In this document: positions 1 through 64,000 of the stretch, piece by piece
Layout: every line of letters begins with the position of its first letter
Position numbering within the stretch: position 1 is the first letter of the stretch
Source: Girardia tigrina
Taxonomy: Eukaryota
Reading direction: 5' to 3'
Assembly (NCBI GenBank): GCA_001938485.1
Contig: MQRK01213793.1
Coordinates: 18,349-82,348 of the forward strand
Length of the DNA stretch: 64,000 bases
Position numbers and translations under genes: made by a program
Notes under the pieces: generated by a model
What the model was told of the DNA's origin: nothing
Seen by the model: only the letters and a program-made list of their open reading frames with translations
Databases searched by the model: none

Positions 1-999
1 ATTTGAAGTTTCTATGTGGTCTAAATGCTGAGATATAGGCAAAAGTAAATGGCCCATTCTTGACAAGATGAAATACAGTGAAGGTATATGAAAAGTGCTT
101 AAAAAGCCTTCAAAAATAGATTTCTAAATTCCCATATATAAATATATATATAGGAAGCAAGCTAATATAAAGCATGGAAAATGTATTTAAATGAGTTTGT
201 TGATAGTTACTTTGATTTTTACAAAGAATTCTCTTTTAGGCTCCATAAATAATTTTACATTAATAAAATCATTTAACGATATAACTGTTTCTTATGCGAT
301 ATTTATAGCATTATTTTGATTTAAACAAAAATTTTTACTACAACAAAAAATTCTATGTATAATTTGAAAAATAATTATTCACCTTAAGAACACCGAATGG
401 GGATACGACTGTTACTAAAATAGAAAACTATTTCAACACCCATTTCTACTTCCAGTGGAAAAACTGCTACAATAAAATATTACCAAATATGATGAATAAT
501 TTATGATTATCAGTTAATGTGGCGCATATGCTCACTTATCGTTTTTTTCTTTTCCATTCAGAAAGAGATTACTTTTGAAAAAAATATCAAGGTGTAGAAA
601 TAGACTGGTACTCTTATAGAGTAGGGAGCAACGTATAAAAATATGAAACATATTTTAAAGAAATCTGAAATTGTAAACAAATTTTAAAACAATTGTGAAT
701 TATTAAAATTAGTAAGCTAATTAAGATTGATTTTAGTGATTATTAATTTCGTCTGTTTAACCGTCATCTTCAAAACAACTGACTTTTTAAAAAAAAAGAA
801 AGTTACTTATATATTGTCGGCCATGGTTATGTAATCAATACGTCATCAATAAATCATTTTAAAACTCTTAATAAAGTTGCTGAAAGTTAATTTTACGATC
901 CAAAGGTTGTATATATAATGTTTTCTATTTCACTTTCTCCCAATAATTCTAAAATTGAGTACACAGAATTTTAAATTAATGGGTCTTAAATGTCCACTT

Positions 1000-2880
1000 T
1001 ACTAGGCTTTCAAAGTGCAACTGGACGAAAAAATTTTATGAATTAAATAAAAATTACGACTTAAAGGGATTTCTTGCTTGTTTTGCAATATTATGAATCG
1101 TTTGAATGGATATCGATAGTTTTATCAGAGAACAAAAATTGAAAATTGTCTCCGAGCGGTGAACTTCTCTAATCCAAATTTGTGCAATAAAAAAACCATA
1201 TCGTAATTTCAAAATTTACAAATTCAAAAACAAAATAGGGACAGACTAATTTTTAGAAAGATTCAAACAATGGCCGTTTTATGATTTGTCATGGCATTCA
1301 AAAGATTTTCGAAAAAAGTACAAATTAGTTGAGTGTCTCATTTGATTGTGGTGAGATTAATAGAAGCTCGATATTTTTTTAATTTTTACAATTTGCGCTG
1401 TAAAAATGAGAATTTGATAAAAATTAAAAAAGAAATTGATAATGCTTTTCAAAGATTTAAAAATAGATCTTTGGTTAAAATTTTCGAAGTTACGGAGCAC
1501 TATGAGCCACCAAAAGAAGAAATCAACTAAGAGTGCGTTTATTTGGATGAATGTTTTAGTGTGATTACTCTAATATTGTAGAAATCCAATAATAATTGTC
1601 TTCAAGGGGGGCGCATATCTATGTGCTCGGATGCACCCGAATCCCTTTCCAGACCCTAACTCTTAAATAAATATCCGTAGTTTTTGGTGTTTGGTTCGTG
1701 ATCTGCGATTGAATTCATAATAGAAAATATTTATTAATAAAACAATTAACGATTTTTCAAACAAATTTATGATGTTTTCTTATTTCGCACAAACCAGATA
1801 TCAAAATTGCTAAATATAAATATCAATATATAAATTTTAATTAGATTATAAATATTTATGCGTTATTTCTTACAAATTTTAATATTATAAATTTGCTACT
1901 TTATTGTTTACTTTCATCAAATTTAAACTCCTAATATTTTAATCATCATTTTAAAAAAGTTTGTACATAGTATTTTACTTTAGTTATTTAGCCATACGTT
2001 AAAATATTAAAATAATTTTAGAGTTTTATTATTTGATTTTATTTGATTTTTAAATTTTCGAGTTATTCTTTATTTTAACTTGAATTATGAAATAACTTAT
2101 TTTTTTAAATTCTATTTTTACAATTATTTTTGAAAACATGTTATCGTATAAAATTATTTTCAATATAAATCTTAATAACTTTTATTTTTAAAAATTTAAA
2201 CTTATTTAGAAAACATGTTTTAATTATAAAAATTCTTCTGAATAAAATTCTGATTTTATCTATTTTAGATAATTTTAATTTTCAAATATTCAAAGAAATT
2301 TGAAATTCGCGAAATCCTAACATTTGAAAAACGTTTAAATGCTAATAATGAATTTTATGAAATATTTACTACAACTTTCATTATTTAAGAAAATTTTGAG
2401 GTACCTTTAGAGCTTCCGCTCTTAACTAAAATCTAGAAAGGAAAACCAATGTTCCATATTCTTCTTCAAAAGAGTTCTTCATATTCCAATGTTGGACTCA
2501 GAAATTACAAAAATAGAAACTAGATTTCCTAAAATTTCACTTAATTCATGTTAATTATCATTTTCCTGCCAATTTTCTACACATGAATTGCATATGTAAT
2601 AATATTGAAGTTAAAATATTTTTGTAAATGTTATGCTTTTTTAATTACAATAGATGCATAGGAGTCAAACAATCTAAAATTGCAGAAACGAATCATTGAG
2701 AAAAAAAGTGGATATCTTGAAATGAATCTAATACTTCAGATACCGGTAAAAACGTTACAAAACTGTGAGACAAACATAAATTTGTTAATAAATGAATTGC
2801 TAAAAATATTACTGACTTTAGCCATTAATATTGCGTTCAGCTGAAGGAAGCTTTATTTCGTTGTGTCAATTAAAATATAA
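1000..2880 (+). mobile_element. Highly decayed hAT-type transposase remnants interrupted by an AT-rich dispersed repeat (~1690 onward, also seen at ~10185-10340)
   Basis: ELLKILLTLAINI.SAEGSF-like hATC dimerisation remnant at ~2790-2870; the block ggttcgtgat...caaacaaatttatga...ccagat recurs at ~10190. Boundaries approximate. Confidence 0.35.
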
Positions 2881-3601
2881 AGCATATGTAAGTGCACTTT
2901 ATAGTTTGTATTTAAAAAAAACTGTGTTATTATAATTTGTCGTTCATGTTTTAATTTTGTTACATTTGAATGCGCTTTTTATTGAAAATGCTTAATTGTA
3001 TATATTCTTTCGGAATGCATAAAATATAATTTTATGATAATGTTACATTATATATTATTTAAAATAATTTTTTACTATTTTGAGATATCTTAATCATTAA
3101 ATAATTTGTTATAGTCGTACTTATCTTTTCGTATCCATGCCCAAAATAACATTAGCAAGAGGTGCATAGTCATTTATTTGTGCTGCTACTCACAATATCT
3201 TATAAATTGCAAATAAAATTATATATTTTTTAAATAAAATATCTTATAAACAAATTTTTTAAATTTGAAATAGTTATTTTAATTATAAAAGACTTTTGTT
3301 TAAAGAGAGAATTTGGAAAACGTAATAACAAGTATATTATGTTTGATAATGAATTTTATTAATTTATATTTTTGGTTTAAATTGGAATCGCCCCACTACA
3401 ATCATAGTCTGGACAAGCCGATGGTTGGAGCTATCTTAAGCATATGATTATAATTATGATTATTATGTTCCAAAATTATGTTTTTTGTATATAAGACGTT
3501 TTTGTGAAGATGCATATGGTAAATATGTCTTGTGTATGCATGTAATTTTTTATTTGAGTGAAATTTATTTCTATATTTTGTAGATATATATTAATTATTA
3601 A

Positions 3602-3857
3602 CCTCTTGTGACCGAATGAATCAAATTCGAAAAATATTTTGGTCGCCAAATTAATCATACCCTGTAAAGAAACTGCTGTAACCTATGGTGTCATATTCTT
3701 GACATTGAATAGAATAAAATAGTACTAAGGAGATTAATTAATTAAAACTTAATTCATTTTTTTAAAATTTTTACAAACATCTTAGTTTAATGACTTTTAA
3801 CCAAAAAACTAATTCATAATTTTTATACATTTATATCATAATTCAGGTCACAAGAGG
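3602..3857. mobile_element. piggyBac-type MITE
   Basis: TTAA|CCTCTTGTGACC ... GGTCACAAGAGG|TTAA. Confidence 0.8.
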
Positions 3858-4063
3858 TTAAAGATCTATATCAATATACACAAGATTCATTCTGAATACT
3901 TAGTCTATTTTTAATTCATTTTAACATATTAACTTTCATATATAAATGATATAATTAAATGAAACGGGTGTATAATTGGAAAATAAATAATTAATATTTA
4001 CTATGTAACAATTATAAATTGATTATTAAATAATCAATGATATTATAAAACAATGTCAGTTTA

Positions 4064-4609
4064 ATGCCTTTTAAGCTAAAACTTCCCTCTTTCTTGAAAA
4101 GATACAAAAACAGCAGCAACGGACCACCAGGCAAGGATGAAAAGTACAAATTTCCACCCCCAAGGCTTCAAAAAGGGATTCAATTTTCAACGCGCGCCAA
4201 ATCTAATGAAAGTCGAATCCGAGGAAACGAGAAGAGAAACTCGAAAATTCTCGGAATTTCCAGCATCGATTTAATGCCTCACATTCCAATGGTTAATGAG
4301 TCTCTGGTTTATGCGAATCCAGTTCTCGATCCATCGAAACGAATGAATCTCATTTCCAGAAATCAGAAAATCGATATTGAGTTCGAAAAGAGCGATAAAA
4401 AATCAAGGCGTCTAAACAAAAGCACAGAAGAAATATCGGACATACTCGGGATCAGTGTGGTCGGTGCGAATTCCTACGAAGATTTTGTCAATGTCAGTTC
4501 AATTCCGTCTGAGAAGTCCGATGATTCTATGGTGTCGAATTTACCGAACGATATAAAAATGTGGATCACTAATGGTTTGAGAGATACATCGAAAAATAGT
4601 TTCAAATGA
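4064..4609 (+). CDS. Intronless ORF, 181 aa, unknown function
   Basis: ATG-to-TGA ORF, GC/CpG-richer than flanks, AATAAA at ~4737. No recognisable domain or TE motif. Confidence 0.6.
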   Translation: MPFKLKLPSFLKRYKNSSNGPPGKDEKYKFPPPRLQKGIQFSTRAKSNESRIRGNEKRNSKILGISSIDLMPHIPMVNESLVYANPVLDPSKRMNLISRNQKIDIEFEKSDKKSRRLNKSTEEISDILGISVVGANSYEDFVNVSSIPSEKSDDSMVSNLPNDIKMWITNGLRDTSKNSFK

Positions 4610-5238
4610 TTTCTATAAATTCAGTTTAAATTTCGTTGTCAAAGAAGTTTTATTTGATTGATGAATTTTGATGATTTCAGTTTTTTTAGAATTTAGAAAT
4701 TCATTGTTTTTTTAATTTCGTTATTTATAGTAAAAGAATAAATTTTTCGATCTTATTGTGTGATAAATGAATTTGATCCTTTTGATCATCTCGCCACTCG
4801 AAGATACCAAACAATGTTGCAATTGAAAATACAATTTCCTGAAAAAGTGTCTTCAATATCACCTGTTATAATATATTCAATGTTTATTTAACTATTTTTT
4901 TCTTCATTAATGTATAATGTTTTCTGTCATATAATTAAAATTTTATGTTAGATTTTTATATACATAAACATACAAGGGATAAAAAAAACGAAGCGTTCCG
5001 AAATAAAAATCTCATCGTCAGGTTACTCCATACTATTTAAGAAACAATTTATACGGACTATACAATGATTAAAAAAATATTTTACCAATAAATCATTGGA
5101 TTACAATGAATTTATCTCATTTTTCTTAAAAATTAAACGTGATCAATTCTATTCATTGGCCGTTATCCATTGCTGTTTGAGAAACTGATATGTTTACTCT
5201 ATTGTTTTGTGATTTACAAGGTAACAAAGACATAGGAT

Positions 5239-8200
5239 CAGTGTTTCTTTCAGCCTAACGGTTTTGAGGGGGAACCTCGTTTTCTAGGATGTGTTAGAAT
5301 TTAGTTGTTTTTTAATTGATTGCATGTGTTGGTATTACAACTACACAGTTAACCTTGATATACAATAAACAGGTCAACACAAACACCAAAGGTTAAAGAT
5401 TTATTAGTAACTAATGCACAATATAGCATTAACACATAAAAGGGACGTGAATTCATCTCTCCTTTTGTCTATACCCAATTCGAAGAATTTCTCATTATTC
5501 CTCGTCAGAAAGTGTATCCTTTCCCTCGATAGAAATGAGCATACACACTTCTAGATTTGTCAGAGTCGCTGTCTAAGTCGAGTTTTGATTTAGTTCATAG
5601 TACTTAAGGACCTCTCGATTTTAGGCTTACCCAAAGGACACAGGAGAATAATAAAAGCTAATATTGAAAGATTTGGAAAGGTGCCGATTTTCACCCTGCT
5701 CGTGTTGACCAGAGAGCGCAGAACTTCACTAGAGGATGGCACGTTGTTTTCATTCGGAGAATGGCTATGTGATTTCGGAAAACGTTAAACTCTTCAATCA
5801 CATCCACAACAATATGTTCAAGGAATGGGTGACTCTTGCAAATTGTTCGCAATTGTGCACGAGAATTCGGAACATCTGTAGAATTTTGGCGTGGATCAAA
5901 GATATATGTAGCTGTGCACATGGCAATCACCTTTTCAGAAAATCTGGAATCCATGCTGTCAAGTAAACATTCAATAAATTGATTAATCCCTTTGGTGTGT
6001 AATCTGCCTTCCTCTGCATTGTTGTCTTCAATAAGTGCTAATAAATTCAATTGAAGGAAGAGAGTGACATCATATTTATAAAGTGGTATATCTCCTACAT
6101 AGTGGCAAGTGTATCTGTCATAGTTTGAAGCTGCTTTGCCAAAATTGAGAGAGGCTGAAAAATTCTTTTCAGAGCGTGTGGAATTATAATTCTTTTGTGA
6201 GTTTGAAGTGTCAGTAGAAAGGCACCAGCATCTTAGGATAAATCACCACTGTTGGCATAAATTTCTTGCAAAGTTACTATGATAGCAAGCAGACATTTGG
6301 TTGTTGCTGAAACACATTGATTGTGTAATGTCCATCTTGTGTCTCCTGCTCGTAGGAGGTCTACTTTGGGGACATCTAAGATCTCTTGAATTTACGATGG
6401 TTTTTGGGACTGTTATAAAGTAGCCGCCAAGACTATTAAAAACAGAAAAAAATTTCTTTATGTCCCTGTATTTATGCGCTGCATATATACACAGACAAGC
6501 TGCAACAGATGACTTCGAAAATGAACGTAGACTGCATCTTTAGTGTGGTATTTGATCATTTGTCATTGTGTTCCATTTTGCTTACTATACATATTGCTGC
6601 TCCATCAAAGGACAGCCACTTTACATGTTGGCATTGGACTTCAAGATTTCGAAATGCGAGCAGAATCGCTTCTTTTATTGTAGTTGCCTCTGCAGTTTCC
6701 AACTCCTGCAAACTTATAAAGATTTCTTTTGGCTCACCATTAAAATCAAGATAACGAAGACAAACTGACTGAGTAGTTCTTCCTTGCAGATCAGTCGCCT
6801 CATCGGCCATGACAGACAGACAGGGCACACCAATATTGAATGGTTTCAGTTGTTTTTTTTAAAAAAGCTAACATGTGTTCTTTGAAAGCAACAGGAAACT
6901 CACAAGGAATGTTGTGGGGTACATAAATAGCATTTTAAGGACAGAGCTCCTGTCATTGCTTCATGCGCCCACTACCATCTAGCTAATTACACAGATCCTG
7001 CAGTCTATCATACTTTGTGGTGTGCGGTATTTCCTCTATAACCAATAAATATGCTAACATTAAATAGTCTATTAGACGATCTTGGTTCTGTTGCATTACT
7101 GATTCACTTGTTACGGGTAATTGATCGAAAACAGTTCCAAATCTTTTTGGCTACTTGGAAGCATTCTGCTTAACGATGCGCTTGTGATTCGGAATATTTC
7201 AGTAGTTTATTGTTTTTGGAAGAAGATCCTGTAGCCTTCTTTAAATTAGTAAAGGGTTGACTGATAAAAGTTCCATTAGAACCTTTACAATATTCTTTAC
7301 AAAATACAGAGCAGTTATCCGTAGTTTACCATGGATGTTCATCATTGTATTTTTGATGCTTTCGCTTCTTTGGTGGTGGTTCGACAGGAACATCATAAAA
7401 ATTGACAGGATCATTAAATGAAGTTACTGAAACTTGAGTTTGTTTGGTAGAAGAGCTAAAATCCACAATGGCATAGATTTTAGTAAAATAATTAAGTAGA
7501 TATGTGGCAGGTCCCTTATTGGAAGTCATTGATGGTGTATCTTTGTATCTGTGTAAATAAGACTAATACTGAATGATGACAGAGCGTGAGCAGCGTGGCT
7601 GCAGCATCATGATGCGAATGGAGAGTGTTCGGGTCGAAGGGAAGGATAATTTAATACTTTTAATTTATCGCCGCCACCATTTTGCTTTTGGTCGGTCTCG
7701 GGAATCATCGCAATTCTATCGATGATTTTTGAACCGGTTGCAGCTGTTGTCATCGGAATCGTCGCGCCCCTCTCGACAATCGCTGCGATCACGATCAAAT
7801 CGACTGTTCCGATTAGCACCGAATTCATTTGATTTGCCCCCATTGTCTTTATCATAATCGGTTCCATCGCTATCGTCTTTGTTATCAGTAAACTTGTTAT
7901 CGCGATTATTATATCGTTTTGGATAATCATTCTCATAATCATTTTTTGACTGATAGCGGCTTCCTTCAACGTCGTTATATTTATTACTACTACTAGTATA
8001 TATGTTCGTTTGTTCGTCATCACTGCGAAGTCCGTTATCGTGGCGATTCTAAATTCAATTTAAAGTAAAAAAACAATTTATGGCGCCTTATCCAAATTAA
8101 AACAACATTCGCGCCAGAAAAAAATTATTAATTCATTTAGACAACGAACAAGCAATTCAATTTTCAAAACATTCATTGAAAGAAATAAACTGTCATAAAA

Positions 8201-8284
8201 TATTCACATAAATTTTAATTTTTACAAATAGTTATTTTACAATTAGATTTATTATTATTTTTCTTTATTATTCGCGAAACACTG
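5239..8284 (-). mobile_element. Decayed hAT (Tip100/ZMYM1-type) DNA transposon
   Basis: TIRs CAGTGTTTC (5239) / GAAACACTG (8276-8284). Frameshifted transposase: TTF-zinc-finger-like HPW...VFCK (~7300), SVMADEATD...CLRY...SFDGAA (6556-6828), hATC remnant ~5550-5700. 8-bp flanks do not match. Confidence 0.8.
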
Positions 8285-10811
8285 AAGTTAACACTGAGGA
8301 CTGACAATGCAGTACAGTTGCTTCTCTTCAAAATAATGTAGGAAAGCGGTGGAGGATAAACTATAAACTTATTAATTATTATAAACTTATTTGAGTGTCA
8401 TTACATGAAATGGCTGACAAAATATAATTGGCCACTGTCTCACTGAACTATGGATAGCATATATGTGTGTGCGATACACACCCACTGTCACCAGTGATGC
8501 CAGATCATGCGGGAAATTTCGTAAAACAGCTGGAATTGCAGGAAAAAACTGAATTGTAGCGGGATTTTTTTCCATCGTGTAAATGATAAGTGATTGGTAA
8601 TGTTTTTTTCTTAATGAAATGGAAAAAGTAAAAACTTTCATACTTTTAATGCTCACGTATACTATTTATAACCCCGCATTGTTTCTCCTTTTTAGAAATT
8701 CGTACAGAAACTCATCAGTTAACAATCTTTTTACAATTAACTATGATTTGTAATGTATGCTTTTCTTCTTCATAAATATATAATTTCTGATAAAATGACT
8801 GGGTATAGTGCTTTCTGTTAATTTATGTTATATATTGACTTTTAGAGTAAACGAATCTCAGTATTGCCAAACATGTTTTGTGTTTTATTTTTATTTTATA
8901 CATTTTTTGTGATAACTTATTTTATTATTCTCTCTACTCACTTTATAGTCTAATCGATAATTGAGTCCATTAATCTTTTTGACACATGGTAAACCTTTTA
9001 CAGTATTTGAAAATTCTTTAACGAAGAACTTAAAGAAACATTTTAGACTACACTGGAATTCAGATATTTCATATCTTTTTCCCAGTTTTATTGCAGTGAA
9101 ATTGATTTTTTATATTTTCTCGATACTTCTATGTTTGGTTCATCTCTTATTTATAAACCTGAAAGCCTTCTAATAATATCACTTGGAACTATTTAACTTA
9201 ACATTGATCTTTTTTATGAGAGCTACACAAAACATTAGATCTACTGGTTTACATTGCCCTATATGCCTCTTTGTTTCTAGAGCCCCTTTTAGCATTGCTT
9301 ATCCTAATACAATGGTATACGCAGCGTCCTCAAGCCAAATGCATGTTTTCTCAATTTTTCTGCATTGGAACACTGATTTATGTAGCGTACTAATAGGATA
9401 ATCCGTGAATAAATGAAAAAAAGATAAATTGATTGGTTTAAACATAAGTCTAATACAGTATGGAATGATACTATGATTGGAAGGTGTTTACAGTGCATTT
9501 CTTATTAATCGGAACACCGTGATTTTTGAAAATAATATTTCTCATTTTTATGCTATTTTGAATGAGCAAACCAAAGGAGGACCCCTTTTCAGTAAGACTG
9601 GTTAAATAAGATTGGTACTAATGGATTGCCATTTAATACGTGGTTGAGCCCAGTACAAGATGATAAAGACAGTGCACATAGTACAAAATGCAGCAAAAAT
9701 TTTCAACTGGAAATTAGCGAAATATATGCCGTTTCTTCCCAAGCAGAAGGGAAAATCCACGAGAACAATTGCTCGCATAATGCAAGATGCGCCTCTGCTG
9801 AAATTTATTAGTACTAGCACCCCTGGCTTCTCAAAACCTAAGCATATTAAATGAATTACAACAATGAAGGCACAATTGAGGTGCTGCATCCAATTCGTGG
9901 ATCATGACTTCCCAGTCCAGGCTGCTAATCACTCAGAATTCTACCAACAATTGTTAGGAGTTTAGAATGGCGAAAATTACCGTTGACACTTGGATCACGT
10001 TGAGTGGATTTTTAGAGGCCACCAAACAGACCTGATGTATGTTTCCTGTGGGCGAAGAACTTTTAACAAAAGGATATAACTGGTACGCTTCCTGTAAAGA
10101 GCGCATGAAAAAGGAATAGCATAAAGCTACCGAAAAAGCCGCTGCAATTGAACACAAGCGAAAATTAGAAGAACAAGTTAGAACTATTGGGTTCGTGATT
10201 AAAATTCAAATTCATAATTTGCAAACTTTATTTCTAATACAACTTTCATTATTCAAACAAATTTATGAGGAACAATATTTCAGTTAGATAATCCAGATCT
10301 TAAAATTCTAAATATAAATAATAATATCGATATATAAATATATATAATAATTCAGTTCTTTGATTATCATATTGTTGGCGTCTACCCTTATGATATATTA
10401 ACAATAAAATAATAACACAATAATTTTTTAATAATATTTATTGAAATAAATTTTCAATATAACAACAAAAAGATAAGCATCAAACTTATTTAATATGATT
10501 TTAATTGTGTTAGGCCACCAATTTTAATGTAACCTAACTTATTATTTTAGGGTGACTTGATTACTATTTTTATGTAATCAAGTCAAATAGANNNNNNNNN
10601 NNNNNNNNNNNNNNNNNNNNNNNNNNNNNNNNNNNNNNNNNNNNNNNNNNNNNNNNNNNNNNNNNNNNNNNNNNNNNNNNNNNNNNNNNNNNNNNNNNNN
10701 NNNNNNNNNNNNNNNNNNNNNNNNNNNNNNNNNNNNNNNNNNNNNNNNNNNNNNNNNNNNNNNTATAATTTTAGTAAATAAATTTAAGTATTATTTAATA
10801 TGCACAATCCC

Positions 10812-10816
<5 letters not shown>

Positions 10817-10853
<37 letters not shown>
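10817..10853. repeat. (TA)n microsatellite; others at ~26877-26907, 37981-38022, 43538-43578, 51511-51548, 51646-51682
   Basis: Directly visible dinucleotide runs. Confidence 0.95.
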
Positions 10854-10859
<6 letters not shown>

Positions 10860-11589
10860 AAAATGAAGTATTCGACTCTTTATCAAGTTAGGGTCGAATA
10901 CTTTATTTCTTTTATCGTATTAAATTAAATCAGCACAGGTCAATAGACAAAGTATTGATGGATTAATTTTGTTTAATTTCAACAAAAATGATTATGACAA
11001 ATGAATAAATTAACTACAAGTGTTAATGATAACAACTTCTAATTAAAATTAAAATAACTCACGATCACAACGTTCGATATAAGTTTTGGCAATTTTTGAT
11101 ATAAGTTTTGACAACTTTTTTTGACGATTTTTGATATCAATTTCGATCAGTATAGAATAGACGTAGTCAAATGGTGTTGAGATAAACAGTTGGCGATATT
11201 TGAGTTTCTTTTTTTTTCATTTATTTAATTATTAGCGACTTTACTTCAATCCACAGTTAATACGTTCAATCGGTATTCATAATCACATAATCGTAAATTA
11301 TCATTTAATTATTTGTATCGATTTTTTTTAAAATTTTTAATTATCCCTTGGCGATATTAATTAATTAAACAATAATAACATCAAAAATAGTTGAAATTCG
11401 AATTAATGAAGTTTGTAAAAGTTACTGACATCGAGGATACATTTTTTGAACTTTCTAAATTGTGGATTTAATACATTTTTGCATTATAACTTCTCTGTTA
11501 ATATTCAATTTTAGTGTCACAACTTCGCCACACTAGTTAGATCACAATATTGGAGATCACATATCTCCAAGTTGTCGTTACGTCACCCA

Positions 11590-12951
11590 NTACCAACCAA
11601 ACATATCCGATAACACAATAAAAAAACTACATTAATTCGGAATATAATTCACACAACACATAAAGGAATCAAGGCACAACGCACACGTGCACATAAATAA
11701 GCAAAGTTCTGAACTCAACAATCACACATCACGGCTAACACGAGAATGACAAATGACAAACATTCTCTTTGGATAATTAGAACTCTATGGAACTTTACAT
11801 ATATGTTATTTTATTCAATTTTGCATAAATCATATTTTATTTTTGTTTTATTTACAATGTTTATTAATTGAAATATAAATTTAGATCTTTAAAAATATTT
11901 TAATGGACATATCCTTTAAAAATTCAATTCCTAAATAATTTTTCTTTAATTTTAAATCATTCGATTATAAATTATTTTTTTAATAAAACTTTCCCATTGA
12001 CAATTAAATTCAATAAACATTATGATTTTATTTTAAATAATGTTACAAGATATATCAAAATCTTCTTTACAATATTCTCTAACTCCGAAGCTGTTATTTT
12101 AATTGTGAATTTTTAAAACTTAATTTTTATAAAAAATTGTCCTAATTTAATTAAAATATTATCATTACACTATATTTTTTTACAAAAATTATTTCAATTT
12201 AATTAGTCGAACATTATTTTTAATTTATCTAAAATATAAATATGATTTTTAATTTTAAAATATCAAAAATTTAAAGTTCACCAAAAGGAACACCAACATC
12301 CCCCTCGTTTTTAAAATTATTGAATCTTTCAACATTTCGAATAAGTTGTCTACCATTTTTGTCTTTCAACTTGAAACTTCTTTCGTGAATTTTTTCTATA
12401 ATTTCATTAGGGCCCTCTAATCTATCTTCTCTTTTCGTTCTATTTTCTTTTTGAATCCAAACCTTTTCGCCAACCTTATAAATTCTTCGTGTTTCATTTT
12501 CCTCTGGCTTACTTTTCTCTTTTAGTCTTATTCTGGTATCCTCCAGGTTTATTTTGCTGTTATCATACCACTTTTGTCTATATATTTTCTTCTCAAATAC
12601 GACTTCTGCTGAACTGCACCCTATCGTCTTTTGTTTCGTTGCATTTATAGCAAATTCCGCTTCCGGTAATATGTCTACCCAACTTGTAGCATTTCTTTCT
12701 TTCAAACTTGCCTGTATGAATTCTCGTATTGTCCAAAACTGCCTTTCAATTATCCAATTTGTGTTATGGTGATATGGGCTAGAGAAAATCAATTCGATAC
12801 CTTTTGTTTCCAACATTTCTTTTAATTTTTTCGCTTCGAAACATTTCCCGCAGTCTACGTGGATCTCTTTTGGTGCTCCAAATTTTAATTTCCATTTCTG
12901 TAATATCATTTGTACTATTGTCTCTTCATCTTGTCTTTTAATTGCTGTCAA
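11590..12951 (-). mobile_element. 3' fragment of Gypsy LTR retrotransposon: integrase core/C-terminus, PPT and 3' LTR
   Basis: FGAPKEIHVDCG...SSPYHHNTNWIIER...EGP integrase motifs; polypurine tract AAAAACGAGGGGGA followed by TGTTGG (LTR start ~12299). Left boundary approximate. Confidence 0.85.
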
Positions 12952-13110
12952 AAAAAATTAATTTCTAGAAATTTTCCGAAAATAATTCCAGCTAAAAATA
13001 CACTCATAGGTTTATTTTCGGAGGAATCTGGTGTCTCAAATCCGAGACAAATCTCTGTAAAGTTTATAATAAAAAATAGTTTTTCTTAATGTTCTGTTAA
13101 TAACTAAATA

Positions 13111-13272
13111 CAGTTGAGTATGTGTAAGTTGAAATTGTTAGGCCAGTTAAAATGTTCGAGTTAGGTGGGAAATTATTTATTCTTTTTAATGGCATATATT
13201 TTCGGATTTTGAAAAACTTCGACTAAAGACGAGAATCGATGTAACCAAGTTCGAGTTATTCGTACTCAACCG
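13111..13272. mobile_element. Tc1/pogo-type MITE
   Basis: TA|CAGTTGAGTA...TACTCAACCG|TA imperfect TIRs. Confidence 0.65.
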
Positions 13273-13656
13273 TATTAGTAATTGCATTAAAATATTAATA
13301 AATAATATTACAAAAATTTTTGAAAATATGATACATTTTAATATATAATTTTATATAATTCAAATAAATAGTGAAATTTAAAATAAATTATAAATATTCG
13401 GCAGTAAAGTATGCTTGTGAGGCGTTTGAACTTTTATAACTCAATTGCCGAAGAAAAAAATCGAAATGATTTTTCTTATTCTAAAGAAATCCAAATCTTT
13501 TGGAAAAGGTTTTTTTGTGAATGATAAATATAAATTATATACAATTTTAATAATAAAATTCATATTCTTCAGTGAATTTTAGTAGTCAATTTAATAAATC
13601 TTCATTAAATGTATTTCTAATGATACTTTCCATTAAAAAGTATTTCATACACCAAG

Positions 13657-14829
13657 TTATTTATTATTTTTTGAACACTGTGTTATGTGTTGATTTATAT
13701 GTTTGACTTGGCACGGGTCTGATTTGGGATTTATATCCCCGATTTTCGGACTATCTAAATCGGACCCATTTCGTTTTGTAATTAATAATTTCGGTGATCT
13801 AAACCCGTTACTTTCCAAATTCAATAACCACTCTCGGACCTTAATAAGCTTACTCGTGGTCATTTTAATATTTTCATTAACAATATTATTTTGATTTTTC
13901 GAATAATAACAATTGTTAAACGGATCAGAAAGATTTTTTACTTCGACAGAATCGCTTGGGAATTTTGGTTTCACGAAATTCTCTTTCAACAAAGAATCCT
14001 CGAAAATCTGATTTGGATTAGTACCAAACTTTACTGACTTCTTTTCGAGAGATTCGGGTTTATTTATCAGAGCACTTTTTCGGACTTTTTTACCTTCCAT
14101 ATTACACGATTTTATTGTTTTACAATTATTATTAGTTCTTTTGGAATTTAATGACAACCCAGAAAGCTCATTTTGTTTTTTCAGATAGAATTCACTGTTT
14201 CGATTATTGAAACCATTTTTTCCATCGAATTTCAATTTGAGATCTGTTGAACTTTCTCTGTTTTTCGAACACTGGATTACTGTATTGGGAGACCGTGACG
14301 ATTCGGATGATAATGCGTCGTTGAATAAAAGTTGTTGTCGATTTTTTTTCGCATGATCACGACAGGTTTTAGTTTTTTTATTTTCCAATAATAATGAATC
14401 GCTTTTGATTTTCTGTTTTTGACTTTGAAAATTAGTGATTATTTGATAAATACTCCTCAAAGATTTAGTGTCTCTTGAATTAACGGAGTCCAGTGACGTC
14501 AGAGACGCATTGCTCAGACAAACATTCGAGTGGGAATCTTCTGAATCGCCTTTGAATTTGATTTTCTTTCGATACTTGTTATTGTTAAAGTTCTGAAGGG
14601 AAATCTTGAGATCATGACGATTTTGATTTATCGGATTCGGATTTGTGAGTTGAGGGATTTTTTTTCGTGTCGGTTTGATAATACCAGCAGATTCGGTCGT
14701 CGGCTTCTTTGTCAGTTGATTGTTGCTGCCATTGAAACTGTTTTTTGGTTGTGTATTCTTTTTTTCAAACGAAGAATTTATTTGTCGGTAAAATACTTCA
14801 CATTTGTGACCATCGGGTTTGATATTCAT
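13657..14829 (-). CDS. Intronless ORF, 390 aa, S/N/K-rich, probably disordered, unknown function
   Basis: Longest ORF in the window, unlikely by chance at this AT content. No TE motif recognised. Divergent from RNF19-like exon 1. Confidence 0.7.
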   Translation of the reverse strand: MNIKPDGHKCEVFYRQINSSFEKKNTQPKNSFNGSNNQLTKKPTTESAGIIKPTRKKIPQLTNPNPINQNRHDLKISLQNFNNNKYRKKIKFKGDSEDSHSNVCLSNASLTSLDSVNSRDTKSLRSIYQIITNFQSQKQKIKSDSLLLENKKTKTCRDHAKKNRQQLLFNDALSSESSRSPNTVIQCSKNRESSTDLKLKFDGKNGFNNRNSEFYLKKQNELSGLSLNSKRTNNNCKTIKSCNMEGKKVRKSALINKPESLEKKSVKFGTNPNQIFEDSLLKENFVKPKFPSDSVEVKNLSDPFNNCYYSKNQNNIVNENIKMTTSKLIKVREWLLNLESNGFRSPKLLITKRNGSDLDSPKIGDINPKSDPCQVKHINQHITQCSKNNK

Positions 14830-15733
14830 GATTATTTTTTAATGAAATATTTTATTATAATATTATCGATTTATTACTATGAAGTATTTTACTATCAATA
14901 AAAATATTAAAATTTATAAAATATATTTATACTTTTTTATTTTTTTATAAAAGCAACCCTTTCATATTCTACCGCCTTTTTAAGATGAAAAAATAATTTT
15001 GGTTCATCAATTAATGGAACTGGAAAAGCTTATTTTCCTAAGCAGTTAATTTTACTTTTGCTTATTGCTTTTAAGTGTGTTTTCCAAGTTATGTATATAT
15101 CGAATAAAAATAGTATTATTTACTGTTTACTATTACATAAGTTTGTTGAGTTCAAAAATAATTCTTTCAAAAAGTAAAGGTAAAAAATAATAGTATGATA
15201 TTCCATTTAAAAAAGAATATTTTAATCTTAAAAAAATTGAAAATTGTTAACGAATATTCAGATCCAAAAAATGGTAATTAAAGTTTAATAAATATTATAA
15301 AATGTCGAACACAAAATAAGATTATTAATATTTACTATCACAAAAATTCGTTTTTTTCTAATTTGAAAATGATAAATTCATCAAAAAATCTGAAAAATTA
15401 TCGCCCCAACAATCATAGATCAAAAAACAAATTCGTAATTAACCCCCCCAAAAAACATCTCAATAAATCGAACATTTGTTTGTTTAATTACATATCATTA
15501 AATATAAATACAAAATTTCTTAATTTTTTCAAATTAGTGAAATATCATAAAAAGAGAAAAAAATTCGTTGGTCAAACAAAAGATTGGAATTATTCGATCG
15601 CGCAAATCGTTTTCAATTTTCAGACCGAAAACAAGCATAGCAAATTCAAAAAATCGATTGATATTTTTGCGCGCGCGCAATTTTCCATTTCCAAAAAAAT
15701 TAAAAAAATTTTTTTTCGTCGTATGTGAAAAAG
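14830..15733. promoter_or_regulatory. Candidate bidirectional promoter/5' UTR region
   Basis: ~0.9 kb between divergent ATGs (14829 - and 15734 +), CpG-enriched near 15590-15680, perfect palindrome TTGCGCGCGCGCAA at 15667-15680. Confidence 0.4.
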
Positions 15734-15941
15734 ATGTCGAATTTCAACAACACAAAATCTACAGAAGATTTAACAAAACGATCAATTACGAAAAAATCCG
15801 ACGATAATTACAATTCGATGCGGAAGAAAAATTCGACGATGAATTTTGTTGAGAGACGGAAAAATGTGTCGGGTAAATCGCCACCGAATCCGTTCATGTC
15901 GCGATTAAATATCACTTCGTTCCTGGATCTGATGATGTCCG
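15734..15941 (+). CDS. Putative exon 1 of RNF19-like RBR E3 ligase (MSNFNNTKST...LDLMMS)
   Basis: ATG at 15734, open frame to strong donor G|GTAAGG at 15941/15942. Phase 1 end matches the phase-1 acceptor at 32016 (G+AT=Asp, frame stays open). No recognisable domain, so linkage to the downstream exons is inferred from phase and position. Confidence 0.6.
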
Positions 15942-18520
15942 GTAAGGGGGCGTTAGAACCCGTCTTTGCTCTTAATAATTGATTTTTGTTGAATTTTTCC
16001 ATTTATATTTATTTATTTTTAACTTTTGTAAATAAAATTTTATTTTTAGTATTTTAAAATTTTTTGTACATTTTTAAAGATTTTATTCATTTTAATTTTT
16101 TAAAATTAAAATTATTAATTTTTTTCAATTTTAAAAAATATAAAAAATGTTTTTTCTTATTTTTATTTATTTATTAATTTTTTTATGGATTTTAGTGTTT
16201 TTTAAAATTTATTATTATATTATTTTTAAATAATTTTTTATTTTTTTATTTAAAATAAATTTTATTTTTATTAATTTCTTTTGAATTTTCAAATTTATTA
16301 TTTTTTATTAAAATATTTTTTGATATTTATTTTTTTTCATTTATATTATATTTTGTGTTTAAATTTGATGATCTCCGGTTAGTGGGCGATGAAAGCCGTT
16401 TTTGATTTCATTATTTGTTTTTTTTGTTGATTTTTTTCTATTAATATTAGTTTATTTTTAACTTTTGTAACATCAATTTTAATTTTAGTATTTTAAAATT
16501 TTTTATACATTTTTAAAGATTTTATTCATTTTAATTTTTTAAAATTAAAATTATTAATTTTTTTTCAATTTTAAAAAATGTAAAAAAATTTTTTTCTTAT
16601 TTTTATTTATTTATTAATTTTTTTCTGGATTTTAGTGTTTTTTAAAATTTATTATTATATTATTTTTAAATAATTTTTTCAATTAAATTTTATTTTATTT
16701 TTGTTAATTTCTTTTGAATTTTCTAATTTATTATTTTTTATTAAAATATTTTTTGATATTTATTTTTTTCATTTATATTATATTTTGTGTTTTGATGTCC
16801 GGTTAGTGGGCGATGAAAGCCGTTTTTGATTTTATTATTTGTTTTTTTGTTGATTTTTCTCTACTAATATTAGTTTATTTTACCACGTTTTTATTAGCTT
16901 GCTTTCTTGTCTGTTTGTCTGTTTGTCTGGAACAAATCTTGCGATTGATTTTTCGACCACTTTCAGTCATCCAATTGAGCTGAATTTTTTTATACAGGCT
17001 TGCTTCCGATGACAATACAATTTGATAAAAAAAATTTTGAAAAAAACTTCCTAAATGATAACTAAAAATAGTTAAATAATATTATTAATAAAAAATTTTT
17101 TTTATAAAAACAACCACGTTTTTCAAGCATTACCAATGCACTAAAAAGAGGAAAATAATTTTTTTCNNNNNNNNNNNNNNNNNNNNNNNNNNNNNNNNNN
17201 NNNNNNNNNNNNNNNNTGGTTAGGTATAAAATTTCGCACATGTCTAGAAAAAAATTATTTTCCTCTTTTTAGTGCATTGGTAATGCTTGAAAAACGTGGT
17301 TGTTTTTATAAAAATGTTTTTTTATTAATAATATTATTTAACTTTTGTAACATCAATTTTAATTTTAGTATTTTAAATTTTTTTTTCTAATTTTTATTAT
17401 TTTAATCACATTTTTTTCTAGATCAGCAAAATATTAATATTTTTAATTTAAATTATTCAGATAAAAATTATTTTTTTCTGGATTTTATTCATTTTTAAAT
17501 TTATTATTATTTTTTTATTAATTATTAATATATTTTTTTGATGAAATTATTTTTTTATTTCTATTAATTTATTTTAATATCTAAATTTAATTTTTTAAAA
17601 AAATATATTCTTTTAATTATTATCTTTTTTAATTTTTTATCACATTTTGAAAATTTTTAAATAAATTTATTTTTTTAATATTTATTATTTTTTTCTAAAT
17701 TTAATATTTTTTAATTTCTATTATTTTTTATGGATTTGATGATTTCCGGTAAATTAACGAGAAAATCCGCTTTGCGTTTATTATTTGCTTTTTGTTGATA
17801 TTTTTCTACTAATATTTGTTTATTTAAAACTTTTGTAGTACAATTTTATTTTTAATATTTTCAAAATAATTTTTATTATTTTTTTACAAATTTTTTATAT
17901 TTTATTAATTTTTTAAATTTATTATTATTTTTAAAAAAATTTAATTAAATTATTTTTTAATTTTTATTCATTTCTTTTCACTTTTTTAAGTTATTATTTT
18001 TCAATATTTTTATTAAAATATTTTTTTTATATTTAATTCTTTTTTATTTCTATTATTTTGTCGTTTTTGTAATTGATATAATGCGATAAATTGGCTATAG
18101 AATTCGTTTTGTTATTATTATTTTTTTGTTGATTTTTTCCATTAATATTTGTTTATTTATAACTTTTGTAAGTACAATTTTAATTTTAATATTAACAAAG
18201 TTTTTATGTATTTTAATTTTTTTCAATTTAAATATTTTAGTATGTAAATTTGTTTTATTTTATATTCATTTTGCTAATTTATTATTATTATTATTATTTT
18301 AAAAAATTCTTCTTTTAATATTTATTTTAAATTTTTTATTAAAACTTTTAAAATTTTTTAATTAATTTATTTTTAAATATTTAATAATTTTTTAATTTTT
18401 ATTATTTTTTTGTTTTTGAATTTGATGATATCCGATAAATGGGCGATGGAATTAGTTTTATTTTTATTACTTGTTTTTTGTTGATATTTTTCCATTAATA
18501 TTAATTTGTTTTTAATTTTA
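15931..18520 (+). repeat. Degenerate tandem array (~340-430 bp unit, ~6 copies) starting at the exon-1 donor
   Basis: Recurrent head gatgat.tccggt.a..gggcg at 15931, 16367, 16794, 17738, ~18075 and 18424, each followed by similar T-rich body. Confidence 0.8.
16882..17340. mobile_element. Non-autonomous Helentron/DINE-like insertion with internal inverted repeat (spans a gap)
   Basis: Inserted in a T-run of the tandem array; ACCACGTTTTT subterminal repeats, (TGTC/TGTT)n microsatellite, ~95-bp inverted arms ~17070-17166 / ~17247-17343. Confidence 0.5.
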
Positions 18521-18526
18521 GTATTT

Positions 18527-21506
18527 TTAATTATTTTTCGAGTTTTTATTTCTCTTCTGACAATTTACACAGCTTTGTACGATTTCCTTTATCGCTATTC
18601 TCATATCATTCATATCAAAGTCATCTTTTAAATAATTGTAAACTTTCTTGCTACCAGCGTGACACAGCATCTTGTGTATATCTTCCACAAATTCAGTTCT
18701 TTTGGTTTTCGGAATCCAGTATTTGTTATCAATTGTCGTCACGATATCATCTTTCAGTAACCATTTCTTTGTTTTCCAATTTCTAAGATCTCTAATTTGG
18801 TTTATCTCATCATTATCTTTCTGCCATCTGAATTCTTTTGATTCATCGCCAAGGGCTAAGATTCTTGTTTTGATTTTTCCTTTCTTAGCTTCTTCATGCA
18901 TCATCTGACATTGTACACACATTTCGCATGAATTTCTCGACATTGCATCGACGTTAGAGTGTTTTTCACCTTTTCGGTATTCCATTGTCATATCCAAACC
19001 ACTAAGGAAATTTATCCAAGTTTGAAACTGGGGGGTTATTGGATTCTTTGTCGTCAACATAAATGTGATGGCTTTGTAATCTGTTCTTAATAAAATTTTT
19101 TTGCCGTAAAGATAGTGTTTAAAGTGTTGTGTGAAATAGTAGATGGCCAGCAGTTCCTTTCTCGTAATGCAATATCCCAAATTTATGTTTGTTCATTTTG
19201 TGGGATCCATATGCAATTACTGTTTCTCTTCCATATATATCTTTCTGTGATAACACTGCTCCAATGGTATCAAAACTAGCGTCTGTATCCAATATGAACT
19301 CGTTTTCAAAATCTGGATATGCTAGTATTGGTGTTTTGATCATTTTTTCCTTTAATTTTTGAAATGCCTCGTTACACTCTTCCGACCATATTATTTTTTT
19401 ATCTTTATTCTTTCCCCGCAGCCCTTCCAATACTTTTGAATACTTTGCATAGTCTTTTAGAAATTTTTGTAATATTTTGTTAAATCCAAAAAACTGCTTA
19501 AGTTCTTAACACATGATGGGTTCTGAAACTTGCTAATCGCATCGATCTTTGTCTGATCTGTCTCTATGCCATCTTTGCTTATCACGTATCCAAAAAACTT
19601 TGTCCTTTCAATCAAGAAGTGGCATTTCTCAGGCACTAAATACATGTTCAATTCGTTTGAGGTGTTCCTTTTTATCTTTCGCAAAATTGAGAATATTGTC
19701 TAAATATACAACTTCCTCTTTCCAGTTTAATTCGCCCAAAAATTTTACCATTAGTTTTTCGAATGTTTCTGGTGCCGCCGCAATTCCAAACGGCACACTC
19801 TTGAAACAGTATTGACCATTCTTGGTTGAAAATGATGTTTTGATTTTTGATTCATCTACAAGTTCCACTTGATGGTATGCGCTTCCTAAGTCGATTGTGC
19901 TAAAATACTTTGCTCCATTTAATGTGTTTAGCATCTCTTCTACATTTGGCGTTGGAAAAGCAGGTCTAACCGTGATTTTGTACAATTGTTGGAAATCTAT
20001 GCACACTCTAATGTCCTGTTTCTCATTTTTCCAAACACATACCAGAGGGAAATTCCATGGGGAACTGCACTTTTCGATAATATCGTTTTCTTCATAATTT
20101 CTAATGATATCGTCTTATTTTTCTTCGAAATGTTTCGGTTGTCGATACGGTTTCACTAATACCGGCTCTCCATGTGTTTCGATTTTATGTTTTGTCAGTA
20201 AGGTTCTTCCAATATCCCATTTGTCGGCCATAAATATTGATTTAAATTCTGTTAACAGTTCCATCGGTTGGTCGTCGATTTTATTTTCGTACAGCTTTTT
20301 AATTCTTTTTAGTCTATCCTCATCAAAGGGGCTGTCTCGTATTACTAACACATTTTCTGCGTGAGGTGTTTCTTTCTTCAACTTTATTCCAAATTTGTCC
20401 AAAAAATCTATCCCTGCTATCATTTCTGGATCTAGATCATTAACTACAAAAAAATCAATCGTTTTCTCTATCCTTTCAATTATCACTTTTAGTTGCACAA
20501 TTCCATAGTTTATAATTACCGAATCATTTGCACAGTGTATACGTCTTTTTGTTTCTTTTAATTTGATATCTTTAATTTGATATGTTAAACATTGGTATTC
20601 TCAATACATCTGCATTCTTTTTTCTCGTCTTCTCTTTTTCGGTTTTCATATTATCACATTTTCTATCATTTCCATCATGTTCACCATTTAGTATACATAT
20701 CTCCAGAGGAATATTTTTAAACACATCATCAAACATACAATCACATACACATTCATACATACAATCAATCATACATCTACATTTACTATCTATTTTAGCA
20801 CACTGATCACTTCTCCCTGCTATCGTACATCCTCGTTTCCTTGATCGTCTCTGAATTTCCTATTATTCGTGAAATAATCTCTTCTTGTAACATCTTCCCT
20901 TCTATCTGTTCTTTCGGACATTCTGTTCCATTCCTCATTTCGTTCTCCTAATTCAGCCACTGAATATTTTTTATTTGTCTTTAGACTTCGATCTCCATAT
21001 TTCATATTCGAGTAAATTCCCCTGCCATCTCTTCCAGTCTTTCCGTTGTCCCGTTTCCATTGCTCCCGTTCTCTGAATCTATTTGGATTTTCATAGCATT
21101 GTGTTCTTACGTGCCCCTTTTTATTTGTTTATTGCTTCCGGAGTCATGAATGCTGTCACCAGCAAGACTCTTCTTTCTTCTGAGAATCCCATGATCTTTG
21201 CGTATCTACCAAAGCTCTTTAGAAATTCCTCAACTTTTGACTCAGATCCGTCGATTATTTCTGGGCATCTGATGTTCGGAGTCACGTGGTCGTTGGTCGC
21301 CATATTAAGAACATTATTATTAAAATATTATTTATGAAATATTAATTTACTTTAAAATTGGTTGTTTAAAATTTAATAATTGATTAAATAATCCGTCGTT
21401 TTAAAATATTTAAAATATCAATCTTCCATCTGGGTGGGAGAAACACAATCCTAAAACAACATACCAAACAACATACAATAAGCACCATTCAAAAATATTC
21501 CTCACA
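18527..21506 (-). mobile_element. Gypsy LTR retrotransposon, 3'-truncated and frameshifted (5' LTR ~21303-21506, gag, partial protease, RT, RNase H, integrase Zn finger)
   Basis: LTR begins TGTGAGG; PBS-like TGGCGACC; RT motifs IDLGSAYHQ, PFGI, YLDN; RNase H ILDTDAS, KELLAI, LRTDY; HHCC finger HKMLCH...CVNC. Confidence 0.92.
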
Positions 21507-21831
21507 GTTATTATTATTTATTAAATTTTAAATATATTTTTTATTTTACTCAATTTCTTTTTTTATCAACTTGTTTTTTAAATTATTTTATTTTTATTTT
21601 TGTTGTTATTTTAATAGTTTTTAGGTTATTAATTTTATGAATTCTAAAAAATTGTAATAATTGAAAAATCATTTATTTTAAAATTAAAAAAAAATAAAAA
21701 ACAAATAAATTATGTTTAACTCTTCTGTATTATTGCACACACAAAAATGATATTTACGTTATTAAATATCTCCCTCTAAAATATGTTTATAAATTGTTAA
21801 CATAATATATTTTTTACATATTTTTTTTGTA

Positions 21832-23120
21832 TTGGGTTGTTCGGAAAGTAATTTCGTTTTTTCCCGACAGAGGATTTAATTATATTTTTTAATCCCAACT
21901 TCACAATTAAGCCGCATAATCATTATATGTTCTGAGAAGTGAAAAAGCAAGGCTTATGTGTGAAAAAGTTCAATTGATTTTACGCAGTAGATTTTGGTTG
22001 GTGCCCTTTTAAATATGGAGAGTAATAATCAGCATTTTCTTCATATTTTACTTTTTTACTATATAAAAGGTAAAATGAAGTTCAAGCAAGAAAGAAATTA
22101 ACCAATGTTTATGGAGAAGATGTGTCGACAATACGCCAGTGCCAGAACTGGTTTGTAAACTTTCTATCCGGCAATTTTGATGTCGAAGATGTACAACGTT
22201 CTGGAAGGCCGATTGAAGCTGAAAAAGACACGATAAAGGCATTAAAAGGCATTAAGTTGATGTAAACCGGCGAATAACAACAAACAGATCGCTAAGAGGT
22301 TACATTTATCGAATTCAACTGTTTATGACCACCTGAAAGGCATGGGTTTAACCTTGAAGCTCGATATATGGGTTCCCCATGTCCTCACGGAGAGACATTT
22401 GTATCGTCGCGTTTACGTATGTGATTCGCTCCTCAAACGTCACCAAAATGATTCATTTTTGAAGCGCATCATTACTGGGGACAAAAAATGGTATATAACG
22501 ATGTCAAACGCAAGAGATCATGGTGGAGAAAAGATGAACCGGCTCAAAGCATTTCGAAAGCCAATATCCATAAAAAAAGGAGATGCTGTCTATTTGGTGG
22601 GATTTTAAAGGAGTCGTTTTTTTCAGTTTTTACCGAATAACACAACAATTAATTCGGAAGTCTACTGTCATCATCTGGACAAACTGAATGATTCAATTCA
22701 ACAGAAATGGCCAGAAGTAATCATCAGAAAAGGTGTAGTGTTCCACGAAGATAATGCGAGACCTCATATAAGTTTGGTCACTCACCAAAAGCTTTTACAG
22801 CTTGAATGGTATACACTGCCATTCCCACCATATACTCCAGATCTGGCGCTTTTTGATTATTATTTGTTCCTGTCACTGCAAAAAGTTTTGGACAGTAAAA
22901 CCTTTACTTCAAATAAAGACGTCAAAAATCACCTGGATCAGTTTTTTTGCCAGCAAAGACCAAAAATTTTATTAGCGTGGAATCATGCTACTACCAGAAA
23001 TATGGCAAAATGTTTTGGATCACAATAACCAATATATAATTTAATAAAATATATTTTTATTATACGAAGATCGTCTTTCATTTTCACCAAAAAAACGAAA
23101 TTACTTTCCGTACAACTCAA
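21832..23120 (+). mobile_element. Full-length mariner element, frameshifted transposase
   Basis: TA|TTGGGTTGTTCGGAAAGTAATTTCG ... CGAAATTACTTTCCGTACAACTCAA|TA; WVPHVL, ITGD, HEDNARPH, YTPDLALFDY motifs. Confidence 0.95.
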
Positions 23121-23755
23121 TACATACATATAAATGTATATGTACTTATCGATAATGTTCTATTTACGTTTTTGTTTATATTTGCTTATTTATTTATTGA
23201 TAATATTCATGTTCTTATTAATATTTTTTATAAAGATTAATTATTTTAATTATACTTATCACTTCTTGTAAGAGAATTTGAAATCTTTCACTCACCTGCC
23301 AATTAATTTAAATGCTGGTGCCATATTTTTACAAAATAAAATATTCTTCGAAGAAAAACAATTGTTTCAATTTAATTCTTATCTCCATTGTCAAATAAAA
23401 AATTATTTTTTTGACGCATTTCAAATATTGATGTTAAAGAATGATGGTAAGAGAATGTGCTCCGAGAATGTGTTCCAAGAAACTTTTTATCTATTTGAAA
23501 ATGAAATTTTGTATCATATAGTGGGAACTATTCTCCACTAAATAATGCAAGTAAGAATGGATAAATTTCCAAATGAATTTAATTTAACAATAGCAAAAGA
23601 ATATAGAGTGAATACGTAATAAATATAGAATAAGTGACAAGCAATACAACATAGAGAGAATTAGGGACAAAGATAATTTTGATATTGACAAAGGTAATAT
23701 TTTTTAAATAAGAACGAAAAGTTATTTTTTAAAGTTAAATAACACTCATCAAAAT

Positions 23756-23800
23756 ATATTGTAATCAATTTCGACAGACTGACCGTCATCTTCAGACAAA
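23756..23800 (-). ncRNA. Minimal hammerhead-ribozyme-like core, probably from a Penelope pLTR remnant
   Basis: Minus strand reads CTGAAGA-T-GACGG-tcagt-CTGTC-GAAA-TTG-atta-CAA-TA. Stems II and III can pair; stem I does not. Confidence 0.4.
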
Positions 23801-24244
23801 ACGAACTGTATCAGTTAATAATGACTCAGTAAAAATTGCTAATTAGATAATAATTAACATAATATTAGTTTTTTTTAATTTAATCTTATTTCGAAGGATT
23901 CTGAAAATTCCAAAACTATTATGAAATGCAACGAAAATAATCTGTTAAATTTAAGTCGTGTCTAGATAAAATAAAATTTTGGCCATATACACTATATCTA
24001 CAGCACTAAATCTATAAATACAAAAGGGTTACATGTAAATTTAGTTTATCAGTATACTTGTTGACAGTTTGATGTCACACGCGTTAAGAAACGTTTCGTC
24101 ATTATTAAGAACACCAATTTGACTTTTAATATTTTTATTAACATAACAAGACAATTTTTGACAAAGCTTATCTACGATTGCATTCTAACTAATTGATTAA
24201 TGACTTTAATCTTATTATCTGAGCAAATGGAGAATTTCATAAAT

Positions 24245-24527
24245 TGTTAAAATATTAATTCAAAATTTTATTGGTTAAAAATTAAAATGATTATTAATTA
24301 TTTTAAATATATTAATTCAATTTATTTATTCAAAACTTGTAAATAAAAGTAATAAAGTTATCGAAAATTTTACAATTATTTTAAATTAGAAATAAATTTA
24401 AACATTACATATTTTCAGATAATAAAAATTAAAATATTAATCGGTCATCTGGGTAGGAGAGACACAATCCCAAATTAACCTGCAAAATTCAAATACAAAA
24501 CATCAAACATTCAAAATATTCCTCACA
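24245..24527 (-). mobile_element. Solo LTR (TGTGAGGAATAT family)
   Basis: Shares terminus ATATTCCTCACA and motif CATCTGGGTAGGAGA with the Gypsy 5' LTR at 21303-21506. Left boundary approximate. Confidence 0.65.
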
Positions 24528-24858
24528 GTCATCTAAGCGAATAAATTGAGGAACACAATTGAAAGCCAAGGGATTGCAATACGACTCACTACAGAAAGAT
24601 TCATAATAAAACAAATAATTTTTAAAATTATTTGTTCACGGTTTAATGATTTCTGAGAGAGGGTGATTTGCAAAACATTGATAATAAAATCTTCTGTTCC
24701 TAAAATCGATGTAAAAGTTCACCTTCAACTTTATTGAAAGTATTTTTATGAGCTAGTGATTCCATCATACTCAAATAAGCTTTTTTTGGTATATAAATGG
24801 TTTATCCTTTAAAATTGGTCACAACACATTGATGAGAATTTTCATAAAGCTTTTACTA

Positions 24859-26163
24859 TAGTGTGTCCCATAAATAGTTGGAAATATGAACATAATACCG
24901 ACACTTCAAAAAATAAAAAAAATTAAAACGATTATATTTTTATCAGATTCAACATAGAGTAAAGTTTTGTTTAAATAGTTGAAACATTGTTATTACTTTT
25001 ACGGCGGACTTACAAATAAGAATCTACCTTTGAGTGATAAATTACTGTTAGTGAAGCATTATTACTTGCAAGGAGAGTCGGTTACTGGAGCGATACGTAG
25101 GCATCACATAGAGAAAAACATAACAAAGAATTCTGAGAAACTTTCCCATTTAACAGTGGATTATTTGCTGAAGAACTTCTTGGAAACAGGTTCATTAAAT
25201 AAACGAAGTCCTCCTGGTCGAAAAGAGAACGATGAAAATGTTAACGTCATAGCTGAGATTGGAGAAGTTAAATCTGTTTGCTCTGCAAGTCAGTTAACAA
25301 AATTATCGAAGTCTACTGTCCATCGTATGTACACAAACTTAACATGTTCACTTACAAAAAGCAGGATGAACACTTTGTTTCTGCTAACGCACAACAAGAA
25401 AGACATGCATTTTGTGAAAAATTCCTCGCACAAGTGGATGCAGATCCTGATTTCCTGGACAGAATCCTATTAACTGATGAGTCCATCTTCCACTGCAATG
25501 CTCATTTAAATAAGCATAACGATAGGATTTGGGCACCAAAAAGCAGTTTTCCTCCTTCAAATCCCAGTTTCCCTGCTAAACAATAACCCCAGAAAATAAT
25601 GGTCCGTGCTGTATTTTTATCACCAGTGTGCATTGGACCTTTCTTTTTTAATTCCACAGTCACAACTGAGAGCTATCAGCAAATGCTGAAGGATTATGTA
25701 ATTCAGAACTTAAAGAAGCACAAAAAGTTCATATTTCAGCAGGATGGGGCAACGCCTCACACTGGATTGAACTCCAAAGAGTTTTTGAAACAAGAATTTG
25801 GAGAAGATGCTGTAATAAGCCGAGGGTTTCCCTTTGCTTGGCCAGAATATTCACCCGATTTGACACTAGCAGATTTTGGATTGTGGCCCAATCTTAAAAT
25901 GAAAGTGTGTTAAGAACTATAATTCAGTGGAAGAACTAAAAACTGCTATTCAAAATGAATTTCATTCACTGCCTCAAAGTTTTTTTTCTAATTGTGTAAA
26001 CTCAGTTATTGAGAGATGTGCTTTGTGTTTTGAGGCCGATGGTGAAAATTTCTAAAGCTTATTTGTATTAAAAACTTTATTATACCTGAACATGTTTGTA
26101 ATTACTCGGCTTTGAAAAATGCAAATTTAGTTTGAAATTTCCAACTATTTATGGGATACACGA
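24859..26163 (+). mobile_element. rosa/Visitor (DD41D-like; here DD42D spacing) Tc1/mariner element, frameshifted
   Basis: TIRs GTGTGTCCCATAAATAGTTGGAAAT / ATTTCCAACTATTTATGGGATACAC; LLTDES, FQQDGATPH, WPEYSPDLTLADF motifs. Confidence 0.85.
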
Positions 26164-26869
26164 TATAATCGACATGTAGAATCATTGTGAAAAATACTTT
26201 TTCCTCAGATTTAATGTTAATCTCGAAAATAAATCAATTTTCAGATGAATTACGATCCAATTTGTGATCAACATATCGAATTTGTTAAGATACTTTTTCT
26301 TTTATTTGATTCTTCGCATCCAAGTAGTGTTTATTTTTCCTCTTATTTTGAGATAATTTATGTTAATTTAATTTTATACAAATTTTACATCAGTGTCTAA
26401 GGTTGATTTATGTATCATTTAAGGGATTTATATCCCCAGGGATATTTTATGTTTAGTGATTTCATTTCACTGTAAAGTATTATTTAAATGTCTCAGGATT
26501 ATCAAAATTTTCTCTTCCTTTTAACAAATTAAAGTTATTGCACTAAGTAATAAAACTTCGCATTGCAATCGTTTAAGAGTTTCTTTCACTTTCAACTTAA
26601 TAAATGAAACGTTTAAGGAATTTTTAATTTTCATTTCCAAATTTTAAATTGCAACAAGGTGTTTTCAACATCTAAGTATTAGAACTACTATCATGGTACC
26701 ATTACATGGACATACAATTTCACTAACTTTCCTTAGCAGAGAAATACTTTTTCACTAGTATACAATTTCAGGAATTTGAAACGGTCTGATAAGGCCACAC
26801 TTTCTGATTTGACATTTTAAATCAAGCCTGTCTATAGAAAAAAAACAGTATTATGAGGTTAAATTATAA

Positions 26870-26914
<45 letters not shown>

Positions 26915-27559
26915 TTAATTATAACATACACGTATTTCCTTAATTTCTTTGACTCTACATTCTTTGTGAAATTCAACAAAACTACTTATTTGTATTTTAC
27001 TATTCTATTTCTATCAAAATCATTTTTCTCTTTACTTAAATTCTCTATATATGTACTTATGATATAAAAATGAAGTCAGTTTTTGAGACGAGTTTTCGTT
27101 TGATTTTTTAATTAATCTCTTAATTGTCTTTATGTCTTTTTATTCTGGTTACAATCCCAAATATACGGTTATATTTCGTGGAGAAAATGAAATACTTTTT
27201 AAATTATATTTATGTATATCCTAGTGACATGTTACTATTAATTTATGCAGTCTCAATTAAATATTCTTCGTGTTTTGTAAAACATTATTCTTATTTGAAA
27301 CTACTTGGGCATAACATTTGAGTCTGAAAATGGCGACAATCTAGCAGAGAGTATTCAAATATTTCAATTACTGTAACATTTTCATCATTAAAATACCCAC
27401 TTAATTTCATATTTAGATAATCGACTTTTATTTTTTATTTTCATTATAAAACAAAAAAGATTTGTAAATTTTTTTTGCAACTTTTTTTTATTATTATTAG
27501 ATATATAACTTAGTTTTTTGGATTTTTTTTGCAGAACAGACACGTTTATTTATATGATA

Positions 27560-28470
27560 TAATATGTTTTATTCTAATCAAAATATTTTTCATCGTTAAT
27601 TATGTCTTTCGACCATCTTTCAGGCAAATTATGAATTCCATCGAAAAAAAGTTTTGGTCTTTTGATGCGATCCATTGTTCCAGTCATTTGTTATATGTTC
27701 CTGGTTTCTTAAGTGCTGGTCCCGAAGAGCGCTTTGCATTGATCGGAACAGATGATAATCTGATGGGGGACAATCTGGTGAATAGGCAGCATGCGGTAGA
27801 ATTTCCCATTTAAGTGCTTCCAACGTGTTNNNNNNNNNNNNNNNNNNNNNNNNNNNNNNNNNNNNNNNNNNNNNNNNNNNNNNNNNNNNNNNNNNNNNNN
27901 NNNNNNNNNNNNNNNNNNNNNNNNNNNNNNNNNNNNNNNNNNNNNNNNNNNNNNNNNNNNNNNNNNNNNNNNNNNNNNNNNNNNNNNNNNNNNNNNNNNN
28001 NNNNNNNNNNNNNNNNNNNNNNNNNNNNNNNNNNNNNNNNNNNNNNNNNNNNNNNNNNNNNNNNNNNNNNNNNNNNNNNNNNNNNNNNNNNNNNNNNNNN
28101 NNNNNNNNNNNNNNNNNNNNNNNNNNNNNNNNNNNNNNNNNNNNNNNNNNNNNNNNGAATCATTTTCATAGCATGTAGACGTTTACTTATGGCTGCTTGA
28201 GTAACATTTAACTGTTTTGCAAGTTCTTTCTCTGTTTGAGTAGAATCTTCCTTCAGTAATGATTCCAAATCTTCAACTTCGAATCTTTTTGGTTGACCGG
28301 AACGCTCTTTGTTACTTACGTCGAAATCTTTAAAACGTTTATACCAGTTCTCGCAAGTCTGTTGAGTTGGTGCATGTTGACCATAAGTTTCTTCAAGAAG
28401 CCGAAAACTGTCTGCAGCTTTTTTCTTTTGATTAAAGCAAAACAGTAGTACTTCTCGCAAATCTTTTACT
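27560..28470 (-). mobile_element. mariner transposase remnant spanning an assembly gap
   Basis: LREVLLFCF...WYKRFK..ERSGQP N-terminus and LPHAAYSPDCPPSDYHLFRSM C-terminus. Confidence 0.9.
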
Positions 28471-30909
28471 ATTTTCTTTTTTACAATTCTCTTTAATTTA
28501 ATTCGTTTATTAAAGATATTTCGGGTTAAATACAATTTGGTTCATTTTATGTTTTTGATATGTTTAGTAGTACACTTGTAGATTATTTGAATCTCTATAT
28601 AAGTAGTTTTTGATATATGGGTTTTTATAACGATATATACAAATTTACAGATGAATATTTAGCGATAACCGTTCTTTCCTGTAGTATTTTAAATTTTCAA
28701 AGATGAAAAAGGAAGCTTCAAAGAAAAATTAAAGACGCAAAAAATGAATCTTTATATCTGTGTTTAATAATTAATAAATTAATAAAAATCTATTTCTCCG
28801 AAATGGAGTAAAGCTCTCTAAGATCTCCTAAATTAACATCTGTACAGACTGTCTTTTGGTATACATGGAGTACAAATGAAAAGATTACACTCTTCTTTTA
28901 TGAACATAGTTAATCCTTTTATAATTACATTTTCAAATTCTGAAAAATAATTGAATTAAATTTTATAAGATTTTAAAAAGACTTATCAAAAATTCACTCG
29001 TTAAATAATTTCTTATATTTTTGTCTTTTAATATTGTATTATCAATTTATATAATACAATTTCATATGAATCAGACTAAGCAAGAACCAAAAATAACAAG
29101 TCCTTTTGGACATCCATTTAAAAGTTATATCTTTCAATATCAACGAAAGTGACACCAATAACTGTCAAAAATTAGTTTTATTTAAAAATTATATAAAGTT
29201 TATAAAATATAAAATGTATAAATTAATTTTAAAGCTTTCTATCCTTTAAAATTATCATGTGTCCTGTTAGTAATTATATTTTAAAAGAAATGATCTTCTT
29301 TCCTGTTGTATACTTTAAACATATTTTTTCTGGGAAATTTTATCTTTATTTTAATCAATTTTTCTGTTGTCTTACAGTCAATTTGAGATAAATCTGTATT
29401 TGCCATTTCAATTACTTTCATTTTTGCTTTATTAATATTTCAACTTTTTACAATATTTTGTTATTATTTATTGTTTATATCGATTATGCAACGTTTAATA
29501 TGACAATTTATGTGGACTTTTCATCATGCACGAACAATTGTCTGTGAAAAATGGTACGCATGTGACAGAAAATGCTGTCAGACCTAAGACAACTGTTAAT
29601 TCAACTCTAAATAATTAGCTAATTTGAACATGTAAGACACGTTTTTCGTAGCTGCAACTTCAGAATCTTGATGAGGTTGAAAACGGGTACCGGGGTTTTC
29701 CCTCTAAGAATAAGAATATATCACAGTAGGATTAAAACCAACTTGCTGAAAGATAGATAAAAGCCATTGATTCAAATGGTCATTACCTTGAATCTTGATT
29801 GTTTTTAGTTGTAAAATTATGTTTAAATTTTAATAATAAATCGGAAAGAACTTAAGCTGCAATTACAAATTTACTCAAGGTTTTCATCTTTACTCTTGTA
29901 ATTGTCATTTTGAACCAGGGGTTGTGAATTAAAATGCTTTAGTGATGGTTATTAATTTTCTACCTGAATTTCTTTTGAATTTTTGCACCAATAGCACGAC
30001 TTTCTGAAAAAAAGAACGGAGAATGTAACAAATTATTTGCACTATTCCACAAAATTTTGCTACTTTTTAAAATATGTTTAGGATTCACGGATAAATGAAA
30101 GTATGAAAAAATATATGAGGAATCTTTTTAATGTTGTATATCGTGGCAGGGACTGCACGTACAGTTTACCGATAAACAAATTGTAATAAGAAACATGAGC
30201 CGAAAACGTATTTTGTATCAAAAATGATTATTCAAACACGATTAATTTTTTTTACAAAATTTATTGAAAATTAATTATTCAATTTTTGTGCTCGATTAAT
30301 TTCAATTTAAAGATTTTGACGATGACCAAAAAATAAAATAAGATTAACTGTAAAAAAGATTAAAATTTAAAAATGAGTAAATTTACAAAAATTAACGTTT
30401 ATATTAAATTTATATTTCGTTTACACAATTTTAATTTGAAAATTGTGTTCACTACATTGTATTTTTGTGCTTGAATGTTGTGTATATCTTTTCAAACTGC
30501 AAATTAATATATTTTTATTATTATGACCCTAAAACCATTTGATGTAAATTTAAAAATTTTTGATAATTAAATTTTAATAAATTTGATAAAAGCCTTTTTG
30601 ATACGTAGAAAAATATTTTAAATAATTAAGTTTTGTTATTTTTAAAAAAAATTACATTATTTTTTAATAAAAAATAATCAGTCATCTTAGAAAACAATAT
30701 ACAACATTCAAACTCTAAACAAATAACATTGAAAAATATTCCTCCCACTTATTTTTTATTACTCTTTCAATCTTTTTAAGTCTACTTTATTCTAGTATCT
30801 TTTTATCATGGTTCATTTTTTCCTAGTCTCTTAATTCTGGGATCTTTTTGTTTAGTCTCATTCTTCCTGTTACCGTTTTTATTAGCTCATATTTTCCCAA
30901 TATTATACA

Positions 30910-31347
30910 TATGAGGGATAATTTGGAATGTTGTAAGTTTGTTGTTTGTATGCTGTTTAGATTTGTGACTCTCCTACTCAGATGGAATTGATATGTTTAT
31001 TGATTGATTATTTGAATCTAATGATATTAATTTTAAGTACTAATTAATTAAAGTTTTATAATTATGAATTTTAATAATATTTTTAGTAAACGTTTTAACT
31101 TATTAAATTTAATATATTTTAAAAATTAATGTTCATTTAAAAAATTATGCAATGCCTTTTTATCCAATAAAATTTAAGAAATTAAAAATTAATATTAAAA
31201 ATTTCCCATTCATTGTTTTTTAGATTTGAATAGATAAACAAAAAATATATCAATCAAAGAAAGATGACGTCTGAGAATTGTTGTGAAGAATCTGTTTGTG
31301 TTGTCAGTAAATGTTTGCATTCAAATTGTGATGTTGTTAATGATACA
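30910..31347 (+). mobile_element. Solo LTR copy A (inverted partner of 34843-35264)
   Basis: Contains TCTCCTACTCAGATGG motif, ends ...GATACA; near-identical reverse complement at 34843-35264. Confidence 0.75.
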
Positions 31348-32015
31348 AATATTATTGTCCGTCTTGAGCATGATCTGAGTAATAGATGGCTTTTTGAAAA
31401 ACAGACCAACCTTTAAAAATTTGCTTCATTAAACAATAGTTAAGGTTTTACAGCATAAGGAAAGGTCAATGAATTACATGATTGACCATATTATGAATGC
31501 TCATTAGTCTGAATTTTGAGATGATAATTTTTCTCTGAAATGTATGATTTTTGACTAAATTAGCTTTCATTGTACAGACGATATTTGATTTCATCTTTAA
31601 GGAAGTCACTTTGGAAGCAACTTACCGTATTTAACATTGTCAGTATTCTAACAAATTCTTTTTTAAAATGTTCTATGACCTTTAATTATAGATTTACCCT
31701 TCCAAAATCTCATAATTTTTTTAACATTTTATCATATAAATGAAATTCCATTGTATTGAAAATTATAATTGACTAAATTAACAATTATTTTACGTGTTAT
31801 TCTATTGTTTGACTTTATTTGACTGATTTGCATCTATAAAAGATTTGGCTGAATGATTTTTGTATTTCATGCTCTAATATTGAATAAGACTTGTCTATAT
31901 TTGTAATGTAAATTTAAGTTATAAAACACTTACCCAAATAATAATAGTTGATGTTTTCATCATTAAAATATTTTCAATAATATGATAAAAATTTTAATTA
32001 TTTTTTATTAAACAG

Positions 32016-32371
32016 ATAAAAATGATCAATCATTTATAAAAAATCGCAAAAATCCAAGTATTGATCCGTCGTCACTGTTAATAAATTCTTCAAAATCAAC
32101 GAAAGACAATGTTCAGTCTACGACTAACGTTTCAACCTTGGACCAGATTCATGTTTCAATGATTAATAACTTCGAATCATCTTTGACAGATACAATTTGT
32201 CCGGTATGTGCTAATGAAATTCCAGGGCTGGTTCTCCAAAGCTATACGAGCTGTTCCCACTTATCCTGTATCGATTGTTGGCAATGTTATGTTATCAACA
32301 GGATTGAGAACTATGAGATCGGATACGGATTTTCCTGTCTCACTTGTAGCACCGAAATACCTTATCATAAG
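32016..32371 (+). CDS. RNF19: RNF19-like exon 2, RING1 (CPVC...CSHLSCIDC...CLTC)
   Basis: Acceptor ttattaaacag|, open frame KNDQSF...STEIPYHK with C3HC4 RING spacing, donor AAG|GTGATC (phase 0). Confidence 0.85.
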
Positions 32372-32759
32372 GTGATCATTTTTACTGAAATTAATTTTAT
32401 ATTATGTACATATTTATTTCATAACGCCATGCGGAAATTTAAGTTAATAAATTTAACAAAATAAATTTAATTAAAATTTAAAATGTCCGTCATTACTTTT
32501 CTCTCGTAATTTATATATTTTGTAGTATTTTATGGAATCTATTTTGTTTGAGCGATTATTGGGCTATAATATGGATATCATTATCTATCTTTCAATTTTA
32601 AATGAAATTACAATAGTTGTCGACACTGCCTCCTCTACTTATAAAATTAGCACTAATGAAGTACTTTTGTAATTCCATGAACAAGCAACCAGCACGTTTC
32701 AAGTACATAAAAGAAGTTTATCTGATTATCAGTGATCAGCAGTTAAAATGTGTTTTGTA

Positions 32760-32978
32760 GGTTTACAAATAAGGTAGTTTGTTAAAGACTTGTACATTAA
32801 AATACTATTAGATGGACCGGAATCCAAATAGAGTTATGAAGACATCATTGACAACTTTCTATGAAATAATTAGTCATCATATTATGTAGAACTTGTGGAA
32901 GAAATGTTATAAACTTTTCATACTTCTAAAGTCAATATGTTTCTGAAGATTCATTTTATTTATTCTCACCTGGATATC
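32760..32978 (+). mobile_element. Chapaev3-like (CMC) transposase remnant
   Basis: Translates to YVELVEEML...NMFLKIHFIYSHLD, matching the MSLKIHFLHSHLD motif. Confidence 0.6.
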
Positions 32979-33019
32979 GTTTATGTGATGATATTGTACT
33001 TATGGATAAACCGTATAAA

Positions 33020-33870
33020 GGTTGACTGATTATTGTTAGACATAAACGAGAAATTCTCCACAGGTTATTTACAGACGCAAATCTTTTTTCACAACGATTT
33101 TGGAAAATATTCTGTATTTGATTTCTCATGGGTCAACACAATGTCCAGTTCATTATCTTTTCTGGTAACATTTCACCATTTGGCAAAAAACAGACATTCT
33201 GTAGCAAATCTAATATCATATTCATTTTCAAAAGTATTCATTTATATGAAAAACATCTATTTCACAGTACGCCCCTCCGGAATCAGCTCGAAGTGAATCA
33301 CCCCCTCGAAATTCCACCATACACAGAGCATAACTTTGCCATCAAAGCGTCCTTGATTAACCACGGATTGAGCGGGCGTGCCAGGGTAGAAGCACTGATT
33401 TTCCTTGTTTGGATTACGGAAATATATCCACTTTTCATCCCCCGTCACGATCCTTCTGAAGAAGTGCATGTCATGGGGGTGAGCAAGCAATTCTTTGCCG
33501 AGATCAAGTCGTTGTTGTGCTTGAGTGACTGTCAGTTCGTGAGGAATTTGTCGACACCGTCTATTGACAAGGCCAACCTGATGAAGATGACGTTGTTAAG
33601 GACCAAGCTCTGCTTATAATCTCCGCGTGCTGGTGCAGGGCTCCTCCCCCACAGATTGATGTAGGTGTCATCATCAATAACAGATGGTCGCCCAGAGCGA
33701 GGTTGGTTTTCCAAATTGATGTCACCACATGAGAAACACTTTAGCCACAATTGTGAAATACGAACACTTCACATATTTCTCGGGCTGCAGCAGTTGAGTT
33801 GAAGCCTTTTTTCAATTAATGTCGCAGAATGACTCGAATTCCGTGTTTTTTGCTCTCCATAATCTGATAA
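33020..33870 (-). mobile_element. mariner remnant (internally deleted)
   Basis: LENQPRSGRPS, IVTGDEKWIYF, KVMLCVWW motifs. Confidence 0.85.
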
Positions 33871-34842
33871 GAATAAACAAACAAACGTTTAATGAATAAA
33901 CCAACACTATACAAGGAGATTTGTCATGCAATACCATAATAAATAATATAAAAATCAATAATACCAAAATAGAATATTCATATAAAATAGATATCACAAT
34001 GTAAGGCATAGAAAAACTAAAAAACTTTTGAATCGCCCTAGCAACTGTGTATACTTAGTAAACTACAATTCTTAGTATTGACGCAAAGTGTAGTGAATCA
34101 TAGTCTCTATATCGAACGGAAACCTGAAAGCCCAAACCACGTTTAATATCACTCCTTGATCGCTTTCGTCAGTAGTACCGATAGGCACTGATACATCAAT
34201 ATTTACAATTAGATTCAAAGTATCTGTACATCTTTTGTTTGAGATGTTTCGTGCATTTACGGTACTATTAATACCATTAACATTTATCCGATGATTAACT
34301 AACATTTGCCTCTGCAACCATCCTTTGGTTGTATAACTTGTAGATCTTTGTGGGGCATATATAAGAACCACCACCCCTCCACTTCGCTAGAAGAAATATG
34401 CCATTGAGGAGATTACAGAAACATTCAACGGTTTTATTTACTTAAAGTTTTCCACGCAATATTTTCCAACAAAATCCTATTTAAATAAAATTTAATAATA
34501 AATGTGTAATGAACAGTTCTTGAAAAACAATTTCTTTCAGTAAATTGATCATAAAAGATTAGATTTTAAACACTATCTGTATTATCTATCTTTGAAATAG
34601 TAATACACTTACAAATAGTGTATTAATAATTATTTTCAGTTCACATTAAACATTGTTAAAAGTAGGTATAAAAGCATTTGTCAGACTAGCACTGATTGCT
34701 CTGTAATATTTTTGTATATACTTAAAATTTAACTAATAACATTAGAAAGTATGCGTTTTTACTTCAAGAAACCATACTTTATTTACCATTCTTGTTATGT
34801 ATGTGTTGTGAACCATATTTTTGGTTATATTATAAAACTTGT

Positions 34843-35264
34843 TGTTTTTATTAACAACATCACAATTTGAATGCAAACATTTATTGACAACACAAACAGT
34901 TTCTTCACAACAATTTTCTTTGATTGATATAGTTTTTGATTAAATATTCAAATCTAAAAAAACAATGAATGGGAAAGTTTTTAATATTAATTTTTAATTT
35001 CTTAAATTTTAGTGGATAAAAAGGCAAATTTATTAAATGAACATTAATTTTTAAAATATATTAAATTTAATAAGTTAAAATCGTTTACTAAAAATATTAT
35101 TAAAATTCATAATTATAAAACTTTAATTAATTAGTACTTAAAATTAATATCATTAGATTCAAATAATCAATCAATAAACATATCAATCTCATCTGAGTAG
35201 GAGAGTCACAAATCTAAACAGCATACAAACAATAAACTTACAACATTCCGAATTATCCGTCACA
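34843..35264 (-). mobile_element. Solo LTR copy B
   Basis: TGT...TCACA termini; reverse complement of 30910-31347 with few substitutions and indels. Confidence 0.75.
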
Positions 35265-35559
35265 GTTTTAAAGTTGATTTTGTTTTCAGCTAAAACTAGT
35301 AGGAAACAGATTTTACACTAAGAGTTGATTAATTAATGGAGTAATGTCTTGAAGACTAACTGATTATTTTTAATTTAATTTTTAATTAACTCTATCCTGG
35401 GCCATTTAACACATATGGTAGATGTTACAATATTAATATGCATACCGGAATTCATCCATTTCTAGATGTACTTTTAAGTGATAATATATTTCGATGGATC
35501 AACTATCATTATCAAGTCATTGACAATTTATGCGATGCAAAATGAAGATTATGCAATCA

Positions 35560-36065
35560 GTTGCATAAAATCATGCTAATAAAAAATTATGAATATCTTA
35601 TTTTATTTTAGGACACGGGGCAAAATTAACAATACTTCATTACTAATAATGGATTAAAATTAAGAAGTATATCACGATCTCATAAAACTCAAAATGTGTC
35701 CAGTAATAAATCTGTTGGGACCATTAACATTGTGTTATGATAATGTTTATGAATATAAATGTAAGGGATGTGATGTCACATACATTCGTGAGACTGCCCT
35801 CTGTCATCTCTGTAAAAGAAGTCAAGAACATGGTCAAAAGAGGATAAGAGTAATAATAATAATAATAAAGGAAGAAGTGTAAATTTATTTAAAAATTTTA
35901 ATTTATTTAAATTCATATTTTCAAAATTCTATGTTAGCATATTAGTTGTTAATTGGAGTGAGTATTGTATGAAGTCAATTGGTTACATTGTCCTAAAATC
36001 AATATTCAAACAGCAGTTTTTCAACAACTTTTTTGAGAATTGTTGATTAGCATGATTTCATGCAA
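35560..36065 (+). mobile_element. Penelope-like element remnant (GIY-YIG endonuclease) flanked by ~28-bp inverted repeats
   Basis: VYEYKCKGCDVTYIRET...KRSQEH resembles the PLE GIY-YIG domain; inverted TTGCAT.AAATCATGCTAAT at ~35561 and ~36045-36064. Confidence 0.6.
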
Positions 36066-36620
36066 ATAAAATTGGTGTCATGACAAAACATCCAAAAGAC
36101 AAAACACCCATCCAATATTTTGTTCACAGCTGTATAGAAATAGTCAGTCCTCACTAAATTATCTTTTTTTTTCTAAATGCAACTAACTAACTTCAAACTT
36201 TAGTGGACCTACTGAATTTTTAAGATGAGATTTTTCATAAAACAAATTTCTGAAACATTTCTTTTGTCATTTTTTTTTCTTTTTCATCCCAGTCACAAGA
36301 CTATGTCCACAGTTGTAAAATAAAATAGCCATTTGATAGTTCTCAATCGAAATGTCCTAAAACGCACTCAGTCTACTGGACGTGTCGCACTGTATGAATT
36401 TTAAAATTCCCTTAATTTTATTCATTATTTTTTTATATTTTTAGAATTTTGAATTCTATAGTCACGAAAATATTTAGCTAAAAATTATTTAAAAAATTAA
36501 CAAATTAAAACCTGTCTGTTCGATTATTGCAGACTGTTAAAATTCAATTAGTGTTTGACAAATATTGATATTCATTTACAACTAACGCAATAAATGAAAT
36601 TATCAGTGAAATTTTGTCAG

Positions 36621-36754
36621 ATTCTCGAGATCATTAAACAAACAACCGACGAAGAATATTCTGCCAAGCTCATTCTCAGATTAGAAAATTTTTATTTGGA
36701 AAGAGCACTTCTTCAAGATGGAAATTTCAGGCGTTGTCCAAATCGAGGCTGCGA
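36621..36754 (+). CDS. RNF19: RNF19-like exon 3, RING1-IBR linker and start of IBR (ILEIIKQ...ERALLQDGNFRRCPNRGC)
   Basis: Acceptor ttttgtcag|, phase 0 start, donor GA|GTAATA (phase 2). Resembles the RBR linker helix followed by RxCP..xC. Confidence 0.85.
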
Positions 36755-37089
36755 GTAATAGTTTATTGTTTAATACTCCACTATGTAAACTAATATAGTT
36801 ATAATAATAAAAATCAAAGGTTCCCATGAGTTTCATTGATAAAGTATAGGTTTATAAAAGAAATGTCAATTTAATATTTATTAAGACCACTAATTTGATT
36901 TTTATTATATTTATTTGTATCACAACTTGAATCACCCCTAGGAGAATTCTCCATAAAACTTTCGTAGCTATTCATCATTCTTAATTGATAAATTTAATTC
37001 TATTTTTAAACGTCTTATTATCTAAACAAATTTAAATTACAATTTATTTATAATTCGATTTCAAAATAATTTATAATATAAATTACAAA

Positions 37090-37290
37090 GATAATTTTCA
37101 TTATTTAAAAAATATTTTAGATATATTATTTATGAAATATTAATTAAATTTTAAAGATGATTATTTAAATTTTAAAATTGAATAAATACTTCGACGTTTC
37201 AAAATATTTAAAATATCAATCTTCCATCTGAGTGGGAGAACACAATCCTAAAACAACATGCAATAAACACTATTCAAAATATTCCTCACA
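37090..37290 (-). mobile_element. Solo LTR closely related to the Gypsy 5' LTR at 21303-21506
   Basis: Colinear similarity including AAAATATCAATCTTCCATCTG.GTGGGAGAA...ATATTCCTCACA. Confidence 0.8.
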
Positions 37291-37975
37291 ATATTAATGT
37301 TAATAATTATGAAATCTATTTTTGTCCATTTGAGTCGGTTTAAAATTCGTATTTTGTAAGTATTGAAGCAATTATCATTGTATAACAAATAATAATGATG
37401 TCTGAAAATTTCCAAATTGATCTATTCAATTTTCTACAAATATATTTCAAATTTATTTTCTGAACGACAGTCTTTAGTATTATACAGCCGATCTGTGCCA
37501 GCACGAAGTGCCGATCAATACATTGGTGCAGTGCTGGTTTTAATATTAATGTTTGAATTTAAATTTTCCAAATTTTTGAATCATGCGATAATTAATATTT
37601 GGATTTTCACATATATACAAATAATAAACAACAAAAATAATTATGTTTAATGTATTTGGTAAATAAATGTGCATTTGTTTACTGGTAATCGTAATAAATT
37701 ATATAATACACAAGTTTTAATGTTATACAAAAATTCTTGAAGATTAAGGTTATTTAATGTCGAAGAAAGTCATACATTCCTTTGCAGTCATTTTCATATT
37801 CGACCCGTAAAAATTAATGTTATGAAGCTTTAAGAAATTATTTTTCAAGTATTTAAAATTTTCATTATAGTCAATGACTTTTTGTGTTACCTGGAAACTT
37901 CGTTACCCTTTCTCTGCTTTTTCAGTTATGAAAGCCACAAACTGGAAAATTTAATCATAACGGAATTAAGTAAAA

Positions 37976-38024
<49 letters not shown>

Positions 38025-38139
38025 GCTATTGTTTTTTCTTTCAGATACGATGTCTTTACGTTTTATAAAGTATAGATAGTTGTTACCATTGTCATCCCTA
38101 AAATATTTATATATTACAAATTTCGAGATCATATCACAT

Positions 38140-38310
38140 TTTGCATTGATGGCCAACTGCAGAGTATGCATAGTACAAGAGATACTGGCCCATGTAGGAC
38201 AGTCCATCTATTCTACTAATAGCTTATTCATTGGGTTCATATTAGCTGCATTGTCATGTACAATGACACTTATCAAGTTCTTATTTACTCCATAATCCAT
38301 AACAACAGTC
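38140..38310 (-). mobile_element. hAT (Ac-like) transposase remnant
   Basis: DNAANM catalytic motif followed by CTMHTLQLAIN (CxxH). Confidence 0.65.
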
Positions 38311-41300
38311 TAGAGAAGTCGTATTAGTATAAAAGAACGAATATTTTCCTTTTAATTCGGTCATCAAACCCCCATCAATATTTCATTTAATAAATCTTAT
38401 TCGTCAATTTGTGTTCTTTACAATGGTGTTAGAATTCATAAACCAAAATTGAAAAGCATTTTTAAAAATGGATTTTTACTGAATTGAATATTTCCTAAAT
38501 ATCTATTTTAAGTTAATATATTCAGTTGACCAAAATCTAATTCTTTTTTTGACGACCAAAATTCTATGAATCTCAAAACAAGTCCTTTTCTATTAGCAAA
38601 ATCAGCTTAACTAACATTTCCCACTTAATTATCATGAAAAACTATATCTTTTTAAATAATTCCTAAAATTTATCACTTGTTTATGTTGTATAAAATCCTG
38701 CTTAAAATATATGATTTTATTAATTTAAGAATACAGAAGATTGATCATCACCGGAAAAGTTATGTTATTTAGCTCTTCTTTCTATACTCTCATAGAGGCC
38801 TATTCCTTTTCTCTTATCAAACTTTATTACCCTGTGAAGGAATTTCATTATCATGTACAATTCGAACAATTCGTTTTAAAAAGATAAAAGTAAATGACGT
38901 TTGAAGTATTCTTTCTATATTAAATATTTGATCTCAGAATTTTAACTTTATTCTTTATCAATGTACTTCAATTTTTTATCTTAATCTTGTTTGGAGAATC
39001 ATTGCTAAATTGTTTTCGTCTAATTTCCGTTCCCCTCCATTTCGCATGACAATTTACTTTCTATTGTAGGTTCTTCATTTTATAAAAGGTTTTTTACAAA
39101 ACTTATTTTAGGTAAAGGGATTTAATTTTATTAATAAGTAAAATATTTTATTGATTCAATCATCATTAGGATCTGGGTTATTTTTATTCCTCAGTTTTTT
39201 TTGATTAAGTGCATAAAATAAAGCTCTCCCATTTTGTGCTTATATTTTTGTTGTCATGTAGCAATATTAAGTCTATCAAATTATAACTAAAAGTATAATC
39301 GACGGAGTGTAATAGTTAACCTAAACAAATAAATTGAAACTTACATTATATGACATAAAATGATATAATACATTCTCTGACTTGTCCTCCTGCTTCTCCT
39401 CATACCCAACATGGGGATATAGATTATCTGATTGCTCTGGCTTGGGTAGTCATACGCCTAAATCAGTGTATGGGTTCGTTTCCATACTTCAGGATCTACT
39501 GTTCTGAAAACTACAGTCTGTAGCACTACTTAATTCTCCATTTATACTTCTATCTGTTGTTCAGAGGTTATCAATTTCTGTCAAGAAGCTTGGAATTTTT
39601 TTCCTAATGACACTATTTTCTGTTATACACTGCCTGTGAAAAGAATGCGAATACAAATAGAAAGTATCATGCCAAACAACATCTACAGACAGCTAGATTT
39701 GCTCAACACCTGACCATTTCATACAGCATTTAGTGGTGTTTTTTAGTAAATAATGAAGTTTATACACTTTAGATATTTTCACCGATATTTTTTCTTATTA
39801 ATTTAATTATATATAAGAAAAATTATATTATATTTACACGATGTGTAAATCAAAATACTCAGTAAACTGATTGGAAATTTTAGGACAAGAATTTTATTAT
39901 CCAAATAATTGGCAAATTCCATGTCTAAATTTTATTGTCACATCAATGTTTTTTATTTTCACAAATTACCTTCCTCCTCTTTTTGACTTCATTTTATAAA
40001 TGGAAAATCTTTTCAATATCTTTGACACTAAAAATTCTTATTAAAAATTATTAAAACTTTTATTTGAATTATTTTAAGTTTGATTGTTTTCAGAACATAT
40101 ATTTTAATTAAATGTGCCTTGGTGAAGACAGACAGACAGCCCAGACCCTTAGTATTTTAAATCTTCATTTAACTTTAAAATAAAAAAGATAGTTGTTTGA
40201 AAAAATGGATTGCAGTGAACAATTCGTATATGCACCCGATACTTCAATGCACAATATGCAATCGGTTACATCCTCATACCGATCATTGCCTCTGACCCTT
40301 ATTTATCTGTAAGGTTCGCCCTCAATATTTTTTACAAAAATAGTTCATCTTTTGTTGAAAAATATACGACAAAAGTTTCTGTATTTCCCTATCAAAGGGT
40401 ACATGAAGGTCACATTATGTACAAAGGTGGTATTATTTGTTTGAATGAAACTTATTTAGAAATTTATTGTAAATGATCAAACTTGTTTGTTCTTGTGGAT
40501 GGAAAATTGTGTTTGAATGAATCATAAAGTGCGTTGGCACTTCAATGAAGAATGTAACGATTTGCTATATTGATGCGTATAATTAATTTAACTCAATTGC
40601 AATTATGCTAATCTTCATCCTTTTGATATTTCGTTCAACAAATTTTAAATATTAACTCAAATAAATGGAAATTTGATTGGTTCCTATAAGTTTTAAAAAT
40701 GTCAGAGATCTAAAACTTTTATTTTAACTTTAGATCATAAACTTTTGAACGTACCATATAATACAAGTAAGATGAAATTTTCATGATTTATATTTATACA
40801 GATATTACATTTCTACATTCACACATGAGTCTACCAAATTATTATCCATTATTTATAAAATTTATTTTCATTATTTTATTTTTTCAAGCTTAAATGTAAG
40901 ACGTTGTTTTGGGATTGAATCAAATTCGTGTAATATTCTGAAAACTGACCGGATGAAGTGATACAATTAGTTTAATAAAATTAGGATATTGCAAACTTCT
41001 AATTTTATAATTTCGCTTATCATCACATGCCATTTGCAAACCATTTTTTAATTTCATAACATGTCTGGATCCTTGAAAAATATCATACAAGTGCTATATA
41101 GCATGGTTGAATTTCAATTGGCACAGTGATTTTGGTTTGTTCGAGTGAAATCAATCGATGGTTGCACTTTGTACGGATGCCAGGCCAGCCACTGCGCATC
41201 ATCTGAGGCATCAACTATTCGAAGAAGACCGACCCCGGGACGAAGAATGCAAGGAACGGGGCTTTTTATATTGACTTTTCGATTCATTTTTTCATTATGT

Positions 41301-41887
41301 AACTGATAAATTTGTAGGGCATTATGTATAATATAAATAACACTTTTTACTTCATGATTAAAGTGTTAACAAAGTTCAAGTTATTTTTCTGGGTTATTTT
41401 TCACAATTCTGCAACTTGTGTCATTTGATTAAATATGAAAATTGTGTGTATTTTATATTTAATAAATCAATATTTACCAATTGAATTACAAAATGATACA
41501 TATATACATCTATCGAACCTCTCAATATACCTCTTACGATCAATGCCTCTTCACTTAACTATTTATAAAACCTAACTTTCCTATTTTCTTATAAGCTTCG
41601 ATTTCGACTTCATTCTCGCAGTATGTCTACAAAAAGATAAAACCGAAAAATATAGAAAAAAATATGTAATTCAGAGTAAGAAATAATTTTTTATAGTTTT
41701 AACTTTTCTAAATATATATCTTAAAATCAAATAAATCTGTTTAAAAATTTAGTGACTTATATTTTCAAATTAAGTGTAAAACACATGAACGGTTACTTGT
41801 AAAATGCGTAAGTTCAAAAAGGACTAGTTCTATACTATCAATATGTTAGATCAGTTTTACAACCTTTTTACTAACTTTCCCCATTAA

Positions 41888-42120
41888 CCCATTAATGCCG
41901 AGAATTATGTAATATGAATTTTTCATAATTTTTCATGACCTTTCTTGGTCAAGGTCAGCCGGCTACTGCGTGAGTGACAGATAAACAAAACATGTTCCGT
42001 ATGTGTTCTGAACCTTGAGAGTACACACCTTATCAAGGAAAAATAATTAAATGCAATGTCTTTACTTTTACAGCCATTTTTATTAGCTGGACACGAATAT
42101 TCCCGTTCGGCGTTAATGGG
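41888..42120. mobile_element. piggyBac-type MITE
   Basis: TTAA|CCCATTAATGCCG ... CGGCGTTAATGGG|TTAA. Confidence 0.85.
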
Positions 42121-42526
42121 TTAAATTAAATAAAATAACTTGGTCTGCTTTGATAAAAAGCTTTTATGAATGACTACTGTTGTTGACGCTTATTTAAGTG
42201 TTGAAAAGCGTGGTTTTTATACCATTTTCAACATTTTTTGTTCTCTTAGTTTCATGTTTACTATTTTTCGATGTTTATATCACTGAAGTATATTGTTGAA
42301 AATGAATCAAATACTGGATTACTTTATGTACCAAAGATGGGGAAAATGAATTTATTGAAACGTTTCAAAATACTATCAAAGAGTTTCCCACCCATATGAG
42401 AGATGGATTCACCAGGTTTCGAACTCATGAGTTATATCACTGATGCGAAGTGTTCAATAATTTTTTAACATTAATATTCTGTAAATAATTTTTACTGTGT
42501 GCAAATGATAAAACCATACCGTAATG

Positions 42527-42713
42527 CAGTGGTTTCCAACCTGTGGGGCGTACACCCCCAGGGGGCGCGAGACTGTTTCAAGGGGGGCATGTAGCTGTTT
42601 CCAAAATATCATTTTCAAATACAAAATAAAAAAATCGAATAGGTGTCACAAAAAATGAATCAACAATTTGTTTTTAAAAGGGGGGCGCCGGTACAAAAGG
42701 TTGGAAACCACTG
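42527..42713. mobile_element. hAT (Charlie-like) MITE
   Basis: TIR CAGTGGTTTCCAACCT / AGGTTGGAAACCACTG; 8-bp TSD CCGTAATG / CCGTAATA (7/8). Confidence 0.9.
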
Positions 42714-43021
42714 CCGTAATAGAACAATTATTTCATTAGTCAGGGGTCATGTATACTACCAAATATAAGAACCACTGAAAAGAATGATACAAATCTCATT
42801 TATGGGACAATTATGTCATACAAAATGATTACATATATGGCTATGATTGACCTTGACTAAAAAAACATAATTCAAAAATATTGATGAAAAGTAAAATTTG
42901 GACATATTGTTAAATATTCTACCTCTGTTTTATTTAATTAATTTTCAACTTTTTAATAAAAAATATAATCAAGAATATTTAAAATTAAATGTAATATTTT
43001 ATTAATAAATTATAATTTCAG

Positions 43022-43485
43022 TTTCGGAGTATTTTTGAATCCTGATTTTTCTTCATGTCCCAAGTTAGCCAAATGTCAGTTGAGGCCCACTTGTTCTAGT
43101 CATTTGTGTGAAGGCCACTGTTCACAGTTCTGGAGAACAACAGCACCTCACGATTGTAAATATCAGACCCAAGAATCTTTGGAGCAGCAGTCAGATGTTA
43201 TTTATCATCCTACCAGCAATTTGAATCTTTCCAAATCCGAGAATATCGATAAATTGGGTGTTCATAATAGTTTCCCATTAATCATAAATGATCAGAAACG
43301 ATCCGGAAGCTCGAGAAATTTATTTACTCGTTGTTTTCCATGGAGGCGTAACGGACACCATGATGAATCGAAATTTCGTAAAATACGAAATGATAAAACT
43401 AAGAATGAAGGTGAAAAATCTCCGTCCAAAGTGCCAATTACCAGTCATACAGAAATAGATGATGTTGCTTCAATGGGATCAATAA
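43022..43485 (+). CDS. RNF19: RNF19-like exon 4, remainder of IBR plus long S/K/N-rich linker
   Basis: Acceptor aatttcag|T completes GA+T=Asp, then FGVFLNPDFSSCPKLAKC...C...HC..FW, similar to the RNF19 SCPKL motif. Donor A|GTTATT at 43485 (phase 1) matches the next exon; the exact 3' end is less certain. Confidence 0.8.
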
Positions 43486-43535
43486 GTTATTATTTTTCCT
43501 TAAATATTTTCTAATTTTGTACGAAATTTATCATT

Positions 43536-43582
<47 letters not shown>

Positions 43583-44160
43583 GTGGATTTTTTTATTTTT
43601 CTCTTAAAATTATCAATGTCAAATTACTGAATAGAAGGATTCAGGTCGATACGAAAAGTACTAAAAACAGTGTTAAAAATGTATTTGTACTTTAGATTAA
43701 AAAAATTTTTTTAAGTGTTATTTATGATCTTTTATCTAGATTTTTTAATCAAAAATAAAGAAAACAAGTCATAATAAATGAAAAAATCGAAAAATATGCA
43801 TGACCTTTAGTCACAGCGCTTCCATAAGATCACAGTTAGTTGAAAACACAAGGATTATTTTGTCTTACAAATACTCCACGAGGTTGGATTAACATCATTT
43901 GATATAAAAAGAATATTAAAATCGCCACTTAATCAAATCTTAAGCAGATTTAAATTTCTGAAATATCACTTCACCAACATATAAAAACTATTTCCGCAAA
44001 GTTCTTGCTGTTTTTATTGACAAATTATTAAAGGTCTAAATGAAAGTTAATCAAACAGTCCTTATTTGCCCTTACATCCGGTTCTTTCTTGTCCAGAACC
44101 ATAGAACCGGTTTCTAAAAAAATAATTACAAATCTTTGTTATTCGACCACTAACTCTTAA

Positions 44161-44805
44161 ATTAAATGGGAGAAGCTGGAATAAGTTAATAGTTTCAAAT
44201 ACTTAGGTTCTACTGTCACAGAGACTGGGGGGACCGAAGAAGAAATCAGAAGCCGGATTGGTATTGCAACATGTGCAATGATGATGTTTAGCACAGTTTT
44301 TAACCTCAAAGAAATTAAACTCAAAAGCAGATTAAAGATCAGTAAGGTTATTGTTTTGGGAAACACTTCTCTATGGATCCGAGAGTTGGAAAATAAATCA
44401 GAAGAGCATGGATAGACTTAAAGCTTTTGAATTGAATTGCTACAAGAGAATACTGAAGATCACATAGAAAAAAAGAAGACCAACCACTTTGTCTAGAAGA
44501 GAGTAACAGAAATATTAGGTAAATGACCGGAATCAATAGAAGACACCATTAAGAGCAGAAAGTTGAAATTATACGGACGTCATATAAGAAAAGAAGCCAT
44601 AGCGAAGGTTATGTTTGAAGGAAGACTGGAAGGAGAAAGACCAAGGGGAAGAAGAAAAGAACAATGGACATATGACTTAAAAGAATGGAGTGAATTTAAC
44701 AATGAAGATCTGAGAAGAGAGGCTACAAATAGAGAGATGTGGCGAAGGTTTGTACATAATTTAGTGCAGTCACGGCCAAACGGTTAAGCTCTAAAAGAAG
44801 AAGAA
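44161..44805 (+). mobile_element. 5'-truncated RTE-clade LINE
   Basis: FKYLGS...EEEIRSRIG, LYGRHI...GERPRGRRKEQW motifs, (AAG)n 3' tail. Confidence 0.88.
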
Positions 44806-45049
44806 CCCTTAAATGCATGATTTTTTTGTTTTGAATTATATTGGATTAAAATTAAACTATATTGGATTAAATAAACTATAAACTATATATAAATATAAGT
44901 TACCGCCAAGAGTAATGACAAATGTTTTCATTCATAAATGATTTGTTGTAAATGGTCATAAACGTGTATTGGGTAGCGAACACATGAAGGTTTATCGATG
45001 AAATTAAGTACCGGAATGTAGACAATTGGCAACAATATGCATTTAAGGG
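44806..45049. mobile_element. piggyBac-type MITE whose left TTAA is interrupted by the RTE
   Basis: CCCTTAAATGCAT ... ATGCATTTAAGGG|TTAA. Confidence 0.75.
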
Positions 45050-45803
45050 TTAAAGTTTTTGCTCAATGAAATTGTATTCGAATACAGTGGTAAATATTAC
45101 ATTATCGTTAAATTAAATAAATATATAAAATTGTATGAAACACTGTACGTAAAGTAGTGCTTAAACATCATGAGATGACCAAAAATGGCACAGTAAGCAA
45201 AGGTATAAGGGTACCTCTATATGATGTGCATTATCATAAACTTGTTTTAATTCAACTTGAAGATGTTTTCTGTCTCTCTGAGTAATCTATAGTTTGATTC
45301 CAAGTGACTGCATCGTTTGCTAATGAAAAAAAACTAAAATTAAGCTTCGTGGTTCATTTTAAACCAAAATTAATGAAATACAATACTAAAACTTATGTTT
45401 TATGCATATATTTTTATTATTGGTGTTAAATTTTAATGTTTGAAGCATTTATCAGATAGATATTCTCTATTTCTAATCCTAATTTTACTTTTTGTTTATT
45501 ATCGAAACTGACACCATTAATTGGAAAGTTTCTCAGAAAATAAATAATGTAATATACATATATTTCGATTTTTGAGGACTGATATTAACCCAAACAACGT
45601 GTCAAAACATTTGAGGTGCCTTCTTTCATTACCAGATTGCGTATTACTTCATTCATTTTACACAGCTTTTAAGAAGTGTTATACGGCCCTGGTAATTGTA
45701 TAAATACTTTAGAATATATTAAAATAACAAAAGAAACGATGCAACTCTTTTAATAAATTTTCTTTTGGAGAATATAAATGAGAATTTGATTATGGTCGTA
45801 TTA

Positions 45804-47088
45804 TTGGGTTGGCCAAAAAGTCATTGCGTTTTTTACTAAAATATTTATTATCAAAAAATGATTTTGATGCACAAATATTTTTACACGATATACTGTCCAT
45901 TATTTTCAATCACTTTCTTCCACCTTTCCGGTAGCTTCATTATTCCTGATTCATAAAAGCCTTTGCCTTTGTCAGCAAAAAAGCCGTCTAGGAACGATTT
46001 GATGTCATCATCAGTGGCGAATGTTTTTCTGTTTAAGGAATTCTGTAGTGATCTAAATAAGTGAAAATCCGATGGGGCCAAGTTTGGAGAATACGGTGCG
46101 TGCGGCAAAACCTCCCAACCCAGTGATAAGAGTTTCTGGCGAGTGGTCAAACTTGTATGCGGTCTTGCGTTATGAGGCTAAATTACAACTCCTTTTCGAT
46201 TTGCCAATTCAGGACGTTCCTGTTGAATTGAATGAACCAATTTCTCCATCTGACCACAATATCTGTCTAAATTGATAGTTTCATTCCTCGGAAGGAGTTC
46301 AAAAAACACAATTCCTTTAAAATCCAAACAGACGGAAAGCATAACCTCCTTTTGGTGAATTTCTGCTTTTGGGATCGTTTTGGCAGGCTCACCACGTTTA
46401 GTTCATGATCGTCGGCGTTCCACATTGTTGTAAACAATCCCATTTTCGTCGTCCGTAATCAAGCGCTTCAAAAATGGATCACTTTGTTCTCGCTTCAAAA
46501 GGGAATCGCAAATGTCTATACGTTTCACCAAATGAATTTCTTTCAGTTCATGTGGTAACCACATATTGAGTTTACTGACGAATCCAAGTTTCTTTAAATG
46601 ACTTCCAACACTTGATTTTGATATTTCCAGAGTCTCTGCAACTTCTCTTGTCGTCATATGTGGATTAGATTTGATCAGTGCTGTTATTTTGTCGCCATCT
46701 TACTTCAACATGTCGACCGGAGCGTGGTGCACTTTTCAGATGAAATTTTTCAGAACGAAATTTAGAAAACCAGTATTGACACTGTCGAAGTTTTAAAGAG
46801 TCACTTCCATATACAAAACATAATCTTCTTATGAGCTTGCACAGTGGTTTTCCCTTTGTGAAAATAATGCAACAAAACATGACGAATATGCTCATTTTGA
46901 TTTTCCATTTCGAATTGACGATAAAGTATTAAATTAAAACAAAATCAAATAATATTTTGTATAAACATAGTCTGAAAATTAAGGTTTCAGAATATATAAT
47001 TGAATTTAAATTTTATCACATCGTTTAATATTTTCAAGCTTTTTATTAGGACGTACTCAAAAACGCAATGACTTTTTGGCCAACCCAA
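45804..47088 (-). mobile_element. Full-length mariner element, frameshifted transposase
   Basis: Perfect TIRs TA|TTGGGTTGGCCAAAAAGTCATTGCGTTTTT; WLPHEL, ITDDE, YSPNLAPSDFHLF motifs. Confidence 0.95.
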
Positions 47089-47440
47089 TAGATTAGTATG
47101 GTAATCGTTAAGACTTTTCAATTTCCTTCCTTCAGAGTAAATTAGTACTGCCAATTTCTCTTTTTTTTGAGATATTTAATTTTAATTGTTTTATTTATTA
47201 AATTTTCGTTAAAATTGTTTAGGTTTATTTTTATTTTTACTGTAAATTAATATTTCAAAGTTTTGGTAAAATTATCTTATTCAATCTATTCCTTCTTCTG
47301 TTGAACATTACTATTTTTTTGAATTTATGAATATTTGTCGTAAAAATAACTTCTCTATTTTCTTTCTCATTAATTCTTTTCTTTCAAACATTTGACCGTT
47401 TGTAAGTATTTAAGAATTAACTTATACTTTTATTAAAATA

Positions 47441-47839
47441 ACGGATAACATCAAATAGTAGGTGGACATGAAATAGTAGGTGTAATGAAGTTTTCAAAAA
47501 ATTTTCCACCTACTATTAAAATAGTAGGTGGAATCAAATAGTAGGTGTANNNNNNNNNNNNNNNNNNNNNNNNNNNNNNNNNNNNNNNNNNNNNNNNNNN
47601 NNNNNNNNNNNNNNNNNNNNNNNNNNNNNNNNNNNNNNNNNNNNNNNNNNNNNNNNNNNNNNNNNNNNNNNNNNNNNNNNNNNNNNNNNNNNNNNNNNNN
47701 NNNNNNNNNNNNNNNNNNNNNNNNNNNNNNNNAAACAAAAGCACCAAATAGTAGGTGTAAACCAATATTGGGCGCCTTTTCAATTTTTTTTCCACCTACT
47801 ATTAAAATAGTAGGTGTCCTACTATTTCATGTTATCCGT
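47441..47839. mobile_element. MITE with repeated AATAGTAGG subterminal motif (spans gap)
   Basis: TA|ACGGATAACAT ... ATGTTATCCGT|TA; multiple direct and inverted AATAGTAGGT copies. Confidence 0.7.
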
Positions 47840-50800
47840 TATTATATTATTATCGTAAAAAGTGCCACGCTTCTATTGCTGAGCTTTTATTATAATTATT
47901 TAAAAAATATTATAAATTTCATTTTGTAAATGTAAACATAGTTTAAAATCGTAAATTGATTATCGTAATCTAGATTAAACTTTGCTTTTGAAACTACTAA
48001 AGGTTTTTGAAAATATAAAAAAAATTAAACTTAAAATTGAAATTTATCAAAAGAAATATATCAATGCAAGTTAATAGCATTGTTATGCTTCGGCGACATG
48101 ATTTACTTTCTTTATAAATCTTCATCTTACTATAACTATTTATGCTTAATGGAAATTTGTTTTGAAATAGGACAATTTTATCGTTTTTTTATTATTATGT
48201 AATTGCAAATTCTAAATTAAATATAATATCCGAAAAAGAATCATCTCAGTTGTTTCTTTGAAAAATGTGAGCATTTATATTTCTTTTCCGCATCAAGTAT
48301 TAAAATACGATGTATTGTATATCATCAGATTAATGTATCTGCCACCGTGTACAATACCGACTGCAGCGCGAGGTCATTTTCAATAATTCGCAAATTTCAA
48401 AGGAAATCCTAGAATATAAATCTTGTAGCTTAATGAGGAAGGATCACTTCTAACGCAAAATATTTTTTATAACATTAACGAAGAATCTCAATATTTCATT
48501 CACTTGTATTAAACCATTTTTGATTTCTGTTATCAATTGTAAATGTAATTAAATTATGTTCAGTGTTTGCAAAAAAAATATTTGTTGCTTTTTATGTTGA
48601 AAAGGATCATGTAGGAAGTAAGAGTTGGAACTGAAAGAACTTCAGAGAGACGAGAGTTAATCAAACATATTTTTTTAATATAGTTTTAGAAATTTATCCT
48701 TTATAAGAATACATATTTTTACTACAAACACTTTTGCACATTTGTAGTGTTATTGTAATGTTATTTTTTCCATTTGTAGAAACTATTTAAATCCTGCCGA
48801 AAACATATGTATAACTCGTGTTTTCTAAACAAAATAAACTCGTTTTTGAATTTTTACTTTTGTTACTCATTAATTTTGTCTAAAATATAGTTTAAAATTT
48901 AATTTTAAAATTGTTAAAAAATGTTTTTTAACAAAAACTTTCTTTAACAAAAATGTATTCTCGGTTTGTAAAATACTTGAACTCAAAATTAATTTTATAT
49001 TGAAATCAAATTTATTTCTCATTCAATAGAATTATTCTTGTATTGATATGCAAATATTGAATGAAACTTATGTTATCTCGTGTTTTTATAAAATACTTTT
49101 TTTATAAAACCTATTTTTATCTAAGAAATCATTGAACTTATTGTTACACCATTGGAACGTGGGACAGTCTTTTGCTGTGTCCTCCCGTGGTTATTTGGGT
49201 TATTTCATTTCGACCACATGACGGTGTTTTAAATTGGATTTTTGCGTTTGCTTGCCGAGTTTTGTGTTTGAGATCAGACCTTGACGCGGACTGGTCAGAT
49301 GTGATAAATTTTGAGAAAATGTTTTATCAAAATTGCCGATGAAAGTAGTTGGTCCCGTTGGTCAGATTAGTGAAATCAATGTGGCACCTATTACTAAGCA
49401 ATGTATCAATATTTATCTAAGTTGTTTGATGCCGTGCTTGTTATGTGATGTGCAGAACAAGCGCTAGCTCAGTAAAGATGTCTTTACTCATACTATTGTA
49501 TCTATTACATATTGACACGACAGTATTTCTAGATTACATTGGTTTGTTACGTTGTTGCAAATACTTAAACAAAATTTATGATAAATTTCATTTAAATGGT
49601 AAAATTTGCCTTGTTGAGTTTCAAAAATTGTAACTTACATTGCATTGTGTGAATAGGCCAATTTTCATCCCGTCGATTTTATTATCATTATGCTTGAATG
49701 ATTCTTCTCTTCTGCTTTATAACTTATTATGAAAGATTAATGAGTAAAGTCAATCGAGTTTATCCAAATTATTTGATGGGTTTGAAATATTTTATCACAG
49801 ATATTACAACACAAAAAATCCAAATAAGTTACTACATTTCCAAGCAATACGAATTTGGGAAATGTTTTGCCAATCTTGGTAAAAGTATTTTTTTCTGATT
49901 TAATTTTCTATTTGACCCAACTTACGATTCTATAAGTACTTCAATTAAACGGCAAACTATTTTCAAAATGTAAAATATATACTTATGCACTTAATAAATA
50001 ACAAGTAAAATGGCATTTATAGTCGAGGCATTTCGGAAGAACGTCTTTATCGAAGTGTAAAATGTTGATTTTGCTTGACTCTATTAACCTGTAGTAGCAT
50101 TACCTCAGGGGGAATTCGAATTTTTGTCTTACTCGTCATTTCAGAGATCGAGTACCGCAGTGTTATCAAGTTTTTACAAGAAAACATGTAGCTGATTTTT
50201 TATTTCTGCATTCGGCATACATAGACAATGTCCATTTGCTGAAAACTGAAATATTGAGTTAGATAATTTAAAGCTAGATGTACCTTTGTCTTTATGAAGA
50301 AAAAAGTACTTTGAAGATATTGATGACGACAATCCCTAAACGGGTGATAATGTTAAAAAAATGATGCATTCCTGAAACTGCTTTCTGTCCCAGGTCAGAA
50401 ACTTACTGAACTGCATTGAGTCAGTGTATCAGAATAACATAAATGAAAAAAATATTGAGTATAATATCGATAATATTAGAAATTGGAACGATAATAATAT
50501 TAGTAATAGTAAAAATTCTTTAATAATTTACCTTAATAATAATTTACAACTAATAATCAACCGTCGGGGTATGAGAAACGCTACTCTAAAACAACATATC
50601 ACTAAAAAATATTCATTAATTATTAATGGAAAATATTCTACTTCAAAGGTTGTATGATATTGTTAAAAATTGTATCTTATACTTATAAATTAATTGTAAA
50701 ATTTGAAACTTATCTTTGAGTACAAAATTCTTTTTAACCTAGAAACCACTTCCAGTAGAACAAAATTTAACTATTCAACTGAACCTTTACAAACTGAAGG

Positions 50801-50851
50801 TGGTGATTTTCAAATTGATCTTTTATTAGTATTTGTAATTTACTGTTTTAG

Positions 50852-50993
50852 GTGAAATAAAAATGTGTCCCAAATGCCACACGTACGTGTTGAAGATGAA
50901 TGATGGGAGCTGTAATCATATGGTTTGTGCGGTCTGCGGCTGTGAGTTTTGTTGGCTCTGCATGAGGCAGATCACGGATATGCACTATTTGAG
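50852..50993 (+). CDS. RNF19: RNF19-like exon 5, RING2 with catalytic Cys ([46 protein letters not shown])
   Basis: Acceptor tgttttag|, donor AG|[29 protein letters not shown] is the RNF19A/B RING2 signature. Confidence 0.95.
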
Positions 50994-51283
50994 GTTGGCT
51001 CTCATTTCTAAGATAATTTCATTGATTTAAATTTAAAATCCATTTGAATTCAATTTTAATCTAATTAAAATTTTTAACTCTTCCAGTTATTGAATTATAC
51101 AATCTTATACAATACAATCTTATTGTTTCGTTAAATACGTAACAATCAAATAAGAAAATTAGGTAACATATGTTTTACTTTCTGGTGGTAAAACAAAACA
51201 TTTACTGGCAAGTTTGGAAATTATTTATTGAATAATATTATTTGTATCGCATTACACCGTTAAAATTGTTTTTTTAATGTGTT

Positions 51284-51507
51284 TGTGAGGAATATTTTAA
51301 ATTGTATGAATGATGTATGTTGATTCGAGTATGTTGAACTTAGGATGGTGAGTCTCTCACCCAGATGGAAATTGGTATTTGCTTGTATTTACAGTGATTG
51401 ACGATTCGAACATAATTAAAATAATAATAACGAAATGATAATTTGAAATTGTTAAAATTAATAATTATAATCAAGTTTAATATTTTTTCAATTCTTTTTA
51501 TTAGCTT

Positions 51508-51510
<3 letters not shown>
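51284..51510 (+). mobile_element. Solo LTR (TGTGAGGAATAT family)
   Basis: TGTGAGGAATATTTT start and TCTCTCACCCAGATGG motif. Right boundary approximate. Confidence 0.65.
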
Positions 51511-51550
<40 letters not shown>

Positions 51551-51643
51551 ATGGAATTTAGAAACCTATTNNNNNNNNNNNNNNNNNNNNNNNNNNNNNN
51601 NNNNNNNNNNNNNNNNNNNNTTTTCAATTCTTTTTATTAGCTT

Positions 51644-51684
<41 letters not shown>

Positions 51685-53389
51685 ATGGAATTTAGAAACC
51701 TATTTTTGAAGGCCTTTTACTCAATCAATTTTCTCCAAATTTTGAATATTTACTCCTTTTCAATGACAATATTGGAAAAAAACGGCCAATTCGGAGTTCC
51801 TGAACAATATTAATTGAAAAAGATCTACTTATAAATTATAAGTAGTTTATATTATGCAAAAAAGTAAAGTTAAAAAAGTAAATGCAGTAATTTTCACTTC
51901 TACAAAAATGCTTTTGACCCAGTAGAGTTCTGCCAACATAAATAATGGATATAATTTTTTTGATTTACCAGTTAAGAAGACAAGCATTTAAATAAATATA
52001 AATAAAACTAATAAAATTTAAATTAAATTCATTTTTCAAAATTTGATAACATTTTTTTATTTTGAGTTCTTTTAGATAAGTGGTTAAAATTATTAATTTA
52101 AATAAATATTTTTGGAAGGTAATTATTTTAAAAAGAATTAGAAAAATTGTTCGAATAATCATTATTAAAAAGAGAAATAAAAAACCAATTAGAACAATGT
52201 CAAACGGTGAACGATCTTCGGAGAGTTGTAATGACTCTAAATGTGATAGTAATAAATATTCAAATGATAATTGTATGAATGTTCTTAACATTTTAAAATG
52301 ACAATTAAATATTTTGACTTAAATTCCCATTAATTTTAATGCTGATAATTTTATCACTTCAGGAAAATTGTAAAAGCAATTCTAAGTTTTATAATTTATT
52401 GACAATCACCATTGACACAAAGCAACTAGTAACAAGAAAAAGTAAAGTGTTAAGTTATAAGACAATACAAGTTATCAAATGTTTGCATGGAAAATTCTGC
52501 CGACTGCATGAGTTGCTGCAAAAACATAATTCGTACAGAGAATATTGAACCATATGTTCTTTTTGGAGTAAAACAATGAATTTAAATAGTAATTAACTAT
52601 GATCGTGCCTCAAATACAAGATACAGGTCTGCAATTTTTCAGAACTTTGAACCCATTCAGCTTGTCACATGTAAGAGAATAGATGTTATCAAGTGTTTTA
52701 TGGTTTTGTAATCTTTTCGAGTTAATGTTTATCAGTCTAGACCTAATCACTTCCGGCATATTCACCAACCATATTCCAACCGTCACGAGGAGTCCATTTT
52801 GTTTGAATTCAATTGATTTATAAGCCTAGAAGTTCGATTTTTCAGCGTAACCTATTATAAATCTTTTACAAAATGTCATAGTAGACAACAACTTGTTTTG
52901 TAACTCTGGCTACAGTTTTTTTGATTTTAATTTAATTCTTTTTGCTCTATGCAGATTATGTAACAGTCAGAGACAGTAAGTGCAACTGTAGCAACATGAT
53001 ATTATATTCCTTCAATTTTTCAAACATTTCTCGGCTTATTTCTTTTAGCGAGTACTTGAATTACTCATCACCATCCTAGCTCCTCATAAAGGTTTGGGAT
53101 TCCTATATGGATGCAAGAGTCAAAGCATATTATGATTTATTTTTCACATGTTTCCATTCTTTATATGGTCACTGATCTTGATTTAATCCGATTTGATTCA
53201 TGCTACTTAAATTAATTCATAGAACTTGATAAAACGCTGTGCTAACAAGAAACTTGTGTATGAATTTCTAAGACTATTTAGCACAGGTATAGGCACTTTT
53301 TTAAAGTTAGGCAACAGACAGAAAATATGAAGATCTACTAGGCTGAATAAAATAAAATGATGAAACAGTTTTCTAAAATTTTACAAAAT

Positions 53390-56300
53390 TTTATTTCAAT
53401 AAAAAGTTATAAAAGGAAATAGGTCTCAGAGGACCGAAGAAAGAGAATCACTTTTGACTACAGCGTCGTTAAGTGTCCATAGTTAGAATCCGTTCCAGGA
53501 TGGAGTTATTTGGAGTGTCCTTGGAACTTGAGCATGGATCGAAGCAGTAAATCGCCCATGTCGCTGCGCAATATTTGATGTTGGATATTACACATCTTCT
53601 TCGTAGGTTGTTCATGACAATATCCGACAATTGCAGATCTTGGAGTACTTCATCGTTCTTCTTTGGCCAGGAACCCAGACATCCAACCACTATTGTCCCG
53701 AGATGTACACCCTAACCTGAGAATTTTGCTTCAGCTTCAAGTGATATTTTGTCTCATTTAGCTCTCTAGCAGACTTTATTTCTCCGTTTCATCGTAGGGC
53801 GTTTTAATGTCAATCAGCCATAAAGTTTTTCTTCCGGAGTTTTTGATTTGCAGATCGATTCTTCTACTGGATGTTGAAAGGTCACTTTGTTCATCCGTCA
53901 GTATTTCATAGTAGGGAAATTCAAAGTCTATTGCTTCGACAACCAGGTCAATTACGGCATTATGGCGAGCTGTGACAAGTGCCATGTTTAATTTGCAACG
54001 ACAAAGGACATGCATTTGCGTCTCAACATATTGTTGGCAAGCTCGGCACATTGTCTTTTCCTTAGGTTTCTTCGGCTTGTAATTGACTGGGAGATTCCCT
54101 GTTCGGGCTTGATGAATAAAACGCCATTCTGTTGCTGTCAGGCTTCTGTCATGTAGTACTTGGCTGGAGATTTTATTCTTGCTTAATGTATCTGCCGATT
54201 TACCCTCACTTGATTGCTTTGACCAGTACACAAATTTCTGGTGATGGTATAACCTGTGGAACTGGAATGACAGTGTCTTCTTTTCAGCGGCTGACAGTGT
54301 AAGACTTTCACTAGATGATCTTATCTGCAGATATATACCCTTTTCATGATCGTTGATAAAGCGTGTTTGCAGTTCAATCTTTTCAAGATATCGGATGTTT
54401 TTTCTGATATTTGTCTACCAAGATTGGATTCTGTTTTCTCGATCTCCTTCATTGAGCCCATCCATCATTTCACTGATTGTTCTGTCAGGATTGTTTTTAC
54501 TGTTTTGTTCTTTTTCTGCTTCTTCAGAGTGTTGTTCAAATTTATCAATGTTAGTCCTGCAACACAAATATCTTCACAAGTCAGGTTTCTGAATGCCTGT
54601 ATGATGGATTAAATGGCGTATTCGTCACGGGTTTCAATCAATCCAAGTTCGTCATATTCTTTATATCTTTATATGTGATGTTCGACTTCCCAGGGCTAGA
54701 CTTTTTCATCTTTAGCAAGACCGACAAGATTTCTGTCTCTGTTATTTTCTTGAATCCAAATTCAGGTCCTTGTGCAATATAAGGGCAGTGGTTCCAATCA
54801 GTCACAGGTGGATCTAGTGTCTTTGTGTGTCTGTATTCCTGTATTTTCTCAATGGGGGCAGGTATTCACCTTCGTATCTGACAGGATTGTCTCAATTACC
54901 ATCTTTGGTTCGGTCTTATATTTTATATGAAGGTATTTGTCTTTCTTACCTCTATCCTTGCCGATTTTTCCTGTATATGGTTTTTTACGACTCTTTTTCT
55001 GTTTTTGTAAGATGAATTGTTGGGATTGTTCTGTTAAGTCCTCAATTGGTACATCAACGATGGATTTCAGGAAGTCATCTGCCGCTGATAATCTGTCGTG
55101 ATAGGTTTGGTTTTGCTCAGTTTTTTTCCGGTCGATGGTTGGGTGTGCTGAGAATTTGCTGTATTTTCTCTTTTTTGACAGCTCTCACACAGTGTTTCTG
55201 TTATCTTCGTTAAGGTTAACTATTTGGTATATGTAGTTGGCGATCCAGTATCCATTCCCGGCAAATTGCTCGGATTTTGTTGTTTCGGTCTCGACTGGAT
55301 CCCATCTGTTGCTGTCATTTCCGTAGAACGAGTGAAGGTTTGTATTTAAGATCTTGATCTCCCTCCATTGTTCGTCCGATAGCTGTGGCAGCCTATTCAT
55401 AATGTTTGTCCTTTTGTTCTCCTGATCGAATGATATCAGGACCCATTGTATATCGGAGATGCATAGCGGACAAAGAACTAAACTTTTGCCGATGAATGTT
55501 GAGTAGGCAATATTTTTCTTGATAAAGTCTTTGTTTCCCTTGCTTATCTTGTGGGTAATTCTGTGATCCAATATCAGAATGTGATCCGGAATCTCCAGGT
55601 TCTGAATCATTTTTGACATTCTGTCTGCTCGAAATTTGTATAAGTCGGCCTTAACTTGCCTTCTCATTATGCTGTTTCTCGGACTTCTTGCTCTCTTTTT
55701 TCGACTATTTCTTCTGTCTTGGTTTTCTCGGTTTTTTGTGCTGTTGTCAGTTTTTTTACCACCACCTCTACTCTGTTGTTCCAATTGCCTTGAAATGTGA
55801 GGTTTTAATAGGTTTGATTTTATTCGAATCTCTCTAATGGGGATTTCGAATAGAGGATCTTCTCGTCTCTTGATGAAATTTTCAATGAATCCGCACGTGA
55901 ATGGTCCGCAGTCATAGTTGTTATACTGCTGTTCACAGGTGCTGTATTTAATGAGTAGCTTGATGTTAAATAGATTGTTATTCTTGTCTGTAGCCGTTTT
56001 GTTTAGAGCTGTTATGAAGGTGCTGACCAATGCTGTAACATGTCTCTCGCTAGGGCAGTCAACCAAAGAGTTGAGTATGAATACATGGCTTCTAGTACAA
56101 CACATAGTGAACCAATGCGTGTTGTTATAGTTGACTGGGGCAATTCAATACAGTAGATTTCGCTTATAGAGAACTTGCTTAAAGAGAATAAAATTTTGTA
56201 AAGAGAACTTTTTGGTTTTTTTTAACTTTTGGAACTTTTTTTTTAAAAAAATAAATGTGTTGATTAGTAAAGTTTTTTTTGATATTTTTTTAAAAATTAT

Positions 56301-56470
56301 CCTTATAAAAAAGTATCTGTTAAAGAGAAATATCGGTTATAGAGAACATTTTTTCAAGTCCCAAAAATATTCTCTTTAAGCGGTATCTACTGTATTGTAT
56401 TTTTTTTTAGGTTGTAGCCTCTGAGGACATGTGATAGATCCTCTTCGCCTGGTGTTGCATATCATTGAAA
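53390..56470 (-). mobile_element. NeSL/LIN-type non-LTR retrotransposon with Ulp1-like protease and restriction-like endonuclease; RT largely deleted
   Basis: REL end: CRAC...ETQMHVLCRC, RHN, RIDL...DIK, VGCLGSW. N-terminal PVNYNNTHW...NSL...QQYNNYDCGPF (C48 protease). AATAAA near 53390. Confidence 0.85.
56151..56392. mobile_element. pogo/Tigger-type MITE inserted in the NeSL-like element
   Basis: TA|CAGTAGAT..CGCTTA.AGAGAA ... TTCTCTTTAAGCGGTATCTACTG|TA. Confidence 0.85.
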
Positions 56471-57815
56471 GAGATGTTACATAGAGGTCAAATGTAACTG
56501 AATTCAATTGCATATTATTAAGACTATGTAGTCGGGCATTTTACCACCAAATCGCGGTGTACTCAAACTCATTTTATGGGCAGGTAGATAGATTGGATAC
56601 CGCCGACAATATAAAACATAACACCCACTCCTGTCTAGATCCCCTTATTTACAAGTTTACAATCAATAACATAACAATCGAATAGTGCAGTAACAAGTTT
56701 AAAGATTAAAATGAGAATGTATATAAATATTTTTAGTCAAGTAATTTCAGATTTTATATTTCTAAAAGTTTGATCAATCCCACTGCCATGAATTTGTAGT
56801 GCCCTGATTAAACTCAACAATTCCTTTCAAGTTAATTATCAAAATTTTGAAAAACTGTTATACATAGTTATGAGTTGTTATTGAGCTTAGATGAACGCAA
56901 ATCGAGAAATATATATTACCATATCGAATAGTTGTGTCCGTATACAAATATAGTACAAAACTTGTTTCTCCTTGATCTGTAAATAAATCCCATTAATAAA
57001 TGTCTGAGAGAAATAGTTTAGACTATAATAAATTATATAAATTAATAAATGGTTAATAGAAGCGCAATAATTACAGTGGGCGTTTATTTACGTCGTTAAC
57101 TCTCGAATGTGTCGATTGTTTCTAATTCTATCAGTGTTAAATTAAAATTTGGTAAATGGATTTTTATTACGCGATTACTTACGCTGATTAAGAGATGCGT
57201 TGATCGTTTCTGTATTGCGATTTAATTGCAAGTCATTAATGGACATTGAATTATTTTAACGGAAAATTGTGGATTTATCTTTATTCTCGACGTTTGTGGT
57301 GGGTTCCCGAAAAGCGTTTGAATATATTAATAATCGGCGATTTAGAATTAAATTATTTACTGATGTTTTATTTGTCATTAGTTTGATATCTTTTCGTATT
57401 ATTTCTTTAAATAAATATGACAGTTCTGAAGCATTTCATAAATGTAATGGAAAATATTTCCCCAGGAAAATGTAAATTGTGAGGAATATAAAGTTTCATT
57501 TTACCGGTTATTTTATGTGGTTTCTTCACTCTTGATTTCCTCGACAGTTTCCCTCACATGGTATTTTTATCAGTAATGATCCTCCATGAAGTATCTGTTT
57601 GAGTAAAATATGTGCAATTGTTTTCATCACTGTTTCTCAACTGATTTGAAGCCACGGACCACTACTTGTTAAATTTTTTATTGTGGATCACATGCTATAT
57701 TCAATTGAAAGATCTTTTTAAGGACTTAAAATATTATAGTTTTCTTTTTACATAAGCATAGTTTTAACTTTCTCTTGAATGCTCAATTCTTATAGGTGCG
57801 TTACCTAGGAGACAG

Positions 57816-58331
57816 TCATCGATGATCTGCCTCGTGACTTGTCGTCAACTCTGCAAGATCGACTGGGATGATCCGACTGATCACAATCCCGACATCCGAT
57901 ACGAGCAGTCGACATCGACATTCTCCTGCAACAGAATTGTGACATTTAATAATGATAACGTCATCCCTCTCAGCAGATACAAACTGGTCCTGCACAATCA
58001 GTTTCTCGGTATTCGCCCTCTCGCTCACCAACTGCACTTGTTGCTGAGTATGCCTATGTGACATTTGATTCTCGAGTTGTCCTCCTTCATAATGATCACG
58101 TTCTCCGTGAATGGTTGACGAATTATGTTCATTGACTTCGACAAACGACGACAATTGTTGAAAGTAAAGGACCAAAAAATTGTACCCAATTTCACCGTTC
58201 GAGACAGAATACCAAGAAATAGAAACACTCTCATTATTAAGAACACCAATATGGGGTTTCGAATATTTATTTTCAATAAAATTTGAATTGTCCTTTGAAC
58301 CACTCTCAGCCAAGCTTTCAGAATTCGACAT
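57816..58331 (-). CDS. Nested antisense ORF (~171 aa from ATG 58331) in RNF19-like intron 5; possible FN3-like N-terminus
   Basis: GC-richer island with open frame MSNSESLAES...HEADHR. KPHIGVLNNESVSISW...NGEIGYNFLVLY resembles FN3 strands A-C by eye. Confidence 0.45.
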   Translation of the reverse strand: MSNSESLAESGSKDNSNFIENKYSKPHIGVLNNESVSISWYSVSNGEIGYNFLVLYFQQLSSFVEVNEHNSSTIHGERDHYEGGQLENQMSHRHTQQQVQLVSERANTEKLIVQDQFVSAERDDVIIIKCHNSVAGECRCRLLVSDVGIVISRIIPVDLAELTTSHEADHR

Positions 58332-58399
58332 CGTTCTAAATTGATAAATTTTTGTTTGTTTTTTAATAAACAATTATTCGAACAAATTTTCAAATTTTA

Positions 58400-58724
58400 G
58401 TAATAATTTTATCTACATATTAATTTTATTTAAAAAATGATTTTATTTAAAGAAAAAACATTTAATTATTCAATATGAAAATTAATTAAAAGTTATTTAA
58501 TTTTTTAATATTAAAATTTGAATCGATCTAATATTTTTAAAGTTTTTTAAATATCTTATGCTGTAATTTAAAATGCAAATTATACTCGAATAATTATTTA
58601 TCGTGAACATCCAAAATACCAATTTTCCATCTGGGTGGGAGAAACACATTTCCAAATACTAAACTCAACATACAAAATTAAAAATACCAATTTCAACATA
58701 CCAAATTTTAAAATATTCCTCACT
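58400..58724 (-). mobile_element. Solo LTR (TGTGAGGAATAT family) directly upstream of the nested ORF
   Basis: CCATCTGGGTGGGAGAAACAC at 58627 and ATATTCCTCAC terminus. Left boundary approximate. Confidence 0.7.
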
Positions 58725-60198
58725 CATCCAAATTTTTATTTATCAATTCACTAAGCTAAGTGAGCGAGTAATTAAACAAACGGTCCAAAGAAATTTTTAG
58801 AATCAAATTTTCATAAAACCACAATATAAATGTATATATACGTATTTATTTTTAATTAATTTTTAAAAAAAATTTAAAATTCTTTTTAAAAAAAATTAAT
58901 TTCCATAGGGATAATTCAGTCAAGTAGCATCTCTATCGCAGTTCTTAGAATAAAATTACGTAAAATAAAATAAATTGAAATGTTCAATGTTATCAAATAT
59001 TTATTGAAAAAGAAGGCAACAGAAACTCATAAAGACATGTAAGATATCTTAGGAGACTCCGTTTAGATGATCAAAATCTGCCACAATTCTTGAAATCGTG
59101 GAAACCATCCAAAATATTAAGGATATATGTATCTCAGACAAAAGAAAGTTTTATATCATTACTATTGAATTAAGGAAACATTTTAGACAAGATGTTTGCC
59201 GTGAAAATTGACAATGGATCACAACATTCAGAAAATAAGACTTTGTCAAGAGAGCTTAGACCATTTAAATCAAACCGAAGTAATTTTCTCCAGCAAGTTT
59301 TTTACGAAAAATAAAACTTAGATTCACCATTTTATCCCTCAAACCAAGCAAAAAAGTAAAACAATGAATGTATAGGAGTTTTCCACTAAATTTCCCACCC
59401 CCACGACGTCAGTCGTTAGAAATGCGAAAAATATTACTAATTGAATATTTTTACAACAATATTACTCTAAATTTGTAGACTGAGGAGATAAAAAATCATG
59501 AAAATAGGTTTTGCTTTTCCTTCTTTCAGGCAAATACTCGTCCCCATACAAGTGTGGTAACAATTGAAAAATTGTGTGAAAAAAATTGTGTTGCAAAACT
59601 CGACACTGATTTGAATCCTAACTTATTCCCACAACTAAATTTTGTTAACAATCCAGACGTTAGTGTTCCAAAACAATCTCCAGAGAGGAAATTTTTACAT
59701 AATTTACTTTGCAATTCTTTGGAAGTATGTTTTTTCATTCGAACATTGGTCAAAGTGTCATTTTAATTACTGGGGTGTGGAATTAAGGTCGCTGGTGAAC
59801 CTATTTTCCCTAAAAAATTACTAATTTTTTTTAATTTTAATTGTTTTTAAACATTAATTTACTATAAATACGAATTATTAATTTATTTTTCAAATAATTT
59901 AGGAATTATTAGTCCTTTATATTTAAATTAATTGCAATAGTTTTAAACATGAATGGGGAAAATTATATTTACCATTTTATATTGATTTTAAAAATTTTTG
60001 TCTAGTTTATGGCTTAATTAATTCTTAAGAGCAATTAGTTCTGTGATCCTAATGACTTAATTCATTTTTCTGAATCGTATCTTTTGTGAACCTAAAAGAA
60101 GTTTTTTTAAATTTTTAATTCATTCATAATTGATACAGCTTTCGTAGGATCTTTAATGTCCGACAAATTGCTGACACAACTTTGATCATTTGTATATA

Positions 60199-60525
60199 TG
60201 GGGGTAGCCATAAGTCGCTTTACCCAGTTTGATTTTCACTTTAAAAATTTTCAAAAATTTAAAGTTCACTAAAAACCCCTAACATACCCCCTCGTTTTTA
60301 AGATTTTTGAATTTTTCAACATTTCGAATAATTTTCACGTAGGAGAGGAGAGATCCGAGGGCCCATGTGAAATTATAGAAAAAAATCACAAAAGAAGTTA
60401 ACAGTTAAAAAATTCAAAAATCTTAAAAACGAGGGGGGACGTTAGGGGTTTTTGGTGAACTTTAAATTTTTGAAAATTTTTAAAGTGAACATCAAACTGG
60501 GTAAAGCGACTTATGGCCACCCCTG
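60199..60525. mobile_element. Foldback MITE with ~115-bp arms, partly Gypsy-derived
   Basis: TA flanks; outer TIR CAGGGGTGGCCATAAGTCGCTTTACCC; inner arms and spacer similar to 12262-12420. Confidence 0.8.
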
Positions 60526-60985
60526 TATATTGCTGCTTTAAAGACATCGTAATGCTATTGAAAATTTATCAACTATAATTAAAAAGACAAAACATAAATG
60601 ATCTCTGGTAATGTTGCTTTAATTGCAGTTACAAATGTGTCTCTTACTGTATCTATTTCACTTTAATTGATGGAGATTGTTTCCTCTCTTCGTTTTATTT
60701 TTGCCCTACATTCGGAAACACTCCTCGAAAATTGAATAGGATTAGAAATCAAAATATTTTACATATCAATTTTAAGGAAGACTTACACAATATTCATATG
60801 AAGGGTTAGTTTTAAGTTTCGCTAAAATAGTTTATTATTTTTTTAGTTTTGAAAATTTAAAGGAAATAAATTAGAAAATTAAAATGCAGAGTAAAAATAT
60901 GATAAAATGAGTACGTGTTTAAAATATGTTTACACTTATAGCAATTAATATATTTTATAAGTGGAATAAGTTTAAATAAAGTTTA

Positions 60986-62491
60986 TGTTGGATATTAGAT
61001 ATTTTAATTATTTGAAATATTTAATATTTGCTTTTTTGATAAATATTTTGTTTGAATATTATCAATTAAACATTGTTTTGAAAATAAACTTTTCACGTGT
61101 TACAAGCTATCCGGGCATAATGAATGATATGAAAATCGTTTTGGAGTTTTTAGAGAAATTTGATGGAAGCATCAATTTCGAGATTTGGCAGAAGAAATTT
61201 GAAATGATCATGAAAATCCAGAAGATTACTGATTCAGCCCCGTATCTCCCTTTTTTTACTATCGGGGGTTGCACTGAACATCTATGTGGAATAGGACGAG
61301 AAGACGCAAAGCAGCTGCGATCGGTTCTTCAAGATATTAAACAATTCGTTCGGCCTGACTAGACGTTCTGCGTACAGTCAATTAATAAATTTACAGTATC
61401 ACGATGGCGAGACTATCGATGAATATGCGTCTCAGGTGAAGATGTTAGCAACGAAGGTCGACGATCTAACAAAGGCTGCATTCATGGCTGGACTGCCTTT
61501 CAAGTTGCAGGTGGATTTGGAACGGGCCGGCGACTAACCCCTGACCGAAATGATCGAATATAGCCGCATGTATTTGGGGATTAAAAAGGGTTTATTACAG
61601 GGTTCAATGACAGCAATACAACACGGAAACAACAACAAAGAAACACGGAGTTCCGGAAGTCAGGGCGAACTCGCTAAACCAAGAGCAAATCTTCAGAAAG
61701 AACCCTATGTTCATCATGAGAGAGACACTAAATTGAAGGAAAGTAATCATCATGAGGGTTCTCAGTGGCAATCAAACAGACAAACAATATGCTACAAATG
61801 TCAGAAACCGGGTCATATCGCAAAATATTGTCGGTCNNNNNNNNNNNNNNNNNNNNNNNNNNNNNNNNNNNNNNNNNNNNNNNNNNNNNNNGCGTTGCCG
61901 ACGATGATCGTCACCGTAAATGACAGGTCAGCCACAGCGTTGATTGATTCGGGTTGTTCGAAAACGGTTGTTTTAAAAGGGTTAGTTAGTGATTGTATGT
62001 TGTTTTCTGACGGCGAAAGTATGGTTTTGGCGAATGGAAAAAGTGTTAGAGTGGGTTCGGGTGAAATGCAGTTGAATATAAATGGTAGGATCATTAGGGT
62101 GGAATGTTCGGCCATGGAACATTTGCCGTATGGTCTAGGGATCTTAATAGGTAAATTGGGCGGCGTGAATATTAATAAGGGTGTTATTGAGTTCGGTGAA
62201 GAGGAAATTAAAGGGATAGATAGTAGCTTGAGTTGTACTGCATCGGATGCGCCTCTTGTTAGTATAAAAAGCATAATTTTGAAATTGAGTTTAGGGAAAA
62301 TTGGTCGATTAAATGGAATTGGAAAAGTGAGGCTCTGAGTCATCTTCCGAATCGTCAATCAGTTTTTAAGGACAACAAATTAAAAGTTTATTTTCAAAAC
62401 AATGTTTAATTGATAATATTCAAACAAAATATTTATCAAAAAAGCAAATATTAAACATTTCAAATAATTAAAATATCTAATATCCCCAACA
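60986..62491 (+). mobile_element. Gypsy-like gag-protease element bounded by inverted ~108-bp LTR-like termini
   Basis: EKFDGS..FEIW.KKFE gag start, CYKCQKPGHIAKYC zinc knuckle, ALIDSG aspartic protease. 60986-61093 is the reverse complement of 62382-62491; GTTTA on both sides. Confidence 0.85.
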
Positions 62492-63039
62492 GTTTAAAAT
62501 AAACAATTAATGAATTAATATTTTTAGAAATATTTTTTTAATAAAAGGGCTTATTGTAAATTTAAATTAATTAGTTTTTATGATAAAGTTTCGTAAGAAT
62601 GTAAAAGTATTTTACATTTTAAATTTTGTAATTTTTTTTGTAAAAAAATGCAAAATTATTTTAAGGTAGATTTTGTAATATTTTTGCAAAAAATGTAAAA
62701 TTATTTTTAAGGTTTAATTTTCGTGAATTTTCAAAATTTAATCGAAAAGAATTGTAAATTAATTTTGGGCGATATAATTGAATTAATTTGTTTAAGTATG
62801 TGAATTGTTGATATTAATAAATTTTTGTGGTGTTAAATTCTTCAGAAGACTTCAGAATGTGATAATAATGAAAGTGGCATAAACGCTACTTACAATCCAT
62901 ATTTAAACAAAAAAATTCATATGAAAGTTTTTATCTCAGATAATTTGAGAAAAAAGTTTTATACAATGTCTTTTAAAGTTAACACTTTAAAATTACAAAT
63001 ATTTATTTTTTACATTCTATGCTAAAAAATTCTTTTCAG

Positions 63040-63202
63040 TCCATCTGGTTGCACATTTTGGGGCCGAAGACAGTGGAATGTTGAAAAGCGAGCTCTATGG
63101 CAAATGGGTACTCTCATTGGAGCACCGTTAGCCATTGGGTTTTTAGCGGCATTGGCAATTCCCGCCATGCTTATTGGAATTCCTCTCTACGTTGGTCGCA
63201 AG
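63040..63202 (+). CDS. RNF19: RNF19-like exon 6 ([13 protein letters not shown]...[35 protein letters not shown]), hydrophobic/transmembrane segment; gene continues beyond window
   Basis: Acceptor cttttcag|T (AG+T=Ser), donor AAG|[15 protein letters not shown]...GAP...AIPAM.IGIP.YVGRK is characteristic of RNF19A/B. Confidence 0.95.
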
Positions 63203-64000
63203 GTTCATATTCATTTTTATTTTTATGTAGAAAGAAATATTTCGTGTGTACGAAATAATGGCAGTTTTTAAGGATTATTATTAAAATACATTATCTCAAT
63301 TTAGAGAAAAACTTTTAATGAAAATAAAAAACTATAATCTATACATGTTTGCTATCGAGTTACAAGTTTATATATTCCAGTTATGGAGATGATTATTTTT
63401 TTAAAACCCTGCGAGCTGATTATTGATTTGTAAAGATTTCTTCCCGAAAAAAGTTTTCTAAATATTTAAAAATGTGACATGAGATCAGACGTAGTACAGA
63501 AGAATAGATCCTTTTCTATTGACTAATGTTGGACGCTGAAGTTACAATTTTTAATGCGCTTCCTTTATTTGGTGACAGTTCTTCTATGATATTACAGTTT
63601 TCCCAGGATATAGGAAATAATAGTTGACCTGTTGTAGACAATCAAACAGTTACCATGACCTTTGTCTGTACACTGCACAATAATGTATCCATTATAAGAT
63701 TTATCAATTGTTATAACTAGAGCACGGAATTTAATGACCTTAAAAATCAAAAATAAAATTATTTATAAAATTAATTGAGAGTTTTTTTCTGATTTTCAAG
63801 TTTGCACATCGAGAATTGTAAGAAAAGAATCTTTAAACTTTTATGAACGAATCGTTTCAGTATATGAAATAGGATAGACATGAATAACTGATATAACTTT
63901 TATATTTTCAAGATAGTAGTTATACGAAATAAATATTAGGAACATATGTAGTTTCTTGCATAATAATCATTTTTATCGTTCTAATCTGCGGATTATTTTT

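Follow-up and report, generated by a model that had tools for sequence, protein, structure and literature searches.

DIRS elements have inverted terminal repeats around gag and a tyrosine recombinase, and are not known to carry a protease or to make a target-site duplication (TSD). Inverted termini of 40–270 bp that start with TGT are found in the Ginger1 families, which have an integrase-like transposase and 4-bp CCGG/CCGT TSDs, according to the accessible text of Bao et al. 2010 (PMC2836005); the same text calls the change from an LTR element to a DNA transposon unclear and suggests that two LTRs came to flank an integrase by chance. The accessible part of PMC12312487 deals with DNA transposons. 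It has been reported that complex LTR elements arise through template switching, in which two elements become fused around a shared LTR (accessible text of Sabot and Schulman 2007, PMC1950507). The available portions of PMC12657518 and PMC9278108 describe defective HIV-1 proviruses that result from aberrant strand transfer and show deletions, asymmetric LTRs and inversions of unspecified kind; the main text of PMC12657518 does not mention inversions. In a literature search whose coverage mostly excluded subscription and older virology papers, no description was found of Gypsy copies with two U3 ends and a TSD.

In the window, i.e., the whole 64,000-nucleotide stretch of Girardia tigrina DNA analysed here, there is a dead copy of an abundant ordinary Gypsy family that has the same U3 (left) LTR end at both tips. 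This TSD-flanked two-U3 copy was likely inserted in one step by the family integrase from faulty DNA, most likely a short plus-strand product that had jumped onto the opposite strand while reverse transcription was under way; we give this reading a probability of about 0.6.

Structure of the Unit

The unit spans 60986–62491 (~1.5 kb), starting with TGTTGG and ending with CCAACA, and its arms (60986–61093, equivalent to LTR 1–108, and 62382–62491) are inverted copies of each other that differ by a single substitution and a 2-nt indel; LTR position 1 is therefore found at both ends, in place of the canonical layout with U3 on the left and U5 on the right. The alignment agrees with the boundaries and the ~108-bp inverted ends proposed in the initial annotation, and GTTTA was read directly on both sides as it had stated. 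The gag (CCHC) and aspartic protease that it placed inside the unit were recovered as the Pfam domains gag, zf-CCHC (E 7.8e-05) and aspartic protease (E 0.001), of which only zf-CCHC passes the curated cut-off. Two details of that annotation need correction: pol was said to stop ~25 bp before the inverted arm, but there is no unrelated spacer and the family sequence continues into the arm with a 5-nt overlap; and the internal gap, placed at 61837–61890, is present but ends at 61891 and comprises 55 letters.

The copy is truncated 3' of the protease and then capped by inverted LTR 1–108. Its coding region is broken by a frame change and a stop in gag and by a frame change in the protease region, and the unit has no PPT, RT, RNase H, integrase or U5 end. 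The normal copying route is closed to this dead two-U3 copy, and nothing about it suggests a function.

Table 1. Features of the unit and its surroundings in the window, and further units with two U3 ends on other contigs.
Feature	Position or contig	Strand	Remark
RBR E3 ligase upstream exon, IBR domain	50839..50993 (start approximate)	+	Unit lies in the intron after it
Target host repeat, left part	60797..60985		High-copy
TSD, left copy, GTTTA	60981..60985	+	Present once only in host-repeat paralogues
Complete 119-bp LTR (TGTTGG...GTTACA), U3 end outward	60986..61104	+	Identical 119 bp form the direct LTR of normal copies
Primer-binding site (PBS)	61105..61116	+	Complementary to tRNA-Lys(TTT) bases 1–12
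gag with CCHC knuckle (about 61790–61831)	61120..61836	+	Frame change near 61250, stop near 61535
Gap of 55 N	61837..61891		Length equals family spacing at that place
Aspartic protease (DSG 61946–61954) and pol start	61892..62386	+	Ends 5' of RT domain; frame change near 62265
5-nt overlap AAAAG	62382..62386		Common to pol (+) and LTR 104–108 (−); junction single-copy in genome
Inverted truncated LTR (positions 1–108 with 2-nt insertion), U3 end outward	62382..62491	−	
TSD, right copy, GTTTA	62492..62496	+	
Target host repeat, right part	62497..62900 (end approximate)		
RBR E3 ligase next exon	63040..63202	+	In phase with upstream exon; joined to it in a spliced contig (run X8)
Two-U3 unit, TSD GATTT	C11525		253 bp; LTR plus PBS, then two additional letters and a full-length inverted LTR
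Two-U3 unit, TSD AAGTG	C25808		871 bp
Two-U3 unit, TSD TTAAA	C234464		419 bp
Two-U3 unit, TSD TAATT	C81237		232 bp, two internal switches
Two-U3 unit, TSD AAAGA	C251611		2402 bp, with gaps

Host Locus and Target Site

The RBR E3 ligase gene that holds the unit, which we take to be RNF19-like, has a further exon at 36594–36755. Elsewhere in the window, 60194–60530 is occupied by a MITE-like element whose inverted arms are 127 nt long and 94% complementary, and broken reading frames at 22074–23025 and 24979–25910 have, by eye, the look of mariner/Tc1-type transposases. The target repeat (60797–62900) is uncharacterised, AT-rich and high-copy, with 1156 candidates and a variable inner length.

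The two flanks of the unit are the halves of one such repeat. Among 24 other copies fetched of the 39 scored, 22 carry the TSD word once, the left flank running straight into the right flank with no bases lost. Judged by these paralogues, GTTTA is a true TSD; the empty sites point to the exclusion of two insertions followed by a deletion, an explanation that they can be said to have largely refuted. The initial annotation had asked for a tabulation of TSDs in the parent family, and had considered that a strong fondness of the family for GTTTA might let two head-to-head insertions plus a deletion suffice. The tabulation speaks against this: GTTTA occurs in 2 of 107 family flanks, one of them the window locus itself, and is not a preferred site, while a TSD-like match arises in 31 of 5671 random flank pairs (0.0055).

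The Parent Gypsy Family

The genome (1.43 Gb in 255,254 pieces, a short-read assembly) contains at least 1469 sites that match the first 33 bases of the LTR exactly, and the left half of the unit is 95–97% identical to 39 other scored copies. Copies of the parent family are ~3.9 kb long and have 119-bp direct LTRs with TG...CA ends, a PBS and a PPT, and a 5-bp AT-rich TSD. One gap-free copy of 3873 bp holds gag, protease, RT, an RNase H-like domain and integrase in Gypsy order, the rve and Integrase_H2C2 matches being weak and below the cut-off. Domain order, direct LTRs, PBS/PPT and the fixed short TSD all place the family in Ty3/Gypsy; a protein search with its pol returned 20 relatives with one generic name only and no Gypsy clade name. 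DUF7047 (Pfam) follows the RT domain in the family pol (copy L064:927-2381) and in all 20 relatives.

When 55 copies anchored at the 5' LTR were fetched at length, 31 had a direct LTR end, one had an inverted arm and 23 gave no resolution, so 31 of 32 resolved copies are direct. The 22 two-LTR copies have an exact 5-bp TSD in 18 cases, one mismatch in 2 and no match in 2; their LTR pairs differ by 0–5 substitutions, and the differences between the arms of the window unit can thus be read as ordinary ageing. Many family copies are internally deleted with both direct LTRs and the TSD kept (e.g., L007, L008, L120, L191, L210), and 6 of 13 short fetches turned out to be solo LTRs with TSDs.

The 12 bases of the PBS are complementary to bases 1–12 of tRNA-Lys(TTT), and all four genome hits to the pattern were starts of such tRNA genes. 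In the window (61105–61116) and in nearly all 5' LTR copies, the PBS pairs with the 5' end of the tRNA, not with its 3' end. A tRNA-Lys(TTT) primer would need to be cut after base 12; the literature search returned no description of priming by the 5' part of tRNA-Lys.

Recurrence of Units with Two U3 Ends

The search for similar units asked for two LTR starts only, with no TSD requirement, and facing pairs were counted among the matches listed, i.e., 427 distinct LTR starts of at least 1469 and 200 of 840 U5 ends. Eight contigs carried two of the 427 listed LTR starts, and in five of these the starts face inward (Table 1). Each of the five inward-facing pairs has its own exact 5-bp TSD, and four are N-free. 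Chance would give at most 0.26 inward neighbours within 2.5 kb, which multiplied by the TSD match rate of 0.0055 comes to ~0.001. The layout is thus present in ~1/100 of the listed insertions, a minimum estimate, since a unit was counted only when its two ends were both listed and lay on the same contig.

Together with the window unit, exact TSDs are found in 6/6 units, with six differing layouts and junctions. The junction of the window unit has one match in the genome when up to one mismatch is allowed, and C11525 at full length matches only itself among 40 scored candidates. Since every junction is different, the units represent separate events and not a family; the two-U3 event recurs, each unit being made anew, and none has been seen to spread. 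The earlier claim that the unit integrated as one piece with two copies of one LTR end is upheld by the empty-site paralogues and the five further TSD-flanked units, whereas the option of a non-autonomous TIR-like family moved in trans is not supported, the window junction being present once in the genome and all six junctions being different.

A seventh case, C230650, was counted apart. On its scaffold the sequence extends from the 5' LTR as far as the interior of the integrase region and then passes into an inverted right arm that lacks the 6 terminal nt, with a 16-bp flank duplication and a 3.2-kb gap; this end resembles a one-ended integration completed by host repair. Several other candidates were set aside: C26368 has a second element nested or adjacent, C14449 is a partial fold-back with no left end, and C179476, C214597 and C43918 are same-strand pairs. 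No U5/U5 unit with a TSD was found among the 200 listed U5 ends. The one outward U5 pair, C120419, was rejected because its flanks are inverted copies of each other and no TSD is present; both ends of this contig, including the flank, are inverted copies, which suggests a fold-back or an assembly artefact. The difference between U3/U3 (5/427) and U5/U5 (0/200) is not significant (p 0.15).

Origin of the Inserted DNA

Two U3 termini of this family were joined to one target with the family 5-bp stagger six times. A template-switch cDNA is, by inference, the likeliest origin of the donor. Plus-strand synthesis begins at the PPT and gives a strong-stop DNA that comprises LTR 1–119 and a copy of the primer. 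In the proposed mechanism, such strong-stop DNA would first be made from the PPT. The strand would then stop early, here at LTR 104–108, pair through AAAAG/CTTTT with the plus-sense pol template, and grow in the manner of a minus strand, passing protease, gag and PBS on its way back into the LTR. A second strong-stop strand could pair at the PBS/LTR and copy to the end, which would yield a linear molecule whose two sides each carry a PPT-defined U3 end. Insertion of both U3 ends into a single target, staggered by 5 bp, would follow, the step that the product itself displays. The short 12-nt PBS may, speculatively, weaken the normal second strand transfer and favour this error.

The short arms measure 108, 119, 69, about 74, 67 and about 85 nt and lie within the LTR in all six units (0.067 each for random breaks). 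Because one arm never exceeds 119 nt, the arms would fit plus-strand strong-stop DNA mis-priming on the opposite strand, although this rule is biased, since long inverted arms would be lost in short-read assembly or in the cell. The longer arm of C11525 ends 1 nt after the 12-nt PBS, near the expected end of full strong-stop DNA. The subfamily base at LTR 45 is the same in both arms of 6/6 units (48% of random pairs); a complete match of the first 67 arm bases, found in 24% of random pairs, is seen in 4 of the 5 other units. Overlaps of 5–7 nt are present at several joints; together with the filler letters of C11525 and C251611, they suit host end-joining as well as jumps of the reverse transcriptase. 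C17739 (3239–4862) has normal ends, the TSD GTAGA and an internal inversion of about positions 47–633 from the 5' LTR end, and this inversion and the two internal switches of C81237 imply that strand switches occur without a second donor. Self-priming, as in Tf1, was also considered; inspection by eye did not reveal the primer sequence in the LTR. It is probable that strong-stop DNA regularly jumps to the opposite strand as an error of reverse transcription.

Alternatively, one integrase complex might have inserted, staggered by 5 bp, the U3 ends of a long cDNA and of a short piece of double-stranded LTR, after which host end-joining fused the free inner ends. This is conceivable, though on balance unlikely. 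It would account for the TSDs and the overlaps, for junctions that are each unique, and for the filler or locally templated letters (C251611, C11525), the filler letters perhaps better than a strand switch does; the incomplete, duplication-flanked end of C230650 is a sign of host repair at insertion. In vitro, the integration of two separate donor ends is routine. However, it needs a supply of short double-stranded LTR pieces, C17739 is not simply produced in this way, and U5/U5 units would be predicted as well, of which none with a TSD was found among the 200 listed U5 ends (not significant).

An assembly artefact at the window locus, in which the N gap joins unrelated pieces or the inverted arm is chimeric, is improbable. 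The assembly is from short reads and in 255,254 pieces, the gap falls within the unit, and the palindromic contig C120419 indicates that fold-back structures are present in it. That fold-back, however, has inverted flanks and no direct TSD, and four gap-free units have the same layout. Moreover, the flanks belong to one host repeat, the consecutive exons are in phase and spliced together in run X8, and the gap length equals the family spacing; it seems, on these indirect grounds, that the gap lies within a single locus. Two sequencing runs of one study (X1, 0.83; X2, 0.70) are good carriers of the right flank of the unit. Reads of four runs on 60540–63400 were dominated by family copies, with no listed piece across the unit or its junction. 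Across 33 copies, the identity of one half of the unit to a given copy is weakly correlated with that of the other half (rho 0.26, p 0.15).

A rearrangement after normal insertion is quite improbable. Replication would have changed strands within pol and run back over the 5' LTR, then regained the right flank by way of the 3-nt ACA found at both LTR termini; the presence of ACA at both termini means that such a return would preserve the TSD. Generic switching, however, should mostly continue into the flank, whereas 5/5 pairs return exactly at the terminus even though the search ignored the TSD. That the units form a non-autonomous TIR-like family which an integrase mobilises in trans is very improbable: the inverted TGT...ACA ends and the TSD resemble Ginger termini (as given in the accessible text of PMC2836005), but the single match of the window junction, the self-only match of C11525 and six layouts in six units argue against it. 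A history in which two elements inserted independently head to head, a deletion followed and the TSD words matched by chance is hardly credible despite the abundance of the family, given that no host base is lost, chance matches and GTTTA flanks are rare, and the TSDs are exact in every unit.

Implications

The six independent insertions in one family show that an LTR integrase precisely inserts two-U3 DNA in a living germ line. The one-step route to terminal inverted repeats can be counted in any long-read genome. Two-U3 copies escape LTR finders and could be misfiled as MITEs, and their facing LTRs might give putative double-stranded RNA against the family.

Comparison with Known Systems

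The window unit shares its LTR, PBS, gag, protease, TG...CA ends and 5-bp AT-rich TSD with an ordinary Ty3/Gypsy insertion and differs in that its second LTR is inverted and truncated. It resembles the elements of Sabot and Schulman (PMC1950507, accessible text) in that an abnormal switch of the reverse transcriptase would have given a rearranged cDNA which was inserted whole, but the switch here would be to the opposite strand and leave two U3 ends. The aberrant plus-strand transfers of HIV-1 are similar in working to this proposed switch, although two U3 ends with a TSD are not described in the available portions of PMC12657518 and PMC9278108. As in DIRS, inverted terminal repeats flank gag; unlike DIRS, the parent family has a protease, a DDE integrase and direct LTRs, and a TSD is present. 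Copies with a common internal junction and different TSDs, as in a MITE-like family, were not found, the junction having one match.

Ginger1 is alike in its inverted, TGT-starting, Gypsy-type ends (accessible text of PMC2836005); the window unit differs in being a single gag-protease copy with no transposase and with an unspecific 5-bp TSD. Measured against Ginger1 and Ginger2, the unit has only gag and protease between its arms, and the TSDs are 5-bp and AT-rich. The two-U3 units show a one-step path from direct LTRs to terminal inverted repeats, the step that the available text of PMC2836005 leaves open for the origin of Ginger. It is an improbable extension that Gypsy elements regularly (here in at least ~1/100 insertions) give rise, in one step, to copies of themselves that are bounded by TIRs and flanked by TSDs, and that those keeping the integrase are the raw material of Ginger-type cut-and-paste transposons. 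If this were true, a one-step route would replace the two chance insertions suggested by Bao et al. (PMC2836005, accessible text), and C230650 would be a near miss.
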